Assembly: GCA_017642885.1 (NCBI GenBank)
Contig: JAEPOM010000015.1
Coordinates: forward strand, 13,059 to 77,058
Length of the DNA: 64,000 nucleotides
From: Henriciella sp.
GTDB lineage: Bacteria > Pseudomonadota > Alphaproteobacteria > Caulobacterales > Hyphomonadaceae
Reading direction: 5' to 3'
Shown: one piece after another, positions 1 to 64,000 of the stretch
Numbering within the stretch: the first letter of the stretch is position 1
How the letters are laid out: each line of letters opens with the position of its first letter
The notes under the pieces: generated by a model
Seen by the model: only the letters and a program-made list of their open reading frames with translations
The model's database searches: none
What the model was told of the DNA's origin: nothing
Translations under genes and position numbers: made by a program

Positions 1-18
1 CACTCATGAGTCCGCGCC

Positions 19-711
19 ATGATCCTGCGCCGTCTCACCACCGCTTTTCGCAAGCAAGACTGGTTCACCGTCGCCGTGGAAACGCTGATCGTCGTGTTCG
101 GCGTGTTTATCGGCTTGCAGGTGAACAATTGGAATGAGGCGCGGCAGGATCACGCCATCGCCCGCCAGCTTGAAGCAGGACTGATCGCCGACGCGAGTAT
201 CATTCTGGAAGAGACGCGCGAGAATATTGCAACGATGAGTGACGCGCTTGAAGCCATGGATGCCCTGTTTGACTCGTTAATCCAGGCTGACAGCGTTCTG
301 GTGGAAGCGGATGTGGCGGAGAAACTCAGCTTCGCTTTCTATTTGCCGAACCATGCTAAGCGTTCGCCTGCCCTGCTAGAGGCGCAGAATGATGGCACGC
401 TCAGCCTTCTGCAGGACAAGGAATTGCGTCATGCGATATTGCGATGGGACAGGCTGTTACAGTCTTCCGCAGAGACACAGCAAAGCCGCCGCGAGTTCGC
501 ACGGGCTTATCTCTCCTCCGGCGTGCGCCTGCAATCTCTTATCGGGGTCATTCCATTCGAAGAAGCCATGAGCGAGAGCGGCGGTCGCAATGAATTGGTG
601 ATCGCGATCAGTTTGATGGGGGGTACGCTTGAGGCCGAACTCGCGGCCTTCAGAGAGAATGAAGAGGAGACAAGGAGTCTTCTGATACGCCTTGGTGAGG
701 GCGCAGCATGA
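19..711 (+). CDS. Single-pass membrane protein of an uncharacterised paralog family (DUF6090-like), array copy 1
   Basis: N-terminus MILRRLTTAFRKQDWFTVAVETLIVVFGVFIGLQVNNWNE: basic leader, W motif, one TM helix, then a helical soluble domain. ATG overlaps a TGA of an upstream gene. DUF name is from memory of the motif. Confidence 0.75.
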   Translation: MILRRLTTAFRKQDWFTVAVETLIVVFGVFIGLQVNNWNEARQDHAIARQLEAGLIADASIILEETRENIATMSDALEAMDALFDSLIQADSVLVEADVAEKLSFAFYLPNHAKRSPALLEAQNDGTLSLLQDKELRHAILRWDRLLQSSAETQQSRREFARAYLSSGVRLQSLIGVIPFEEAMSESGGRNELVIAISLMGGTLEAELAAFRENEEETRSLLIRLGEGAA

Positions 712-1487
712 TCCTGCGCCGCGTCACCCAACACGTTAAGGACCAGAACTGGTTCGCTGTCGGGCTCGATTTCATGATCGTCGTGATCGGTGTCTTCTTT
801 GGTATCCAAGTCGCGAATTGGAATGATGCTCGAACGAATGAGTATCGGGAGTCAGAGATACTCGAAACCATTTATGACGAATTACAGGAGGACAGGGTCG
901 AGTTCCAGGGCGGTAAAGAATCTGCGCTCGTTACCATTTCCAGCGCTTCATACGTTCTTGAGGCGGCGGGATTGGACGTCCTCAACCAGCTGGTAATGCC
1001 CGTGTCCAGTGTTAAGGATCTGGCCATCTCCTCGAACTACGCACCTATTCCCGAACCAATCGCGCTGTCGGAAGATCAGAAACAGCGACTGTGGTCATCC
1101 ATTGTCGTAGCTTACTATCCAACCGCCAATGCGACATCGATCGACGCTCTGATCGGTGCTGGGCGTTTGGACCTTATCACAAACGAAGCCGTGCGCCGAA
1201 ATCTTCAAGAATACCGGAACGCGGCAATCTCGCTCAGGGGAAGCCAGGTCGAAACGATTAAGGCGTTTCGAACCATCGCTGTGACTGCCGGGCAGGAGCG
1301 CGGATACTCCCCTTTCTATCGTGGTCCAGAGCAAGAATTCATTGAGCAGGTCATGGATGACGAGCATCTGCTTGCCGTCATAGCCACCCAGCGAGAGTAT
1401 GCAGCTCTGCACCTCCGGTTGATCGAATCAGCCGATGAAGATGCGAAGGAATTGCTTTCCCAGATAGAAGCGTTGGGAATTGAATAA
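708..1487 (+). CDS. DUF6090-like single-pass membrane protein, array copy 2
   Basis: MILRRVTQHVKDQNWFAVGLDFMIVVIGVFFGIQVANWN; ATGA overlap with copy 1. Confidence 0.8.
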   Translation: MILRRVTQHVKDQNWFAVGLDFMIVVIGVFFGIQVANWNDARTNEYRESEILETIYDELQEDRVEFQGGKESALVTISSASYVLEAAGLDVLNQLVMPVSSVKDLAISSNYAPIPEPIALSEDQKQRLWSSIVVAYYPTANATSIDALIGAGRLDLITNEAVRRNLQEYRNAAISLRGSQVETIKAFRTIAVTAGQERGYSPFYRGPEQEFIEQVMDDEHLLAVIATQREYAALHLRLIESADEDAKELLSQIEALGIE

Positions 1488-1663
1488 TGATGTATTTACA
1501 ACACAAGATTGGGTGTGAGGATAACTTAGTACGGAATTTCCTCCGACGCCCTGTTCTTTCACTAAGTAAAACACTGCATCAATTCCCACTAGAGCGGATC
1601 CTGAGATGTCTGGTTTTTCCCATGAACCCGGTTAGTTTGATTGAATTGCGATAGGGGCATTTT

Positions 1664-3826
1664 TTGGAAAAACTATTTTCGGAGTTAAAGCGACGGAACA
1701 TTTTCCGCGTTGCTGGTGTCTATGCGGTGATCGGCTGGCTTTTGGCGCAGATGGCATCCGTGCTCGAAAATGCCATGAATATGCCAGCCTGGTTCGACAC
1801 GATGGTGGTCAGCTCTCTGTTGCTCGGCTTCCCAATAGCTATGATTCTTGCCTGGGCGTTTGAGATGACACCCGAGGGCGTCAAACGCACGGAGTCTGCA
1901 AATGCAGATGAAGAGGCCTCACGGAAAACCGGACGGGGGCTGGACTACGTCTTGATCGGCGGTCTGGCGCTGGTTGGTGTCCTGATTATCGGCGGCCAAT
2001 TCAGGTCAAGCGCACCCGCAAATCCTGATGCGGCGCCATCTCTCGCCCAGACCAACAAAATAGACGGTCAGTCGATCGCGGTATTGCCGTTCGAGGACTT
2101 TTCACCTGACAAAGACCAATCCTATTTCGCAGATGGCATCGCCGAGGAATTGCTGAATGTCCTGGCCCGGGTCGATGGCTTGCGCGTCGCCTCACGAACA
2201 TCAGCGTTCACGTTCAAAGCCCGCGAGTCGAGCATTTCGGAAATTGCGGCGGCTTTGAATGTCGGACATATTCTCGAAGGGAGCGTACGAAAGTCTGGTG
2301 AAACCCTTCGGATCACGGCCCAGTTAATCGATACCGAAACCGATGAGCACCTTTGGTCTGAGACATATGACCGCCCGCTAACAGCAGAGAACATCTTCGA
2401 AATTCAGGATGAAATATCGCAAGCGATTGTGTTGGAGCTCAACGGCCAGCTGGATTTGTTACCTGAGACGAGTTCGCGACCCACGCAATCGACCGAGGCT
2501 TATGACGCTTATCTGAAAGGCAAGGAAGCCTATCGTAACCGGACAGAAGACGCCCTCAATGAAAGCTTGGACTGGATGGGGCGTGCGGTGACGCTGGACC
2601 CCGATTTTGCTCAGGCTCATGCGCAGCTGGCTCGGATTTACTCGCTTCAGCGTGAATATGCCGGCCTTGGCAACAATCACGCTCGGTTTCGTTCGAAAAC
2701 GCATATCGATCGCGCCCTTGAGCTGGCGCCAAACGATTGGGAGGTCCTCTCCGAATACGCTTGGCAAATATTTGGTGAAAGGCTGAATCTAGAGGACGGG
2801 CTCGCGGCCTTTGACGCCGCGATTTCCGCCAATCCAAACAATGCCAGTGCCCATCGGGGGCGCGGGTTACTGCTTTTGAATTATGGAGAAACCGAAGACG
2901 GAATGGTGTCTCTCCAGCAGGCGCGACAACTTGATCCAAAATCTGAAGTTCTTTTGATTAACATGTCTCGGGGTTTCCAGGACCGGGATGATATCGATGG
3001 TAGTCAGGCGATCTTATTAGACTCGTTAAGGCTTAATCCTGATTTTCAATTGGCCCGCGGACAGTTGTCACAAGTATTGGTTCAGCGCGGTAATATTGAA
3101 ATGGCACATCGCATCGCGATGTCGTGCCAGGGAGATAATTACTGCGATAATGCATTGGGCAATATTTATGCGCGATTGGGTATGGATGACCGGTTGGCCG
3201 CGCTTGGAGCGCGGAGTTGGTCTATGTATCTTCCCTTCAAGAATGAGAATACTGCCGAACTTGATCGACTCGTTTCCATCGCCACAGGCTTTGATCCGTT
3301 ATCCGACCTCGGTTTGTTGGACGTTATGAACAGACCGACGGAGGCCTATTCGACGATTCAGGACAGTCCGGAGCGTTTGGACTTATTGCTCGATGGCGAG
3401 CTAGAGCCTAACTCAACAAATCTAAGGGATGAACTGGCTTTATATTGGGCGCTTCAACAGGCCGGGGATCAACGTGCCGCAGACGTCCGCGCCTCACTCA
3501 GTACTGGTTTCGAAGGCGTTGAGCCAGGCCCATACAATTTTGGCACGGCATATATCAACGGCGCGAAGTGGCGAATGGTGGAAAATGACCCGGACGGCGC
3601 GATGGCCTGGCTCAATGCGCTCGCCGACAGGGGCGTCGCCACGACGTTTGTCCAGGTCAAATCACACTGGTTTGAGCCGCTTTATGATCGGCCCGACTAT
3701 CAGGCGTATAAGGCAAGAATGCGGGCGATTGCAGACCGCGACCGCCAGCTGATCGAAGCGCAACTCGCCAATCCACCGGAAATCTGGTGGACACCGGATG
3801 AAGTCTTGGACGGCGCGGAACAATGA
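1664..3826 (+). CDS. Membrane-anchored TolB-like domain plus TPR repeat protein, no cyclase domain
   Basis: N-terminal ELKRRNIFRVAGVYAVIGW with 3 TM segments; SIAVLPFEDFSPDKDQSYFADGIAEELLNVLA...RVASRTSAF domain; repeated TPR-like units (ALELAPN, AISANPNNA, ARQLDPK, SLRLNPDF); TTG start. Confidence 0.85.
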   Translation: MEKLFSELKRRNIFRVAGVYAVIGWLLAQMASVLENAMNMPAWFDTMVVSSLLLGFPIAMILAWAFEMTPEGVKRTESANADEEASRKTGRGLDYVLIGGLALVGVLIIGGQFRSSAPANPDAAPSLAQTNKIDGQSIAVLPFEDFSPDKDQSYFADGIAEELLNVLARVDGLRVASRTSAFTFKARESSISEIAAALNVGHILEGSVRKSGETLRITAQLIDTETDEHLWSETYDRPLTAENIFEIQDEISQAIVLELNGQLDLLPETSSRPTQSTEAYDAYLKGKEAYRNRTEDALNESLDWMGRAVTLDPDFAQAHAQLARIYSLQREYAGLGNNHARFRSKTHIDRALELAPNDWEVLSEYAWQIFGERLNLEDGLAAFDAAISANPNNASAHRGRGLLLLNYGETEDGMVSLQQARQLDPKSEVLLINMSRGFQDRDDIDGSQAILLDSLRLNPDFQLARGQLSQVLVQRGNIEMAHRIAMSCQGDNYCDNALGNIYARLGMDDRLAALGARSWSMYLPFKNENTAELDRLVSIATGFDPLSDLGLLDVMNRPTEAYSTIQDSPERLDLLLDGELEPNSTNLRDELALYWALQQAGDQRAADVRASLSTGFEGVEPGPYNFGTAYINGAKWRMVENDPDGAMAWLNALADRGVATTFVQVKSHWFEPLYDRPDYQAYKARMRAIADRDRQLIEAQLANPPEIWWTPDEVLDGAEQ

Positions 3827-4617
3827 TCCTGAGACGCATGACCCAACACGTGAAGGACCAGAACTGGGTCGCGGTCGGGTTGGATTTCGCAATAGTTGTG
3901 TTGGGTGTCTTGTTCGCGTTGATGGCAGAGCAGTGGCTGCGATCCGGTCAGCAACGATCGGACTTACAAGGTGCAGAACTCGCAATCAACGCCGACCTTT
4001 TCACGAACCTTTTCAGCATTAAGGAAGTCATCGCTATTGCGCCCTGTCGCAAAGAGCGAACCCGCATTCTCTCCGAGATGCTGCAAAATGAGGACGAACC
4101 TTGGCCGGGATTGCCATGGACGCCTCATCCCGGCGCGTTCCAGACACAATTACCGGAAGTCTTGCCAACCCCTTACAGGATGTGGGGGTCTCGAGTCTGG
4201 GAGGCCGAACTGAGCAATGGAACGCTCTCGTTGATGAATGCAGACCGGCGGCGCGCGCTCGACAGTCTGTTCAGGGGCACAAACTTGATGCTCGACAAGC
4301 AAGAAGAAATTTTTGATGCCCAAGCCCGATTAAAAATTCTCGCTTTGCCGCGCGAGATGACCTCGGATGAGCGTTCGCGATACTTGGAATTGCTGCATTT
4401 CCACGATTTGCAAAGCGGGCTGCGCGAGCGCGTGGCACGGCAAACTTTACCGCAAATCAAAGCAGCCGACCCGCAACCCGATCAAGCGTATTTCGACGAA
4501 TTTCGGGACTATATGCCAACCTATACGCAACAGCGGTTAGAACGCTATGGAGATTGTTTTGTGCCGTTCGAGATGCCTTATCTCGACATTTTAACACCGA
4601 ATGAGATCAGGCCATGA
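3823..4617 (+). CDS. DUF6090-like single-pass membrane protein, array copy 3
   Basis: MILRRMTQHVKDQNWVAVGLDFAIVVLGV; ATGA overlap with the TPR gene. Confidence 0.8.
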   Translation: MILRRMTQHVKDQNWVAVGLDFAIVVLGVLFALMAEQWLRSGQQRSDLQGAELAINADLFTNLFSIKEVIAIAPCRKERTRILSEMLQNEDEPWPGLPWTPHPGAFQTQLPEVLPTPYRMWGSRVWEAELSNGTLSLMNADRRRALDSLFRGTNLMLDKQEEIFDAQARLKILALPREMTSDERSRYLELLHFHDLQSGLRERVARQTLPQIKAADPQPDQAYFDEFRDYMPTYTQQRLERYGDCFVPFEMPYLDILTPNEIRP

Positions 4618-5354
4618 TTCTGCGTCGTTTGCCTCAACATGTGAAGGATCAAAACTGGATCGCGGTCGTCTTGGACTTTGTCATAGTGGTTGCCGGTATA
4701 TTGATCGCCTTTCAAATTTCCTCGATGGCCGAAAAGCGCGGCGAGGTGGCGCAGTTTGATCGCCAAATGGAAGCGCTCAAAGTGGAAATGACGGAGAACC
4801 TGGACCGCTATGAAATCGCAGTTGACCGGATTAGAGATCAGTACGAAAGCATTACGGCGCTTCGTGAACTCCTAGCCGATCCCGAGAGCGCAGCGACCGA
4901 GGCAGAGATCAATAACCTATTCTATAAATCCATCGGGGTTATTGGCATTTATACGAAGAGAAACTCGCTTGATGTGGCGTTGTCCTCCGAACTGTTCGTT
5001 GAGAGCAATGCGGCTGAGTTGATCGATCAGATTGAGCAATGGGAAGAAAAGCTCGCGCAGCTCAATCGGGTCCAGCAAGACGCGTTGAATTTTCGCGACA
5101 ACATCATGCACGCCCATTTCTCCGAGACCCTCGCTTATGCTTCGATTTTAGGCGCAACCGGCATCGCGGAAGGGCGGATTGCGCCATCCAGGTTCGAGAA
5201 TTCCAGGGAAGAATTGTCACAGGACAGGGTGCTCGATAACATTCTGGCGGGTCGGCAGCTAAGTACTTTTCAGGACCTAGTTTACATAAACGACCTTGTT
5301 GAACAGACCCATGAGATCATAGCCTCATCTAAGTCGCTCAATGCGCGACACTAA
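4614..5354 (+). CDS. DUF6090-like single-pass membrane protein, array copy 4
   Basis: MILRRLPQHVKDQNWIAVVLDFVIVVAGILIAFQI; ATGA overlap with copy 3. Confidence 0.8.
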   Translation: MILRRLPQHVKDQNWIAVVLDFVIVVAGILIAFQISSMAEKRGEVAQFDRQMEALKVEMTENLDRYEIAVDRIRDQYESITALRELLADPESAATEAEINNLFYKSIGVIGIYTKRNSLDVALSSELFVESNAAELIDQIEQWEEKLAQLNRVQQDALNFRDNIMHAHFSETLAYASILGATGIAEGRIAPSRFENSREELSQDRVLDNILAGRQLSTFQDLVYINDLVEQTHEIIASSKSLNARH

Positions 5355-5631
5355 CGCGAGATAATTTTGACTTGTAGGGACAATTGAAAAACTCTTACAG
5401 GTCCGATCCCTGTTCGCTAAACTCGAGAAAATTTTTAATGGACCTCATAATCTGAACGATTCTAGGGTTGTTTCTGGCAAGTGACGATAGAAACCTCCAC
5501 GGTAGCTGAAGACACTCTTTTTCACAAACCTCCCTATAATATACTGAAAATTCATAGCTTGTAATCGTTTTTCATGCTATTTGACATGTTGCACCCGCCT
5601 CCACCGGCCAGAATAGAAATTCACACATTCG

Positions 5632-7164
5632 ATGCCCAATCAGCGTTTTTCAGACCCGGTCACTGTTTTTCACGACCGCGCACTGCCGGAACTGGCCAAG
5701 CCTGTAGGGTATACTGCATTGATAGACGCCTATGATCTCAAAGTCCCCCTGCCCCTCTTTCTTTACGCGGTCGGTCCCAGGCACAGAGTGTACGAAAGAG
5801 ACAATTGGCACATTTACACGCCGCGACATGATCCAAGGGCCGACCTAGAGGGACACCTCACCTTCGCGCTAAAGTATGAGGGGCTCGATTTAGCGGTCCT
5901 TAAGCGGCTTTTTCAAGCGGTTGATCAAGCAGACATCGCGGGCATGGTTCGCGCCAAGCCCACGAGCGCCTACACACGGCGCATCTGGTTTCTCTATGAA
6001 TGGCTAATCGGCGAAGCCTTGGACTTGCCAGACGCAAAGTCTGGATCCTATGCCGACATTATCGATGACAGACTTCAATATCCAGGATCCAGTCAAACAT
6101 CGACACGCCACCGCGTGCGAAACAATCTTCCCGGAACGCCTGCTTTTTGTCCGCTGGTGCGCCGGACACCGGCGCTCGAGCGTAAGATCGAAGCTAACCT
6201 ACATGAGCGGGCAAGCACGGTCATCGCCAATATCTCTGCGAGTGTTCTTGCCAGAACCGCAGCCTTTCTCTTGCTGAAAGACTCCAAGTCAAGCTTTGCG
6301 ATCGAAGGTGAGGCTGCTGCCCACAATCGAATTCAGAGATGGGGCCGCGCGATCGGACAAGCCGGCCGAAATCCCTTGAACAATGATGAGTTTTTAAGGC
6401 TTCAACGCATCGTTATGGGCGATGCACGTTTCATTCGCCTTGGCTTCAGAAATGAAGGCGGTTTTGTTGGCGAGCATGAGCAAGGCTCTAGGCTGCCTTT
6501 ACCAGATCATATCAGCGCCAAACCGGATGATGTCATCCATCTGATCGAAGGCTTGATTACCTATGATCATGATCATGCCGGCGCGCTCGATCCTGTCATC
6601 GCCGCCGCAATTATTGCGTTCGGATTTGTCTATATTCACCCGTTCGTAGACGGCAATGGGCGCGTGCATCGATATCTCATCCATCATGTCCTGACGGCGC
6701 GCGGCTTCAATCCGGCGGGTATGGTGTTTCCTATTTCCAGCGCGATCCTTGAACGGATCGATGATTACCGCAAAGTGCTAGAGTCTTATTCTAAGCGTCT
6801 CCTTCCATTGATCGATTGGAGGCCGACGGATCAGATGAATGTCGAGGTCTTGAATGAAACAGCTGATTTCTATCGCTATTTCGACGCGACCCCGCATGCA
6901 GAATTCCTGTACGAATGTGTTGAGAAAACCATTGAAGAAGATCTGCCCCAGGAGGCTGAATTCCTTGAGCGTTATGATGCCTTTAAAACGGCGATCGACG
7001 CCTTGATCGAAATGCCGGACTCGACCGTGAATTTGCTATTCAACTTTCTTCGCCAACACGATGGCACTCTGTCCAAGCGTGCGCGCGAGAATGAATTTTC
7101 TGCACTCAGCGCTGCAGAGATAGAGCGGGTTGAAACCATCTACACGCGGACATTCGCGGACTGA
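5632..7164 (+). CDS. Fic family protein with N-terminal autoinhibitory motif (class II-like)
   Basis: Canonical HPFVDGNGRVHR active-site motif; SFAIEG matches the (S/T)xxxE(G/N) inhibitory motif upstream of the Fic core. Confidence 0.9.
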   Translation: MPNQRFSDPVTVFHDRALPELAKPVGYTALIDAYDLKVPLPLFLYAVGPRHRVYERDNWHIYTPRHDPRADLEGHLTFALKYEGLDLAVLKRLFQAVDQADIAGMVRAKPTSAYTRRIWFLYEWLIGEALDLPDAKSGSYADIIDDRLQYPGSSQTSTRHRVRNNLPGTPAFCPLVRRTPALERKIEANLHERASTVIANISASVLARTAAFLLLKDSKSSFAIEGEAAAHNRIQRWGRAIGQAGRNPLNNDEFLRLQRIVMGDARFIRLGFRNEGGFVGEHEQGSRLPLPDHISAKPDDVIHLIEGLITYDHDHAGALDPVIAAAIIAFGFVYIHPFVDGNGRVHRYLIHHVLTARGFNPAGMVFPISSAILERIDDYRKVLESYSKRLLPLIDWRPTDQMNVEVLNETADFYRYFDATPHAEFLYECVEKTIEEDLPQEAEFLERYDAFKTAIDALIEMPDSTVNLLFNFLRQHDGTLSKRARENEFSALSAAEIERVETIYTRTFAD

Positions 7165-7189
7165 TAGCGCGGAAGACCGTGGCGAACGC

Positions 7190-7516
7190 AGGTCTTAACT
7201 GGCCAGCGCAGATTGAGGCATGGCGGTTCTGAGCGGCTTCCTCAAAAACAAGCCCTATGAGCCTGACAAGCGTACTGCGCGCCTGCATCACCGTTTAGTC
7301 TATGTGCAACGTTTTCCGAATGGAAACGGACGACATGCGCGCATGATGGCGGACCTCCTCATCCGTCGTCTTGGCGCACCGCCCTTCTCTTGGGGCAGTA
7401 ATAGAGATGACGGCGTCATCCACGACATTGGCGAGCTTCGCAAGCGATATGTCTCAGCGCTGCGAGCGGCAGACGGCAATGATTATGAACCATTGATTGC
7501 CTTTGCACGATCGTAA
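7190..7516 (+). pseudogene. Remnant of a 'mobile mystery protein B'-type Fic gene
   Basis: ARLHHRLVYVQRFPNGNGRHARMMADLL...PFSWG...RYVSALRAADGNDYEPLIAFARS resembles the C-terminal half of that family; catalytic HP is replaced by QR; N-terminal half is missing and the reading frame is broken near 7214. Confidence 0.7.
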
Positions 7517-7562
7517 GTCGTAGTCGCGTTGAAACCCTGCTGCGGTCGACGATACGGTTAAA

Positions 7563-7763
7563 ATGAGGTACCTTAGAACAATGTCAGATTATGATCCCTC
7601 AGAACTCCAAAATCCGTTCACTAGTTCCGCGCGTCCTGGAGACTTTGAGCGGGCTTCGGAAGGCGAGAATTACGGTGAGGTACAAGCTTCTCTGAAGCAC
7701 TTACTTATTGCTTTTGTTCTAGGTCTCGTCGGAGTATTTATCGTATTCGGGCCACTCACTTAA
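7563..7763 (+). CDS. Small protein with one C-terminal TM helix, convergent with traG (entry-exclusion candidate)
   Basis: 66 aa, acidic N-part, then HLLIAFVLGLVGVFIVFGPLT; stops 5 nt from the traG stop. Start may be 7581. Confidence 0.55.
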   Translation: MRYLRTMSDYDPSELQNPFTSSARPGDFERASEGENYGEVQASLKHLLIAFVLGLVGVFIVFGPLT

Positions 7764-7768
7764 CTGAA

Positions 7769-10700
7769 TCATCTCGCAGACCTAAGCCTCCGATCTTCTT
7801 CAGCTTTTTCTGCTTCGACGCGAACCAATTCTTCAAAACGCTCATCTCCCATGACGGCGCGTGCATTCTCTTCACCGCCAGCCCACTCAACGTACGACTC
7901 GAGCCCATACCGTTGAACATGCGCTTCGCCATTGGTGATGGCCGTTTGGTGAGCAACATCATCTCCTGATCCTCGGACATACTCTTGAACCTCACTTTGT
8001 TGCCCGATCATATCTGTGAAGCGTCCTTGAACGGCTGCGGATGTCGGCGTTTCAACGGGCGTTGATCGTTCGTCAAAGCGAATATTGCGATCGGAAGCAG
8101 CGCTCTCGAATGCGGCACTCTGAGCTGCTTCGCCAGAGAACGATCCGATCGGCGCGTACGCGCGGCCGTCAGGCTGGGAAAAGCCGCTCGGAGCGCCAAA
8201 TGACTCTGGCCTCAAACGGCTCTCGAAGAAACCGGATTGAACGGCTCGCTGTTCAGCGCGTCCCATGTCGGAAGATGACAGGTCAACCCAATACTCCTGA
8301 GCCTCCCGTGTCGAAACGGTTCGACCATTCAAATTTGAGAGATGGCTAACCAGAAATGTCTCAAACGCTGCGACCTCGTTCGCATTGATGGATCCGCCGC
8401 GTCCCATTCGATCATCGGCGCTCGCAGTGTAAGTCGATGCTTCTGTGTAATAGGCCTCCGCCTGCTGCCTTGCTTCTTCGCCGCGCCTAAAGTCAGCCGA
8501 GGTCTCGCGTGCGAGTGACAAACCTTCCTGGTGTTGTTGTCGTTCCATCACGCTCTCAGCATCGCGCACGAACCCACTCAACTCGTCGCGATACTGCTGC
8601 CCTTCATCATATGAGGAGCTGTCGGTCGAACTTCGGTCTGAATTAAGAGACCCAGATTCGCTAACGCGATAGCCTTGGTCAGCGCGGTTTTCTCCGCGCT
8701 TATAGGAATTTCCGTCTGTCCCCAAGCCACCAGAAACTGGAAGTCGGCCACCTTGGCTACGGCCGTTTTTGGGCCTTGGAGAGCTATTGCTTCCACCTCC
8801 ACTTGGCGTACCCACACGCAGTCCCACATTGATGTTCGCTTGCTCACCCTCAGCGATTGAAGCAGTACGGCCTTGGAATTCATCCAAGCTCAGGGTCATC
8901 GAGCGCCCCGCTCTGAGTGCATCGAGACGGCTATCCTGGTAACTACCATAATCGGCAGCACTTTGGGTTAGAGCAGCCCCACGCTCGGACAGCACCTGGG
9001 CGTCTTGACTGTCCATACGAGACAACATGTCGGTGAGGCGCGACAGATCTGTTTCTGTTTCTCCGTAGAATTTGGATGCGCTCTCACGGCGTGTGTCGCC
9101 CTCGGAGCGATAGACCGAGCGCCCGATAGACGTCATCGCATTGGAATCGAGAGAGGTCGCGAAACCAGATTGATACCGGCTATGGCCTGCCGTCTCATCA
9201 ACGAGCGACACGCCGCCAGATGTACGCGTCCAGTTGCGCCCTTCGGGATCTCTATAGCTGGCATGTCCGACATCATATGAGGGACTAAGGCGGATCTGCC
9301 CGGCAGTTGCATTGCCAGCTGATGATGTCATCAAAGTCTGATTGCCAATATTCGCGTTCCCGAACCCAAGATTTCCCGTTGCGGCTTCAGCAGCCGCCGT
9401 CTGAGACGCGCTTTTGACCGGGGCCAGAAAGCTTTCGTGCAAACGCCCAACTCCAACCGCGATTCCCGGCCCCGCCGCAGCAAGAAACGGAATCATGGTG
9501 ATGAGCAATCCGCCAATACCCGACAAATCAGCCGCAGTGGCCGACATGCCAAGCGAGGTTTGGATCGTTTGGCCAAGCGTGCCTGGCATTTGCGCCGAGG
9601 CATTGATGGCGTCGTAGCCTTGGCGCGTGATGATGTAATGAATGACTGCGAAGAGCGGTCCCCACATTTGCAAGTACAGAAAGCCCGCAAAATACTTCTG
9701 CATGAAGCTGAACCCGATGTTCGGGAGCAAGAAGAAAGGCGCAATGATCGGGAAGATTGCGATCACGATCACGGTGATCGCGATATAGAGAAAGTTGACG
9801 AACTTCTCGGCGATCGCGCCAAGCACGGTATAATTCCATTTCGCTTCCTGCTCAGCGCGCGCGGCGGCATAGGCTTCGACCGCCGCCGATGCATCTGCCC
9901 GCGCGGAATAGTCCACCACCGCATCCATCGTCGAGTTCACAAGGATCACTTGCTGGGCGATTTGCTGAGCTGATTGTGAGACGCCAACAAATTGCTGATA
10001 GATGATTGGAAGCGAGGAGAGCATAACCGCTCTTGCCTCAGCATTTGTCAGATGCGGCTTGGAAAGCTGCGCCTGCCGATCAATCGTATTGTCGGCCGCG
10101 GCGGCAAGTCCGGCAGAAATGCCGGTCCAGGCATTCGCGCAGGTTTCGACCGTGACGGTGCCGTCGGCCAGTTCATAGCGTGTGAAGAGCGCCGGCGACG
10201 CGGATGTTGCCAGCACGGGGACAAGATCAGTCGCCGTAACAAGATCATCAATCGCGGTCAGCCCAGCATTAATGTCCGGGAAGACGCAGTCTCTTGTGTA
10301 GCCGGTGAGGTTGCGCGAGAACCAGGTGTCGACCGCTCGCCAATTGTCCAAGGAAGACTGGACCTGCAAGGCATATCCAAAGCCGTGCGTTGAATAGGCC
10401 ATATCGGCGGGTTCGGCGAACAAAGTCTCGAACGCACCTGTGAGCGTGCTGCCAATGGTCGTCGTGATCGACGCCGGCACAGCGAGGCCGACGGGTACAT
10501 TGTTGACGGTGGCGACAGGGGTTCCGGAGACCCGATCCGTCACGGTTACATTCACAGTTGGGACAAGCAGCACCAGATAGATGACGGTCGATTTCACCAG
10601 AAAGTCGAAACCGGCCTTGAAGTTCATGCTGACCGCGACTTGCCAGGCCGCGAGCGCAAGGCCGATGATCAGGACAACGCGGATCAATGACGCAAACGCG

Positions 10701-10777
10701 CCTGAGCCAGTAAAAGCTGCAACGGCATTTAGAACATCGACGATGAATTCGCCGCCTCCGGTGACAATAACTTCCAT
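7769..10777 (-). CDS. traG: F-type mating-pair stabilisation protein TraG
   Basis: MEVIVTGGGEFIVDVLNAVAAF start, TM-rich N-terminal domain with Y.RDCVFPD and YLQMWGPLFAVIHY, long S/G/A-rich C-terminal region; last gene of the tra operon. ATG at 10777 (ORF track starts at TTG 10780). Confidence 0.9.
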   Translation of the reverse strand: MEVIVTGGGEFIVDVLNAVAAFTGSGAFASLIRVVLIIGLALAAWQVAVSMNFKAGFDFLVKSTVIYLVLLVPTVNVTVTDRVSGTPVATVNNVPVGLAVPASITTTIGSTLTGAFETLFAEPADMAYSTHGFGYALQVQSSLDNWRAVDTWFSRNLTGYTRDCVFPDINAGLTAIDDLVTATDLVPVLATSASPALFTRYELADGTVTVETCANAWTGISAGLAAAADNTIDRQAQLSKPHLTNAEARAVMLSSLPIIYQQFVGVSQSAQQIAQQVILVNSTMDAVVDYSARADASAAVEAYAAARAEQEAKWNYTVLGAIAEKFVNFLYIAITVIVIAIFPIIAPFFLLPNIGFSFMQKYFAGFLYLQMWGPLFAVIHYIITRQGYDAINASAQMPGTLGQTIQTSLGMSATAADLSGIGGLLITMIPFLAAAGPGIAVGVGRLHESFLAPVKSASQTAAAEAATGNLGFGNANIGNQTLMTSSAGNATAGQIRLSPSYDVGHASYRDPEGRNWTRTSGGVSLVDETAGHSRYQSGFATSLDSNAMTSIGRSVYRSEGDTRRESASKFYGETETDLSRLTDMLSRMDSQDAQVLSERGAALTQSAADYGSYQDSRLDALRAGRSMTLSLDEFQGRTASIAEGEQANINVGLRVGTPSGGGSNSSPRPKNGRSQGGRLPVSGGLGTDGNSYKRGENRADQGYRVSESGSLNSDRSSTDSSSYDEGQQYRDELSGFVRDAESVMERQQHQEGLSLARETSADFRRGEEARQQAEAYYTEASTYTASADDRMGRGGSINANEVAAFETFLVSHLSNLNGRTVSTREAQEYWVDLSSSDMGRAEQRAVQSGFFESRLRPESFGAPSGFSQPDGRAYAPIGSFSGEAAQSAAFESAASDRNIRFDERSTPVETPTSAAVQGRFTDMIGQQSEVQEYVRGSGDDVAHQTAITNGEAHVQRYGLESYVEWAGGEENARAVMGDERFEELVRVEAEKAEEDRRLRSAR

Positions 10778-11235
10778 CAACCGGCTCCCTTAAGAAGCTC
10801 AAGCTCCAGTTCGATCCGGATTGTCAGCAGTCGAAGGGCGCGCGCCTCTCCGGCCCCTAGCGAGATGTCCTGCAATCGATCCCTTAGGAGACGTGCGCGC
10901 GACGACCTATGTTGCGGATTTTCGGTCTGGTCCATAACAAGAAACTCAGAGAGCACCGAGGCAGCGGTCTCTAAATGGCGCTGGCCGAACACGCCTTTCG
11001 AGACCATCATTTCGCCGAAGGAGACCACGACGCAGAGATGGCCGTCGATCAGGGCGAGACGCTCCGACCAATCCTCGGTACGGGCGCAGATCGCGTCCCA
11101 CAAAGCTTTGGTATAGGCGTCTATCCGGGACTCACAGGCGCGGCCCCGAATAGCGGCAGAATCAATGCAGGCATTGAGACGATGCTCGCGCGCCGCCCGC
11201 TCCTGCTTAGATAGATGTTCAAGACTGAGGATCAT
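10777..11235 (-). CDS. Hypothetical protein between traH and traG
   Basis: Start at 11235 (MILSLEHLSKQER) overlaps the traH TGA; its stop overlaps the traG ATG; no family recognised. Confidence 0.6.
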   Translation of the reverse strand: MILSLEHLSKQERAAREHRLNACIDSAAIRGRACESRIDAYTKALWDAICARTEDWSERLALIDGHLCVVVSFGEMMVSKGVFGQRHLETAASVLSEFLVMDQTENPQHRSSRARLLRDRLQDISLGAGEARALRLLTIRIELELELLKGAG

Positions 11236-12617
11236 CGCGACTGCACCGCGTCGGCAAAGCGCAGCGAGCCTTGCATATCGACTGAAAGCCGCCCGGCAAT
11301 GATGCGTTCCAGGGTTTGGGTCTGCTCCATTACAGCCAACCATCCCCCGACTTCTGTGGCGGCAACGGCCCGGCGGGCACGGAGCTTGGTGCGCAGCTCT
11401 GAGATCGTGGATTGGACCTGCTCACTATCATAGACGCTGATGCGTCCTTCGGCTTTCAGCGCCTCTTCAATCGCGTCCAATCCTCGTTCGAGATATTCCA
11501 CGACAAGGACGCCGGCAATCACGTCAGCATATGCTGCAAGCGGATTGCCCGCTTGATTGTTGTATTGGGTATGCACGACCAGCATTTTATAGACGGGCAT
11601 GGGCGCGAGATTGACGAAGTCGATCTCTTCGGGGGTGAGCGCCGTTCGCGTCCGCGCCTTCTCAGTTATGCTGGCGAGCAGTAAATCCACACGCGTGCGG
11701 AAACCTTCGTTTGCCGGGATGGTTATGTCGGTTCGCGCGGGACGCAGGCATTGATCGATCTCATCACAGCGATAAAGCGTGAGCGTCCCGCCATCGAGGA
11801 GCGCGTTGAACGCATCGGTCGTCATCGGGATCGGCGGAAACGGCGGCACGGTGGTTCCGGCATCATCGGCATAGATGATTTTCATGCCGACCATGGACAT
11901 CAGGAATTCTGCATATTCGCGGTTGGTGGAAAGCCGGGCGTCTTTCAGCGCCAGCCAGACCCGATTGGTGTTCTCTTCGTTCTGGCGAGAGAAGGCTTCG
12001 CCGGCACCATCAATGACGCCCTGCTTGTCAGCATCCATACCGCATTTCTGGCGGGCATCTGCGCCGTCTTCATAGGTGCCCGAGGCGAGACCTGCGATCC
12101 GGCATAGATAGTCAGATTTGCCTTGGGCGCGGTCGTGAACTTCGCCAAGCAGGCTTTGAGCCGCCTCGCAGCTATCCATGTTCCAGGAATTGATCGTATT
12201 GGCCCGTTCCTCGAGATCAGCAAGAATACCGCCAAGCTCGGGGCTGACCGCATCGATCCCGGCTTTGAAGATCAGGCCAGCGCTATCAGCGGCGACGGCT
12301 TTTAGAAAATCGATGAATTCATCGGCATCGATGAAGGAAAATCCACCTGCGAAGAGATCAATGCCACCGCAGCCCGCGCGATAGGAGGGAAACTGAATAT
12401 CAATCGGGTCGAGCGTTTTGCGCGGGGTGCGCAGATAGATTTGCCCGAGCGTATAATAGCCGCCGCTTTGCAGATCATGCGAGCTAGGTCCTGAGACATT
12501 GCCATAGCCGTTCAAGTCTTCCCAGAACTCGGTCATGTCCTGGCCGAGCTGCGCCGAGGCTGGCGCGCCAAGCGCCCATGCCGCGCCAAGGGCTGCGATC
12601 CATTTAGTCCAGGTCAT
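11232..12617 (-). CDS. traH: F-type conjugal transfer pilus assembly protein TraH
   Basis: Signal peptide; GGYYTLGQIYLR, PSYRAGCGGIDLFAGGFSFI and MDSCEAAQ motifs. Confidence 0.93.
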   Translation of the reverse strand: MTWTKWIAALGAAWALGAPASAQLGQDMTEFWEDLNGYGNVSGPSSHDLQSGGYYTLGQIYLRTPRKTLDPIDIQFPSYRAGCGGIDLFAGGFSFIDADEFIDFLKAVAADSAGLIFKAGIDAVSPELGGILADLEERANTINSWNMDSCEAAQSLLGEVHDRAQGKSDYLCRIAGLASGTYEDGADARQKCGMDADKQGVIDGAGEAFSRQNEENTNRVWLALKDARLSTNREYAEFLMSMVGMKIIYADDAGTTVPPFPPIPMTTDAFNALLDGGTLTLYRCDEIDQCLRPARTDITIPANEGFRTRVDLLLASITEKARTRTALTPEEIDFVNLAPMPVYKMLVVHTQYNNQAGNPLAAYADVIAGVLVVEYLERGLDAIEEALKAEGRISVYDSEQVQSTISELRTKLRARRAVAATEVGGWLAVMEQTQTLERIIAGRLSVDMQGSLRFADAVQSR

Positions 12618-13422
12618 GCGCGTCTACTCCATATTCTTCGCCCGGCGCCATCGTGGTGAGGGCGCGGATGCGATATTCCAGTTCTGAGATGGTCAGCAGG
12701 CCATAGCCGACCGGGATCACCTCGCCGGTCTCAGCGTCATACAAGGCGACCGCCGGCGTCACATCGGCAAGGCCCATGCGGGCGCGCTGGCCGGTATCGA
12801 CCTGGTAGCCCTCAAATCCGGAGAGCGGACGGCCATCGACCGAGACGGGCAGAATGGTCAGGCCATAGCGGTCGGCAAAGCCGCCAAGGATCTGCTCATA
12901 GACAGCGCAAAAGTCACAAGTCCCCGCGCCAAAATAGAAAATCCCGTAGCGGTCTTTAATGGCCTCAATGCTCGCGGCTTCAGCGGCCCGCTCAATATCG
13001 CGCTCTGCCTGACGGCCAAGCTGGCTGGTGGGCCAGTCAACGGACTCGTCCAAGTCCGGGTTGGACCAGACAACCCGTTTCCACTGGGCGGTCATATAGG
13101 CGGCATTGTCGACCCAGCGTTTTTGCAGCCGCATATAGCGCTCGACATTGGCCGGCGTTGGATCGAGGACCATGGCAGCCTTCGCCTCATCGAATATGGC
13201 GCGCTCAGTCTCAAGACGTTCACTGGCGCTCGGCGCGACAACGACTTCAGACTCGACCGGTACTTCTTCGACTGGGTCCGAAACGGCTTTGTCCGGATCG
13301 CAATAGAAGTGATAGCCAAGATCACGATCGCAATAGACTTGTGTGTCGACATTCGGCTCGGCCGCTACGGGCAGCGCCGCAGATGCGAAAATCGAGATAG
13401 CGATGAGCGATCTAATTGCCAT
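12604..13422 (-). CDS. traF: F-type conjugal transfer protein TraF (thioredoxin-like)
   Basis: Signal peptide MAIRSLIAISIF; GYHFYCDP, DPTPANVERYMRLQK, YGIFYFGAGTCDFC (CxxC), ILPVSVDG. Confidence 0.9.
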   Translation of the reverse strand: MAIRSLIAISIFASAALPVAAEPNVDTQVYCDRDLGYHFYCDPDKAVSDPVEEVPVESEVVVAPSASERLETERAIFDEAKAAMVLDPTPANVERYMRLQKRWVDNAAYMTAQWKRVVWSNPDLDESVDWPTSQLGRQAERDIERAAEAASIEAIKDRYGIFYFGAGTCDFCAVYEQILGGFADRYGLTILPVSVDGRPLSGFEGYQVDTGQRARMGLADVTPAVALYDAETGEVIPVGYGLLTISELEYRIRALTTMAPGEEYGVDAHDLD

Positions 13423-15187
13423 AGTTTCGAAGCCTTTCCTGCATGGCCGCAGAAGCATCCACTGGATCGGGCAAAGTGAGGCTGGCTTCCAGGTCCTCGT
13501 AGAATTCTGAGAGATCCATCGCGCCGATATCGAGCGAGGCGAATTCATCGACGGTAAAGCCAGAACAGTCCGGGCTTTTGACATCGCCATAGGCTCGGCC
13601 AAGCTGAGCCCGTCCCTGTTCGGTGAGAATGCGCGAGAGGCGAGAGCCATGGCAGCAATAGCTGCGCTTCTTTTTCAGGCAGACGCCGAAAAACGTCTTC
13701 TCATCGCAATAGGTCCCGACATAGGTGCATTCATGCAGGCCTTGGCTTTGGGCCAGTCTTTGCTCGTCGGCATTGCACTGATTGAGGCCAAGATCATTGA
13801 GGATGCCTTCATCCTTGCAGCAATTGAACGCGCCAAAGACCGCCTTGCCGCATTGCAGATTCTCACCATCGAAAATCGTCAGCGAATCCCCGTCCAATTG
13901 GTCGGCGCCTTCGAACACCGCCGCAAAAGCTGCCGTCGCCTCTTCGAACTGATCAGACGGTTCAGGCTCAATCGCCGGGAAACAGTCGCCCGTGATGCAA
14001 TAGACATTTTGGGCGCAGACCGAGACAGTTCCGGTTTGGATCTGATTTGCCGGGCAGGCATATTCATGATGCTCGGAGATGCAGGCGCCCGATGGATCGT
14101 TGGACAAACAGGTCGTCTGAACGAGATCGCAGCCAGGATCGGGCGGTGCACATGTATTGAAAACGTCGCCGCCCATCACTTCGCACGCGGCCTGCATGCG
14201 GACGCGCCAACATTCGCCGCCGACGGGCAGATAACGCCCTTCACTTCGCCCAAATGCGGTCCAATGGGTCAAGCCGCATTGCGCCTTCGTCTGCCCCCGG
14301 CACGGCGTCCAGGACCCCGTCGTGAAAGCGGCGGTTAAATCGGGATGATAATCGATGTAAGACGCATAATCGGCAGCCCCGTTCGGGGCGCCATAGCCGC
14401 TCACCTCGGGACCGGCGATGCAGGTTTCGGTGAGACTGGTGCATTCCGGACGCGCGGCAAAACTTGCGCAGGTCTGAGGCTGCAATTCAAATCCGAGTTG
14501 CCGTGTCTCGACCCGCACCGGAATGCTGGCCGAAATCTGGCGGTCACAGGCAATCTCCCATTGGGTCACTGGGATTCGCCTGATGATTGTTGTTGCTGAG
14601 ACTTGCGTACAGCCCTGGACATTCACGAGCCAGTCGCGCTGCCCCCGATCAAGCGTGGTATAGATCCATTGGGTGTCAACGCGCGGGCGGCCTGTATAGT
14701 CGCAGGGCTGATCTTCCATCCGGCTGGTGCCAGAGACCTCGCAGCCATAGCTTGTCGAGGTTTCGCCATAGACCGCGCTATCGGTGCAGGCGCCATATTG
14801 GCCTGCAAGTCCCAGATCACTTCCAACCACAGCGAGCGGATCGGCTTCAACGGCAAGCCCGGCGCTCAAGATGCTGCGCGCCTCAGCCTCATCCATATAG
14901 TTCGGGCTGACCGCGCGGGTATAAGCCACGCCTGCGCCGGAATCACTCGACAACGCCGTGCTTCCTGCAGTCTGCAGGGCGCTCTCATTGCCATAGAAAG
15001 ACATTTCAGGTGGCGCATCACTATAAGACGGCAAGGCTTCGACCGCAGTCGGATCGATCAGTTCCTGGCCGCCTTCAGGGAAGACGTCGCGCACAGCGTC
15101 CTGGCCTTCTTTATAGGCGTCCTGGGCGAGGCTTGGCACGGCCAACAGACCGATCCAGCCTGCAAGAAGGCATACGGCGCGGATCAT
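13412..15187 (-). CDS. traN: Mating-pair stabilisation adhesin TraN
   Basis: Signal peptide; Cys-rich; C-terminal IFDGENLQCGKAVFGAFNCC...CTYVGTYC...KKKRSYCCHGSRLSRILTEQGRAQL...CSGFTVDEFASLD. Confidence 0.92.
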   Translation of the reverse strand: MIRAVCLLAGWIGLLAVPSLAQDAYKEGQDAVRDVFPEGGQELIDPTAVEALPSYSDAPPEMSFYGNESALQTAGSTALSSDSGAGVAYTRAVSPNYMDEAEARSILSAGLAVEADPLAVVGSDLGLAGQYGACTDSAVYGETSTSYGCEVSGTSRMEDQPCDYTGRPRVDTQWIYTTLDRGQRDWLVNVQGCTQVSATTIIRRIPVTQWEIACDRQISASIPVRVETRQLGFELQPQTCASFAARPECTSLTETCIAGPEVSGYGAPNGAADYASYIDYHPDLTAAFTTGSWTPCRGQTKAQCGLTHWTAFGRSEGRYLPVGGECWRVRMQAACEVMGGDVFNTCAPPDPGCDLVQTTCLSNDPSGACISEHHEYACPANQIQTGTVSVCAQNVYCITGDCFPAIEPEPSDQFEEATAAFAAVFEGADQLDGDSLTIFDGENLQCGKAVFGAFNCCKDEGILNDLGLNQCNADEQRLAQSQGLHECTYVGTYCDEKTFFGVCLKKKRSYCCHGSRLSRILTEQGRAQLGRAYGDVKSPDCSGFTVDEFASLDIGAMDLSEFYEDLEASLTLPDPVDASAAMQERLRNYGN

Positions 15188-15963
15188 GGCGCCGCCGCCA
15201 AACGCGCCAAAGCTGCGCGGGCATGCGCCGGGGCGACCGCCCCTTGCTCGGCGAGAAGTCGAAGCGCGGCCTCGACGGAGATATTGCCCGAGACCGTATC
15301 GGCCTCCAGCTGCCGGCAGGCAAAGCCGTCACAGACCGGCTCGCCGGTCAGCACGGCATAAGTCGGCACTTGCGTGACGCCGAGCGCCTGAAAATAGCGC
15401 GGATCCACACTGATGCCGACCTGATCGCCTTCTTCAAACAGAGCGCGAATGCGGGTCGCAAAGCTCGCATACCCGCCGCCATAAAAGCCGCGCACGACAA
15501 CTACGCCGCCCGCCTCTTTGGTCTCGCGAATGATGGAGGTCAGTGCCGCATCCGGCATGGAGAGGCTAACAAAAGCAACAAGGAGCGGGGCGTCTCCGGA
15601 GTCCCGCCGCGCGCCGCGCGCGACATCCCCGGCCGCCGCTGCCAGCGCGCCGGCATCAATGGCGCCGTCCTCGTCAAAGAAAGACTCTGGTCCTCCAGCG
15701 CCTTGCGCCGCCAATCGATCCCCGACGCGCTCATTTAGAGCTTTGGCTTCAGCGCTAAACCGTTCGGCTTCCTTAAGAATGGCATCAATGTCTACGTCCG
15801 TACCGTCCGGGCGCTCGGCCACGAAATCCCGCGCGAGCTGTTCAGCCTCGCGGCGGATATCGCCGAGCTCTTCGTCGCGAGACTGAGGCTGCGCAATCAG
15901 GCCAAGGCCGAGCACGATCATTAGGAGCGCGGTTAGACGTGGGGGATTGAAGATACGCGTCAT
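15184..15963 (-). CDS. trbC: F-type pilin assembly protein TrbC
   Basis: VAFVSLSMPDAAL...VVVRGF...SVDPRYFQALGVTQVPTY...VSGNISVEAAL; start moved to MTRIFNPP at 15963. Confidence 0.88.
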   Translation of the reverse strand: MTRIFNPPRLTALLMIVLGLGLIAQPQSRDEELGDIRREAEQLARDFVAERPDGTDVDIDAILKEAERFSAEAKALNERVGDRLAAQGAGGPESFFDEDGAIDAGALAAAAGDVARGARRDSGDAPLLVAFVSLSMPDAALTSIIRETKEAGGVVVVRGFYGGGYASFATRIRALFEEGDQVGISVDPRYFQALGVTQVPTYAVLTGEPVCDGFACRQLEADTVSGNISVEAALRLLAEQGAVAPAHARAALARLAAAP

Positions 15964-15965
15964 GA

Positions 15966-17021
15966 TCAGCCGGCGCAGCAATTGCGCTTCCCCCAATATA
16001 AATAGCCAAAATCTTCTCCGATCACGGGCCCCCATTTCAGCGATTGCCAGACCATGGTGGACCGCCCGACGGGAATGCAGGATCGCAGCGAGCCGCGGGT
16101 CACCGGGACCGGCACCGTCGTCTGAACGCGCCACTGCGATTTGCGCCAGACGGGCGCGTACTGGTCCTGACAGAGCACGGCTGCATCCGAGCCCGCCGCG
16201 CGCGGTGTCAGACCAAGCCGGTAATTATGATAGAGGAGCCGGTTCGCGGCGAGCACCGAGCCCATAGGCTGGCCGGTCTGGACCGGTATGTTCTGGGTCA
16301 GCGGATAGACATTGCCCTGACAACCCGAACACCAGAACAGCTCATCAATGGGTTTGCCCGCTGTGGCGGCGACGCAATCAGCCGAGCAGGCCAAGAGCGC
16401 GACCGGATTAGCGAAGGCAGCGGCTTCCGGGTTCATAATCATGGAGAGGCCATCATCATGCCAGAAGGGATCAAGCTCTGAGAGCCAGGCAATATCCCAC
16501 TGCGGGCTACGCACGCAGGCCGCATCAGTTATCAGCTCCAGCATGCTGAAGAGCGGATAGATGTACCAATGGGCTTCCCAGACGCCTTCTTCGCCAACGC
16601 CCTGATCGCGCTCGGCGCGGCCATGGCCGCGCGGCAAGACGCCCGGCATGACAAAGCCGCCCAGGTTTGGAAAGCAATAAGGCTGCATGGTCACATCCGC
16701 CAATCGGGACGGCTCCCACCATCCAATTGAAAGACCGACCCGCAGGAAAAGCGGCGGCGGCGCCGGGCAGGTGCATAAGGGGCTTGAGGGATTGTCAGCA
16801 TCCGGCCTTGAAGATGGCACGACTGGAATGGAGCCGACCGTGATCGGGAACATGCAATCCCAGCAGACATCGGTGATTGGATTGATCATCCGGCCTGAGC
16901 AAATCGCTTCGGACACTTCGCCAAGGGCGCTGGATCCACTGTCCTGGGCGCCGGCCGGACTCAAGAATAATGCGAGGCTGGCAGCTAGAATGGCTGCGAG
17001 ACGAGAGATCAGCGTTTTCAT
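15966..17021 (-). CDS. traU: F-type conjugal transfer protein TraU
   Basis: CSGRMINPITDVCWDCMFPITVG, IGWWEPSRLADVT, HWYIYP, WLSELDPFW, FWCSGCQG, GEDFGYLYWGKRNCC. Confidence 0.95.
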   Translation of the reverse strand: MKTLISRLAAILAASLALFLSPAGAQDSGSSALGEVSEAICSGRMINPITDVCWDCMFPITVGSIPVVPSSRPDADNPSSPLCTCPAPPPLFLRVGLSIGWWEPSRLADVTMQPYCFPNLGGFVMPGVLPRGHGRAERDQGVGEEGVWEAHWYIYPLFSMLELITDAACVRSPQWDIAWLSELDPFWHDDGLSMIMNPEAAAFANPVALLACSADCVAATAGKPIDELFWCSGCQGNVYPLTQNIPVQTGQPMGSVLAANRLLYHNYRLGLTPRAAGSDAAVLCQDQYAPVWRKSQWRVQTTVPVPVTRGSLRSCIPVGRSTMVWQSLKWGPVIGEDFGYLYWGKRNCCAG

Positions 17022-17641
17022 GGTGCCACCTCTTCGACCCGAAGCATTCTACCCTCCTGACGGATCCGCGCGGGCACAGATGTGACGCCGAACTTGGCGG
17101 TGATGAGCCCGCGCTGATCGAAATAGACTGGCTGCTGGATCTCTTGCTCCAACTCGAACGGCGCGCCGCTGACCAGAATAATCTTCGCGCCCCAAATGGA
17201 CGTGTTCGCTTGGGCGAGCGCCCAGTCCACTTGCTCTCGGTCATCGCCATCCAGCAAAAGCAGCGGCGTGCGCATAGCGACGGCATCAAGCGGATTGACG
17301 CTTTGGCCTGCCGCGATGATGAGGCGGCCTTCGGTATCGGTGATGTCTTCCGGCGCGGTCCAGGACGGGTCATAGGTCCAGGATCGTGGTTCTACGGTGC
17401 GGGTGATCCCCGGCACCGGATCGGGTCTGATGATCTTGGCTTTGGCGCGGTCGACAAATTCGTGTTCGAGCCGGTCCAATTCGCCGCTGGCGCGCATCTC
17501 TCCAAGACGGCGCTGGATCTGGTGCAGCAGGTCTTCTTCTGTAATCTCGAAGGTCTCGCCATAGACGCCGAGATCTTCCGCACTCGCGCTCCAGCTAAAG
17601 GAGAGGGCGAGCGCGGCCAATAATGCGGCCCTGCCCAACAT
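17018..17641 (-). CDS. traW: F-type conjugal transfer protein TraW
   Basis: EDLGVYGETFEITEEDLL, LLLLDGDDREQVDWA, YFDQRGLITAKFGVTSVPA. Confidence 0.92.
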   Translation of the reverse strand: MLGRAALLAALALSFSWSASAEDLGVYGETFEITEEDLLHQIQRRLGEMRASGELDRLEHEFVDRAKAKIIRPDPVPGITRTVEPRSWTYDPSWTAPEDITDTEGRLIIAAGQSVNPLDAVAMRTPLLLLDGDDREQVDWALAQANTSIWGAKIILVSGAPFELEQEIQQPVYFDQRGLITAKFGVTSVPARIRQEGRMLRVEEVAP

Positions 17642-18110
17642 AACCAATCTCCTTATATCTTGAATCGAAACTGTCCGGGCTCGGCGACCAGACGAAGAAC
17701 AACCCCTCTGGCACGGTGCCGGGATCGACTGGCGTGACATTGGGATTTGCGCCGGTCAGCGCCTTATTGGGTCCCAGCCGCTCGCCATTGATCGCAACGT
17801 CCACCCCTTCATGGGTCACCATGTCCCCGCCGACGCCGCGCACGATTTTTACAAAAGCGATATCCTCCGGATAATAAGGGTTCGGGCCCGGCGTGAACGC
17901 CACCATATCGCCCTTGCCGGGCAACACGCCTTTCTCGACAATAAACGCCCAATGCGGCAGCGACTGGGTTTGATTGATCAGAATGTAATGGGTCCGGCTC
18001 CAGGCATAGATGGCCTTCAGCACCCCGAGCGCGAGAATCACCGCGCAGACGATCAGCCATTTGCGCAAGGGGGCCTGCGAGCGCTGCGCAGAGGTGGAAA
18101 CGGCGGTCAT
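17595..18110 (-). CDS. S26 family signal peptidase (TrhF/TraF-like pilin-processing peptidase)
   Basis: INQTQSLP (Ser), FVKIVRGVGGD (Lys), DSFDSRY motifs; located between trbI and traW. Confidence 0.88.
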   Translation of the reverse strand: MTAVSTSAQRSQAPLRKWLIVCAVILALGVLKAIYAWSRTHYILINQTQSLPHWAFIVEKGVLPGKGDMVAFTPGPNPYYPEDIAFVKIVRGVGGDMVTHEGVDVAINGERLGPNKALTGANPNVTPVDPGTVPEGLFFVWSPSPDSFDSRYKEIGYVGQGRIIGRARPLL

Positions 18111-18577
18111 TCTTCACCATCCAGGTCTGCGATCAGGGCGTCGCCAAAGCTTTCCGGGCGTGCGGTCGCTTCAGGAGCGTTCACCCCCAAAGCGACCGAT
18201 TGAGCGCCCGTGCTTCGTGAGACCGGGTCAGAGGACCGTTCTCGCGCGCCCAAACTTGCTCGGACCGTCTCTGTGAGGTCCGGGATATCACCTGCCAGCA
18301 CCGCTTCTTTCACGACAACGATGTAGCCTTGCGCCTCAAGCGCCTGAAGCGAGGTTTCAATCTCGGTTGCGACTGTGTCGATCCAGACTGATGCGCTCGT
18401 CTCGCTCGCATTTTGTGCGAGCAACCAGTCGCGCTCTTCTTCAATCAGTGTCTTCACCGAGACTGAGACGAGCTTGGGTTGAGCGCTCCAGGTCCGAAGC
18501 GACGCGGCTAAAGCGATTACAGCTAGGCAAAGCGCGACGCCTGCCGTTATTTCCGCGAGCGAGACAGACCGGCTCAT
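18107..18577 (-). CDS. trbI: F-type TrbI-like protein
   Basis: N-terminal TM, VSVSVKTLIEE, YIVVVKEAVLAGDIPDLTETVR; position after traC. Confidence 0.7.
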   Translation of the reverse strand: MSRSVSLAEITAGVALCLAVIALAASLRTWSAQPKLVSVSVKTLIEEERDWLLAQNASETSASVWIDTVATEIETSLQALEAQGYIVVVKEAVLAGDIPDLTETVRASLGARERSSDPVSRSTGAQSVALGVNAPEATARPESFGDALIADLDGEE

Positions 18578-18900
18578 GACACCCGCTCCCGCTCGGCGGC
18601 GCGCATCGCGAAGAAGGCCGGCAGTCTTAAGAGGCAGACAATGACAAATAGCCCGAACAGAGCGAGCCATAAGCCGTCCAGAAGCGCGTCACGGTTCTCG
18701 CGCCAGATTACGTGGTCGATGAAGTTCTCGATGGTCATCAGGCCATCGCGAAGATCAAAACCGCGATAGAGGAGCGGGATGGCGACAAGGGCACCGAGCG
18801 CGACGAGAGCATTCTCGAACGCCCACGCGGCCGACTTCATGGCAAGACGGAACCGTTTATGCGTGAGCCATCTCAAGCGGGAAAGACTTGCTTGTTTCAT
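18574..18900 (-). CDS. Small two-TM hypothetical protein in the tra operon
   Basis: Overlaps traC and trbI by 4 nt each; two hydrophobic segments. Confidence 0.65.
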   Translation of the reverse strand: MKQASLSRLRWLTHKRFRLAMKSAAWAFENALVALGALVAIPLLYRGFDLRDGLMTIENFIDHVIWRENRDALLDGLWLALFGLFVIVCLLRLPAFFAMRAAERERVS

Positions 18901-21491
18901 GCGATGTCTCCTTTGCTCGCGATCAGTGTGACGGCGTCAGCGATCGGCACATTCATTTCCGCCAGACGTTTGAATTCGGCGAAGACTTCTGGGTCGGATG
19001 AATAGGCAACAAGGCTGCTGGCATCGAGCGCCAAGCGCCCAAGGCAGCGAAACCCGCCCGCCCCGCGAATGAGCGCTTCGGAGAACGCGCCTTTCACCGT
19101 CTTCAGCGACTTGATCGCCGCTTCGAGACCGGGATCGAGTTCAACCAGGCTCGCGGCGCGCAATTGTTCGACCGCGTCATCCTTCATGCGCATGAAGATG
19201 GTCCAGTCAGAGTTCTGGAAAGCGAGCTTGGCGCCTTCAGACTTGTTGACGTCTTCAATGGACTGGGTCGCGGTAATGAGGGCGGCATTATACTTCCGAC
19301 AGCGCCGGGCAAAGCCTTCGATAAATCCGGCAGCTTCGCCATCACCAAGAATTTGCCAGGCTTCATCCATCATAAGGACTTTGCGCTGGGACCGATTGGT
19401 GCGCATGGTCGCGTCGACCAACAAAAGTAGGCAGTAAATGACGAGGCGGCGCAGCTGTTTGTCGGTGCCAAGTTCGGAGAGCTCATAGACGGTGAAAGGA
19501 TTGTCGATGCGGATGCTGGCCGGCCGCGCAAAGAAGTCGCCATAGGCCCCGTCTGAGCGAAACGGCGCGAGCGCCTGGGCCATATCCGCGCCGCGCTCTC
19601 CATGGGATTTGAGGCGCTCGACCACGTGGTCAGGTGATCCGGCGCCGCGATGATCGGCCCAGACGCTTTCAACGACCTCCATCATCAGACCGCGCTCAGC
19701 GGGATCGGGTTTCTCTCCCTGAAAGGCTGCTTCCAGCATGAAGCCGGTAATGCCGACTTTGGCGTCGCGCTCGCCGTCGGAATCCAGCCCATCGCCGAAC
19801 AGGCTGAATGGGTTTAGCGAGACCTTTTTCTCCGTTGAAAACGTCACGCATTTGCCGCCCTGTAGCCGCGCGGACTGAGCAAAGGAATAGCCATCGTCCA
19901 GAACGACCACGACATCGCCGGTGGCGGCATGGGCGCTTGCGAGTTCCTGCAGCAAAACAGACTTGCCAGAGCCTGACGCGCCGAAGATGCCAACATTGTG
20001 GTTGCCTTCCCCGACATTCTGGAAAGGCGACCACATCCAGGGCTGGCCGCGGCGACCAACCATGAGCAGAACCGGCTGATCAGAGCCGCGCGGCTCGCCA
20101 TGCAGCGGGGCCAGCGCGATTGCGGTCTGGGCCACCATGCGCCGCGTTAATTGTAAGGCTTTTAGATCCTTGATCGCGCCGTCCCCGCCATTCATCGGCA
20201 TACAGGCGGCGAGGAGCGGTCTCTGGATCCGGCTGCCTTTGGCAATATCGAGGCCGAGATTCTTATAGATCGAGCGCACCGACCGGTCGGCCTTCTCAAT
20301 GTCTTCGGCTGGCGCGAGCACGCTGACGGTATGGGCGGCGCGCACAAGCCGATCGCCGGATTGAAGCTCGCTCACCACATCGCGCCAAGCCTGGGCTTTT
20401 TCTCCGAGCGATGGATCTATTTTCGCCATCGGGCCTTCAGCGGAGCGAACCGAAGAGGCGAGCTTGGTCGACGCATAGGAATTGGTAAGATCCGCGCCGC
20501 CAAAGCTGAGGGTCATGCAGGAGAGCACTGAGCCGGAATGGCGCAGCGTGTCCGTGGTCGGATGGCCGATCAGGAGCGGCGCGGTCCAGCTGGAAATTAG
20601 CTGCGGATAGGCGCGGATCTGAAACATGCGCCATTCGAAAGCGTCACGTTCAACCTCCAGGGATCTCGGATTAAGCGTCTCGGTTTTCACCCCGAGCCCG
20701 CTCGACCCAACCGCATATTCGGTATCATCGCGAACGCATTGAACATCCAACATGCGTTTCTCATCGAAGCGCGCCTCAGTGCCCCATGCGCCGCGTCTTG
20801 GATTGAGCACATCATCCATGAGGGCGACGAGGCCGCTACCATCGAGCCGGCCATGCGCCACACGCGCGGTGCCAAGCGTGCCTTCCAGTTTATCGCGCAA
20901 CGCTTGAAGTTCGAACACATCCGCGGCGCTCGGTTTGCCGGGAAAGGACAGCGCCACAAAGGCGCGCCATTCGCGCACCAGGAATGGTGATGCATTGGTG
21001 AGGCTCGTCCACGCGGCTTTTTCAAGCAAGGTCGAGCGCGCGTCTGCGATGGCGCCGTAAACACCGCCGCGCGCCCGGCGTGGGGCCGCCCAGTCTTCAA
21101 TGATGGGCGCAATACGCGGAGAAGACCAGTTGATGAACTGAACGACGCCGCGCGTCATTGAATCTTCGGTCGCCCATTCTTTTAAGAGCGAGATGAAGCT
21201 GTCATCGCCATTTGCGACCGGGGCGAGTTCGACAATCCACCCGGTCGAGGCGCGATTGTGGAAGAGCATGGTTTCCGGATCATACATACGGTAAGGCAAC
21301 ATGGCGCTCAGCCGATCGCGATGCTCCAACTCCCGGAAGCTCTCAACAAACCCGTCCGCGCCGAGGAGCCCGCCGCCAATCCGGCCGAGCCAGGCTGAGG
21401 CGCGTTCCAGAACGCCGCCAATCTTGGCCTTATCGGGCGCGTAGCCTTCTTCGCGCGCAGCGGCGTCTGCGTGATGGTGATCATACGCCAT
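18897..21491 (-). CDS. traC: VirB4-like ATPase TraC
   Basis: Walker A GASGSGKS, Walker B LMMDEAW, ARRCRKYNAALITATQS; 864 aa. Confidence 0.96.
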   Translation of the reverse strand: MAYDHHHADAAAREEGYAPDKAKIGGVLERASAWLGRIGGGLLGADGFVESFRELEHRDRLSAMLPYRMYDPETMLFHNRASTGWIVELAPVANGDDSFISLLKEWATEDSMTRGVVQFINWSSPRIAPIIEDWAAPRRARGGVYGAIADARSTLLEKAAWTSLTNASPFLVREWRAFVALSFPGKPSAADVFELQALRDKLEGTLGTARVAHGRLDGSGLVALMDDVLNPRRGAWGTEARFDEKRMLDVQCVRDDTEYAVGSSGLGVKTETLNPRSLEVERDAFEWRMFQIRAYPQLISSWTAPLLIGHPTTDTLRHSGSVLSCMTLSFGGADLTNSYASTKLASSVRSAEGPMAKIDPSLGEKAQAWRDVVSELQSGDRLVRAAHTVSVLAPAEDIEKADRSVRSIYKNLGLDIAKGSRIQRPLLAACMPMNGGDGAIKDLKALQLTRRMVAQTAIALAPLHGEPRGSDQPVLLMVGRRGQPWMWSPFQNVGEGNHNVGIFGASGSGKSVLLQELASAHAATGDVVVVLDDGYSFAQSARLQGGKCVTFSTEKKVSLNPFSLFGDGLDSDGERDAKVGITGFMLEAAFQGEKPDPAERGLMMEVVESVWADHRGAGSPDHVVERLKSHGERGADMAQALAPFRSDGAYGDFFARPASIRIDNPFTVYELSELGTDKQLRRLVIYCLLLLVDATMRTNRSQRKVLMMDEAWQILGDGEAAGFIEGFARRCRKYNAALITATQSIEDVNKSEGAKLAFQNSDWTIFMRMKDDAVEQLRAASLVELDPGLEAAIKSLKTVKGAFSEALIRGAGGFRCLGRLALDASSLVAYSSDPEVFAEFKRLAEMNVPIADAVTLIASKGDIA

Positions 21492-22558
21492 CAGTCGAGC
21501 ACCCAGTCAGCAGGTTCAACTTCGAGCCAGATGATTTTGCGTTCATGGAAAACGCCGCGAGCATCAACAAAGGCCGAAATCACCACAGGTAGAATTTTTG
21601 CAGCTTTTCGCCGTGGGCCGGTCTCAGCAGCCTCGACGAAGGCTGGTATTGGATCGCTTGTGATCTCTTCCTTCGACGGCGAGACCCGGCGCGTGGCGTC
21701 ACTCGCAGCAGATGCGGTGATGACGGTGATTGTTTCAGCCCCGCCCTCCAGCGCGGTCGGCACCCCGCGAAAGGGGTCCACAAGTTCGGTCACCCGCTCG
21801 TCAGGCGGTATCTCGACGCCGTTTTGGCTGACTATGGTCCGAGTTACCCGTCCAGCGGTCAATGACGCAGCGCTGATCCCAGTTTCCTTGAACTCTGAAA
21901 CATCAGAGTTTGCGTCCAAGGCTTTTACATCGCTAAGCGCAGAAACATTCAGAGCGTCGCTGAGGCGTTCGCCGCCTGAATCGACGGATGCGGTTAGCAG
22001 CGGCGCGGGCTCTGGGGTCGGCTCGTCGGATATGCCGGTTTCTATCACATCGCCAAGCCTGTCGCTCAGGACGGCAAACTGCGCGCTGGCGGCAGCTTCG
22101 GGAAAAGCGGATATAAAGGGATCATCTTCCCGGGCACTGTTGGCGTCCGATCTGCCCGACATCACCGCATCAATGCTGAAGGCGCTTGGACCGCCGATCA
22201 CCGCGCTGGCGGCAAGCGCCTGCTCGTCTGCATAGCTCGTCTCCAGGAAAGGGCGACCCTGCTCAATCTCTTTTTCGAAGAAGTCCCGGTCCAAGGGGCG
22301 CACATCTTGTAAGAGCTCCGGCGTAGCCGAGAGCGGCAGCGTCTCGATTGGATACCCTGATACGGGGCCGGCTTCGGCGGGGTCGCCGCCAAGTTCAGTG
22401 ATGGTGATCTGATCGATCGTATCGGTGCGGGCGCAGACCCCGTCCTGGCGCTGACAGCTCCAGTCCTGAAACCAGGTCGTTTCTGATGAGAGGACACCGC
22501 CAAAACTTGAGCAGCCTCCAAGAGAGAAGAGCGTTAAGACAATTAAAGACAGACGCAT
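21491..22558 (-). CDS. traV: TraV-like lipoprotein with a long internal acidic low-complexity region
   Basis: Lipobox LGGC; WSCQRQDGVCARTDTID; C-terminal RRKAAKILPVVISAFVDARGVFHERKIIWLEVEPADW. Confidence 0.8.
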   Translation of the reverse strand: MRLSLIVLTLFSLGGCSSFGGVLSSETTWFQDWSCQRQDGVCARTDTIDQITITELGGDPAEAGPVSGYPIETLPLSATPELLQDVRPLDRDFFEKEIEQGRPFLETSYADEQALAASAVIGGPSAFSIDAVMSGRSDANSAREDDPFISAFPEAAASAQFAVLSDRLGDVIETGISDEPTPEPAPLLTASVDSGGERLSDALNVSALSDVKALDANSDVSEFKETGISAASLTAGRVTRTIVSQNGVEIPPDERVTELVDPFRGVPTALEGGAETITVITASAASDATRRVSPSKEEITSDPIPAFVEAAETGPRRKAAKILPVVISAFVDARGVFHERKIIWLEVEPADWVLD

Positions 22559-22579
22559 GGGTTTGGCTCCTTGGAAGGC

Positions 22580-22945
22580 TCAGCTCATCAAATTTGCCGT
22601 GCTTGAAACGGCGACGGCGGATGAGAGCGTTTGAGAGAGGGCGACGGCGACCGCGGCGCTTAAGGCTGCGAGGTAGACACCGATGCTGTGCTGCCGGGTT
22701 GCAAAAGCGCGGATGGCAGCGACGGCGAGGCTTCCGGCAATCAGCGCAGCGGTGGCGAGATAAATCGTGTCGAAGCCAGCGCTCCGGTGCATGAAAGCAA
22801 GGCTCGCTGCGAGCGTTCCAATCACCATCATGATCAGATTGTATGTATAGGCAGAGGCCGGTTCACGGTCGCGGCTGACCGCAAACCCCGTCATCGAGCC
22901 GCCCATACAGGCCCCTGCGGCCAAGAGTTCGAGACTTCCAAGCAT
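22580..22945 (-). CDS. Small multi-pass membrane hypothetical protein in the tra operon
   Basis: 121 aa with about 4 hydrophobic helices; start overlaps the dsbC stop. Confidence 0.6.
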   Translation of the reverse strand: MLGSLELLAAGACMGGSMTGFAVSRDREPASAYTYNLIMMVIGTLAASLAFMHRSAGFDTIYLATAALIAGSLAVAAIRAFATRQHSIGVYLAALSAAVAVALSQTLSSAVAVSSTANLMS

Positions 22946-23682
22946 TATTCAGCTCCTTTCAGCCAGGCATCGAGTTCTTCCGGCGGCAACATTCCGTAGC
23001 GAATAGCGCCGTCGTCTCGGATAAGAATTGGCGTGCCCGACAGGCCGAGCTGGCGCGCCGCGCGTTCGTTGCGCGCAACGGCCATGGCGCGTTCGCATGA
23101 GGCTCCGGGCTGGAGCGCACGCATATAGGCTTGATAGAGCGCGGTTTCGGGATCACGCGCACAATAGACCGCTTCTGGGATGGCGCGCCCGCCCACCGTG
23201 CCGACCAGATAGACGTCGGCCTGGACATCGCCGAGCGCAATTACGGCGTCCGCGAGCTGCGCGCAGTAAGGGCAGCCAGGATCGGCGAGAACCGAAAGAT
23301 GACGTGGCCCCTCGCCTGTTACAATTGCATCTTCCGGTCGAAAGGCCTGGCCGAGGCCGCCGGGTAAAGCCTGCGGCGGCCGGCTTGCAACCGAAGCGGT
23401 GCGAACCGACGCTTGCCCGCCATCCAGAGCATCAAGGCGGTCATCGGTCAGCGACCGTCCAAGCTGTAAGTCAAAGACCCGCCCAATCACCATGATGCGC
23501 GCATCGGGCGTGGTATAGAAGACCGATTTTCCCGCCACCACTTCGCAAAGCGGCGCGGCCAGCGCGCAATCGACGGTCTCGATCGCCGTGTTTGGAAACG
23601 CCGCGCGGATGACAGATTCGTCGCCATGCGCGGACACGCCAAACGCAGCGAGACTAAGAGATAAGAAAGCTGCCCGGATCAT
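22945..23682 (-). CDS. dsbC: DsbC-like thiol:disulfide isomerase of the F-type T4SS
   Basis: Signal peptide; N-terminal dimerisation region (LCEVVAGKSVFYTTPDAR); DPGCPYC; GLSGTPILI. Confidence 0.88.
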   Translation of the reverse strand: MIRAAFLSLSLAAFGVSAHGDESVIRAAFPNTAIETVDCALAAPLCEVVAGKSVFYTTPDARIMVIGRVFDLQLGRSLTDDRLDALDGGQASVRTASVASRPPQALPGGLGQAFRPEDAIVTGEGPRHLSVLADPGCPYCAQLADAVIALGDVQADVYLVGTVGGRAIPEAVYCARDPETALYQAYMRALQPGASCERAMAVARNERAARQLGLSGTPILIRDDGAIRYGMLPPEELDAWLKGAE

Positions 23683-24956
23683 GGCTGACCTCCCTCATCA
23701 TGGACATCGCGCACGGTTGATCCTGAGACAAAGACAAGCTCCACAGCGACACCGGCGGGAAGCTCAATGACGCTGTCATAGTCTTCTGCCTGCTCGATCA
23801 GGAAATCGGCGATCCGATCGGACGCTGATGACAGCCCGCCGCCGATGCCTCCGCGGATCAGTTCTTCCGGGCTGAGGCTTCGGTCTTCTGTGCCTGTATA
23901 AGGCGTGTAGGCGAGCTGCGTATTCGCGCCGAGCGCGTCGCCAAACCCGCCAACGAAGGATGCGAGCAGTGCCTGTTTGATGAAGGCGCCCTCTCGGCGA
24001 ATAACCCGGCCGCGCACACCGACTTTGCCAAATTGCGCGACATAGCCTTCGACGGCGGTTTCAACGACTTCCCCGCTCTCTCGAAGGCATGTCATTTTCT
24101 GGAGCCGGATCAGAACCCGCTCAGAGGAGAGATCCGGTGTTGCCGCACCATTGACCTGGCATCCTGTGAGATTGGTCTCCAGCGGGGCGCCATCTTCCAG
24201 GACAGATTTAGCGGGCCCCGTGATGCGGAGAAGGACGGGGAGCGGATCGCTTGTGTCTTCTGATCCAGCTGGCATATCGACGGTGACCAGGAAGGTCGCC
24301 GGCGCATAAGCATTGGTCGGCACCCAGTCAGCAACATCGCCGCGGGTGAGGCCATGCGTCGTTTCCATTGGAGGGCGCGCAAACGCCTCCATCTGCGTTG
24401 CGACAGCTGATCGATACGCAATCGGTTCGGCGGCGAGGTCGCCGTCGCCCGGCTCAAACCTTTCGATCTGAACCGAGCGGCGGCGCCGGATTTGAGGAGC
24501 AGCGGGTGCTGACGCCGCGAGCTCCCCATCCGGTGTGGCAGTGGTTGGAGAAACGGGTGGGCGCGCGACGCTCAAACGGCGTGTCAGATCATCATTCGAG
24601 CGTTGAAGGCGCAGCATCTCAGCCCGAAGGTCTTCGATTTCGCGGGCGGTTTCGGGCGTGATGCCTGCGTCAGGTTGAGCGACCTGGCTGCTAATGGCTG
24701 CCAATTGCTCTTCTACGAATTTGAGCCGGGCTTCGCCACCGGTCACCCATTGCGCTTCTGCATCGCGTGGATCGACGGACGACAATCTTGTCTTGCTGGC
24801 CGCTTCGCGCGCCCTGTCTTCCGGGTTGGACGGGGCCATGAGCACATAAGCGAGGCCGCCTGCGAACAATATCCCGATCAGGCCGAATGCGAGGAAACGT
24901 TGGCGATTGGCGAACCTTTTATTCGCGTGAATATCAGTGTCTGAAAATTCGCTCAT
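23679..24956 (-). CDS. traB: VirB10-like TraB
   Basis: TM, coiled coil and Pro-rich linker; WVPTNAYAPA, GCQVNGAATPDLSSERVLIRLQKMTC, GKVGVRGRVIRREG, VIELPAGVAVELVF. Confidence 0.93.
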   Translation of the reverse strand: MSEFSDTDIHANKRFANRQRFLAFGLIGILFAGGLAYVLMAPSNPEDRAREAASKTRLSSVDPRDAEAQWVTGGEARLKFVEEQLAAISSQVAQPDAGITPETAREIEDLRAEMLRLQRSNDDLTRRLSVARPPVSPTTATPDGELAASAPAAPQIRRRRSVQIERFEPGDGDLAAEPIAYRSAVATQMEAFARPPMETTHGLTRGDVADWVPTNAYAPATFLVTVDMPAGSEDTSDPLPVLLRITGPAKSVLEDGAPLETNLTGCQVNGAATPDLSSERVLIRLQKMTCLRESGEVVETAVEGYVAQFGKVGVRGRVIRREGAFIKQALLASFVGGFGDALGANTQLAYTPYTGTEDRSLSPEELIRGGIGGGLSSASDRIADFLIEQAEDYDSVIELPAGVAVELVFVSGSTVRDVHDEGGQP

Positions 24957-25738
24957 GGCTGACCTCCTTTAACGACGAGGAAGATTTGAGCGGTTTGTCG
25001 GCGCGCGACGGGGTCTTGATCGCCGGTTGCAGCGACCACGTTGAACACGGCGAGACGCCCATAATTGATGCGTGTTGGCGCGGTGGCTTCATTGCGAACG
25101 GTGACGGCGTAGCCGGTGGCGCCATTGCCGGCCCATTCAATTACGCCGCGTTGCGAAAAGCCCTGGGCTGAAAGCGGGCCTTCAAGCCAATCGAGCCGGC
25201 GATAGCGCCTCGTTTCAAAGCCAGTCACCCGCGCACCTGAATACATGGCTCGGATCAAAACCGATGACAGATCGACAACAGGGGTTTCGACGGGCCCGAT
25301 AGAAGCCGTGGAGCTCATCGAAAGGTTTGCAGCGAGGACATTTTCGCCCCGCTCAAGCGAGGGATCATTATTTTGAGGCGCTGCGATCTCCACCTGCAAG
25401 GTAGGCACATCACGCACGCCCATCATGACCTGATAGGTTTGCCCGCCTTCTGTTGTGACGAAAAAGGACAGGTTTGCCAGGGCGTTCTCGCCGATGACAA
25501 TGTAGAGATCGCCGGTCGCCGCATCTTTGGTGGCTGAGAAGTCACCTTCAGGATCGCCTTCCGCGATCTTTTGGACGGATGCGGCGCGGTCATCCTCGAA
25601 CGCGATCCGCGTCATACCCGTCCGCGACGCGTCGAGCGTAACGACGCCATTCGGCGCTGGCTCGATCACCTGTTGCGCATTTGCAGACAGTATAATGGCC
25701 GGTATGACGGCTGCGGCGAGCAATAATCTATTGAGCAT
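24953..25738 (-). CDS. traK: TraK (secretin-like core component)
   Basis: Signal peptide; SRTGMTRIAFEDDR, LSFFVTTEGGQTY; position between traE and traB. Confidence 0.85.
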   Translation of the reverse strand: MLNRLLLAAAVIPAIILSANAQQVIEPAPNGVVTLDASRTGMTRIAFEDDRAASVQKIAEGDPEGDFSATKDAATGDLYIVIGENALANLSFFVTTEGGQTYQVMMGVRDVPTLQVEIAAPQNNDPSLERGENVLAANLSMSSTASIGPVETPVVDLSSVLIRAMYSGARVTGFETRRYRRLDWLEGPLSAQGFSQRGVIEWAGNGATGYAVTVRNEATAPTRINYGRLAVFNVVAATGDQDPVARRQTAQIFLVVKGGQP

Positions 25739-26336
25739 CGGTCATCGCCTCGGCGCGAACACGGGCGCCAAGCCCTTCTTGTGGTGTGATTTCTTTGATG
25801 TCCTGGAGGTAAAGCGAGTAGCCTTCTTGGAAGAACTGCATGGCGAGCGTCATTTGTCGCTGATCGACAAGCTTCGTCCCGACAAAGGTTCTGAGTTCTC
25901 CGGTGACCTCGACATAGAGGGTCTTTGGATCCTCATAGACATCGCGCGGATACCAGGCGCGTGATGAGGATCCATCCTGCCAGCGTTCAACGGTTTCCTG
26001 CAGGCCTGCCGAAATCCGTCCTCTTGCCGAGGGGTGGGTCACCGACAGGATGCGCTCTTCGAAATACTCAGCCGTTTCTGGCGTGATGTTCTCAAAGAAG
26101 TAGCTGATTGTGATCGCGGTTTCGCGCAGATAATCGCGTCGAACTTTGCCAGCCTCAACCGTCATCGGGTGATTGGTCAGCGGCACCAGAATGATCTGGT
26201 CTTTCTTCGCTGTCACCGACAAAGACAGAATGACAATCGTGACAAGCGCGACCAGCAACAGGACAAAAGCCACGTTTCGCTGTCGGCCAACCGTGCCGAG
26301 TTGAACAAGGGCGTTATCGGGCGTCATGTCCCTCAC
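25728..26336 (-). CDS. traE: TraE
   Basis: N-terminal TM, IILVP, DYLRETA, ENITPETA, LYVEVTGELRTFVG. Confidence 0.88.
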   Translation of the reverse strand: MRDMTPDNALVQLGTVGRQRNVAFVLLLVALVTIVILSLSVTAKKDQIILVPLTNHPMTVEAGKVRRDYLRETAITISYFFENITPETAEYFEERILSVTHPSARGRISAGLQETVERWQDGSSSRAWYPRDVYEDPKTLYVEVTGELRTFVGTKLVDQRQMTLAMQFFQEGYSLYLQDIKEITPQEGLGARVRAEAMTDAQ

Positions 26337-26635
26337 CCGGCCAAGATACGTTCATGGGACGGCGGAATTGCTTTCCAACGCATCACCGTGTCGGGCAGGA
26401 TCCAATACAGCCAATGCAGAAGCTTGGCAGAGTTCTCTCCGCCTTTAAATTTGCGCATGCCCACAACGACCAGTGCAGCTGTCGGCATGGCGATCCAGAT
26501 TTCCGAGAACATGATCAGAGCGCCAGCGACCCCGACAAAAGCGAGAAATTCGTCAACGGTGAACACCAGAATCTTTTCTGGAAGATCGAGCCATCGGGGG
26601 ACTTTGTAAGTTCGCTCACTCATCGAGGGCTCCAT
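26333..26635 (-). CDS. traL: TraL
   Basis: YKVPRWLDLPEKILVFTVDEF...LLHWLYWILP...PPSHER. Confidence 0.92.
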   Translation of the reverse strand: MEPSMSERTYKVPRWLDLPEKILVFTVDEFLAFVGVAGALIMFSEIWIAMPTAALVVVGMRKFKGGENSAKLLHWLYWILPDTVMRWKAIPPSHERILAG

Positions 26636-26653
26636 GCGATAAAGAAGTTGGGT

Positions 26654-26735
26654 TGAAACGGCCCCGGCTTGAGGGAGAGGCTGCCAGCGGCGAAGTCGGA
26701 GGCTTCAAGACGCCAGATGGACCGGGACCGTTTCA
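26654..26735. repeat. Long-range inverted repeat in the traA-traL spacer
   Basis: tgaaacggccccgg (26654-26667) vs ccgggaccgtttca (26722-26735): 13 of 14 complementary; inner cttga/tcaag also pair. Confidence 0.6.
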
Positions 26736-26739
26736 TCTC

Positions 26740-27138
26740 TCAGGACACCTCAAGAGGTAGAGACGCCGCATCTACAATTTGGATTTGCGCTTCGATTTGC
26801 GCGGGCGCGTCGGGCAGTTCTGCTGCCACAGCCGTCAGAACGATCGGCCCGCCAATACCCACCAGGAGCCCGATACCAGCCGGCACGAGGATTGTTCCAA
26901 TCGACATCCGGGCGATCGCCCCGGCGGCGGCGTATCCGAGTGCGATGAGTGTGATGATCCGGCCGCCCGAACCCGCGAGCCAGTCGCCAAGCTGGGTTTC
27001 GGCCGCTGCGAATGTCGTGTCGCCGCCAGCCATAGCGACCCCGGCCAGCACGGTGCCGGCGAGCGCTGCTGCGCCTAGCGCACCGACAGCGCCGAGCCCT
27101 CGACTAAAAGAAGATTTAAGAATAGAACCAGACGCCAT
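26740..27138 (-). CDS. traA: Conjugative pilin TraA
   Basis: Long leader ending AMA, GGDTTFAAAETQLGDWLAGSGGRII, two hydrophobic helices; first gene of the operon; GGAG RBS. Confidence 0.82.
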   Translation of the reverse strand: MASGSILKSSFSRGLGAVGALGAAALAGTVLAGVAMAGGDTTFAAAETQLGDWLAGSGGRIITLIALGYAAAGAIARMSIGTILVPAGIGLLVGIGGPIVLTAVAAELPDAPAQIEAQIQIVDAASLPLEVS

Positions 27139-27266
27139 TTGCGTAACTCCAGGTTTAAGGAAGACGCGGTCTTCACGAAGCCTGGAAATTAACGGGCGCT
27201 ATTCATCATTCGTCAATATTCGCCAATTTTCGGCAAATATTCTGCAAGTGTTTCAAAAAAGTGATT

Positions 27267-27302
27267 TCAGAATGAATTATTCTCAGAATGAATATTTCAT
27301 TC
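27267..27302. promoter_or_regulatory. Candidate operators in the AT-rich traA/XRE divergent promoter region
   Basis: Direct repeat tcagaatgaat at 27267 and 27283; perfect 7-3-7 palindrome gaatgaa-tat-ttcattc at 27286-27302. Confidence 0.5.
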
Positions 27303-27572
27303 CTGAGGTGATTTATAAATTATGGGTGACGATATTAAAACTGCGTCAAACGGGGCCGAAAAAGAGCAACTGCGACAGCTTGTCGCGATTGGTCATCCTC
27401 AAATACAGTCTGTTTTTCGCCTAAGCGGAGAATAATATAGCCTAAATAAATCGATTCATTTCAAAGACAAGTTGCGTAACTAGTTATGGTCAGCTAGCGT
27501 TCACTTGAGGTGGAAGCTGTAGAGTGCCTATGGCGGAAAAGGAGACGGAGACAGAAGAAAGGGGGGACAAGA

Positions 27573-36632: not shown

Positions 36633-38126
36633 CTATGCGGTTAGAGTTTGCCGTAGAGCGTGCTGCCAACCATCAATCAGCTTCGTGCGAACATCTGGCG
36701 CCATTTTCGGCTCAAACCGTTGCCCTGGAGCTGTCCGATTGCCCCACTCCGCCTCACTGATCCAGCCAAGCCGTATTCCCGCCAGTGCGGCGGCGCCGAG
36801 CGCCGTCATTTCCATGAAGTCTGGACGCTCGACCGGGCGATCGCAAATGTCCGAAATGAACTGCATCAACCAGTCATTGGCCGCCATGCCGCCATCCACA
36901 CGCAGTACCGAGACATCGGCGCCATCTGCGGAAAAGGCCGTTAGCAAATCATTCGTCTGGTACGCCGCTGACTCCAGACCGGCGCGAACCAGGTGCGCCG
37001 CGCTCGCGGCCCGGGTGAGCCCGGTCACGCTGCCCCGCGCATTCGCATCCCAATGCGGCGCGCCAAGTCCGGTAAAAGCTGGAACGATGTAGACGCCAGC
37101 ATTATCCGGCAGGTCCGCGGCCATTCGTTCGCTCTGCGCAGCATCCGCAATTAGCCCCAACTCGTCGCGCAGCCATTGGATCACGGTGCCTGCATTGAAG
37201 ATCGCACCCTCAAGCGCGTAGGCCGTCCCGCCACCTTCGATTCCGTACCCCAGCGTACCAAGTAGACGGTTTTCTGACGCTGGCACGTCCTGACCTGTGT
37301 TGGCGACCAGGAAAGCGCCCGTACCGTAGGTTATTTTCGCAGTTTGCGGCGCGAGGCATCCCTGCCCGACCAGAGCCGCCTGCTGATCGCCAATCGCCGA
37401 CAGGATCGGGATGGCGCGCCCAAACAAGGCAGGATCCGTCTCGCCAAAATGCGCACCGCTGGGCTTCACATCGGGCAAAAGCGCTTCCGGCACATTCAAC
37501 ATGTTCAGCATCTCGCTCGACCAATCTGTGTTGGCATCCACGCTCAAAGGATAGAGCAGCGTACGAGACGCGTTGGTCAGGTCAGTTGCGTGGACGCCGC
37601 CGCCAGTCAGCCGCCAGATGAGATAGGAATCCACGGTTCCGAACGCGAGTTCGCTTGCTTCCGCGCGCGCTCGGGCGCCTTCGACATGATCGAGCAGCCA
37701 GGCAACCTTGGTGCCTGAAAAGTATGGATCGATCAGCAGTCCTGTTTCCTGTTGAACCTTCGACTCAAACCCCTTGGCTTTCAATGCCTCGCAGCGATCT
37801 GCCGTCCTTCTATCTTGCCAGATAATCGCTGGCGCGATCGGTGCCGATGTTTGTCGGTCCCAGACAAGCGTGGTTTCGCGTTGGTTGGTGATCCCGATCG
37901 CGGCGATGCGATCCGCACCGCCAATTTCTGAGATCACCTTGTGGCAGACTTGGAGGGTCTTTTGCCAAATCTCTTCGCCGTCCTGCTCAACCCAACCATC
38001 GTCTGGATAGGTCAGCGGCACCTCTGCTTGCGCGAGACTTACAGGCGCGAACGATCGATCGAATGCAATCGCGCGCGTCGAAGTTGTACCTTCATCAATC
38101 ACCAGAATGAGGTCAGGTTCCGCCAT
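36633..38126 (-). CDS. glpK: Glycerol kinase
   Basis: IDEGTTSTRA, GITNQRETT, DPYFSGTK, TDLTNASRT, GDQQAAL, TYGTG, LRVDGGM; ggagg RBS before 38126. Confidence 0.97.
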   Translation of the reverse strand: MAEPDLILVIDEGTTSTRAIAFDRSFAPVSLAQAEVPLTYPDDGWVEQDGEEIWQKTLQVCHKVISEIGGADRIAAIGITNQRETTLVWDRQTSAPIAPAIIWQDRRTADRCEALKAKGFESKVQQETGLLIDPYFSGTKVAWLLDHVEGARARAEASELAFGTVDSYLIWRLTGGGVHATDLTNASRTLLYPLSVDANTDWSSEMLNMLNVPEALLPDVKPSGAHFGETDPALFGRAIPILSAIGDQQAALVGQGCLAPQTAKITYGTGAFLVANTGQDVPASENRLLGTLGYGIEGGGTAYALEGAIFNAGTVIQWLRDELGLIADAAQSERMAADLPDNAGVYIVPAFTGLGAPHWDANARGSVTGLTRAASAAHLVRAGLESAAYQTNDLLTAFSADGADVSVLRVDGGMAANDWLMQFISDICDRPVERPDFMEMTALGAAALAGIRLGWISEAEWGNRTAPGQRFEPKMAPDVRTKLIDGWQHALRQTLTA

Positions 38127-38200
38127 AAAATCCTCCGCAGCTTTCATCGGCGCTGATCGCGGCCGATCACTACTTGATCATCGCTTCGCTCGTCTCAGCG

Positions 38201-38308
38201 TGTTCGTTTTCGAACAAACTCTTGAGCGCTGTCAACCACTTCAGGCTCCGTATCTCAATCGCAAACAGGAATATTCGTATTCGCACTCACTTTTATCGTT
38301 TACGAACA
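38201..38308. promoter_or_regulatory. GlpR-like operators in the glpK/glpD divergent promoter
   Basis: TGTTCG-TTTT-CGAACA (38201-38216, arms perfectly complementary), TATTCG-TATT-CGCACT (38272-87), TTATCG-TTTA-CGAACA (38293-308); resembles the E. coli GlpR TGTTCG half-site. Confidence 0.7.
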
Positions 38309-38353
38309 TAGCAGGCAAGCTTAGGACGTCTGTGATGAAATAGGATTCACGCC

Positions 38354-39856
38354 TTGTACGACATCCTGATTATTGGCGGCGGCATCAACGGAGCTGGCAT
38401 TGCACGCGACGCAGCAGGCCGCGGCCTTAAAGTACTATTGTGCGAAAAGGACGACCTCGCCTCACACACATCCTCCGCGAGCACCAAGCTCATCCATGGC
38501 GGATTACGTTATCTCGAACACTATGACTTCGCGCTGGTTCGGAAGGCCCTGATGGAGCGCGAGGTGTTGCTGAAAGCAGCCCCCCACATCATTTGGCCTC
38601 TTCGATTCGTACTGCCTCATCACAAAGATCTCCGCCCCTCCTGGCTGATACGGCTGGGCCTGTTTCTCTATGATCATCTTGGCGGGCGTAAGCTCCTTCC
38701 CGCAACGAAGACTCGCAAAAGATCGAACAGCGACGTCTTTGCGCCATTAAAACAGGAATTCACCAAAGGTTTCGAGTATTCCGATTGCTGGGTAGAGGAT
38801 GCGCGTCTGGTCGTCCTGAACGCTATGGACGCTGCAGATCGCGGCGCGACCATAATGACGCGGACAGAATGCCTTGGAGTTGAGCGAAGGGACGACGGAT
38901 GGGTCGCAACCTTGCGCGTTGACGGGAAACCCGATCTGACGGTCGAAGCCAGAACCGTCATTAACGCTGCCGGCCCATGGGTCGATCACATCGCCGGGGT
39001 CGCTGGCGTGAAATCCAGCGATGCCCCCCAGGTTCGGCTCGTAAAAGGCAGTCATATCATTGTCCCCAAACTGTTCGACGATGAGCGCTGCTTCATCTTC
39101 CAATCCGGCGACGGTCGAATTGTGTTCGCGATCCCTTATGAGGACAATCGCTTCACGTTGATTGGAACAACCGACCTCGCCTTTGAAGGCGACCTCAATC
39201 ATGTCAAAGCGTCGCCTGACGAAATCGACTATTTGTGCAGTCTCGCGAACGAATACTTCGACCAGCAAATCACTGCCGATGATGTCGTTTCCACCTATTC
39301 GGGCGTGCGTCCCTTGTTCGAAGATCAGGCTGAGAATGCATCATCTGTGACGCGTGATTACGTCCTCAAACTCCAAGGCGGGGATGACGCTTCATTCTTG
39401 TCCGTCATTGGCGGCAAGATCACCACCTATCGAAAACTCGCCGAAGACGCACTGAAAGCGCTCAAGCCCTGCCTACCTCAACAAGGGAGCGCCTGGACGG
39501 AGCACTCGCCACTGCCTGGCGGAGATATCCCTAATGCTGACTTCGCGACATTCGAAAACCATTGCGCTGAGGTCTATGATTGGATGGATCGAAAAACGCG
39601 ACATCGCCTCGCCCGAACCTATGGCACGCGAATTCATGCGATCCTGAATGGATGCAAATCACCAACTGATCTCGGCGAACACTTTGGCGGGGGACTTTAT
39701 CAGAAGGAGGTTGATTACCTCATCGAGCAAGAATTTGCTCGAACTCCGGAAGACATCATAGAGCGTCGAACCAAGCTTGGCTTGCACATGAGCCCGGAAG
39801 ACATCAACACGTTTCAGGCCCGGCTCAAAACCCGGCTTGCAGCCCAAACGCAATGA
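38354..39856 (+). CDS. glpD: Aerobic glycerol-3-phosphate dehydrogenase
   Basis: IIGGGINGAGIARDAAGRG, TSSASTKLIHGGLRYLE, VKGSHI, GTTD, SGVRPL, GGKITTYR. Confidence 0.97.
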   Translation: MYDILIIGGGINGAGIARDAAGRGLKVLLCEKDDLASHTSSASTKLIHGGLRYLEHYDFALVRKALMEREVLLKAAPHIIWPLRFVLPHHKDLRPSWLIRLGLFLYDHLGGRKLLPATKTRKRSNSDVFAPLKQEFTKGFEYSDCWVEDARLVVLNAMDAADRGATIMTRTECLGVERRDDGWVATLRVDGKPDLTVEARTVINAAGPWVDHIAGVAGVKSSDAPQVRLVKGSHIIVPKLFDDERCFIFQSGDGRIVFAIPYEDNRFTLIGTTDLAFEGDLNHVKASPDEIDYLCSLANEYFDQQITADDVVSTYSGVRPLFEDQAENASSVTRDYVLKLQGGDDASFLSVIGGKITTYRKLAEDALKALKPCLPQQGSAWTEHSPLPGGDIPNADFATFENHCAEVYDWMDRKTRHRLARTYGTRIHAILNGCKSPTDLGEHFGGGLYQKEVDYLIEQEFARTPEDIIERRTKLGLHMSPEDINTFQARLKTRLAAQTQ

Positions 39857-39976
39857 TCAGATTTGCGAGGATCTTAGCGCTCGCATCCGCCTGAAATTCG
39901 CATAAGACATACACAAGGCCGAATAACAGAATACACGGCACCAGCATTACAGAGGTTCACGGGAGGACCTTCCAGC

Positions 39977-41533
39977 ATGGACGCACTACAAGTCGGCATC
40001 TTCTTTTTCATTACGGCCGTGATTGGTTTTCTAACCTATCTCAACTGTCGAAACGCACCGTCTGGAGATCGTGGATCGGACCACGACTACTTCCTCGCGA
40101 ATGGCGGCCTCAGCTGGTATTTCGTAGCGGGCTCCATCACGCTGACCAATCTTTCAACGGATCAGCTGGTCGGTATGAACGGAAACCAGATGTTGCTGCT
40201 CGCCTGGTGGGAACTGGCGGCCGTGGTAGGCCTACTCATCCTGGCTTACGTGTTCATCCCGATCTATTACCGCAACAATTGCACCACGACGACGGAACTG
40301 CTTCAGCGCAAGTATGACAACAAGCATATTCGGGCCGTCATCTCCGTTCTGTTCCTACTTGGAAACCTGTTTATTTTCCTGCCAGCTATTCTGTACGGCG
40401 GCTCGCTATTTCTGAAATCCACAACGGGTGCAGACTTTTCAGGCCTGCTTGGCGAACGATTGTTCGTGGGCACCGCAGTGGAAGTCGACTCCACCATTTT
40501 CGTGATGGCCATCACCTTCGCCATCGTTGGCGCCCTATACGCCATTCTCGGCGGCCTCCGCGCCGTGGCAGTGTCGGATACGTATAGCGGGGTTCTCATT
40601 CTCTCACTCGCAGTCTTGGTTGTGATCCTGGCCCTGAACGCCATTGGTTGGGATTTCTCGGGCGTGCCAGCAGAGCGCATGAATATGTTCATCGGCAGCA
40701 AGCTGGAGGATGGGAGCGAGACCCCTATTCCCTGGCATACGCTGCTCACCGGTATGATCTTCATTCAGATCTTCTGGAGCACCAATCAAACCATCACCCA
40801 GCGCGCGATGGCCTCGCCGAGCGTTGAGGAAGCCCGCAAAGGCATTCTCGCTGCCGCTGGCATTCGTTTGCTCATCGTACCCGTAATCGCAGTGGTGCCC
40901 GGTGTCGTCGCATACAAGTTGTATGGTGATGTCGGCGACGCAGCTTATGGAATGATTGTGGGAGACATCCTTCCGCCAATTCTCTCAGGCGCCTTTGCAG
41001 CAGCGATTGCGGCGGCGGTTCTGACAACCTTTAACTCCATTCTGAACGCATCCGCAGCGCTCTACGTCTGTGACTTCCATGAGTCCTACATCGACGAAGC
41101 CCGAGACGTCCCGAAGCTCAGCATGTATGTCTCGGTTGCGATGACGGTTCTTGCGATTGCGCTGGTCCCAGTTTTTGCTTCACAGGAAAGCATCATCAAT
41201 ACCGTGCAGCAGCTTTATGGCTTGCTCTCGATGCCAATCCTGTCCGCGTTCATTGTTGGTCTGGCGTTTCGAAATGTCAGCGCATGGGCGGCCATTCTTG
41301 GCGTCGTCACCGGGGTTGTGGCTTACGCGGTCTTCAGCTTCAAACTGTACCGCTATGTCGGAATTTCGCCGAGTGAAGGCTTGGGCGCATCGCTCGCAAG
41401 CGTGCACTATATCCACTACATGTTTGTGACTTTGGTTGTCAGCATCGGCACCGCGCTGCTGACCAACCTGATCATTTTTGGCCGTAATGCCGAACTCACG
41501 ATCGGACGGTCTGCGCCGGCAGCCGCTCAATAG
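39977..41533 (+). CDS. Sodium:solute symporter (SSS, YidK-like sugar subgroup)
   Basis: DYFLANGGL, SITLTNLSTDQLVGMNG, GGLRAVAVSD, NQTITQR; 13-14 TM helices. Confidence 0.92.
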   Translation: MDALQVGIFFFITAVIGFLTYLNCRNAPSGDRGSDHDYFLANGGLSWYFVAGSITLTNLSTDQLVGMNGNQMLLLAWWELAAVVGLLILAYVFIPIYYRNNCTTTTELLQRKYDNKHIRAVISVLFLLGNLFIFLPAILYGGSLFLKSTTGADFSGLLGERLFVGTAVEVDSTIFVMAITFAIVGALYAILGGLRAVAVSDTYSGVLILSLAVLVVILALNAIGWDFSGVPAERMNMFIGSKLEDGSETPIPWHTLLTGMIFIQIFWSTNQTITQRAMASPSVEEARKGILAAAGIRLLIVPVIAVVPGVVAYKLYGDVGDAAYGMIVGDILPPILSGAFAAAIAAAVLTTFNSILNASAALYVCDFHESYIDEARDVPKLSMYVSVAMTVLAIALVPVFASQESIINTVQQLYGLLSMPILSAFIVGLAFRNVSAWAAILGVVTGVVAYAVFSFKLYRYVGISPSEGLGASLASVHYIHYMFVTLVVSIGTALLTNLIIFGRNAELTIGRSAPAAAQ

Positions 41534-41539
41534 GACGGT

Positions 41540-42331
41540 CTAGGCATCATCCGCGACGTGGAGCTCCATCTCAGCCTCCCGGATGGCTTGCATAAAGGCC
41601 TCCGGAGGCGCCTGATCGGTGTAAAGGTGGTCGATGTCCGAATAGTCGCCCAGCCGCACCATGGCGCGGCGCCCAAACTTGGCTGCATCAGCAACCAGGA
41701 AGACAGTACGTGAGTTTTGAATAATCGCCTGGGCCGAGCGGATCTCCTGATAGTCGAAGTCGAGAAGCGTGCCATCTTCATCGATACCGCTGATGCCGAT
41801 CACACCGATATCGAGCCGGAATTGTTTCAGGAACTCAGTCGTCGCTTCACCAACAATGCCGCCATCTGACTGGCGAACAAAACCGCCAGCAATCATAACA
41901 TCCGACCCATCGGTCTCGCGCATCATGTTGGCGATGTTGATATTGTTGGTGACGATGCGCAGATCGTTGCGGCCGACCAGTTCTGCCGCGATCGCCTCCG
42001 TCGTGGTTCCAATGTTCAGGAATAAAGACGCGCCATCGGGAATACGTTTGGCGACCATGCGAGCGATCTTGCGCTTGCCGTCCATACCCTCTTGCAGGCG
42101 ATCCTGATAAGGCTGGTTGTAGGCATTGCCGATGCGCCCGGCACCACCATGGAACCGTTCGATCAAGTCTAGCTCACATAGCAGATTGATGTCCCGGCGA
42201 ATGGTTTGCGGAGTCACCCCAAAATGGCGCACGAGCTGCTCGGTTGCAACATAGCCCTGCGAACGGATCAGCTCGAGGATTTCCTTTTGTCGCCCCGGAA
42301 GATTGGATACATCAGCGTCGCTCATTTCCAC
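41540..42331 (-). CDS. glpR: DeoR-family repressor GlpR
   Basis: RQKEILELIR, FGVTPQTIRRDINLL, FHGGA, LFLNIGTTTEAIA, ADAAKFGR. Confidence 0.92.
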   Translation of the reverse strand: MEMSDADVSNLPGRQKEILELIRSQGYVATEQLVRHFGVTPQTIRRDINLLCELDLIERFHGGAGRIGNAYNQPYQDRLQEGMDGKRKIARMVAKRIPDGASLFLNIGTTTEAIAAELVGRNDLRIVTNNINIANMMRETDGSDVMIAGGFVRQSDGGIVGEATTEFLKQFRLDIGVIGISGIDEDGTLLDFDYQEIRSAQAIIQNSRTVFLVADAAKFGRRAMVRLGDYSDIDHLYTDQAPPEAFMQAIREAEMELHVADDA

Positions 42332-42398
42332 CTACTTTCTTCGGTTCCGCGTTGGCGAGATGCATGGTCAAGTTCCGTGTCACACGCCGAACCGCAGA

Positions 42399-44540
42399 TC
42401 AAATCGCCTCAAAATGATAAATCAAACAAGTCTCTGGATGCAGCAAAGGCACTTGCAATCCGACATGCTCTAGCGCCTCACCCGGCAAAACAGTCCCCTC
42501 CTCGTTGAGGCTCAACGCCTCTAGAACCGAGGGGCGTGACACCGACCGGACTTTTTTCGGCCAGGCGATTTTGGTGCGATAAGACTTGCTGCGATCCAGA
42601 CCTGGAACATAGATTCGCCCTGGCAACGTCTCGTTATGCCCTGTCACATTGCACCAGGAGACCAAGGCCTCTGACTGGTCGGGCGCCACGACCCCCACGG
42701 CATTGACGTGTCCTGGCGTATCCAGTCGATAATAGTCGCCGCCATGGATGAGGGCGCGATGCTGTTTATGCAGAGCGATACCCGCTTTCAGGATGTTGAG
42801 ATTGTCCTGGCTCTCTGACAACAGGTTGAGCTCCATCCCCATGTGTCCGAACAGGGCCGTCGCGACGCGCATCTCCATCTTGAGACGGCGCCCGGTAATG
42901 TGACAGGTTTCCGGCCCGACATGCGCGCCCATAATTTCGAGCGGGAAGAAATGCGATGCCCCGCGCTGGATGCTCTGACGATCAAGCGCGTCGTTGCTAT
43001 CGGATGTCCAGATCCGGTCCGTGCGCTGAAGAATGCCATAATCGGCCCTGCCGCCGCCGGATGAGCAGCTTTCAATCTCCAGATCAGGATGCGCTGTGCG
43101 TACGCGGTCGATCAACGCATATAGCGCGCGTGTCTGCCGACTAATCGCTGGGCGGCCTCGACTGCCAGGGTGATGAACATCCCGGTTCATGTCCCATTTC
43201 ACGTAGGAGATATCATGGTCACTCAGCAATTTATGCAGGTGTACAAAAAGGTACTCACTCACCTCTGGTCGCGTGAGATCGAGCACGTACTGCCCCCGAA
43301 AGGGCACTTGTTCGACCCCCTCGGCTTGGAGGATCCAGTCCGGGTGCTTGCGAAACAGCTCGCTGTCCGGGTTGACCATTTCAGGCTCGAACCACAGCCC
43401 GAACTCCATGCCCAGCGACGTGACGTGTTTGATCAGCGGCCCTAACCCCTCCGGGTAGACATCCTCAGATGGCCACCAATCCCCGAGCCCGGCTTTGTCG
43501 TTTCGGCGAGCCCCGAACCAGCCATCATCAAGAATGTAGCGCTCCGCACCCACTTCCGCTGCTTTTTCAGCCAGCTTGAAAAGCTTGTCGGAAGCATGGT
43601 CGAAATAGACAGCTTCCCAGGTATTATAATGGATCGGACGCGGTTTGCGCTGAATACGATCATCCATAATCGTGTGCTTGAGATGGTGATGAAACTTACG
43701 TGAGAGCGCGCTGAATCCTCGGCTGGCAAACCCAGCAAAGAGGCACGGCGTCCGGTAGGTTTCGCCTGGCGCTAGAGACAGCTCCCCCGGGAAAAAATAT
43801 TCCCCCATCTGAACGAACGCCCGGCCATCACTCAGTCGATCAACGCGAACGCGGCTGTTTCCGCTCCAGCCGAGATGAAATGCGAAACATGGCCCGGCCT
43901 GCTCGTTCGTTTCGGCAGCGCCCAGGACGAGGCCCGGGAATTTGTCGTGGCTCGTGCGACCGCTCTTGTTCTCGCGAACGTAGCTGCCGAGAAATGGCGC
44001 GACTTCTTCGAGCTGAAATTCTCCCGACCAACGCCCGGTAAAACCAAACAGGTGCTTGGCCCGCGGATCCAGCGGTAAATTCCCGGACGCACACCAGTCA
44101 ATCGCGAGACCGTCGGTTCCGATATTCTCAATCTCGGTCTGACAGGTCATCACGCTGCTGCCGGGATCGACGCCAATCAGATGCGTCGCTCGCACTTTCG
44201 TCGTCTTATCTTCGCAGACAATTTCGACCCGGTTTGTGTCTGACTGGCGCACCTCTGTTACGCGGAAAAAGCTCGCCCAGGCGGTTCCATTCCGGTGCGC
44301 AGAAAAACCTGGGGAGCCGGAGACTCCGGCTCCGGTTTCGTTCAGGAGCGAGCTCTCGACTTCGGCATCAGCGCTTCCGGGTGCGTGCTGACGAGACGTC
44401 ATGCGCAAGAGCAGCGCAGGATCCGACTGGACGAGCTTCTCCCCCCAGTACAGGATGCATGGCCGGGCACCGACAGCACAGTTCAGAACAAGGCTGGTAT
44501 TGCCAGCTGTCAGCGTGACAAAGTCAGATGACTCACTCAT
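42399..44540 (-). CDS. GH36 alpha-galactosidase, cytoplasmic
   Basis: YNTWEAVYFD, LDDGWFG, FGLWFEPEMV, YVKWDMNR, IESCSSGGGRAD, WTSDSND; no signal peptide; start at MSESSDF. Confidence 0.95.
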   Translation of the reverse strand: MSESSDFVTLTAGNTSLVLNCAVGARPCILYWGEKLVQSDPALLLRMTSRQHAPGSADAEVESSLLNETGAGVSGSPGFSAHRNGTAWASFFRVTEVRQSDTNRVEIVCEDKTTKVRATHLIGVDPGSSVMTCQTEIENIGTDGLAIDWCASGNLPLDPRAKHLFGFTGRWSGEFQLEEVAPFLGSYVRENKSGRTSHDKFPGLVLGAAETNEQAGPCFAFHLGWSGNSRVRVDRLSDGRAFVQMGEYFFPGELSLAPGETYRTPCLFAGFASRGFSALSRKFHHHLKHTIMDDRIQRKPRPIHYNTWEAVYFDHASDKLFKLAEKAAEVGAERYILDDGWFGARRNDKAGLGDWWPSEDVYPEGLGPLIKHVTSLGMEFGLWFEPEMVNPDSELFRKHPDWILQAEGVEQVPFRGQYVLDLTRPEVSEYLFVHLHKLLSDHDISYVKWDMNRDVHHPGSRGRPAISRQTRALYALIDRVRTAHPDLEIESCSSGGGRADYGILQRTDRIWTSDSNDALDRQSIQRGASHFFPLEIMGAHVGPETCHITGRRLKMEMRVATALFGHMGMELNLLSESQDNLNILKAGIALHKQHRALIHGGDYYRLDTPGHVNAVGVVAPDQSEALVSWCNVTGHNETLPGRIYVPGLDRSKSYRTKIAWPKKVRSVSRPSVLEALSLNEEGTVLPGEALEHVGLQVPLLHPETCLIYHFEAI

Positions 44541-44621
44541 GTTGCCCTCTTCCAAATCGCAAGCGCTTTCCTCTTCGAGACATTCTGCAAAGAACACAAA
44601 TGTTGGAAATAGGAAATACTA

Positions 44622-44637
44622 TTGTCGTATTCGAAAA
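44622..44637. promoter_or_regulatory. GlpR-like operator in the alpha-galactosidase/galT divergent promoter
   Basis: TTGTCG-TATT-CGAAAA, same CG-W4-CG geometry as the glpK/glpD sites. Confidence 0.55.
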
Positions 44638-44838
44638 TATGAAGCGGAAAATATACACTCGCCTGATAGCAGGTTACGCTTTTGCAGCGCCTCATGCTTC
44701 CCGTCTCACTCAGCCATACGTTGGCAGAAGTTGCAGCAATCCCTCGATCGGGCATAGCCATTTCCGGTGTGATCGAATACGAACGCTCTAAGGAGCCAAT
44801 TACCAAATCTGGCTCAGACACAGGCCGGAAAAGACACG

Positions 44839-45921
44839 ATGGAAGACGAGCGGACAATTCTTCAACGCACCGCTTCGGGCCGGGACGTTCACCGTCGCCA
44901 TCATCAGAAAAGCGATGGCCGCGATCTCTTTCTGTACGGTTTCAATCGCCATGAAGGCGCCCGAGTCCGCGGTGAAGATCTTCAGACGGTCCAGGGGTCG
45001 GAGCTGCGCCGTCACCCACTTCGTGGCGACTGGTCAATTTATGCCGCGGGCCGTCAAAACCGAACCTTTAAGCCGGGCGCCTCAGCCAATCCACTTGCGC
45101 CAAGTGTGCATGGTGCGCCGCTGACCGAGATCCCATTCGAAACTTTCGAACTGGCGGTGTTCTCAAATCGCTTCCCCAGCCTCTTTCCTGGCGCGACCGA
45201 GCCGGCTCGTTCGGATTTGGACATGCACGCGGCGCGCGGCGCCTGCGAGGTAATCGTCTATTCACCCGAACCAGTCGGATCACTTGCAACGCTGAGCCAG
45301 GATAGACGCCGCCTCCTGCTCGCGGCCTGGATCGATCGCTATCAAGCGATGTTCGAGGCCGGCTGCGCTTTCGTGCTTCCCTTTGAGAATCGCGGCGATG
45401 AAGTTGGTGTGACGCTGCACCATCCGCATGGACAGATCTACGGATTCCCCATCGTTCCGTCGCCGCAGCAGATCGCGTCGGATGCGTTCGAGCAAGGGTA
45501 TGATCTCGCCGCCGATGTGAAAATCTGGGGTGACGCGTATCGCATCGCAGAAGCGGGAGGGCTCGCGTCCTATTCACCGCGCTTTGCACGCTTCCCCTAC
45601 GAAGTCTGGATTTCCGCCTTAGAACCAGTGTCCGGGCCCTGGGCCTTCAATGAAGAGCAATCCGACGGCTTTGCGCACCTACTTGGCGACACGGTGAGGC
45701 GATACGATGCGTTTTTCGGACGCGAAACGCCCTGCATGTTGAGCCTGCACGCCGCGCCTTATGGCCGTGATGGAAAGTTCCAGTTCACCGCTCAATTCTA
45801 CCCGCTCTTGCGAGCGCCAGATCGCGTGAAATATCTCGCGTCCGTGGAACAGGCGACCGGCGTGTTCACCGTCGACGTCATGCCAAGACAGGCCGCCGAC
45901 GCCTTGCGAGGTGCGGTATGA
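44839..45921 (+). CDS. galT: Galactose-1-phosphate uridylyltransferase
   Basis: [57 protein letters not shown] (HxHxQ). Confidence 0.93.
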
Positions 45922-46982
45922 GCCTCTCCGCTCAATTCGTTGCCGCGTATGGCCGCGCGCCGACCGCGACCGCATCCGTTCCTGGACGAGTCAATCTGAT
46001 CGGAGAACATACAGACTATAATGGCGGCGCCGTTCTGCCCGCCGCGATCGAGCGTAAAATTGACATTGCCCTCGCCCCCAACGGCTCATCCACGACATCC
46101 ATTCAGTCTACGCGTTTCAACGGCAGAATTGAACGCCCCACAGGCGACCCGAAACGCAATGAATGGACCGATTATGCGATGGGCGCGCTTTGGAAGGCCG
46201 ATGCCCTTGGCTGGCTGTCAGGCGGCGTCGATCTGCTCATAGAGAGCAACGTACCAGACGGCGCCGGGGTGTCTTCGTCAGCTGCGCTGATCACGGCGAT
46301 TCTGCGCGCCGCGGCGGAGACTGCAAACGTCAAAGCTGATCCGGTCGATGTCGCGAAGCATGCCCGCGCCGTCGAGAATGAGTATATCGGCATGCCGTGC
46401 GGAATCATGGACCAATTGGCGGTCGGCTTGGCCAGTCCCGGCTCTGCTCTCGCCCTAAATACGCAAGATCTCAGCTTTGAAGTGATCGATATTCCTGCCG
46501 GCTGGAGCTTTGCCGTCATTCATTCTGGCGTTCGCCGCGAGCTCGCTGACGGCCGCTACAAGGCGCGCTTCGAAGAGTGTCAGAGCGCAGCCGACGCATT
46601 GGAAACGGACACGCTCTGCCTCCTGGATTCCGCGCAACAAGACGCGATGGAGGCACTGCCGGACCCGCTCAAAAAGCGCGCGCGACACGTCACGAGTGAA
46701 CACTTGCGAACGGTACAGGCCACCGCCGCGATGAAGGCGTCCGATCTCGAAGCATTCGCGCGCTTAATGAATGAAAGCCACCGCTCTTACGCTGAGGATT
46801 TCGAAGCTTCGACCCCAGAAATCGATGCGCTTATCGCCGACGCTGTGGACAGCGGAGCACGCGGAGCTCGTCTGACAGGTGGCGGCTTTGGGGGCTGCAT
46901 TGTCGTGTTGTTGGAAAGCCAACTGGAAGCCGACTGGATCGGTGCATTTCTGGACCGTCATCCCGGCACCTGGCAGGTTTGA
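45918..46982 (+). CDS. galK: Galactokinase
   Basis: PGRVNLIGEHTDYNGG, PDGAGVSSSAA, CGIMDQ, GARLTGGGFGGC. Confidence 0.96.
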   Translation: MSLSAQFVAAYGRAPTATASVPGRVNLIGEHTDYNGGAVLPAAIERKIDIALAPNGSSTTSIQSTRFNGRIERPTGDPKRNEWTDYAMGALWKADALGWLSGGVDLLIESNVPDGAGVSSSAALITAILRAAAETANVKADPVDVAKHARAVENEYIGMPCGIMDQLAVGLASPGSALALNTQDLSFEVIDIPAGWSFAVIHSGVRRELADGRYKARFEECQSAADALETDTLCLLDSAQQDAMEALPDPLKKRARHVTSEHLRTVQATAAMKASDLEAFARLMNESHRSYAEDFEASTPEIDALIADAVDSGARGARLTGGGFGGCIVVLLESQLEADWIGAFLDRHPGTWQV

Positions 46983-47104
46983 TGACGACGGCGACTGCAC
47001 TGGACGCAACGATTTGAATTGAATAAGGCCGGTCAGGGACAGCAACTTGTGCAAGTCGCGGGCGCCGCGCCAACGCACAAATCGAGAGAAAGATAGCTGG
47101 AACT

Positions 47105-48103
47105 TTGACCTTTTCTGACAAGGTGCGCGCAGCACTCGACAACAAAACCAAACCTATTGGCTCACTGGGTGTGATTGAGGCGCTGGCGGCGCAGATCGCA
47201 GAGATCCAGCAATGCCTTACGCCCTCCGCGGACAGCTGCACGCTCACCATCTTCGCCGCCGATCACGGCATGGCAGAAGCGGGCGTTTCCGCCTTCCCGA
47301 GTGAAGTGACACGGCAAATGGTGATGAACTTCCTGGATGGCGGCGCGGCGGCAAATGTCTTTGCACGCAGCGTTGGCGCAGGCGTGCAAGTTGTAGATGC
47401 AGGCGTATCAGGCCCACCGATCACACACCCGGACCTGATCCAGAATCGTATCGCTGCAGGCACCCGAAACGCCATCTCCCAAGCGGCGATGTCTTCCGAT
47501 CAACTGGACGACGCCCTTGCAGCTGGGGCGGATCTAGGGCGCGCGCTGACCAGCGACGTTGCGTGTTTCGGTGAGATGGGCATCGGAAACACCTCTGCCG
47601 CAAGCCTGGTTTCAGCCAAGGTGCTTGGCATAGAAGTCGAAACGCTGATCGGACGCGGAACAGGTCTCGACGATGCGGGGCTGTCGCGCAAATCCACGCT
47701 TTTGAATCAGGCAGCGGACCGTACGTCGCCTCAACTCGAGGTGACGGTGGCCCTACAAGAATATGGCGGCTTTGAAATCGCCATGATGTGCGGCGCGATG
47801 ATCGGCGCATCAGAGGCCGGACGTATCGTCATCGTTGACGGCTTTATCGCCACCGCAGCTGCCTTATGCGCACTTAGACTCCACCCGGAGTGCTCGAAGA
47901 ATTTCATCTACGCCCATTGCTCTGCCGAGTCCGGACACCGGAAGGTCATGGACGCGTTGGAGGTGCGACCATTGTTGGATCTGGACTTGCGCCTCGGTGA
48001 AGGCACAGGCGCCTTGCTGGCTTGGCCTTTGGTCAAAGCCGCCGCTGCGATGCTGCGCGAAATGGCCAGTTTTGACTCCGCCGGTGTGAGCGGTCCCGGA
48101 TGA
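47105..48103 (+). CDS. cobT: Nicotinate-nucleotide-dimethylbenzimidazole phosphoribosyltransferase
   Basis: KTKPIGSLG, FAADHG, GEMGIGNTSAA, GRGTG, GGFEIA, DGFIA, RLGEGTGA; TTG start. Confidence 0.95.
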   Translation: MTFSDKVRAALDNKTKPIGSLGVIEALAAQIAEIQQCLTPSADSCTLTIFAADHGMAEAGVSAFPSEVTRQMVMNFLDGGAAANVFARSVGAGVQVVDAGVSGPPITHPDLIQNRIAAGTRNAISQAAMSSDQLDDALAAGADLGRALTSDVACFGEMGIGNTSAASLVSAKVLGIEVETLIGRGTGLDDAGLSRKSTLLNQAADRTSPQLEVTVALQEYGGFEIAMMCGAMIGASEAGRIVIVDGFIATAAALCALRLHPECSKNFIYAHCSAESGHRKVMDALEVRPLLDLDLRLGEGTGALLAWPLVKAAAAMLREMASFDSAGVSGPG

Positions 48104-48861
48104 GGAACGAAGTCGCCATCTTCCTGTTGTCCGTTCAGTTTCTGACCCGCCTCCCAGTGCCGGCGTCGGATCTATACTCGCCGGAGCGTTTGAACGCGAC
48201 GCCGCGCTACTACCCATTGGTCGGCGGTCTCTTGGGAGCCATGATCGCAGCGACGTTTTGGGGACTAAGCCTGGTATTGCCGACGAGCCTGGCCCTCGTG
48301 CTGACGATGGCGATCGGCCTTTTGCTGACCGGCGCTTTCCACGAGGACGGACTTGCTGACACGTTTGACGGCATTGGCGGCGGTCGCGACCGCAACACTG
48401 CGCTGACCATTATGAAGGACTCCCGGCTGGGCACTTATGGCACGGCAGCTCTTGTGATGGCCCTTGCCCTCAAATTCGCGAGCCTGATTGCTCTACCAGA
48501 TCTTTGGGTCATCGTCGCGCTGATCTCCGGGCAATGCCTGAGCCGTTTGTCGAGCGTTCTGGTCATCGCGACCAGCCGCTATGCGCGCGCCGAAGGCAAA
48601 GCGAAACCCGTCGCCGAGACCCTTTCTGGCTTCAGCTTGATGGTCGTCATCCTAACCGGCATCGTGACGGTCACGGCAGCGGCTTTCTTCCTACCCTTGA
48701 GCTCAATCGGCGTGGGACTGGTGGGTGCTACTGCCGGACACATCGGCATGCGTCTTCTGTTTGAGCGCAAACTGGGTGGCTACACGGGCGACACGCTTGG
48801 AGCGGTTCAGCAAGCCAGCGAGATCGGGTTCTATCTGGGACTAGTCGCATGGCTGTCCTAA
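48100..48861 (+). CDS. cobS: Adenosylcobinamide-GDP ribazoletransferase (cobalamin synthase)
   Basis: QFLTRLP, TGAFHEDGLADTFDG, MKDSRLGTYG, GGYTGDTLGA. Confidence 0.95.
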   Translation: MRNEVAIFLLSVQFLTRLPVPASDLYSPERLNATPRYYPLVGGLLGAMIAATFWGLSLVLPTSLALVLTMAIGLLLTGAFHEDGLADTFDGIGGGRDRNTALTIMKDSRLGTYGTAALVMALALKFASLIALPDLWVIVALISGQCLSRLSSVLVIATSRYARAEGKAKPVAETLSGFSLMVVILTGIVTVTAAAFFLPLSSIGVGLVGATAGHIGMRLLFERKLGGYTGDTLGAVQQASEIGFYLGLVAWLS

Positions 48862-49385
48862 TGTTGCGCCACACCACGCCGCGGGTCGCGCCGGGGACCT
48901 GTTACGGACATACCGACCTCGATGTCGCCGACAGTTTTGACCATGAGGCCGCGCAGGTTCTCGAGCGCTTGCCGGGCGCGGGCGCAATTGTATCAAGCCC
49001 GCTCCAACGCTGCCGCAAACTCGCGGAACGGATCGCGACACGTCACAACGTGAGCGTAAGATTGGATGCTCGCATTATGGAGATGGATTTCGGAACCTGG
49101 GAAGGTCGGGCCTGGTCTGATATTCCGCGCAATGAGCTCGACGAGTGGGCTGCAAACTTTTTTCGGGCCCGACCGCATGGCGGCGAATCTGTTGAGACGC
49201 TGAAAACCCGCGTTGATGCTGCGCTTCTGGACATTCAGTCGACACAGGTCCAGACCCTCATCATCACGCATGCAGGAGTCATCCGCTCCGCGCTCGCCAA
49301 AGGCACCGGAGTGCGGGACTTTCAAACCGAAATCGGTTTTGGCGAATTCGTGCGCCTGCCGGAAACATCGCAGGAACTCAAATGA
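48849..49385 (+). CDS. cobC: Histidine phosphatase, alpha-ribazole phosphatase-like
   Basis: LRHT, CYGHTD, SSPLQRC, EMDFGTWEG, HGGES, THAGVIR; context. Confidence 0.8.
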   Translation: MAVLMLRHTTPRVAPGTCYGHTDLDVADSFDHEAAQVLERLPGAGAIVSSPLQRCRKLAERIATRHNVSVRLDARIMEMDFGTWEGRAWSDIPRNELDEWAANFFRARPHGGESVETLKTRVDAALLDIQSTQVQTLIITHAGVIRSALAKGTGVRDFQTEIGFGEFVRLPETSQELK

Positions 49386-49981
49386 GCGATCCAGATCATC
49401 ACAAAGCCGAAATGCAAAAGCTGCAGGCGGAACAAAAACGCAAAACCTCTGAAGCACGCGATCCAGATCGCGGTCTTGTTCTCGTCCATACCGGCGATGG
49501 TAAGGGGAAGTCGAGCTCGGCGTTTGGCGTGATTATCCGCGCACTCGGATGGGGGAAGTCGGTCGGTGTGGTGCAATTCATCAAAGGCAAGTGGATCACT
49601 GGCGAGCGACAATTCTTCGATAAGCTCGGCAGCGTCGACTGGCACACAATGGGCGACGGCTTCACCTGGGATACTCAGGATAAGGACAAGGACATCGAAG
49701 CGGCGGAAGCCGCGTTCGCCAAAGCCTGCGTGATGATGTCCAGCGGTGACTATGACCTGATTGTCCTAGACGAGATCAACATCGCCATGCGTTACGATTA
49801 CTTGTCAGCGGAAGCCGTGCTCGACGGCTTGAGCCAGCGAGCAACGCGCACCAGCGTGATCCTGACCGGACGAGATGCGAAACAAGAACTCTGCGACTAC
49901 GCGGACCTGGTGAGTGAAATGCGGGAAGTGAAACACCCCTTCAAGGCCGGAATCAAAGCGCAACGCGGTCTTGATTTTTAG
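49382..49981 (+). CDS. cobO: Cob(I)alamin adenosyltransferase
   Basis: VHTGDGKGKSSSAFG, VVQFIKG, LDEIN, LTGR, KHPFKAGIKAQRGLDF. Confidence 0.96.
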   Translation: MSDPDHHKAEMQKLQAEQKRKTSEARDPDRGLVLVHTGDGKGKSSSAFGVIIRALGWGKSVGVVQFIKGKWITGERQFFDKLGSVDWHTMGDGFTWDTQDKDKDIEAAEAAFAKACVMMSSGDYDLIVLDEINIAMRYDYLSAEAVLDGLSQRATRTSVILTGRDAKQELCDYADLVSEMREVKHPFKAGIKAQRGLDF

Positions 49982-50042
49982 TCCCCACCCGCGACACGCG
50001 CGGAAATTGACAAGCGCACACGCCTGTAGCATCTAGCGCCAC

Positions 50043-50201
50043 AGATGGTGCCATTCGAGAGAGTGGCTAAGAGGGAAGCCGGTTTAAATCCGGCGCTGTA
50101 CCCGCAACTGTAAGCCAGTAGCGACGGGCCACAAAGCCACTGAGGATTTCCTTGGGAAGGCGGTCGGAAGCGAAGATTGGTGAGCCAGGAGACCTGCCAT
50201 C
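50043..50201 (+). ncRNA. Cobalamin riboswitch
   Basis: aagagggaagccggt..aaatccggcgctg..cccgcaactgta core, gccactg..tgggaagg, and B12 box agccaggagacctgccatc; TTGACA at 50007; upstream of btuB. Confidence 0.96.
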
Positions 50202-50376
50202 GCGTCGTTCGTCCGGAGGCCGGGAAGAGTCTCAGCGGTCGGGAAGGTTTTAGAGACCTCTCCTTTGAAACGGCAGTAATGTTGGCTTGGCCGCTCGCGC
50301 AGATGTTCTGTGAGGCCATTGTGTCGTTTTCAGTGCGCCATTTTCCGGGCGGCGTGGCGCTGAGAGGGTTTTCCTC

Positions 50377-52206
50377 ATGTACTTCAAAACCGCGCTACTC
50401 AGCGCCGTTTCCTTATCCATCGTCGCACCTGCACTCGCGCAAGGCGATGATGAAACCACCACGCTGAATACCGTGATTGTCGAAGGCTCACGCCTGAACC
50501 AAACCGCCACGGAAATTGGATCATCGGTCAGCATCATCACAGCCGACGATATTGATCAGCTTGGCGTCGACTTTGTGCTCGATGCCATCGCTGCGGCCCC
50601 GGGCGTAACCATCAATCAGAATGGCGCATTTGGCGGCTCTGCATCTGTGCGGATTCGCGGCGCTGCGAGTGAACAGACTCTGGTTCTGATTGACGGCGTG
50701 CCGGTGAATGACCCATCCTCACCCGGCGGCGGTTTTAACTTTGCCCGTGTGGATACCGAGAGCGTTGAGCGGATCGAAATCCTCAAAGGCCCACAATCAA
50801 CCTTGTGGGGAACTGACGCGATTGGCGGCGTTGTCTCAATTACGACTAAGCGCCCTGAAGAAGGCGTCGGTGGCACTGCTTTTGCCGAATATGGAAGCTT
50901 CAACACGTTTCGTGGCGGCGCCTCCATTGAAAACGGGTCCGAGGCCGGCGACTTTCGTCTCGCTATCACCGGAACCGACTCAGATGGCATCTCAAAAGCC
51001 GACGAAAACAACGGCAACACCGAAGACGATCCATTTGAATCGCTGACCGTGTCTGCGAAGGGCGGATTGAACTTTGGGAGCGATGCGCGCCTGTCCGCAG
51101 ACATTCTCTGGACCGATGCTGAGTCCGCTTTCGACGGATTTGTATCGGGTGCGCCGCAAAGTGTTGGGGATTTGCCCAATGTTTCCGAAACCGAAGAAGT
51201 GTCTGGAAATGTCTCGCTGACCGGGACGCTCTTCAACGGCAGTCTGGACAATCTGTTGCTGGTCGGAGTTTCCGAGATTGATCGGCAGAATTTCAGCAAT
51301 GGCACACCAAGCTTCAACGCCACCGGGGATCGCACGATCTATCGCTATCAAGGCACGTTCGACGTGAACGATACCAATACGCTAGCATTTGGCGCAGAGC
51401 GTGAGGAAACCGAATTTGACGGTAACGAGACGACGATAGACGGACTGTTCGGTCTATATGAGCTGCAAGCCACCGATGCCCTGACATTGACCGCAGGATT
51501 GCGAGTTGATGACCATAGCAGTTTCGGCACGGAGACGACCGGACGTGCAGCAGCGGCGTACAATCCAAATCCGCAATGGACCTTCCGAGCCAGCTGGGGG
51601 CAAGGGTTCAAAGCACCGACCCTATTTCAATTGTCTGGCGGCGGCTTTGCAACTCCAAATCCGAATATTCAGCCGGAAACTTCGGAAGCGTTTGATGCAG
51701 GTATCGACTGGCGGTCCGCAGACGGGCGACTGGCCGCGAGCGTGACCGTGTTCGACACTGACATCGAAAATCTGATCGGCTACGCCCCGACTGGGTATTT
51801 CAATGAAGCAGAAGTCGAAACCAAGGGCATTGAGCTCACTGGGCGCGCAGACCTGACTGATTGGGCCAGCGTGGATGTCAGCTATGCTTACATTGACGCC
51901 ACTGACACTGACGGTGATCAACTCAGACGTCAGCCAGAGCATTCAGGGGATGTCCGTCTCTCACTGGATCCGGATGGCCCATTCTCTGGCGCAGTCCTCA
52001 TTCGCTACAATGGCGAGGAACAAAACAGCGCCACCACGTCGGTCGACAGCTGGACCCGCGTCGATGTCACCGGAAGCTACGATCTAAACGACCGTATCGA
52101 ATTATTCGGACGGATCGAGAACCTGTTTGATGAGGAATATCAGCAGATCCGCGGCTATGGCACGCCGGATCTATCGGGATCCATTGGTATCCGCTTAAGG
52201 TACTGA
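50377..52206 (+). CDS. btuB: TonB-dependent corrinoid receptor
   Basis: Signal peptide; TonB box TVIVEG; plug IRGAASEQTLVLIDG, IEILKGPQSTLWGTDAIGGVV; C-terminal ENLFDEEYQ..GYGTPDLSGSIGIRLRY; riboswitch-led. Confidence 0.93.
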   Translation: MYFKTALLSAVSLSIVAPALAQGDDETTTLNTVIVEGSRLNQTATEIGSSVSIITADDIDQLGVDFVLDAIAAAPGVTINQNGAFGGSASVRIRGAASEQTLVLIDGVPVNDPSSPGGGFNFARVDTESVERIEILKGPQSTLWGTDAIGGVVSITTKRPEEGVGGTAFAEYGSFNTFRGGASIENGSEAGDFRLAITGTDSDGISKADENNGNTEDDPFESLTVSAKGGLNFGSDARLSADILWTDAESAFDGFVSGAPQSVGDLPNVSETEEVSGNVSLTGTLFNGSLDNLLLVGVSEIDRQNFSNGTPSFNATGDRTIYRYQGTFDVNDTNTLAFGAEREETEFDGNETTIDGLFGLYELQATDALTLTAGLRVDDHSSFGTETTGRAAAAYNPNPQWTFRASWGQGFKAPTLFQLSGGGFATPNPNIQPETSEAFDAGIDWRSADGRLAASVTVFDTDIENLIGYAPTGYFNEAEVETKGIELTGRADLTDWASVDVSYAYIDATDTDGDQLRRQPEHSGDVRLSLDPDGPFSGAVLIRYNGEEQNSATTSVDSWTRVDVTGSYDLNDRIELFGRIENLFDEEYQQIRGYGTPDLSGSIGIRLRY

Positions 52207-52210
52207 TCGG

Positions 52211-53059
52211 ATGTTCAGGCTGACTTTTCTCATCGTTTGCATTGGTCTTGGCGCTTGCGGCAAGCCAGAGTCGGTGAGTTCCCCCTTGTCCGACCGACCG
52301 ATGCGGATCGTCAGCCTGGATTTTTGCTCCGATCAGTATGTTCTCAAATTCGCGGATCGCGAGCAGATTCTCGCACTGTCACCAGATGCCGAGCGCGATT
52401 TCTCATTCATGCGATCCGAAGCCGATGGCCTTCCGAAAGTGCGCCCTCTGGCCGAAGACGTACTGATCCTGAAACCGGATCTTGTCGTGAGATCATATGG
52501 CGGTGGCCCCAATGCCGCTTCGTTTTTCGAACGCGCCGGAATTCCGGTTTTGCAAATCGGTTGGGCAACATCCATCCATGGTGAAGACGTCGGCACCATT
52601 CCAAACGTGGTTGCCGAAGTCGCCACCGGCCTCGGCCAGACCGATCGGGGAGCTGCACTAGTCCAGGAGTTCACCGACCGTCTCAATCGCATAAAGGCCA
52701 GTTCAAGTGGAAAAACAGCGCTTTACATGACCCCCACCGGCGTCACCACGGGCGGCGAAACGATGGCGCACAAAATGATGCAAGCGGCCGGACTAGAAAA
52801 TTTCATGGACCGCCCCGGCTGGCATAGTCTGCCTCTGGAGCGTCTCGCTTACGAGCGTCCTGAACTGGTGGTCGCAGCATTCTTCGACGCAAAGACCAAT
52901 CATGAAAACGCCTGGAGTCCCTCTCGTCACCCAATTGCAAAACGAGAGTTGACCGAAGCGCCTCGCGTAAATCTACAAGGCGCGTGGCTTTCCTGCGGAG
53001 GTTGGTTCATTCTCGAGGCCGTCGAGGCGTTGGCCGAGGGAGCGCAGATCGATGGTTGA
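52211..53059 (+). CDS. btuF: Corrinoid ABC transporter binding lipoprotein
   Basis: Lipobox LGAC; RIVSLDFCSDQYVL, EDVLILKPDLVV. Confidence 0.85.
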   Translation: MFRLTFLIVCIGLGACGKPESVSSPLSDRPMRIVSLDFCSDQYVLKFADREQILALSPDAERDFSFMRSEADGLPKVRPLAEDVLILKPDLVVRSYGGGPNAASFFERAGIPVLQIGWATSIHGEDVGTIPNVVAEVATGLGQTDRGAALVQEFTDRLNRIKASSSGKTALYMTPTGVTTGGETMAHKMMQAAGLENFMDRPGWHSLPLERLAYERPELVVAAFFDAKTNHENAWSPSRHPIAKRELTEAPRVNLQGAWLSCGGWFILEAVEALAEGAQIDG

Positions 53060-54041
53060 CCGCTGGCTTACTCCCGGCCTCTGCGCTCTATCTGTTCTGG
53101 CGATATTTGCGGCCTGCCTGCTCGGCTCAACCGCAATGCCGATCGAACGCGTGTTTCAGGCCTTCATCGGCGGCGCGGACGAAGCAGACCGATTGGTCGT
53201 CTGGACGATCCGCCTTCCTCGCGCACTTGCTGCCTTCCTGACCGGTGCGGCGCTCGGCATTAGCGGCGCCGCGCTTCAGGGCCTACTTCGCAACCCGTTG
53301 GCTGAACCCGGTGTTCTGGGCGTATCGGCATCGGCATCACTCACCGCGACCTCTGCCCTTTATTTTGGCCTGGTCGCGTTCAATCCCTGGGTCTTGCCAT
53401 TCGCCGCAATCACGGGCGCGCTCATCGCCACTGCCTTGCTGGCCTTCGCCGCGACGCGCACGCAATCGGTTGTCACTTTGATCCTCATTGGGGTCGGATT
53501 GTCGAGCTTCTCCGGCGCCTTGATGAGCCTCCTCATGAACCTCGCGCCCAATCCGTTTTCATTGGCAGACATGATCAACTGGATGCTCGGCTCGGTCGCC
53601 AATCGTAGCTTTGATGAGATCGGCCTTGCTTTGCCATTCATTGGCGGCGGCGTCGCCCTGTTACTCGCCACACGGCGCGGCCTGTCGGCTTTGACGCTTG
53701 GCGAAGAAGCCGCTTCGGGCGTCGGACTTAACCTACAGCATCAGCGCATCTGGACCGTTCTGGGCGCAGGCCTCGCAACCGGTGGCTCCGTCGCGCTCGC
53801 TGGGGCGATCGGGTTTGTCGGCATTGTTGCGCCGCACGTCATCCGTCCTTTCGTGAAGCACGATCCCGCCAGGTCTCTCGTTCCATCTGCCCTGCTTGCC
53901 GGGCTAATTCTGGTGATTGCGGACATTTTTGTTCGCATCCTGCCAAGCACGAATGAACTCAAGCTCGGAGTCGTTGCGGCTTTGATCGGTGCGCCAGCGT
54001 TTGTTTGGATCGCAATGCAGAGGCGCGCCGGTCATGACTGA
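53052..54041 (+). CDS. btuC: Corrinoid ABC transporter permease
   Basis: IRLPRAL, GAALQGLLRNPLAEPGVLGVS, IGFVGIVAPH. Confidence 0.9.
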   Translation: MVDRWLTPGLCALSVLAIFAACLLGSTAMPIERVFQAFIGGADEADRLVVWTIRLPRALAAFLTGAALGISGAALQGLLRNPLAEPGVLGVSASASLTATSALYFGLVAFNPWVLPFAAITGALIATALLAFAATRTQSVVTLILIGVGLSSFSGALMSLLMNLAPNPFSLADMINWMLGSVANRSFDEIGLALPFIGGGVALLLATRRGLSALTLGEEAASGVGLNLQHQRIWTVLGAGLATGGSVALAGAIGFVGIVAPHVIRPFVKHDPARSLVPSALLAGLILVIADIFVRILPSTNELKLGVVAALIGAPAFVWIAMQRRAGHD

Positions 54042-54795
54042 TCTGATTGTTGAAAGCCTCTCTTTGAAAGCGGGCGATGCAACGCTGGTCAACGATGCGA
54101 GCTTCAAGCTCTCACCGGGTGAACTCGTTATTCTGCTCGGCCCCAACGGTGCGGGTAAGACCAGCCTTATCAGAGGTGCGCTGGGGTTTCAGGCATTGGT
54201 ATCGGGATCCGCCTCATTGGGGGGACAAGACACGTCCAAACTCTCCCCGATTGAGCGGGCACGGCAAATCGCCTACCTCCCCCAGATTCGCCCCCTCGCC
54301 TGGCCCAATCAAGTGCACGACGTAGTTTCCCTTGGTCGGTTCAGCCATGGCGCAACGCTCGGGAAACTGACCGGAAGCGATGCCGCCGCCGTGGATCGCG
54401 CCATCGTCGCGTGCGACCTGACGCATCTGGCGCACCGGACGACAGACTCACTCTCAGGTGGAGAATTGGCGCGTGTTCATTGTGCCCGCGCTTTTGCATC
54501 CGAGGCGCCGCTTTTGATTGCAGACGAACCCACAGCCGCGCTTGATCCGCGCCACCAATTCCGGATTCTCGATCTGATAAAATCCTATGTCAGCAATGGC
54601 GGCGGCGCCTTGCTCGTACTTCATGATATCGAGCTGGCCGCCCGCTATGCGACGCGCCTCATCTGGATGAAAGATGGACAGATCATCGCCAATGGCCCAC
54701 CTGCGGAAACGCTTACACCTGAGCGGATATCCGACGTCTATCGCGTCTCTGCCAGGATTGAGGCCGGACGGATTATCATGGACGGCGCCCTATGA
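54034..54795 (+). CDS. btuD: Corrinoid ABC transporter ATPase
   Basis: GPNGAGKT, LSGGE, LLIADEPTAALD, LHD; start moved to ATG 54034. Confidence 0.9.
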   Translation: MTDLIVESLSLKAGDATLVNDASFKLSPGELVILLGPNGAGKTSLIRGALGFQALVSGSASLGGQDTSKLSPIERARQIAYLPQIRPLAWPNQVHDVVSLGRFSHGATLGKLTGSDAAAVDRAIVACDLTHLAHRTTDSLSGGELARVHCARAFASEAPLLIADEPTAALDPRHQFRILDLIKSYVSNGGGALLVLHDIELAARYATRLIWMKDGQIIANGPPAETLTPERISDVYRVSARIEAGRIIMDGAL

Positions 54796-56279
54796 TCGGC
54801 AAAGCGCTGATGCTGCAAGGAACCGGATCGGATGTTGGAAAGTCCATCTTGGTCGCAGCGCTTTGCAGGATCGCAAAACAGCGCGGTCTGCGCGTCGCGC
54901 CTTTCAAACCGCAGAATATGTCCAACAATGCGATGGCTTGCCCGAGCGGCGGTGAAATCGGTCGCGCGCAGGCTTTGCAAGCTCGCGCCGCTGGGCTTGA
55001 CCCACATGCGGATATGAACCCCGTCCTGTTGAAACCGCAAACTGATCGCACCGCGCAAGTGGTCGTGCACGGAAAAGCGCTCAACGCGATGGAAGCCGCT
55101 GATTACATGGCCTCGCGCGATCAACTCATGGGCGCCGTACTCGAGAGCTTTCAGCGGCTTATCGCGGCAAACGATCTCGTCATTGTTGAAGGCGCCGGTA
55201 GCCCGGCTGAAATCAACCTGCGGGATCGCGACATTGCCAATATGGGGTTTGCTCGCCGCGCCGGTGTGCCAGTGTGCCTTATCGGCGACATCGACAAGGG
55301 CGGAGTAATTGCCAGTCTGGTCGGCACACAGGACGTGCTTGCGCCTGAGGACGCCCAGATGATCGAAGGGTTTCTGATCAACAAGTTTCGCGGAGATCCT
55401 GCGCTTTTTGAAGACGGTGTGCGCGCCATTGAAGCTCGAACGGGATGGCCTTGTTTCGGGGTCGTTCCGTGGTTACGCGCGCCCACAGTGTTGCCGGCTG
55501 AAGACGCAGTTGCGCTGCAAGACTTGCCTCGCTCTAGAACGGGCAGTTTGAAAGTCGTCGCCCCCATGCTGTCTCGCATCGCAAATTTCGATGACGCGGA
55601 CCCGCTTCGCCTGGATCCTGGCATAGACTTTCGCTGGATCCCACCTGGCACGCCTCTGCCGCGCGAAACTGATCTCGTCATTTTGTTCGGGACGAAATCG
55701 ACCATTGGAGATCTGCGGTTCCTCCGCGAACAGGGATGGGATCATGACATCATCGCGCACGCGCGCACGGGCGGACGCGTGCTCGGAATTTGTGGCGGGT
55801 TCCAGATGTTGGGTACTGATATCTACGACCCGGATGGCCATGATGGCCCTGCCGGACATGAGGTTGGTCTTGGTCTCCTCGACGTGCGCACGGTCATGAC
55901 CGGCGCCAAGCAGGTTGTTCCAGCAACCGGAAAGTGCGCCCGCACCGGTGAGGCGATCAGCGGCTATGAAATTCATGTCGGCGAGACGGACGGTCCCGAC
56001 ACAGCCCAACCGTTTGCGATTGTCCGCGGACAGGCCGAAGGGGCAAGGTCTCCCGATAACCGAATCCAGGGCACTTATTTGCACGGCGTCTTCGAGGCGG
56101 ATGGTTTTCGGCAGTCCTGGCTATCTGAAGCGGGCGCTCAACCTGACACTGCGATGAATTTCAATGCCAGGATCGAAACGGCTCTCGACGATCTCGCGGA
56201 GGGCGTTTCACAAGCGGTAGATGTCGACGCCCTGCTCAACCTCGCCGCAACACCGGCGCTGGTGCGGAAGGATGCATGA
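54792..56279 (+). CDS. cobQ: Cobyric acid synthase
   Basis: MLQGTGSDVGKS, PFKPQNMSNN, EGAGSPAEINL, GICGGFQMLG, GYEIH, GTYLHG. Confidence 0.96.
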   Translation: MIGKALMLQGTGSDVGKSILVAALCRIAKQRGLRVAPFKPQNMSNNAMACPSGGEIGRAQALQARAAGLDPHADMNPVLLKPQTDRTAQVVVHGKALNAMEAADYMASRDQLMGAVLESFQRLIAANDLVIVEGAGSPAEINLRDRDIANMGFARRAGVPVCLIGDIDKGGVIASLVGTQDVLAPEDAQMIEGFLINKFRGDPALFEDGVRAIEARTGWPCFGVVPWLRAPTVLPAEDAVALQDLPRSRTGSLKVVAPMLSRIANFDDADPLRLDPGIDFRWIPPGTPLPRETDLVILFGTKSTIGDLRFLREQGWDHDIIAHARTGGRVLGICGGFQMLGTDIYDPDGHDGPAGHEVGLGLLDVRTVMTGAKQVVPATGKCARTGEAISGYEIHVGETDGPDTAQPFAIVRGQAEGARSPDNRIQGTYLHGVFEADGFRQSWLSEAGAQPDTAMNFNARIETALDDLAEGVSQAVDVDALLNLAATPALVRKDA

Positions 56280-57229
56280 CCGGGCTGAGCTTGATCGCTG
56301 CGGCCTGGACGATTGAGGTCGTGTTCGGTTGGCCCGATTGGCTTCATAAGCGCATTCGACATCCTGTTGTCTGGTTGGGAACTGTGATAGCCGCGCTCGA
56401 CCGGACGTTTAATCGCGCGGGAAGCATTGGCCCTGTGCGTTATGCATCAGGCGTCATCGCGACGATTGTAGTGGTGAGCGTGGCTGCGGGACTGGCTTGG
56501 TTGATTGGCGCCATCTTGCCAGAGAGTTGGTGGGGGTTCGCGATCGAAGCTCTTATTGCATCCAGCCTTATCGCCTCACGCAGCCTGTACGCCCATGTGG
56601 CAGCGGTCTGGCAGCCGTTGGCGACTGGCGATCTTGACTCAGCGCGGCACGCCGTCGCCCAAATCGTGGGACGTGATCCCGCGACACTCGAGGAAGACGG
56701 GATCGTACGTGCCAGCCTCGAAAGTCTAGCCGAGAACGCTTCCGATGGCGTGATGGCACCGGTCTTTTGGGGAGTGATTTTCGGACTGCCAGGAATTGCT
56801 GCGTACAAGGCCATCAATACATTGGACTCAATGATCGGTCATCGCAGCGACCGCCACGCGGAATTTGGAGGCTTCGCCGCAAGGCTGGATGATCTTGTCA
56901 ATCTGATCCCGGCGCGTTTGACCGGAATGTTGATTGCCGTCGCCAACCTCAAGCCGTCCGCGTTTCACGTCATGGTTCGGGACGCGGGAAAGCACCGGTC
57001 CCCGAATGCAGGGTGGCCGGAAGCGGCAATGGCGGGTGGATTGGGTATTCGGCTTTCTGGGCCGCGTTTCTATTCGGGTCAGATACATGATGAGCCGTGG
57101 CTCAATGGGGCCAAGCGCGATCCCGGCGCTGTCGATCTCAAGCGCGGTCTGGCGCTATATTGCGCCGCGATGGGCTTGGCCGGCGCAGTGTTGATCGCAT
57201 TACTTCTAGGGGTTCACTATGCGTCCTGA
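56276..57229 (+). CDS. cobD: Adenosylcobinamide-phosphate synthase (CobD/CbiB)
   Basis: HPVVWLG, IVGRD, ESLAENASDGVMAP, YKAINTLDSMIGH, HRSPNAGWPEAAMAG. Confidence 0.96.
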   Translation: MTGLSLIAAAWTIEVVFGWPDWLHKRIRHPVVWLGTVIAALDRTFNRAGSIGPVRYASGVIATIVVVSVAAGLAWLIGAILPESWWGFAIEALIASSLIASRSLYAHVAAVWQPLATGDLDSARHAVAQIVGRDPATLEEDGIVRASLESLAENASDGVMAPVFWGVIFGLPGIAAYKAINTLDSMIGHRSDRHAEFGGFAARLDDLVNLIPARLTGMLIAVANLKPSAFHVMVRDAGKHRSPNAGWPEAAMAGGLGIRLSGPRFYSGQIHDEPWLNGAKRDPGAVDLKRGLALYCAAMGLAGAVLIALLLGVHYAS

Positions 57230-58217
57230 TTGGCAACATGGCGGCGCGATTGATCGCATGAAAACGGAGTTTCCCCAGGCGCCCACCCCTTGGATCGATC
57301 TCTCTACCGGCATCAATCCGTGGCCATATCGAGGAAGCGGTATGGACGCGGAAGTTTACGATCGGCTTCCAACTCAGGCGGCGTTCACCAATTGTCGAAA
57401 TGCTCTTTCTGAAGCAACCAATGCGCCCCCCGAGAGCATCTGCCTCGCGCCCGGAAGTGAATTGCTCATTCGGCTGCTGCCGCATCTTCTATCCTGTCGG
57501 CGGGTTGCAATTCTCGACCCGAGCTATGGCGATTATTCTGAGGTTTGGCGGCACGCTGGAAGCGACGTGATTGAAACCGAGGACCCTCTATCGCTTGCAG
57601 ACAGTGTCGATGCGGTCATCGTCTGCAATCCCAACAATCCGAACGGGCGCGTGTTCGATGCGGGGCCCCTTCTCCGCGCGCGAGAAAGACTCGCCGCTCG
57701 AGGTGGATGGCTCATCGTCGACGAGGCTTATTGCGACCTCACGCCCAGCCGGAGTTTAGCCGCGCATGGCGGCGCCGAAGGTTTGATCATCTTGCGTTCG
57801 TTTGGAAAATTCTACGGCCTACCGGGCTTGCGATTGGGCGCCATTATGGCGCCTGTAGACCTGTTAAAGCGGGTGTCGCAACTATTCGGTGCCTGGCCAG
57901 TTTCAAGCGCAGCGCTGCAAATCGGGGCAGAGGCGTTTCGTGACCAAGCCTGGCAGCGAGATACGCGCGCTATGTTGCAATCCGCCCGGCAGGCTCTCGA
58001 CCTGGTTCTTGAGTCTAACTCAATGCGAGTGATCGGAGGGACTGACCTGTTTCGCCTTATTCAGGCTGATAATGCCGACGAAACCTGGCGGCATCTGGCG
58101 CAAGCCGGACTGTATGTTCGGCACTTCGAAAACATGCCCGCTCACTTGAGGATCGGCCTTCCCGTAAATGAGATCCAACTGGCGCGTCTGAATGAGGCGC
58201 TCAGCCTTTTAGCTTGA
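57219..58217 (+). CDS. Threonine-phosphate decarboxylase (PLP-dependent; CobC in aerobic nomenclature)
   Basis: HGG, DLSTGINP, CNPNNPNG, VDEAY, RSFGKFYGLPGLRLG. Confidence 0.92.
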   Translation: MRPDWQHGGAIDRMKTEFPQAPTPWIDLSTGINPWPYRGSGMDAEVYDRLPTQAAFTNCRNALSEATNAPPESICLAPGSELLIRLLPHLLSCRRVAILDPSYGDYSEVWRHAGSDVIETEDPLSLADSVDAVIVCNPNNPNGRVFDAGPLLRARERLAARGGWLIVDEAYCDLTPSRSLAAHGGAEGLIILRSFGKFYGLPGLRLGAIMAPVDLLKRVSQLFGAWPVSSAALQIGAEAFRDQAWQRDTRAMLQSARQALDLVLESNSMRVIGGTDLFRLIQADNADETWRHLAQAGLYVRHFENMPAHLRIGLPVNEIQLARLNEALSLLA

Positions 58218-58710
58218 TCGGCAGGCCCGCGGCGACAAATTCAACCGTGTCGCAAACGTCTGCGACCCGTTGATTGAGCCGCCCTTGAGCATCGCGGAAG
58301 GCGCGCCCCAAAGGAGTTTCAGGCACCAGGCCCAGGCCGACTTCATTCGATACCAGGATGATGGATCCAGTGTGCTCATTCAGGTGCGCGCATAACCGCT
58401 CTGTCTCGAGGTCTACGTCCCGGTCGTGATGCATCAGATTTGATAACCACAACGTCAGACAATCGACGACGCAAACCTTATCCGGCACGTCATCGCGCGA
58501 GAGCGCCTCAACAAGCTTTAATGGCGCTTCGATCGTGTCCCAGCCAAGATTGCGTTCCGACTTGTGGCGCAGAATTCGCGCCTTCATCTCGTCATCAAGT
58601 GGCTCAGCCGTCGCAACGAATGCACGTTGCGTGTTCAGGCTTTCGGCAAGCTGCAGGGCGCGCCGGCTTTTTCCGGACCGCGCGCCCCCGAGAATGAATG
58701 TGCTTGGCAT
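58201..58710 (-). CDS. cobU: Adenosylcobinamide kinase / guanylyltransferase (CobU/CobP)
   Basis: ILGGARSGKSRRA, FVATAEP.DDEM..RI..H, VDCLTLWLSN, VSNEVGLG. Confidence 0.96.
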   Translation of the reverse strand: MPSTFILGGARSGKSRRALQLAESLNTQRAFVATAEPLDDEMKARILRHKSERNLGWDTIEAPLKLVEALSRDDVPDKVCVVDCLTLWLSNLMHHDRDVDLETERLCAHLNEHTGSIILVSNEVGLGLVPETPLGRAFRDAQGRLNQRVADVCDTVEFVAAGLPIKLKG

Positions 58711-58731
58711 GAGCGATCGATCTACCGGCGG

Positions 58732-60228
58732 CTACTGCATCGTCGGAATGATGAAAGCCTGATCGCCAATATCACCTTCTGGCCAGCGCGAGGTGACCGT
58801 CTTGATCTTGGTCCAGAAGCGGACGCCCTCTGGCCCATGCTGATTCGTGTCGCCGAAGGCTGAGCGCTTCCAACCGCCAAATGTGTGATAGCTGACCGGC
58901 ACAGGGATCGGCACGTTTATGCCGACCATGCCGACATTCACCTGCGCCGCAAATTCGCGAGCGGCCCGGCCGTTTTGCGTGAAGATCGCGACACCGTTCC
59001 CATATTGATGGTTGGAAGGAAGACGAGCCGCCTCTTCAAGGCTTTCAGCGCGGACGACCTGCAGAACGGGTCCAAAGATCTCTTCTTCATAGCTTCTCAT
59101 ACCAGGTTTGACATGATCGAACAAAGATGGACCGACGAAATAGCCATTCTCGTGGCCTTGCAGTGTGTGGCCGCGCCCATCCAGTTTCAGATCCGCGCCT
59201 TCATCGACGCCCATCTGAATATAGTCCTCGACTTTGGCTTTGTGCGCCGCAGAAACCACCGGGCCATAATGCGCTTCAGTATCGGTGGAGACGCCGACTT
59301 TCAGGCCGCGAGCGGCGTCCAGCATGCGCTCGACAAACTCATCACCTGTCTTCTGACCAACCGTCACCGCAACCGGTAGCGCCATGCAGCGTTCGCCAGC
59401 CGAGCCGTAAGCGGCGCCGACAATATCTTTCACGGCCTGTTCCATATTACAGTCTGGAAGAATGATGCCGTGGTTCTTCGCGCCGCCCATGGCCTGAACG
59501 CGCTTACCGTGCGCTGTCCCCGTCGAATAGACATACTGAGCGATATCGGATGAGCCAACAAAGCTGACGGCTTTGATATCCGGGTGAGTCAGGATGGCGT
59601 CGACGCTTTCCTTATCGCCATTGACCATATTGAGCACACCTTCCGGGGCGCCTGCTTCACGGAACAATTCTACCAGACGCAGTGGCACGCTCGGATCTTT
59701 CTCCGACGGTTTGAGAATAAACGTGTTTCCGCAGGCAATCGCAACGGCGAACATCCAGCATGGAATCATCGCGGGGAAATTGAACGGGGTGATGCCTGCG
59801 ACAACGCCGAGCGGCTGCCGCATGGAGTAAACATCGATGCCGGGGCCTGCGCCTTCCGTGTATTCGCCCTTTTGCAAATGTGGGATGCCGCAAGCAAACT
59901 CGACCACGTCGATCCCGCGCTGCACGTCGCCCTTGGAGTCGGCGATGACTTTGCCGTGCTCTGAGGACAGCAACTCGGCAAGCTCATCCATATTGGCTTC
60001 GAGCAGACGTTTGAACTCATACATCACGCGGGCGCGGCGCTGCGGATTGGTGTTCGCCCAGCCAGGAAGCGCGGCTTTTGCATTCTCCACGGCTGCGGCC
60101 ACTTCATCGGTCGTAGCCAGCGCCACGCGAGCCTGAACCTCGCCCGTGTTTGGATTGTAGATATCGCCAAACCGGCCGGATGTGCCCGCCACCTGTTTGC
60201 CGCCAATAAAATGGCTCACTTCGCGCAT
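58732..60228 (-). CDS. mmsA: CoA-acylating methylmalonate-semialdehyde dehydrogenase
   Basis: GITPFNFPAMIP, SFVGS, GGAKNH, AGERCMA, EEIFGP, VGMVGINVPIPVP; gggaga RBS before MREVSHF. Confidence 0.95.
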   Translation of the reverse strand: MREVSHFIGGKQVAGTSGRFGDIYNPNTGEVQARVALATTDEVAAAVENAKAALPGWANTNPQRRARVMYEFKRLLEANMDELAELLSSEHGKVIADSKGDVQRGIDVVEFACGIPHLQKGEYTEGAGPGIDVYSMRQPLGVVAGITPFNFPAMIPCWMFAVAIACGNTFILKPSEKDPSVPLRLVELFREAGAPEGVLNMVNGDKESVDAILTHPDIKAVSFVGSSDIAQYVYSTGTAHGKRVQAMGGAKNHGIILPDCNMEQAVKDIVGAAYGSAGERCMALPVAVTVGQKTGDEFVERMLDAARGLKVGVSTDTEAHYGPVVSAAHKAKVEDYIQMGVDEGADLKLDGRGHTLQGHENGYFVGPSLFDHVKPGMRSYEEEIFGPVLQVVRAESLEEAARLPSNHQYGNGVAIFTQNGRAAREFAAQVNVGMVGINVPIPVPVSYHTFGGWKRSAFGDTNQHGPEGVRFWTKIKTVTSRWPEGDIGDQAFIIPTMQ

Positions 60229-60323
60229 CGCGCTTCTCCCGTGATCTTGCTTTAGCGCCATCCTATAGCGCGCTTTCTTGGTCGGCCAACACCTTCGCGG
60301 AAAAATCGGATGATCAAAAAGAA

Positions 60324-60350
60324 AAGGGCGACCCGATATGGGTCGCCCTT
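60324..60350 (-). terminator. Intrinsic terminator after the TonB receptor
   Basis: 11-bp perfect stem aagggcgaccc-gatat-gggtcgccctt followed on the minus strand by ttcttttt. Confidence 0.85.
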
Positions 60351-60390
60351 CGTCTTACGTCCCCCCGGCCCACGCCGGGATGTAAACGAG

Positions 60391-63390
60391 TTACCAGCGC
60401 TTGGACACCGTCACGCCATAAGTGCGCGGCTCTGTCAGGAACACGTTGGTAAACAGACCCGAACTATCATCGGTCAGGTAAGCACCGGTGATGACTTCTT
60501 CGTCTGTGATGTTCTTACCGAACACCTCAAGCGACCAGTCGTTCTCGGTGTTCACCAGCTGCAAGGACAGGTTCACATTGTCCCAGCTCTCCAGAACATC
60601 GCGATTGGTATTCCAGACGCGGCTGAAAGCATCTGCCTGGTAGTAATAGTCACCACGAAGACGGATGTCCCAAGCGTCGTTGAAGACACCTTCCCAAGTG
60701 TATTCAGCACCGAAGTTGAAAGTCGTTTCCGGTGTACCTGGAAGGGCATTACCATCAAGGTTTTTCGCTTCGCCATCGAACGGTGTCAGCGCGGAAGCTG
60801 TTTGCGTCACGCCGTTTGAGTCGACGTACGAGACAGTCGTTCCGGTTAAACCGAACGCACCTTCTGCAAACGCGATGTCGGTGGCTTGATCACCGCTGCC
60901 ACCGGTGGTTCCATTTGCGGAATCATAAACTCCGGCGGCAAATGCACCGCTACACAGCCCAAGCGTGGATCCAGCTAGTGTTGGATCCAGTGCAATGGCA
61001 CCGAGAACCGTCGCGTACCCTTGAGCAGACACGACGCAATTTGATGCGCCGATAAATTGCTTCAACGTGACGAGGTCGTTTCGTCCATTGGTGCGATCGA
61101 GTACATCGATACCAAAAGTGTCGACAACCTGAGCGTCCAGGAAGCCAAGGTTGGCATTGATCACAAAGGTCGAGGCAGGATTCCAGATGGTCTCGAGTTC
61201 CAGACCCTTGATCTCAGCGTCGACATTGAAGTTTGCGGAGCTTCGATTGACGATTTGCGAGATCTGATAGCCTTCATAATTGTAGAAGAACGCTGTGCCG
61301 TTGAGCTGCATCGCGCCACCAGCAACCGTATTTTTTGTCCCGATCTCGTAGGAATCTACAAATTCAGGATCGAACGCAGCAGGGAATGCTCCTGGGTTAT
61401 CGGCTGGTTGTGGTGGGTTGATACCGCCGCCCTTATAGCCCCGAGAATAGAACGCATAGAACAAGCTATCCTCAGACCAGCTCAGGTCGGGTGCCCAATC
61501 GACACCAATACGTCCCGTGGTTTCTTCAAATGCAGCCGATTCAATACCTGCGCCGGCGAGCGGGTCAGGATTTGTAAAAGCATCTACAGAAAGAAATGTT
61601 GGGATCCGAAGAACTTCTTTTTGATCATCGGTGTAACGTAAACCAACCGTCAAGGTCAGGTCATCTGTAATATCATAGTAGCCTTCGCCAAACAGCGCGA
61701 AACTGTCGAGTTGATAAGGTGTGATAGAACGGAAATATTGCCGCGAAACACCGTCGAGGTTTTCTATTGGCGTCGCGCCGACATTCGCGAAGTCTTCTAT
61801 TGGGAAAAGGATCGGACCACCAGCACCCGTTGATGCAGCATTAAAGATCTGATTGAACGCAGCCGACGTGTTGAAAAACACATAGTAGCTTTCCTGAAGA
61901 GCTGGCCCCTGATTGGTTTCGCCATCTACCTTGATCGCACCAAGGTTGAAGTTGAATGGCCCATCAAAATCAGATTGCAAGCGAAGCTCGTGAGTCGTCG
62001 CTTCAGAATCCGACCCGGAAATATCAGCCGCACCGTAAAAATTGCTCGCGCCAAGCTGTGGATCGCTAACCACGCCGCCTGGGAACAATAATGGGTACAA
62101 CGCCGCCACAGTCGCGCCACCGCCAACGGAAGCTGGGAACAACGCGGAGAATGGGCCGGCTGTTGTGTTGAACGGAACATCCGAAGACTGTTCGTTATAG
62201 TCTTCCTGCGAAATGTTCGTACGTTCATTATAGCTACCGAGATAAGTCGCGGTCAGATTATCCGTCAGGTCGAATTCAGCCTTCCACGTGAACAGCGTTT
62301 GTTCCGTTTCAAAAGTCGGATCGAACAAAGACTCGATGGCGCGCAGATCACCCGGGATGCCATCCGTGTTTGCATTCAGATTGATTGCATTACCAGTGGT
62401 TGGATCGATTCCGCCAATGAGGCCGGCAAGCAAACCGTATTGTGCGCCGAGAGTGGCTACATTATTCAGGCCTTCAAGAGATGCCGGCGCGGTGAGATAG
62501 TTATCAACACAACCTTGGCTGGTTACGATCTGATCAAACGCCGAGATGGCGATGCCGTTAAAGCTCGTACTAACTGGATCCTGGTCACAAAGCTGCTTCC
62601 CTGAGCGCAGACGCGAGTCGTCTTCATTGAAGTGCTCAACCATGAACAAACCGCGCAAACGGTCTGTTGGCTCAAACGCAAACGATGCCCGCAGAGAGTA
62701 AAGGTCGCGACTGTCGACATCATTACCGGTGGTGAGGTTGGTCACGTAGCCATCGCGAGACAAATACGACCCGGCAAGACGCAACGCAGCCTTTTCGCCA
62801 ACCGGCAGGTTCAACATACCTTTGGCTTTCACCGTATTGTGGTTGCCATAGGTGAGCTCTGCATCGGCTTGAAACTCTTCAAGTACTGGCTTGGCCGTGA
62901 TCACGTTGACCACACCGCCGGTCGCGTTCCGACCGTACAATGTTCCTTGTGGTCCGCGTAGAGATTCCACACGCTCCACATCGTAAAACTCGGCTTCGAA
63001 GAAGCTGTTTGTGAATAGCGGCACATCATTCATGTGGATACCGACACCGGCATCGGCGCTGGTTGTCACCGCATCGACTCCGATGCCGCGAATCCGGAAG
63101 TTGAACCCGCCAAAGTTGCCTTTGGTAAAGTTCACGTTGGGAATGGCTTTCACCAGGTCAGGGCCGCCGGCCAGTTGCATCGCGTCCAGCGAATCTGCAT
63201 CAAATGCGGACACCGCAATTGGAACATCCTGGATCGATTCCTCGGTTTTTTGCGTGGTCACAACCACCGTACCGAGTGTTCGCGCCTCCTCGTCCTGATC
63301 CTGCGCAACCGCGGTCGGTGCAGCCAGACTGAGCGCAAGCGCTGACGCACCTGCGAGCAAGACGGAATTCGAGCGTCGTGTGACTTTCAT
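60391..63390 (-). CDS. Large TonB-dependent receptor, substrate unknown
   Basis: Signal peptide; TonB box TVVVTTQKTEESIQDVPIAVSA; IRGIG; ESLRGPQGTLYGRNATGGVVN; C-terminal PRTYGVTVSKRW. Confidence 0.93.
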   Translation of the reverse strand: MKVTRRSNSVLLAGASALALSLAAPTAVAQDQDEEARTLGTVVVTTQKTEESIQDVPIAVSAFDADSLDAMQLAGGPDLVKAIPNVNFTKGNFGGFNFRIRGIGVDAVTTSADAGVGIHMNDVPLFTNSFFEAEFYDVERVESLRGPQGTLYGRNATGGVVNVITAKPVLEEFQADAELTYGNHNTVKAKGMLNLPVGEKAALRLAGSYLSRDGYVTNLTTGNDVDSRDLYSLRASFAFEPTDRLRGLFMVEHFNEDDSRLRSGKQLCDQDPVSTSFNGIAISAFDQIVTSQGCVDNYLTAPASLEGLNNVATLGAQYGLLAGLIGGIDPTTGNAINLNANTDGIPGDLRAIESLFDPTFETEQTLFTWKAEFDLTDNLTATYLGSYNERTNISQEDYNEQSSDVPFNTTAGPFSALFPASVGGGATVAALYPLLFPGGVVSDPQLGASNFYGAADISGSDSEATTHELRLQSDFDGPFNFNLGAIKVDGETNQGPALQESYYVFFNTSAAFNQIFNAASTGAGGPILFPIEDFANVGATPIENLDGVSRQYFRSITPYQLDSFALFGEGYYDITDDLTLTVGLRYTDDQKEVLRIPTFLSVDAFTNPDPLAGAGIESAAFEETTGRIGVDWAPDLSWSEDSLFYAFYSRGYKGGGINPPQPADNPGAFPAAFDPEFVDSYEIGTKNTVAGGAMQLNGTAFFYNYEGYQISQIVNRSSANFNVDAEIKGLELETIWNPASTFVINANLGFLDAQVVDTFGIDVLDRTNGRNDLVTLKQFIGASNCVVSAQGYATVLGAIALDPTLAGSTLGLCSGAFAAGVYDSANGTTGGSGDQATDIAFAEGAFGLTGTTVSYVDSNGVTQTASALTPFDGEAKNLDGNALPGTPETTFNFGAEYTWEGVFNDAWDIRLRGDYYYQADAFSRVWNTNRDVLESWDNVNLSLQLVNTENDWSLEVFGKNITDEEVITGAYLTDDSSGLFTNVFLTEPRTYGVTVSKRW

Positions 63391-63648
63391 AGATTTACTC
63401 CTCCCATGGCGCGGTGTTTTCATGGCGCCAAATATGATGTGTTTTCTGCGGATTTACGTTCTTTGCGCAAACCTCAAATCGATGACACGACGGGGAGTGC
63501 CCGCTTGTCAATGATTTACGCTGCGTCCGGTCGAAAAGTTCGCGGCGGTGTGTGACAAACTCCACAACCCCGAATGGACACAATTTCGCGATTCTTTCTA
63601 TGGAGATCGCGCTCGAGAATCCGCGAATCTTACTTCTTGAAGAGAAAA

Positions 63649-63694
63649 TGGTGCCCCCACACGGACTCGAACCGCGGACCTACTGATTACAAAT
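63649..63694 (-). other. 3' fragment of tRNA-Thr(UGU), attachment-site duplication
   Basis: Minus strand reads a-TTTGTAA-tcagtaggtccgcGGTTCGAGTCCgtgtgggggcACCA (anticodon loop to CCA); the 5' half of the tRNA is absent. Confidence 0.9.
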
Positions 63695-63812
63695 TTGAAA
63701 GCACACAATTCGACCGACCACTTTCAGGTACGTTGAGGTCTGCATTTATTACGAAAATTGCCAAACCGTAATGAACGATCTTCTATGCAGTACGTTCAAT
63801 TACGAGGTAGCT

Positions 63813-63833
63813 TGGTGCCCCGGTGGTGCCCCG
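63813..63833 (+). repeat. Tandem 10-bp repeat, candidate integrase arm-binding sites
   Basis: tggtgccccg at 63813 and 63824, between the att fragment and the integrase start. Confidence 0.55.
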
Positions 63834-63842
63834 AGGTCTACG

Positions 63843-64000
63843 ATGAAACAAAAACTCACCAAGCGTGTTATAGATAGCTTAAAGGCCAAAGATAAAGACT
63901 ACCGAATATTCGATACTGAGATCCCAGGCTTCCATGTCAGAGTGAAACCATCCGGTGCAAAAAGTTTCGCATTGAAGTATCGGTCCGCTGGTCGTCAACG
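63843..64000 (+). CDS. N-terminus of a tyrosine integrase with arm-binding domain, truncated by the window edge
   Basis: Hand translation: MKQKLTKRVIDSLKAKDKDYRIFDTEIPGFHVRVKPSGAKSFALKYRSAGRQ...; not in the ORF track. Confidence 0.88.
   Translation, partial: MKQKLTKRVIDSLKAKDKDYRIFDTEIPGFHVRVKPSGAKSFALKYRSAGRQ

Follow-up and report, generated by a model that had tools for sequence, protein, structure and literature searches.

The window analyzed here is a stretch of 64,000 nucleotides, G000:C6:13059-77058 on contig coordinates, from the genome of a Hyphomonas-type marine alphaproteobacterium. Five open reading frames in it share a leader, four of them adjacent on the forward strand and the fifth, also forward, at 28088-28885. 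The original prediction, made from the sequence of the window, had described these genes as a membrane-protein array with a constant anchor and variable bodies, and this layout was indeed borne out: the first ~40 residues are common to all five copies, and overall identity is 19-24%. The genes and features are as follows, in coordinates of the window.

19..711, forward strand: copy 1 (A5, the fifth operon gene), a DUF6090-like protein of 230 aa; R-class leader, ATGA start overlapping the A4 stop.
19..135, forward strand: leader of copy 1, 39 codons, encoding a basic peptide that is predicted to be cytoplasmic and the transmembrane (TM) helix.
708..1487, forward strand: copy 2 (A6), 259 aa, K-class leader; AF2 pLDDT 91.5.
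1664..3826, forward strand: membrane-anchored TPR protein inside the array, 720 aa; a conserved N-terminal anchor of its own is combined with TPR repeats and a TolB-N/FlgO-like region.
3823..4617, forward strand: copy 3 (A7), 264 aa; its leader is K-class, and the Cys pair C75/C245 is conserved; AF2 pLDDT 90.4.
4614..5354, forward strand: copy 4 (A8, the last operon gene), 246 aa, K-class leader.
28088..28885, forward strand: copy 5, stand-alone, 265 aa, starting with ATGC (Met-Leu); its body is nearest to those of copy 3 and A1.

Each array gene begins at an ATGA overlap with the preceding stop, copy 1 included (19-22, 708/711, 3823/3826 and 4614/4617), and the upstream extension of the array that had been anticipated from the first of these overlaps was found in the form of four further ATGA-coupled copies, which start at C6:10009, 10782, 11570 and 12337. 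A SnoaL/DUF4440 gene at C6:9500-10012, itself ATGA-coupled, precedes them. Judged from the ATGA overlaps alone, these genes probably form one operon of eight DUF6090 paralogs (A1-A8) and the membrane-anchored TPR protein, which begins ~3 kb before the window edge and of which the window holds the 3' half; the gene order is the SnoaL-like gene, six DUF6090 paralogs, the TPR protein and two more paralogs. All copies are full-length, and those of the operon are co-oriented and ATGA-overlapped; since they are full-length and translationally coupled, they are not likely to be silent cassettes. The overlap also leaves its mark on the protein, because it fixes isoleucine as residue 2: an ATGA start was accompanied by Met-Ile in 100 of 100 genes, and an ATGC start by Met-Leu in 22 of 22. 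A promoter and terminator scan of the array gave results close to shuffle expectation and was uninformative, and Rfam returned no RNA family over positions 1-6000. The GC content of the array (0.543, against 0.566 for the genome) is not diagnostic, and a foreign origin was not adopted on that ground.

When the five window copies were compared with Pfam and NCBIfam, nothing was obtained except noise and sub-threshold matches to DUF6090 (PF19578), namely 17.8 bits for copy 2 and 12.5 bits for copy 1 against a gathering cut-off of 23.5 bits, the other three copies having no match. Several other lines led to the same family. A profile built from the five copies made 17 matches in the genome, which represent 16 genes, all DUF6090-type, and those copies that were absent from the profile were recovered at E values of 1e-14 to 1e-43. 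Paralogs from the same operon and genome exceed the PF19578 cut-off (C6:11633, 26.3 bits; C11, 25.0 bits; C5, 24.0 bits), and the copy 2 homologs P0014-P0016 (71-75% identity) contain the PF19578 domain itself and bear the name DUF6090 family protein. In ESM Atlas, DUF6090 clusters came out nearest (feature score 0.97, structure TM 0.72), and a profile search at E<=1e-3 retrieved 17,477 representatives of 50% identity clusters, many of them in full-length alignments. On these comparisons of sequence, the window copies are divergent members of DUF6090. In architecture, they have what PF19578 proteins have, i.e., a TM anchor at the N-terminus, closed by a motif of the Q..NWN type, and a helical body of ~200 aa in a total of 230-265 aa, and the single N-terminal TM helix with a helical body in the range of ~180-250 aa was seen in the AF2 models of copies 2 and 3. 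They differ from members above the cut-off in that all five score below it, and from the Pfam model in that the latter starts at the TM helix and leaves the conserved cytoplasmic peptide uncovered. The original statement that the family has no assigned function agrees with our literature search for DUF6090 or PF19578, in which no paper was found. DUF6090 is among the larger protein families without a function, and the present locus is a clean alphaproteobacterial example of a DUF6090 array; within the genus, the copy number is very patchy, ranging from 0 to 18 per genome.

The N-terminus consists of a basic peptide of 14 residues followed by one TM helix. In the five window copies M1, L3, R4, R5, Q13, W15, V18, I24-V26 and G28 are invariant, and across 124 genes Q13, W15, G28 and an acidic residue at position 21 are invariant, with position 32 always G or A. 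The resulting anchor motif comprises Q13, W15, a D/E21 that lies inside the helix, G28xxx(G/A)32, Q34 and W38. Because of the positive-inside rule, the basic N-terminus is predicted to be cytoplasmic and the body periplasmic (N-in/C-out), and we infer from this rule and the models that each paralog is a single-pass inner-membrane protein with a helical bundle of ~200 residues. By residue conservation, the anchor is the conserved and apparently function-bearing part of the protein. A Tat signal or a prepilin signal was considered for the N-terminus and dropped on motif spacing. Type IV pilins and pseudopilins, which have class III signal peptides, do share with the copies a short basic N-terminus, a hydrophobic helix with an early acidic residue, a variable C-terminal domain and, often, tandem genes; however, in the 124 genes the helix is preceded by Trp15, not Gly, and has its acidic residue at +6, not +5. 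There is no prepilin-peptidase site, and the body is helical, in contrast to the alpha/beta fold of pilins.

The acidic residue of the TM helix also resembles Asp25 of ExbD, Asp23 of TolR and Asp32 of MotB, and tandem ExbD paralogs are common. It can be imagined that a proton-driven 5:2 motor uses the copies as alternative ‘plug’ subunits; the TM helix, with the acidic residue buried in it, would dock in a pentamer of the ExbB/TolQ/MotA type, and the variable bundle would couple it to different periplasmic targets. A bitopic protein, N-in by prediction, whose TM helix always has D/E within its N-terminal third would fit such a role, but this acidic residue is the one feature that the copies have in common with ExbD/TolR. 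We regard the role as very unlikely, as no Pfam match to ExbD/TolR (PF02472) was found at E<=1, the modelled periplasmic fold is a helical bundle and not the ExbD alpha/beta domain, and the recurrent neighbour clusters of 77 loci, which are annotated in part, contained no ExbB/MotA-like family.

The variable domains had been put forward for structure prediction, and the AF2 models of copies 2 and 3 (confidence values listed above) indeed returned helical bundles of the same architecture. In the copy 2 model, the TM helix runs on into a ~70-residue helix of the bundle, which also bears a membrane-distal insert; this insert varies among the paralogs. The original view that the soluble domains are barely alignable stands for overall identity, but the bodies are related, and subgroups of them are detectable by body-only BLAST with the leader removed (32% between copy 3 and copy 5, E 7e-32). 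When the subfamily profiles of copies 2 and 3 were compared by hhalign, the alignment was confined to the first ~100 columns; for the remaining parts of the body, the shared architecture and chains of BLAST links suggest common ancestry. The dN/dS of ortholog bodies was 0.04-0.30, and by this measure the bodies are old, distinct and individually conserved types under purifying selection, rather than hypervariable.

Foldseek against PDB gave nothing at E<=0.001 for either model (E>=0.2), OspC and Vsp being among the weak fold matches, and VIA-align retrieved for both models the same designed or generic up-down bundles (Z<=11). The periplasmic four-helix-bundle (4HB) ligand-binding domains of chemoreceptors and sensor kinases (PilJ 8wdf, McpZ 8f7n, PcaY 6s18, TorS 3i9w) are alike in that an N-terminal TM helix runs into a long up-down bundle helix on the periplasmic side, but as structural matches they are weak, at Z 7-8. 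The DUF6090 copies, unlike these sensor proteins, lack a second TM helix and a cytoplasmic signalling domain, and Pfam 4HB had no match in the five window copies. This likeness bears on the proposal that the copies are co-receptor or sensor modules that signal across the membrane to a shared regulator in the style of ToxS-ToxR or LysP-CadC. A regulator of this kind could be sought in a 715-aa protein (C6:4995-7142), which lies ~3 kb upstream, is paralogous to the TPR protein of the array and has a wHTH-TM-TPR layout, but its Trans_reg_C match is below threshold (17.4 vs 26.2 bits) and many array-rich genomes gave no match to the TPR family. The sensor-domain matches that would support the idea, moreover, are within helical-bundle noise (Z 7.2-8.3 for PilJ, McpZ, PcaY and Adeh_2942; for TorS, only a weak Foldseek match, E 1.3), and we consider it most improbable.

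How the leader came to be constant was addressed by comparison of the genes across genomes. One account would be ordinary paralog expansion, i.e., tandem duplication and divergence in which strong purifying selection on the anchor keeps the leader constant and recombination has no special role. It is favored by the homology and purifying selection of the bodies, and by the finding that exact DNA runs shared by two copies of the genome reach 25 nt at most. The four K-class operon leaders, which include copies 2, 3 and 4, also accord with it, as their identical codons amount to 0.45 where 0.39 is expected. In these copies, the DNA-level likeness of the leaders that was originally pointed out is close to what follows from the conserved amino acids together with codon usage; only in the R-class leaders, copy 1 among them, is the excess clear (0.61 vs 0.38 expected). 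Since the synonymous sites of the K-class leaders are near saturation, evidence of recent conversion is limited to other copies. Stronger constraint on the leader predicts that it should diverge less than the body, and the opposite was seen: nt 1-60 were significantly more diverged than the body in 6 of the 24 close ortholog pairs, with identities of, for example, 86.7% in the leader vs 99.2% in the body (p=2e-6) and 75% vs 94% (p=9e-6).

Different heads, moreover, were found on the same body. On the A4 body (94-97% aa identity), the head reads R-R-L-T-T-A in G000 and G015 and Q-R-L-A-T-S in a MAG, and discordant head types were recorded in 15 of 54 orthologous pairs. Head type followed the genome in most cases; 12 of 17 genomes had one type, and the larger mixed arrays were mostly of one type. 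Over codons 2-18, identical codons reached 0.89 in the array of genome G061 and 0.68 in A2-A5, whereas 0.38 is expected and the bodies give 0.35-0.39; in the G061 array, BLAST detects no more than 12 of the 120 body pairs despite this strong synonymous homogenisation of the leaders. Nucleotide-level selection at the coupled start could be an added source of synonymous conservation. Paralog expansion without a special role of recombination is unlikely, and on these sequence data it is already contradicted at the level of the genus.

Larger units appear to move as well. The A4 cassette is 92.8% identical in nucleotides to its counterpart in G015, against 79% for enolase, and the identity has its left edge at the ATG and its right edge at the end of the copy 1 leader; beside the A4 ortholog, G015 carries a diverged pseudogene copy of copy 1. 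In G078, the ortholog of copy 1 is 73% identical (nt) in the body and 90-93% in the leader. The copy 2 ortholog of G012 is stand-alone, and so is an 81% ortholog of copy 3 in a record labelled Gammaproteobacteria, whereas a Hyphomonadaceae MAG has an 89% ortholog of copy 3 with an A4 ortholog directly after it. Leader stubs are present, and cassette order and content vary among genomes, so that the fixed gene order with uniform divergence that would have spoken against shuffling was not what the comparison of relatives revealed. Recombination in the constant 5' part, as originally proposed, agrees with the replaced leaders of close orthologs, the swapped heads and the breakpoints at the start codon and the leader/body junction, and on an evolutionary scale it holds; the R-class copies and other genomes of the genus provide the strongest evidence of conversion.

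Arrays with a constant 5' part have precedents. The vlp/vsp genes of Mycoplasma, opa of Neisseria and vsp/OspC of Borrelia are tandem surface-protein families, the conserved 5' ends of which are kept alike by recombination. The DUF6090 arrays are similar in their constant 5' leader/anchor, divergent bodies, tandem arrangement and concerted leader evolution. They differ in that the copies here are predicted inner-membrane proteins, neither phase-variation repeats nor invertible promoters came to light, the genes are co-oriented, ATGA-coupled and likely to be expressed together, and the bodies are conserved between species. The orphan cassettes of Rhs and CdiA-CT/CdiI likewise swap variable modules by recombination in a constant part, with content that differs between strains, but the present constant part is a 40-residue N-terminal membrane anchor on every gene, and there is no toxin domain, toxin-immunity pairing or large delivery protein.

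These likenesses raise the question of polymorphic immunity, decoy or defence cassettes, in which every body would have its own incoming target, a toxin, a phage protein or a component of conjugation, to bind or neutralise. Such a system would agree with the anchor-and-body layout, the patchy copy number and the horizontal exchange of cassettes, and the array of the window adjoins an F-type transfer region (T4SS) and two Fic genes. However, no T4SS genes were among the neighbours of the arrays examined in other genomes of the genus, where peptidases and a sulfotransferase recur as flanking genes. In the operon, Pfam and NCBIfam detected no toxin domain, there was no toxin partner or paired gene, and PADLOC gave no match below E 0.009 and nothing usable. 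The bodies are, moreover, conserved between orthologs, and the copies are all predicted to be in the inner membrane, not at the surface; we therefore hold a defence role to be quite unlikely.

We favor, with a probability of roughly 0.6, the reading that the locus is an ATGA-linked operon of anchored periplasmic bundles, in which the leader is both a packing module and a recombination substrate and the array is a co-expressed repertoire for binding or sensing. The functional half of this proposal is drawn from residue conservation and topology. By virtue of the ATGA overlaps, the genes would be made together, and the anchor, acting as a helix-helix packing module, would join all the various periplasmic bundles to one common partner, which may be other paralogs, in mixed oligomers, or another membrane protein. 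The array would thereby present a set of co-expressed periplasmic modules. In its second capacity, as the comparison of genomes shows, the leader allows short-tract gene conversion, by which genes are re-headed and the leaders of an array homogenised, and leader-to-leader exchange, by which whole cassettes are added, removed or reordered, in some cases horizontally. The extreme variation in copy number may be explained by the shared 5' end being a portable site for such cassette exchange and re-heading. The locus also offers usable handles, namely the anchor residues, which can be mutated, the stable body types, and the shared 5' end as a portable recombination site.

The recurrent neighbours, i.e., the anchored TPR proteins and a SnoaL-like lipoprotein, point to a larger periplasmic system. 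Extended in this direction, the DUF6090 arrays and the co-located anchored-TPR and ‘short-anchor’ arrays would together make up an undescribed envelope system, in which a constant anchor docks interchangeable modules on a shared partner or on each other and leader conversion is selected for compatibility of the co-expressed modules. The array would then be a combinatorial periplasmic receptor repertoire that can be exchanged horizontally; this we find doubtful. The ‘short-anchor’ family was also considered as a homolog of DUF6090, which was unsupported (hhalign probability 6%). In 12 of 77 loci, the in-array TPR family had a member no more than 10 kb from DUF6090 genes, and at E<=1e-20 the family was not found in several array-rich genomes of the genus; on the latter ground the TPR protein was rejected as an obligatory partner, and it is a recurrent but non-obligatory neighbour. 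The SnoaL-like lipoprotein recurs beside the arrays as an ATGA-coupled gene, and the anchored TPR proteins are themselves found in tandem arrays.

Four tandem genes and a fifth at 28088 had been noted to share their N-terminus; this was confirmed over ~40 residues by their open reading frames (ORFs) and a five-way alignment. The five copies are alike over this basic peptide and transmembrane (TM) helix, here called the leader or anchor, and their overall identity is just 19-24%; M1, L3, R4, R5, Q13, W15, V18, I24-V26 and G28 are invariant in all five. The array does extend upstream as suspected, since four further copies, all ATGA-coupled and preceded by an ATGA-coupled SnoaL/DUF4440 gene, were found directly upstream of the window on the same contig (C6 of the source genome, G000, on which the window spans 13059-77058).

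Genes of the array and the separate copy 5 (window positions unless C6 is named)
C6:9500-10012, 3 kb upstream of the window: SnoaL/DUF4440-like lipoprotein gene, 170 aa, whose end overlaps the first DUF6090 gene by ATGA
C6:10009, 10782, 11570 and 12337: starts of the four upstream copies
19-711, forward strand: copy 1 (A5), ORF with the shared leader
708-1487, forward strand: copy 2 (A6), ORF with the shared leader
1664-3826: TPR protein, 720 aa, between copies 2 and 3
3823-4617, forward strand: copy 3 (A7), ORF with the shared leader
4614-5354, forward strand: copy 4 (A8), ORF with the shared leader
28088-28885: copy 5, best start 28088, shared leader

Every array gene starts in an ATGA overlap with the preceding stop, which for copy 3 is the stop of the TPR protein. 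With the coupled genes upstream, the operon therefore reads SnoaL-like, A1-A6, TPR, A7, A8, and its members are likely to be co-transcribed and translationally coupled. A profile built from the five copies gave 17 matches in the 3.66-Mb genome; seven more copies, one of them a 60-aa stub, are dispersed outside the operon. Another of the seven is broken across two contig ends within its leader (C12:67560-67673 and C52:3-197), where the repeated leader probably interrupted the short-read assembly, and copy numbers in draft genomes are thus likely underestimates.

The array genes belong to the DUF6090 family. The window copies match Pfam DUF6090 (PF19578) below the cut-off; paralogs in the operon and genome score above it, and close homologs of copy 2, under the organism names Hyphomonadaceae, Hyphomonas and Henriciella, are annotated with PF19578 and bear the name ‘DUF6090 family protein’. 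Copy 2 was also assigned to DUF6090 clusters in the ESM Atlas (features 0.97, structure TM 0.72), and the profile, run against 1.84 billion representatives, returned 17,477 matches at E<=1e-3 (7,083 of these at E<=1e-10), a large share of which were full length. A literature search on DUF6090 or PF19578 found no paper; the family is catalogued but unstudied, and the array is a divergent alphaproteobacterial member of it. What is added here is evidence for conversion of leader heads (the leader's start), for exchange of cassettes (whole DUF6090-type genes) across genomes, and for recurrent partner families.

AlphaFold2 models of copies 2 and 3, built from deep alignments (pLDDT 91.5 and 90.4), indicate one shared architecture. 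After a short N-terminal helix, a long one runs from residue 15 to ~86-88; it comprises the TM segment and extends into a bundle with two further helices of ~35 residues, a less regular, membrane-distal insert lying between bundle helices. In the PDB, the two models retrieved the same generic up-down bundles, with Z no higher than 11. Scores against bacterial four-helix-bundle sensor domains were Z 7-8, within the noise for helical proteins, and Foldseek gave no match at E<=0.001. Because the N-terminus is basic (R4, R5, K/H8-11), the positive-inside rule points to an N-in/C-out topology with a periplasmic body (the part beyond the leader). Among 124 genes of the genus, Q13, W15 and G28 are invariant; in every one of them position 21, within the TM helix, is acidic (Asp or Glu) and position 32 is small (Gly or Ala), the latter completing a GxxxG-type motif. 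Q34 and W38 are near-invariant. The copy-2 subfamily alignment has ~20 nearly invariant positions in the anchor and only two in the body; the anchor is the selected part of the protein, and its polar and small residues are of a kind suited to helix-helix packing. The anchor may be a packing module by which every body is joined to one shared partner or to the other bodies, and the bodies would be periplasmic binding or sensing modules expressed together. That the proteins are instead ExbD-like motor plugs is argued from analogy, with no positive support beyond it.

The bodies are not unrelated payloads, as subgroups can still be recognised when the leader is removed and the two modelled copies have the same architecture. 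Without the leader, identity among copy 3, copy 5 and A1 is 29-32% (E down to 1e-32); A4, A2 and A5 form another linked group, and A3 is linked with C70 and C11. Between orthologs of different genomes, body dN/dS was 0.04-0.30 (22 pairs). The bodies are under purifying selection and represent old, distinct, conserved types, not hypervariable regions. An immunity or defence role, the former raised in the original prediction, draws on analogy and has gained nothing further in its favor.

Leaders fall into two classes, K (K-D-Q-N-W ahead of the helix, Asp21) and R (R-K-Q-D-W, Glu21), which run along the operon as K, R, R, R, R, K, TPR, K, K. Residue 2 was Ile in 100 of 100 genes starting with ATGA and Leu in 22 of 22 starting with ATGC; the Met-Ile start is therefore a consequence of the stop-start overlap.

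Recombination in the constant 5' part was borne out, on an evolutionary scale, by six lines of evidence. In the same-genus genome G061, with an array of 16-plus copies, leaders are 93% identical over the first 78 nt, while BLAST picks up just 12 of the 120 body pairs, with identities <=40%. The fraction of identical codons among identical residues (codons 2-18) was 0.89 in G061 and 0.68 in A2-A5 of G000, compared with 0.38 predicted from codon usage and 0.35-0.39 in the bodies; K-class copies of G000 gave ~0.46, near expectation. Of 24 close ortholog pairs, six have nt 1-60 significantly more diverged than the body, which is the reverse of what stronger constraint predicts, so the leader was replaced.

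Identity over nt 1-60 versus body in the six pairs
86.7% versus 99.2% (p=2e-6)
75% versus 94.0% (p=9e-6)
75% versus 93.3% (p=3e-5)
78% versus 92.9%
91.7% versus 99.5%
88% versus 97.6%

At the amino-acid level, the A4 body shares 97% identity with its G015 counterpart and 94% with that of a Hyphomonadaceae MAG; its head is R-R-L-T-T-A in G000 and G015 and Q-R-L-A-T-S in the MAG, where its first 54 nt equal the G061 consensus. Head type follows the genome in most cases, residue 4 being always R in G000, G002, G034 and G036, always Q in G033 and G035, and Q in 14 of 15 copies in G061; it was discordant in 15 of 54 orthologous cross-genome pairs. Lastly, leader stubs, which resemble scars left where recombination or insertion struck the leader, were seen in G061, G032, G022 and G000 (G000:C39:6202-6384; L015:13074-13199; L037:~3053; L017:~10102), each with an intact start and 14-26 leader codons, then unrelated sequence and an early stop.

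Whole cassettes have also been gained, lost, reordered and exchanged horizontally. A4 and its G015 counterpart share 92.8% nucleotide identity, as against 79.0% for the enolase of the same genomes. The similarity is absent upstream of the A4 start codon, and on the 3' side continues at ~88% through the leader of copy 1 before falling to ~50%; the G015 counterpart of copy 1 is a pseudogene, interrupted by a stop at codon 13. Across relatives, cassette order was not fixed and divergence was not uniform.

Cassette order
G000: A1-A2-A3-A4-A5-A6-TPR-A7-A8
Hyphomonadaceae MAG: X-A7(89%)-A4(94%)
G015: X-A4-A5'
G078: X-A7'(46%, truncated)-IS21-A5(69%)
G012: lone A6 ortholog between enolase and a GGDEF-EAL gene

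In larger arrays of the genus, shared cassettes are partly co-linear and partly rearranged (e.g., F...E...C with A and Y displaced), and a solitary copy-3 ortholog (81% identity) lies in a chromosome that bears the label Gammaproteobacteria. Copies per genome range from 0 to ~18; protein-level matches occurred in 12 of 18 sampled same-genus genomes and leader-like DNA in 43 of 71. Plain duplication as the origin of the array has analogy on its side and no positive support beyond that. The IS21-like element of G078 (L018:8520-10845; 517-aa transposase and IstB-like ORF) lies between two DUF6090 cassettes and parts the copy-1 ortholog from the rest of the array.

Within the genus, the arrays are flanked by recurrent peptidases (M20, S41), sulfotransferase and similar genes, which look like synteny markers rather than partners. 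Three families recurred among the neighbours at 77 loci, which were drawn from many Proteobacteria and some Bacteroidota. An anchored TPR family (12 loci; window 1664-3826, L060:1323-6850, L096:13942-20314, L113:3508-7526, L081:790-5086) often forms ATGA-coupled tandem arrays itself, adjoining DUF6090 arrays in Alpha- and Gammaproteobacteria and one Polaribacter MAG; having a near-constant N-terminal anchor (E-L-K-R-R-N-V-F-R-V type motif and TM helix), it is a second constant-anchor, variable-body family at these loci. Several array-rich genomes gave no match to it at E<=1e-20, so it is not obligatory. A ‘short-anchor’ family of ~165 aa (12 loci; L071:11590-15523 and 20197-20802, L065:4356-10057, L031:2105-3081), whose N-terminal TM helix ends with a motif of Q-x-R-Q type and for which Pfam gave no match, also forms tandem arrays beside DUF6090 arrays; its homology to DUF6090 was unsupported (hhalign probability 6%). 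The SnoaL-like lipoprotein occurred at five loci besides the one upstream of the window (with copies at L081:9450-10001 and L083:9483-10001). At four of the five its ORF lies 0 nt from a DUF6090 gene, abutting or overlapping it, and it is possibly a fixed first gene of such operons.

Upstream of the window, the 715-aa product of C6:4995-7142 weakly matches a winged-helix model (Trans_reg_C), and its TPR region shares 29% identity with the in-array TPR protein. It may be a membrane-bound regulator of the ToxR/CadC type close to the operon; that the array proteins are co-sensors of such a regulator has only analogy to recommend it. A 336-aa ORF heading an array in G033 (L026:8850-9860) joins an N-terminal TM segment to a C-terminal cupin domain, suggesting that payloads of other kinds can sit on membrane anchors at these loci. 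The G000 array adjoins an F-type transfer region, with copy 5 just past it; no type IV secretion genes were seen among neighbours of the arrays examined in other genus genomes, so this adjacency was read as co-location. The array also sits between two Fic-domain genes (window 5632-7164; C6:70-1047, the latter also with DUF4172), and a short ORF at window 7220-7516, which may be a fragment, carries a Fic-like P-N-G-N-G-R motif.

Follow-up and report, generated by a model that had tools for sequence, protein, structure and literature searches.

The glp regulon of Escherichia coli comprises the GlpR repressor, glpFK and glpD, has sn-glycerol-3-phosphate as its inducer and carries GlpR operators of the consensus TGTTCG-N4-CGAACA. 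In the melibiose and raffinose systems (E. coli melAB and rafABD, Geobacillus AgaA/AgaB and Ruminococcus gnavus AgaSK) an alpha-galactoside is imported and then hydrolysed in the cytoplasm by a retaining enzyme. Catabolism of heterosides, which are compatible solutes, is also known, for example in glucosylglycerol degradation, and the E. coli lac system is presumed to have beta-galactosylglycerol as its natural substrate. Finally, in Alteromonadales, Xanthomonadales and Caulobacterales, loci for TonB-dependent carbohydrate scavenging combine a TonB-dependent receptor (TBDT) with Trp-halogenase-like and SapC genes.

Here we describe a locus of seven contiguous genes, flanked by putA and cobT, at positions 36633-46982 of the window (the whole 64,000-nt stretch of DNA analysed) from a Henriciella-like Hyphomonadaceae genome. 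The source bacterium is marine and alga-associated. The locus shares with the E. coli glp regulon a putative DeoR-family GlpR, GlpK and GlpD, operator half-sites of the same type, and divergent glpK and glpD genes with multiple operators between them; however, it has no GlpF, its glpR is co-oriented behind a GH36 gene, and the putative regulon also spans an alpha-galactosidase, a Na+ sugar symporter, galT and galK. Import of an alpha-galactoside followed by cytoplasmic retaining hydrolysis would be common to the locus and the melibiose and raffinose systems, as are the three-domain architecture and catalytic Asp pair of their GH36 enzymes, but here the transporter is of the SLC5/SSS type and not of the GPH/MFS or ABC type, regulation is assigned to GlpR in place of an AraC-, LacI- or MelR-type protein, and glycerol-catabolic genes are integrated while sucrose and fructose genes are not present. 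As in heteroside catabolism and the lac system, a small glycosyl-glycerol would be imported and split and both halves used, although the sugar, the anomer and the enzyme families are not the same. With regard to TonB-dependent scavenging, a TBDT gene lies directly upstream of the symporter gene in congeners and Erythrobacteraceae, as does a cassette of TBDT, Trp-halogenase-like and SapC genes in Alteromonas and Thalassotalea; in contrast, the Henriciella locus itself has no TBDT gene, and no orthologue of the relatives' receptor was found in the genome. In the literature searched, no characterised bacterial locus joins GH36, glp and gal genes, in agreement with the preliminary description of this DNA.

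We propose, with a probability of about 0.65, that the locus is a single GlpR-controlled unit for the uptake and complete catabolism of an alpha-galactosyl-glycerol glycoside, the likeliest being floridoside and/or isofloridoside. The substrate is predicted from gene content only, which fits floridoside, isofloridoside and galactolipid-derived digalactosylglycerol without distinguishing between them, and the inducer and operon boundaries given below are likewise predictions.

Genes of the locus and their predicted products

The coordinates and identities of all seven genes put forward in the preliminary description matched our profile searches. Glycerol kinase is encoded by glpK (36633..38147, minus strand; 617.3 bits against TIGR01311, cut-off 590.35) and the FAD-dependent sn-glycerol-3-phosphate dehydrogenase by glpD (38354..39856, plus strand; 743.1 bits against NF008899, cut-off 360). 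The DeoR/GlpR-family regulator (41540..42331, minus strand) has HTH_DeoR and DeoRC domains and scored 313.7 bits against NF008154/PRK10906, slightly under the equivalog cut-off of 331; its gene does lie downstream of the GH36 gene on the same strand, across the 67-nt gap originally noted. Galactokinase is the product of galK (45918..46982, plus strand; 259.2 bits against TIGR00131, cut-off 226.65), which overlaps by 4 nt with galT (44839..45921, plus strand). The latter codes for a predicted HIT-type galactose-1-phosphate uridylyltransferase that matches the Pfam N-domain model GalP_UDP_transf (71 bits, cut-off 22) and has an HPH motif at residues 193-195, but that falls below the equivalog cut-offs of TIGR00209 (70.4 against 102.1 bits) and NF008724 (99 against 448 bits) and is thus a divergent member of the family. 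GalE is probably encoded outside the locus, where two epimerase-family candidates, one on contig C24 and one on contig C71, share 49% and 45% identity with an epimerase-family protein from a relative.

A tblastn search of the genome found glpK, glpD, glpR, the GH36 gene, galT and galK in one copy each, all within the locus. The absence of a glycerol facilitator, claimed at the outset for the locus, extends to the whole genome, since no MIP-family or GlpF match was found anywhere in the 100%-complete assembly. Likewise, because the flanking genes are putA and cobT, no LacI/GalR regulator and no sucrose or fructose gene adjoins the locus. The locus is present in RNA-Seq contigs, in which glpK and the GH36 gene had greater depth than the flanking putA (assembler depth, from uncontrolled samples), and runs labelled as algae and macroalgae metagenomes contain the same DNA.

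The alpha-galactosidase gene (42399..44540, minus strand) lies in an ORF that is open to 44597. It had been identified correctly as GH36, but its start was probably placed too far upstream: the ATG at 44540 is likelier than 44597, giving a protein of 713 aa, the length of most homologues. Its N-terminus, MSESSDF, has no signal peptide, which bears out the assignment of the enzyme to the cytoplasm, and the glycoside must therefore be imported whole. All three parts of the GH36 architecture were found, each over its cut-off: the N-domain (PF16875, 137.9 bits), the Melibiase TIM barrel (PF02065, 401.7 bits) and the C-domain (PF16874, 43 bits). An alignment with 4FNR shows that the catalytic Asp pair of AgaA, D478 ('vkwDmnr') and D548 ('wtsDsnda'), is kept; we take these to be the nucleophile, in the KWD motif, and the acid/base, in SDxxDA, respectively. 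We conclude that, as judged from its sequence, the enzyme is catalytically intact. It belongs to the same subgroup (subgroup I) as the characterised AgaA, AgaB and AgaSK, with which it shares approximately 40% identity over the catalytic part. A soil GH36 enzyme can reportedly form isofloridoside through reverse hydrolysis (PMC8509150), which shows that galactosylglycerol chemistry is feasible within the GH36 family.

The gene for the SLC5/SSS Na+:solute symporter (39977..41533, plus strand) follows glpD at a distance of 120 nt and is probably co-transcribed with it. The protein scored 122.8 bits against Pfam SSF (PF00474, cut-off 22.8) and 198.5 bits against TIGR00813 (cut-off 184), and 338.6 bits against the YidK-type equivalog NF007790, which is under the cut-off of 401. 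Its best solved match was the Vibrio parahaemolyticus Na+/galactose symporter vSGLT (PDB 3DH4, 2XQ2; E 1e-34), in which galactose is coordinated by Q69, E88, N260, K294, Q428 and a stacking Tyr (PMC8037263). Three of these ligands, Q69, E88 and Q428, are identical here (Q63, E79 and Q411), K294 and Y263 are conservatively replaced by R297 and F266, and the N260 position falls inside an alignment insert or gap; the aligned ligand residues are invariant in nine symporter orthologues. However, overall identity to vSGLT is low, and the genomic context of the symporter points to a glycoside and not to a monosaccharide. We propose that it is the galactosylglycerol importer.

Putative GlpR operators in both divergent promoter regions

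Five putative GlpR-type operators were found, three in the glpK-glpD intergenic region and two in that of the GH36 gene and galT, so that both divergent promoter regions are covered. Each was scored with a position weight matrix (PWM) built from 18 species and scanned over the 3.66 Mb genome. Operator 1, the palindrome CGTGTTCGTTTTCGAACAAA (38199..38218), lies 52-71 nt upstream of the glpK start and ranked third in the genome (25.0), while operators 2 and 3, AATATTCGTATTCGCACTCA and TTTTATCGTTTACGAACATA (38270..38310), are just upstream of glpD and scored 18.7 and 25.9, the latter being the best score genome-wide. Operator 4, TATTGTCGTATTCGAAAATA (44620..44639; 25.6, rank 2), is 80-99 nt upstream of the GH36 ATG, and operator 5, TGTGATCGAATACGAACGCT (44768..44787; 21.7, rank 5), is 52-71 nt upstream of galT. 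Thus four of the five top matches genome-wide are operators of this locus. The sites conform to the E. coli-type pattern TCG-W4-CGAA, and the motif TCGWWWWCGAA occurs six times in the window, where 0.85 occurrences would be expected; a count of six was reached in 0 of 100 shuffles. The genome as a whole has approximately 64 matches, four distinct ones being located within about 450 bp of the two intergenic regions. Operators 1, 2 and 3 are kept in the congeners, operator 4 in most of them, and the core of operator 5, TGATCGAATACGAA, in 16 of 17, although the congener proteins share only 65-80% identity. This sequence evidence supports co-regulation of the glp genes with the gal and GH36 genes.

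Gene neighbourhoods in relatives and alternative explanations

The arrangement of the locus is kept across congeners at 65-95% protein identity. Among 24 congeners, a GH36 orthologue and galT were found in the same 16 species and the symporter in 14, each with GH36 as well; in six species GH36, the symporter, glpD and galT are all absent. Two congeners (G003 and G010) keep glpKD, glpR, GH36 and galTK with no symporter orthologue genome-wide, indicating that the symporter is dispensable or replaceable. In several congeners a TBDT gene is inserted between glpD and the symporter gene. We also examined symporter orthologues whose flanks extend for 6 kb or more on both sides; of these 53 neighbourhoods, 45 contain GH36, 36 contain glpD or glpK and 37 contain galT or galK. 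At least six different gene orders link the symporter (SSS) with GH36 and glpD or glpK in Hyphomonadaceae, Erythrobacteraceae, other Caulobacterales and Alteromonadales. These include galK-galT-glpD-GH36 on one strand, divergent from (AraC-TBDT-GH27)-SSS, in Erythrobacteraceae; GH36-galT-galK-glpD-TBDT-SSS, all co-directional, in a Caulobacterales MAG; glpD-glpR divergent from glpK-TBDT-x-x-SSS-GH36, with a GlpR operator before glpK, in Alteromonas; SSS-GH42-AraC-GH36-glpD-glpK in Hirschia; and GH36 divergent from SSS-glpK in a second genus of the same order. The presence of GH27, GH42 or TBDT genes in certain relatives may point to substrates that are larger or beta-linked. Since the arrangement is conserved in congeners, and the linkage recurs in other families and classes where the gene orders are unrelated, we conclude that it is more than chance. 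Absence of linkage between glp and gal genes in relatives, together with a lack of co-induction, had been named as grounds for rejecting the pathway; the linkage was instead found recurrently, with operators in both promoter regions.

It could nevertheless be argued that the locus is a glycerol regulon (glpK, glpD and glpR) that happens to neighbour an independent module (symporter, GH36, galT and galK) for melibiose, raffinose or galactinol, with no glycerol-containing substrate involved. The subgroup that the GH36 enzyme shares with AgaA, AgaB and AgaSK would suit such substrates, two congeners carry a stand-alone module of glpK divergent from glpD-glpR, which shows that the glp genes can also serve as a plain glycerol regulon, and some symporter orthologues have GH36 or galTK but no glp gene beside them, GH36 occurring without glp genes in 9 of the 53 loci. 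We consider this quite unlikely, since conserved GlpR-type operators are predicted at the GH36 and galTK promoters, the locus has no second regulator, its genes are interleaved (the symporter behind glpD, glpR behind GH36) and the linkage survives the rearrangements described above. Moreover, glpD in Erythrobacteraceae is embedded between GH36 and galT under a different, AraC-family regulator, and within the genus GH36 and galTK occur without glp genes only in a fragmented assembly (G015). It is very unlikely, in our view, that the symporter carries a monomer, either free galactose, like vSGLT, or glycerol, as a substitute for GlpF, with the GH36 substrate entering by an unlinked route. The conserved sugar ligands of its closest solved relative, the lack of GlpF, the position behind glpD and the orthologues that adjoin only galTK would agree with such a role; however, a cytoplasmic GH36 enzyme requires a glycoside importer, and no other transporter is found in the locus in any architecture. 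In addition, the symporter occurs within the genus only where GH36 does, and in none of the 53 neighbourhoods does it accompany glp genes without GH36, which argues against glycerol as its cargo. The orthologues that adjoin galTK or GH36 only indicate that the symporter family may carry galactosides generally.

We also think it unlikely that the main substrates are galactolipid-derived glycosides and not red-algal floridoside. Digalactosylglycerol (alpha-Gal-1,6-beta-Gal-glycerol, from deacylation of DGDG) would in that case be imported and lose its alpha-galactose to GH36, the remaining beta-galactosylglycerol would be cut by a separate beta-galactosidase, and the products would pass to the glp and gal genes. 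DGDG is, to our knowledge, universal in phytoplankton, which counts in favour of this route, and the genome does encode one orphan cytoplasmic LacZ-type GH2 protein (1045 aa, with the full LacZ domain set and no adjoining permease). A GH42 beta-galactosidase gene separates the symporter and GH36 genes in Hirschia, and the TBDTs and GH27 gene of relatives would fit larger substrates. However, no GlpR-type operator precedes the orphan lacZ, beta-galactosidase is absent from the locus, the genome has no GH42, GH35 or GH27, and the Henriciella locus has no linked lipase or esterase gene.

A predicted route for galactosylglycerol catabolism

The recurrent linkage, the GlpR-type operators and the single-copy genes in a genome without GlpF support the galactosylglycerol reading of the preliminary description as a whole. 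On this reading the SLC5 symporter would bring in the intact glycoside with Na+, and the TBDT of several congeners would add uptake across the outer membrane. The cytoplasmic retaining GH36 enzyme would then cleave the glycoside to alpha-D-galactose and glycerol, and since GalK uses the alpha anomer, which is what a retaining enzyme releases, no mutarotase would be required. Galactose would enter the Leloir pathway via GalK and GalT, with GalE probably encoded elsewhere, while glycerol would be converted to DHAP via GlpK and GlpD. The GlpR repressor would occupy the operators in both divergent promoter regions and, by analogy with E. coli GlpR, would be released by sn-glycerol-3-phosphate formed from the glycerol half; with release at both regions, one signal would switch on both halves of the pathway.

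We see an even chance that the SLC5 clade and the cytoplasmic GH36 clade together represent a widespread and undescribed pathway for galactosylglycerol heterosides (floridoside, isofloridoside) in marine Alpha- and Gammaproteobacteria, with the Leloir pathway of Henriciella placed under a glycerol-3-phosphate-sensing GlpR. If this is true, it would be the glycerol half of the substrate that switches on galactose catabolism in Henriciella. The locus is consistent with a route, not yet described, by which algal galactose-glycerol compounds such as floridoside would be consumed.

Gene content and setting of the locus

The preliminary description had placed seven contiguous genes at positions 36633-46982, and this was borne out by the ORF listing and by profile searches. 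The genes encode GlpK (36633-38147, minus strand; TIGR01311, 617 bits against a cut-off of 590), GlpD (38354-39856, plus; NF008899, 743 bits), an SLC5-type Na+:solute symporter (SSS; 39977-41533, plus), a DeoR/GlpR regulator (41540-42331, minus; PRK10906, 313.7 bits, slightly below the cut-off of 331), a three-domain GH36 alpha-galactosidase (42399-44597, minus), GalT (44839-45921, plus; divergent, with the HPH motif retained) and GalK (45918-46982, plus; TIGR00131, 259 bits). GlpR is the sole regulator within the locus, and the gap between its gene and that of GH36 is 67 nt, as had been claimed. Judging from the sequence, the ATG at 44540 appears to be a better placed start for GH36 than 44597, as it gives a 713-aa protein, the same length as nearly all homologues. 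Since the N-terminus, MSESSDF, has no signal peptide, the enzyme is predicted to be cytoplasmic, in agreement with the earlier proposal. By sequence comparison it retains both catalytic aspartates of AgaA, D478 and D548.

The locus is bordered by putA and cobT, and both flanks are retained in congeners. A conjugative element lies to the left; because of these conserved flanks we place the locus outside it and rejected the possibility that it forms part of that element. Among named relatives, Henriciella and Hyphomonadaceae MAGs and 'Hyphomonas sp. Mor2' are the nearest. Public runs carrying the label algae or macroalgae metagenome contain near-identical DNA, as do RNA-Seq runs. Contig depth in the latter, a crude measure, was approximately 16 for glpK and 5-15 for GH36 versus 1-3 for putA, which shows that the locus is transcribed and indicates nothing beyond that. 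We also noted an abundant transcript at 31058-32445 (depth 55-100 in four RNA-Seq runs, 5-50 times that of neighbouring genes) that shares part of its length with a tyrosine-integrase ORF (31452-32402, minus), which is truncated, having 316 aa where the profile spans 413 positions. The transcript matches no Rfam family, tRNA or tmRNA, and the region 29.5-47.5 kb was likewise without Rfam or tRNA hits.

GlpR-type operators and gene copy number

Putative GlpR operators of the E. coli type are present in both divergent spacers, three between glpK and glpD (38199, 38270 and 38291) and two between GH36 and galT (44620 and 44768). The site at 38199 is the palindrome GTGTTCGTTTTCGAACAA. The core TCGWWWWCGAA occurs six times in the window, where 0.85 are expected and none of 100 shuffles reached six; there are approximately 64 matches in the 3.66 Mb genome. 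When a position weight matrix derived from 18 species was used, operators of the locus made up four of the five top genome-wide matches. The fourth-best match, at position 43685 of contig C71, is intragenic and was taken as chance. The galT-proximal operator TGATCGAATACGAA was found in 16 of 17 congeners, in which the proteins are only 65-80% identical, and the glp-spacer operators are likewise retained. An additional exact core match, TCGATAACGAA at 29583-29593, lies approximately 100 nt upstream of an IS1111-type transposase ORF (29684-30829) and is probably due to chance. Scanning 36.4-47.3 kb for promoter and terminator consensus sequences gave no excess of matches over shuffled sequence and nothing of use.

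It was found that glpK, glpD, glpR, GH36, galT and galK are each single-copy in the genome and all within the locus. The cell's only galactose pathway therefore lies behind GlpR-type operators, an arrangement that is understandable if the cell usually receives galactose bound to glycerol. No MIP/GlpF gene is present in the 100%-complete assembly, confirming the absence of a glycerol facilitator that had been noted previously. GH42, GH27 and GH35 were not found in the genome (G000). It does contain one orphan LacZ-type GH2 beta-galactosidase (contig C13, 39409-42546, equivalent to 7409-10546 of retrieved neighbourhood L124; 1045 aa, with all LacZ domains), with no adjoining permease or sugar regulator and no GlpR operator upstream. 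Its neighbours are an ImuB/DnaE2 mutagenesis cassette on one side, and a glyoxylate-shunt regulator, malate synthase and an isocitrate-lyase-family gene on the other.

Conservation and linkage in congeners and other genera

The layout of the locus is unchanged in congeners. Among 24 of them, 16 species have the GH36 orthologue and these same 16 have galT; the symporter is found in 14, with GH36 present every time, and glpD in 17, and six lack all four genes. The symporter is absent from congeners G003 and G010, where no substitute transporter adjoins the locus, its neighbours being cobalamin, iron-type ABC, NUDIX and AAA genes. We considered whether gain or loss always affects all seven genes together and rejected this, as two congeners retain the glp genes alone. 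In one, G005, the module is simply putA-glpK<>glpD-glpR. The other, G006, keeps glpK<>glpD and glpR (locus L122, contig C7) together with remnants of the first 26 symporter codons (9267-9344) and the last 27 GH36 codons (10193-10273), from which we infer that the transport and cleavage genes were deleted. G006 also has a distinct GH36-galT-galK cluster elsewhere (L027; 37-40% identical). In several congeners an inserted gene for a 985-aa TonB-dependent receptor (TBDT), with no orthologue in the window's genome, lies precisely in the interval from glpD to the symporter gene (L015, 3406-6363; also L014, L021, L031, L035-L037, L046 and L047).

From 80 retrieved loci of symporter orthologues (57-99% identity; 10 kb flanks), we counted neighbours in the 53 with flanks of 6 kb or more on each side. 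GH36 was present in 45 of these, galT or galK in 37, and glpD or glpK in 36, all of which also had GH36; outside the genus the corresponding figures were 33, 26 and 24 of 41. GH36 genes at least 45% identical to the window's copy were glp-linked in 39 of 50 loci, and more distant copies in 1 of 9.

Gene order varies considerably. It is galK-galT-glpD-GH36 on one strand, facing (AraC-TBDT-GH27-)SSS, in Erythrobacteraceae, where glpK is located elsewhere in the genome; GH36-galT-galK-glpD-TBDT-SSS, entirely co-directional, in a Caulobacterales MAG; SSS-GH42-AraC-GH36-glpD-glpK in Hirschia; GH36<>SSS-glpK in another genus of the same order; and glpD-glpR<>glpK-TBDT-(Trp-halogenase-like)-SapC-SSS-GH36 in Alteromonas, with a GlpR operator preceding glpK. 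Unless the substrate yields glycerol, it is difficult to account for linkage of glpD/glpK to a cytoplasmic alpha-galactosidase across so many rearrangements and different regulators. The tryptophan-halogenase-like flavoprotein and SapC-family genes between the TBDT and the symporter form a conserved pair in Alteromonas/Thalassotalea (L100, 7678-9971; L106, 11516-13859). In Erythrobacter L064 a gene for a 409-aa GH27 alpha-galactosidase (8745-9974) occupies the corresponding position, with an AraC-family regulator instead of GlpR, which suggests that larger alpha-galactosides may be trimmed in the periplasm in this lineage.

The candidate substrate and its significance

The best solved-structure match of the symporter is vSGLT, a Na+/galactose symporter whose galactose ligands include Q69, E88, N260, K294, Q428 and the stacking Tyr263 (PMC8037263). 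Q69, E88 and Q428 are identical in the locus symporter; it has Arg at K294 and Phe at Tyr263, and N260 falls within an alignment insert. The residues at these ligand positions are invariant across nine orthologues.

Based on the observed gene identities, operator sites, synteny and copy numbers, we propose, with a probability of about 0.65, that the locus directs GlpR-controlled uptake, cleavage and dual catabolism of an alpha-galactosylglycerol, the candidate substrate; the comparative and regulatory evidence supports the reading first put forward in the preliminary description. The symporter would import the glycoside together with Na+, and the cytoplasmic GH36 would split it into alpha-D-galactose and glycerol. 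Galactose would enter the Leloir pathway via GalK and GalT, with GalE encoded elsewhere, and a mutarotase would be unnecessary because GH36 is a retaining enzyme. Glycerol would be converted to DHAP by GlpK and GlpD. By analogy with E. coli, G3P would be the inducer, relieving GlpR at both promoter pairs of the presumed operons.

A potential alternative is that the substrate is digalactosylglycerol derived from galactolipids, which is supported by the orphan LacZ in the genome and by the GH42, GH27 and TBDT genes of relatives; however, no beta-galactosidase is linked to or co-regulated with the locus, and we consider this unlikely. That two independent modules are merely juxtaposed is contradicted by their shared operators and recurrent linkage, and seems a little less probable still. 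Least plausible is that the symporter carries a monomer, which is contradicted by the cytoplasmic GH36 and by the asymmetry of the neighbourhoods: 9 of the 53 loci pair the symporter with GH36 and have no glp genes, and the opposite case, glp genes in the absence of GH36, was never seen, which argues against a role as a glycerol carrier.

In red algae, floridoside and isofloridoside make up major pools of photosynthate and osmolyte; both are also reported from other microalgae and coral symbionts. Galactosylglycerols also form the head-groups of the membrane lipids that are most abundant in phototrophs. In the literature searched (full text) there was no description of a bacterial locus for floridoside or galactosylglycerol uptake or catabolism, or of a GlpR-controlled alpha-galactosidase, and the GapMind/fitness paper contained nothing relevant. 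Every component comes from a known family, and the locus follows the same logic as other glycoside loci. If galactosylglycerol catabolism is confirmed, SLC5 and GH36 clades linked to glpD/glpK would serve as genetic markers with which to trace the flow of galactosylglycerol carbon through planktonic and alga-associated bacteria, and a substrate would be assigned to a large, uncharacterised SLC5 subfamily. The locus would also provide enzymes to make or degrade floridoside-type compounds, and an example of a Leloir pathway under the control of an aglycone signal, G3P.
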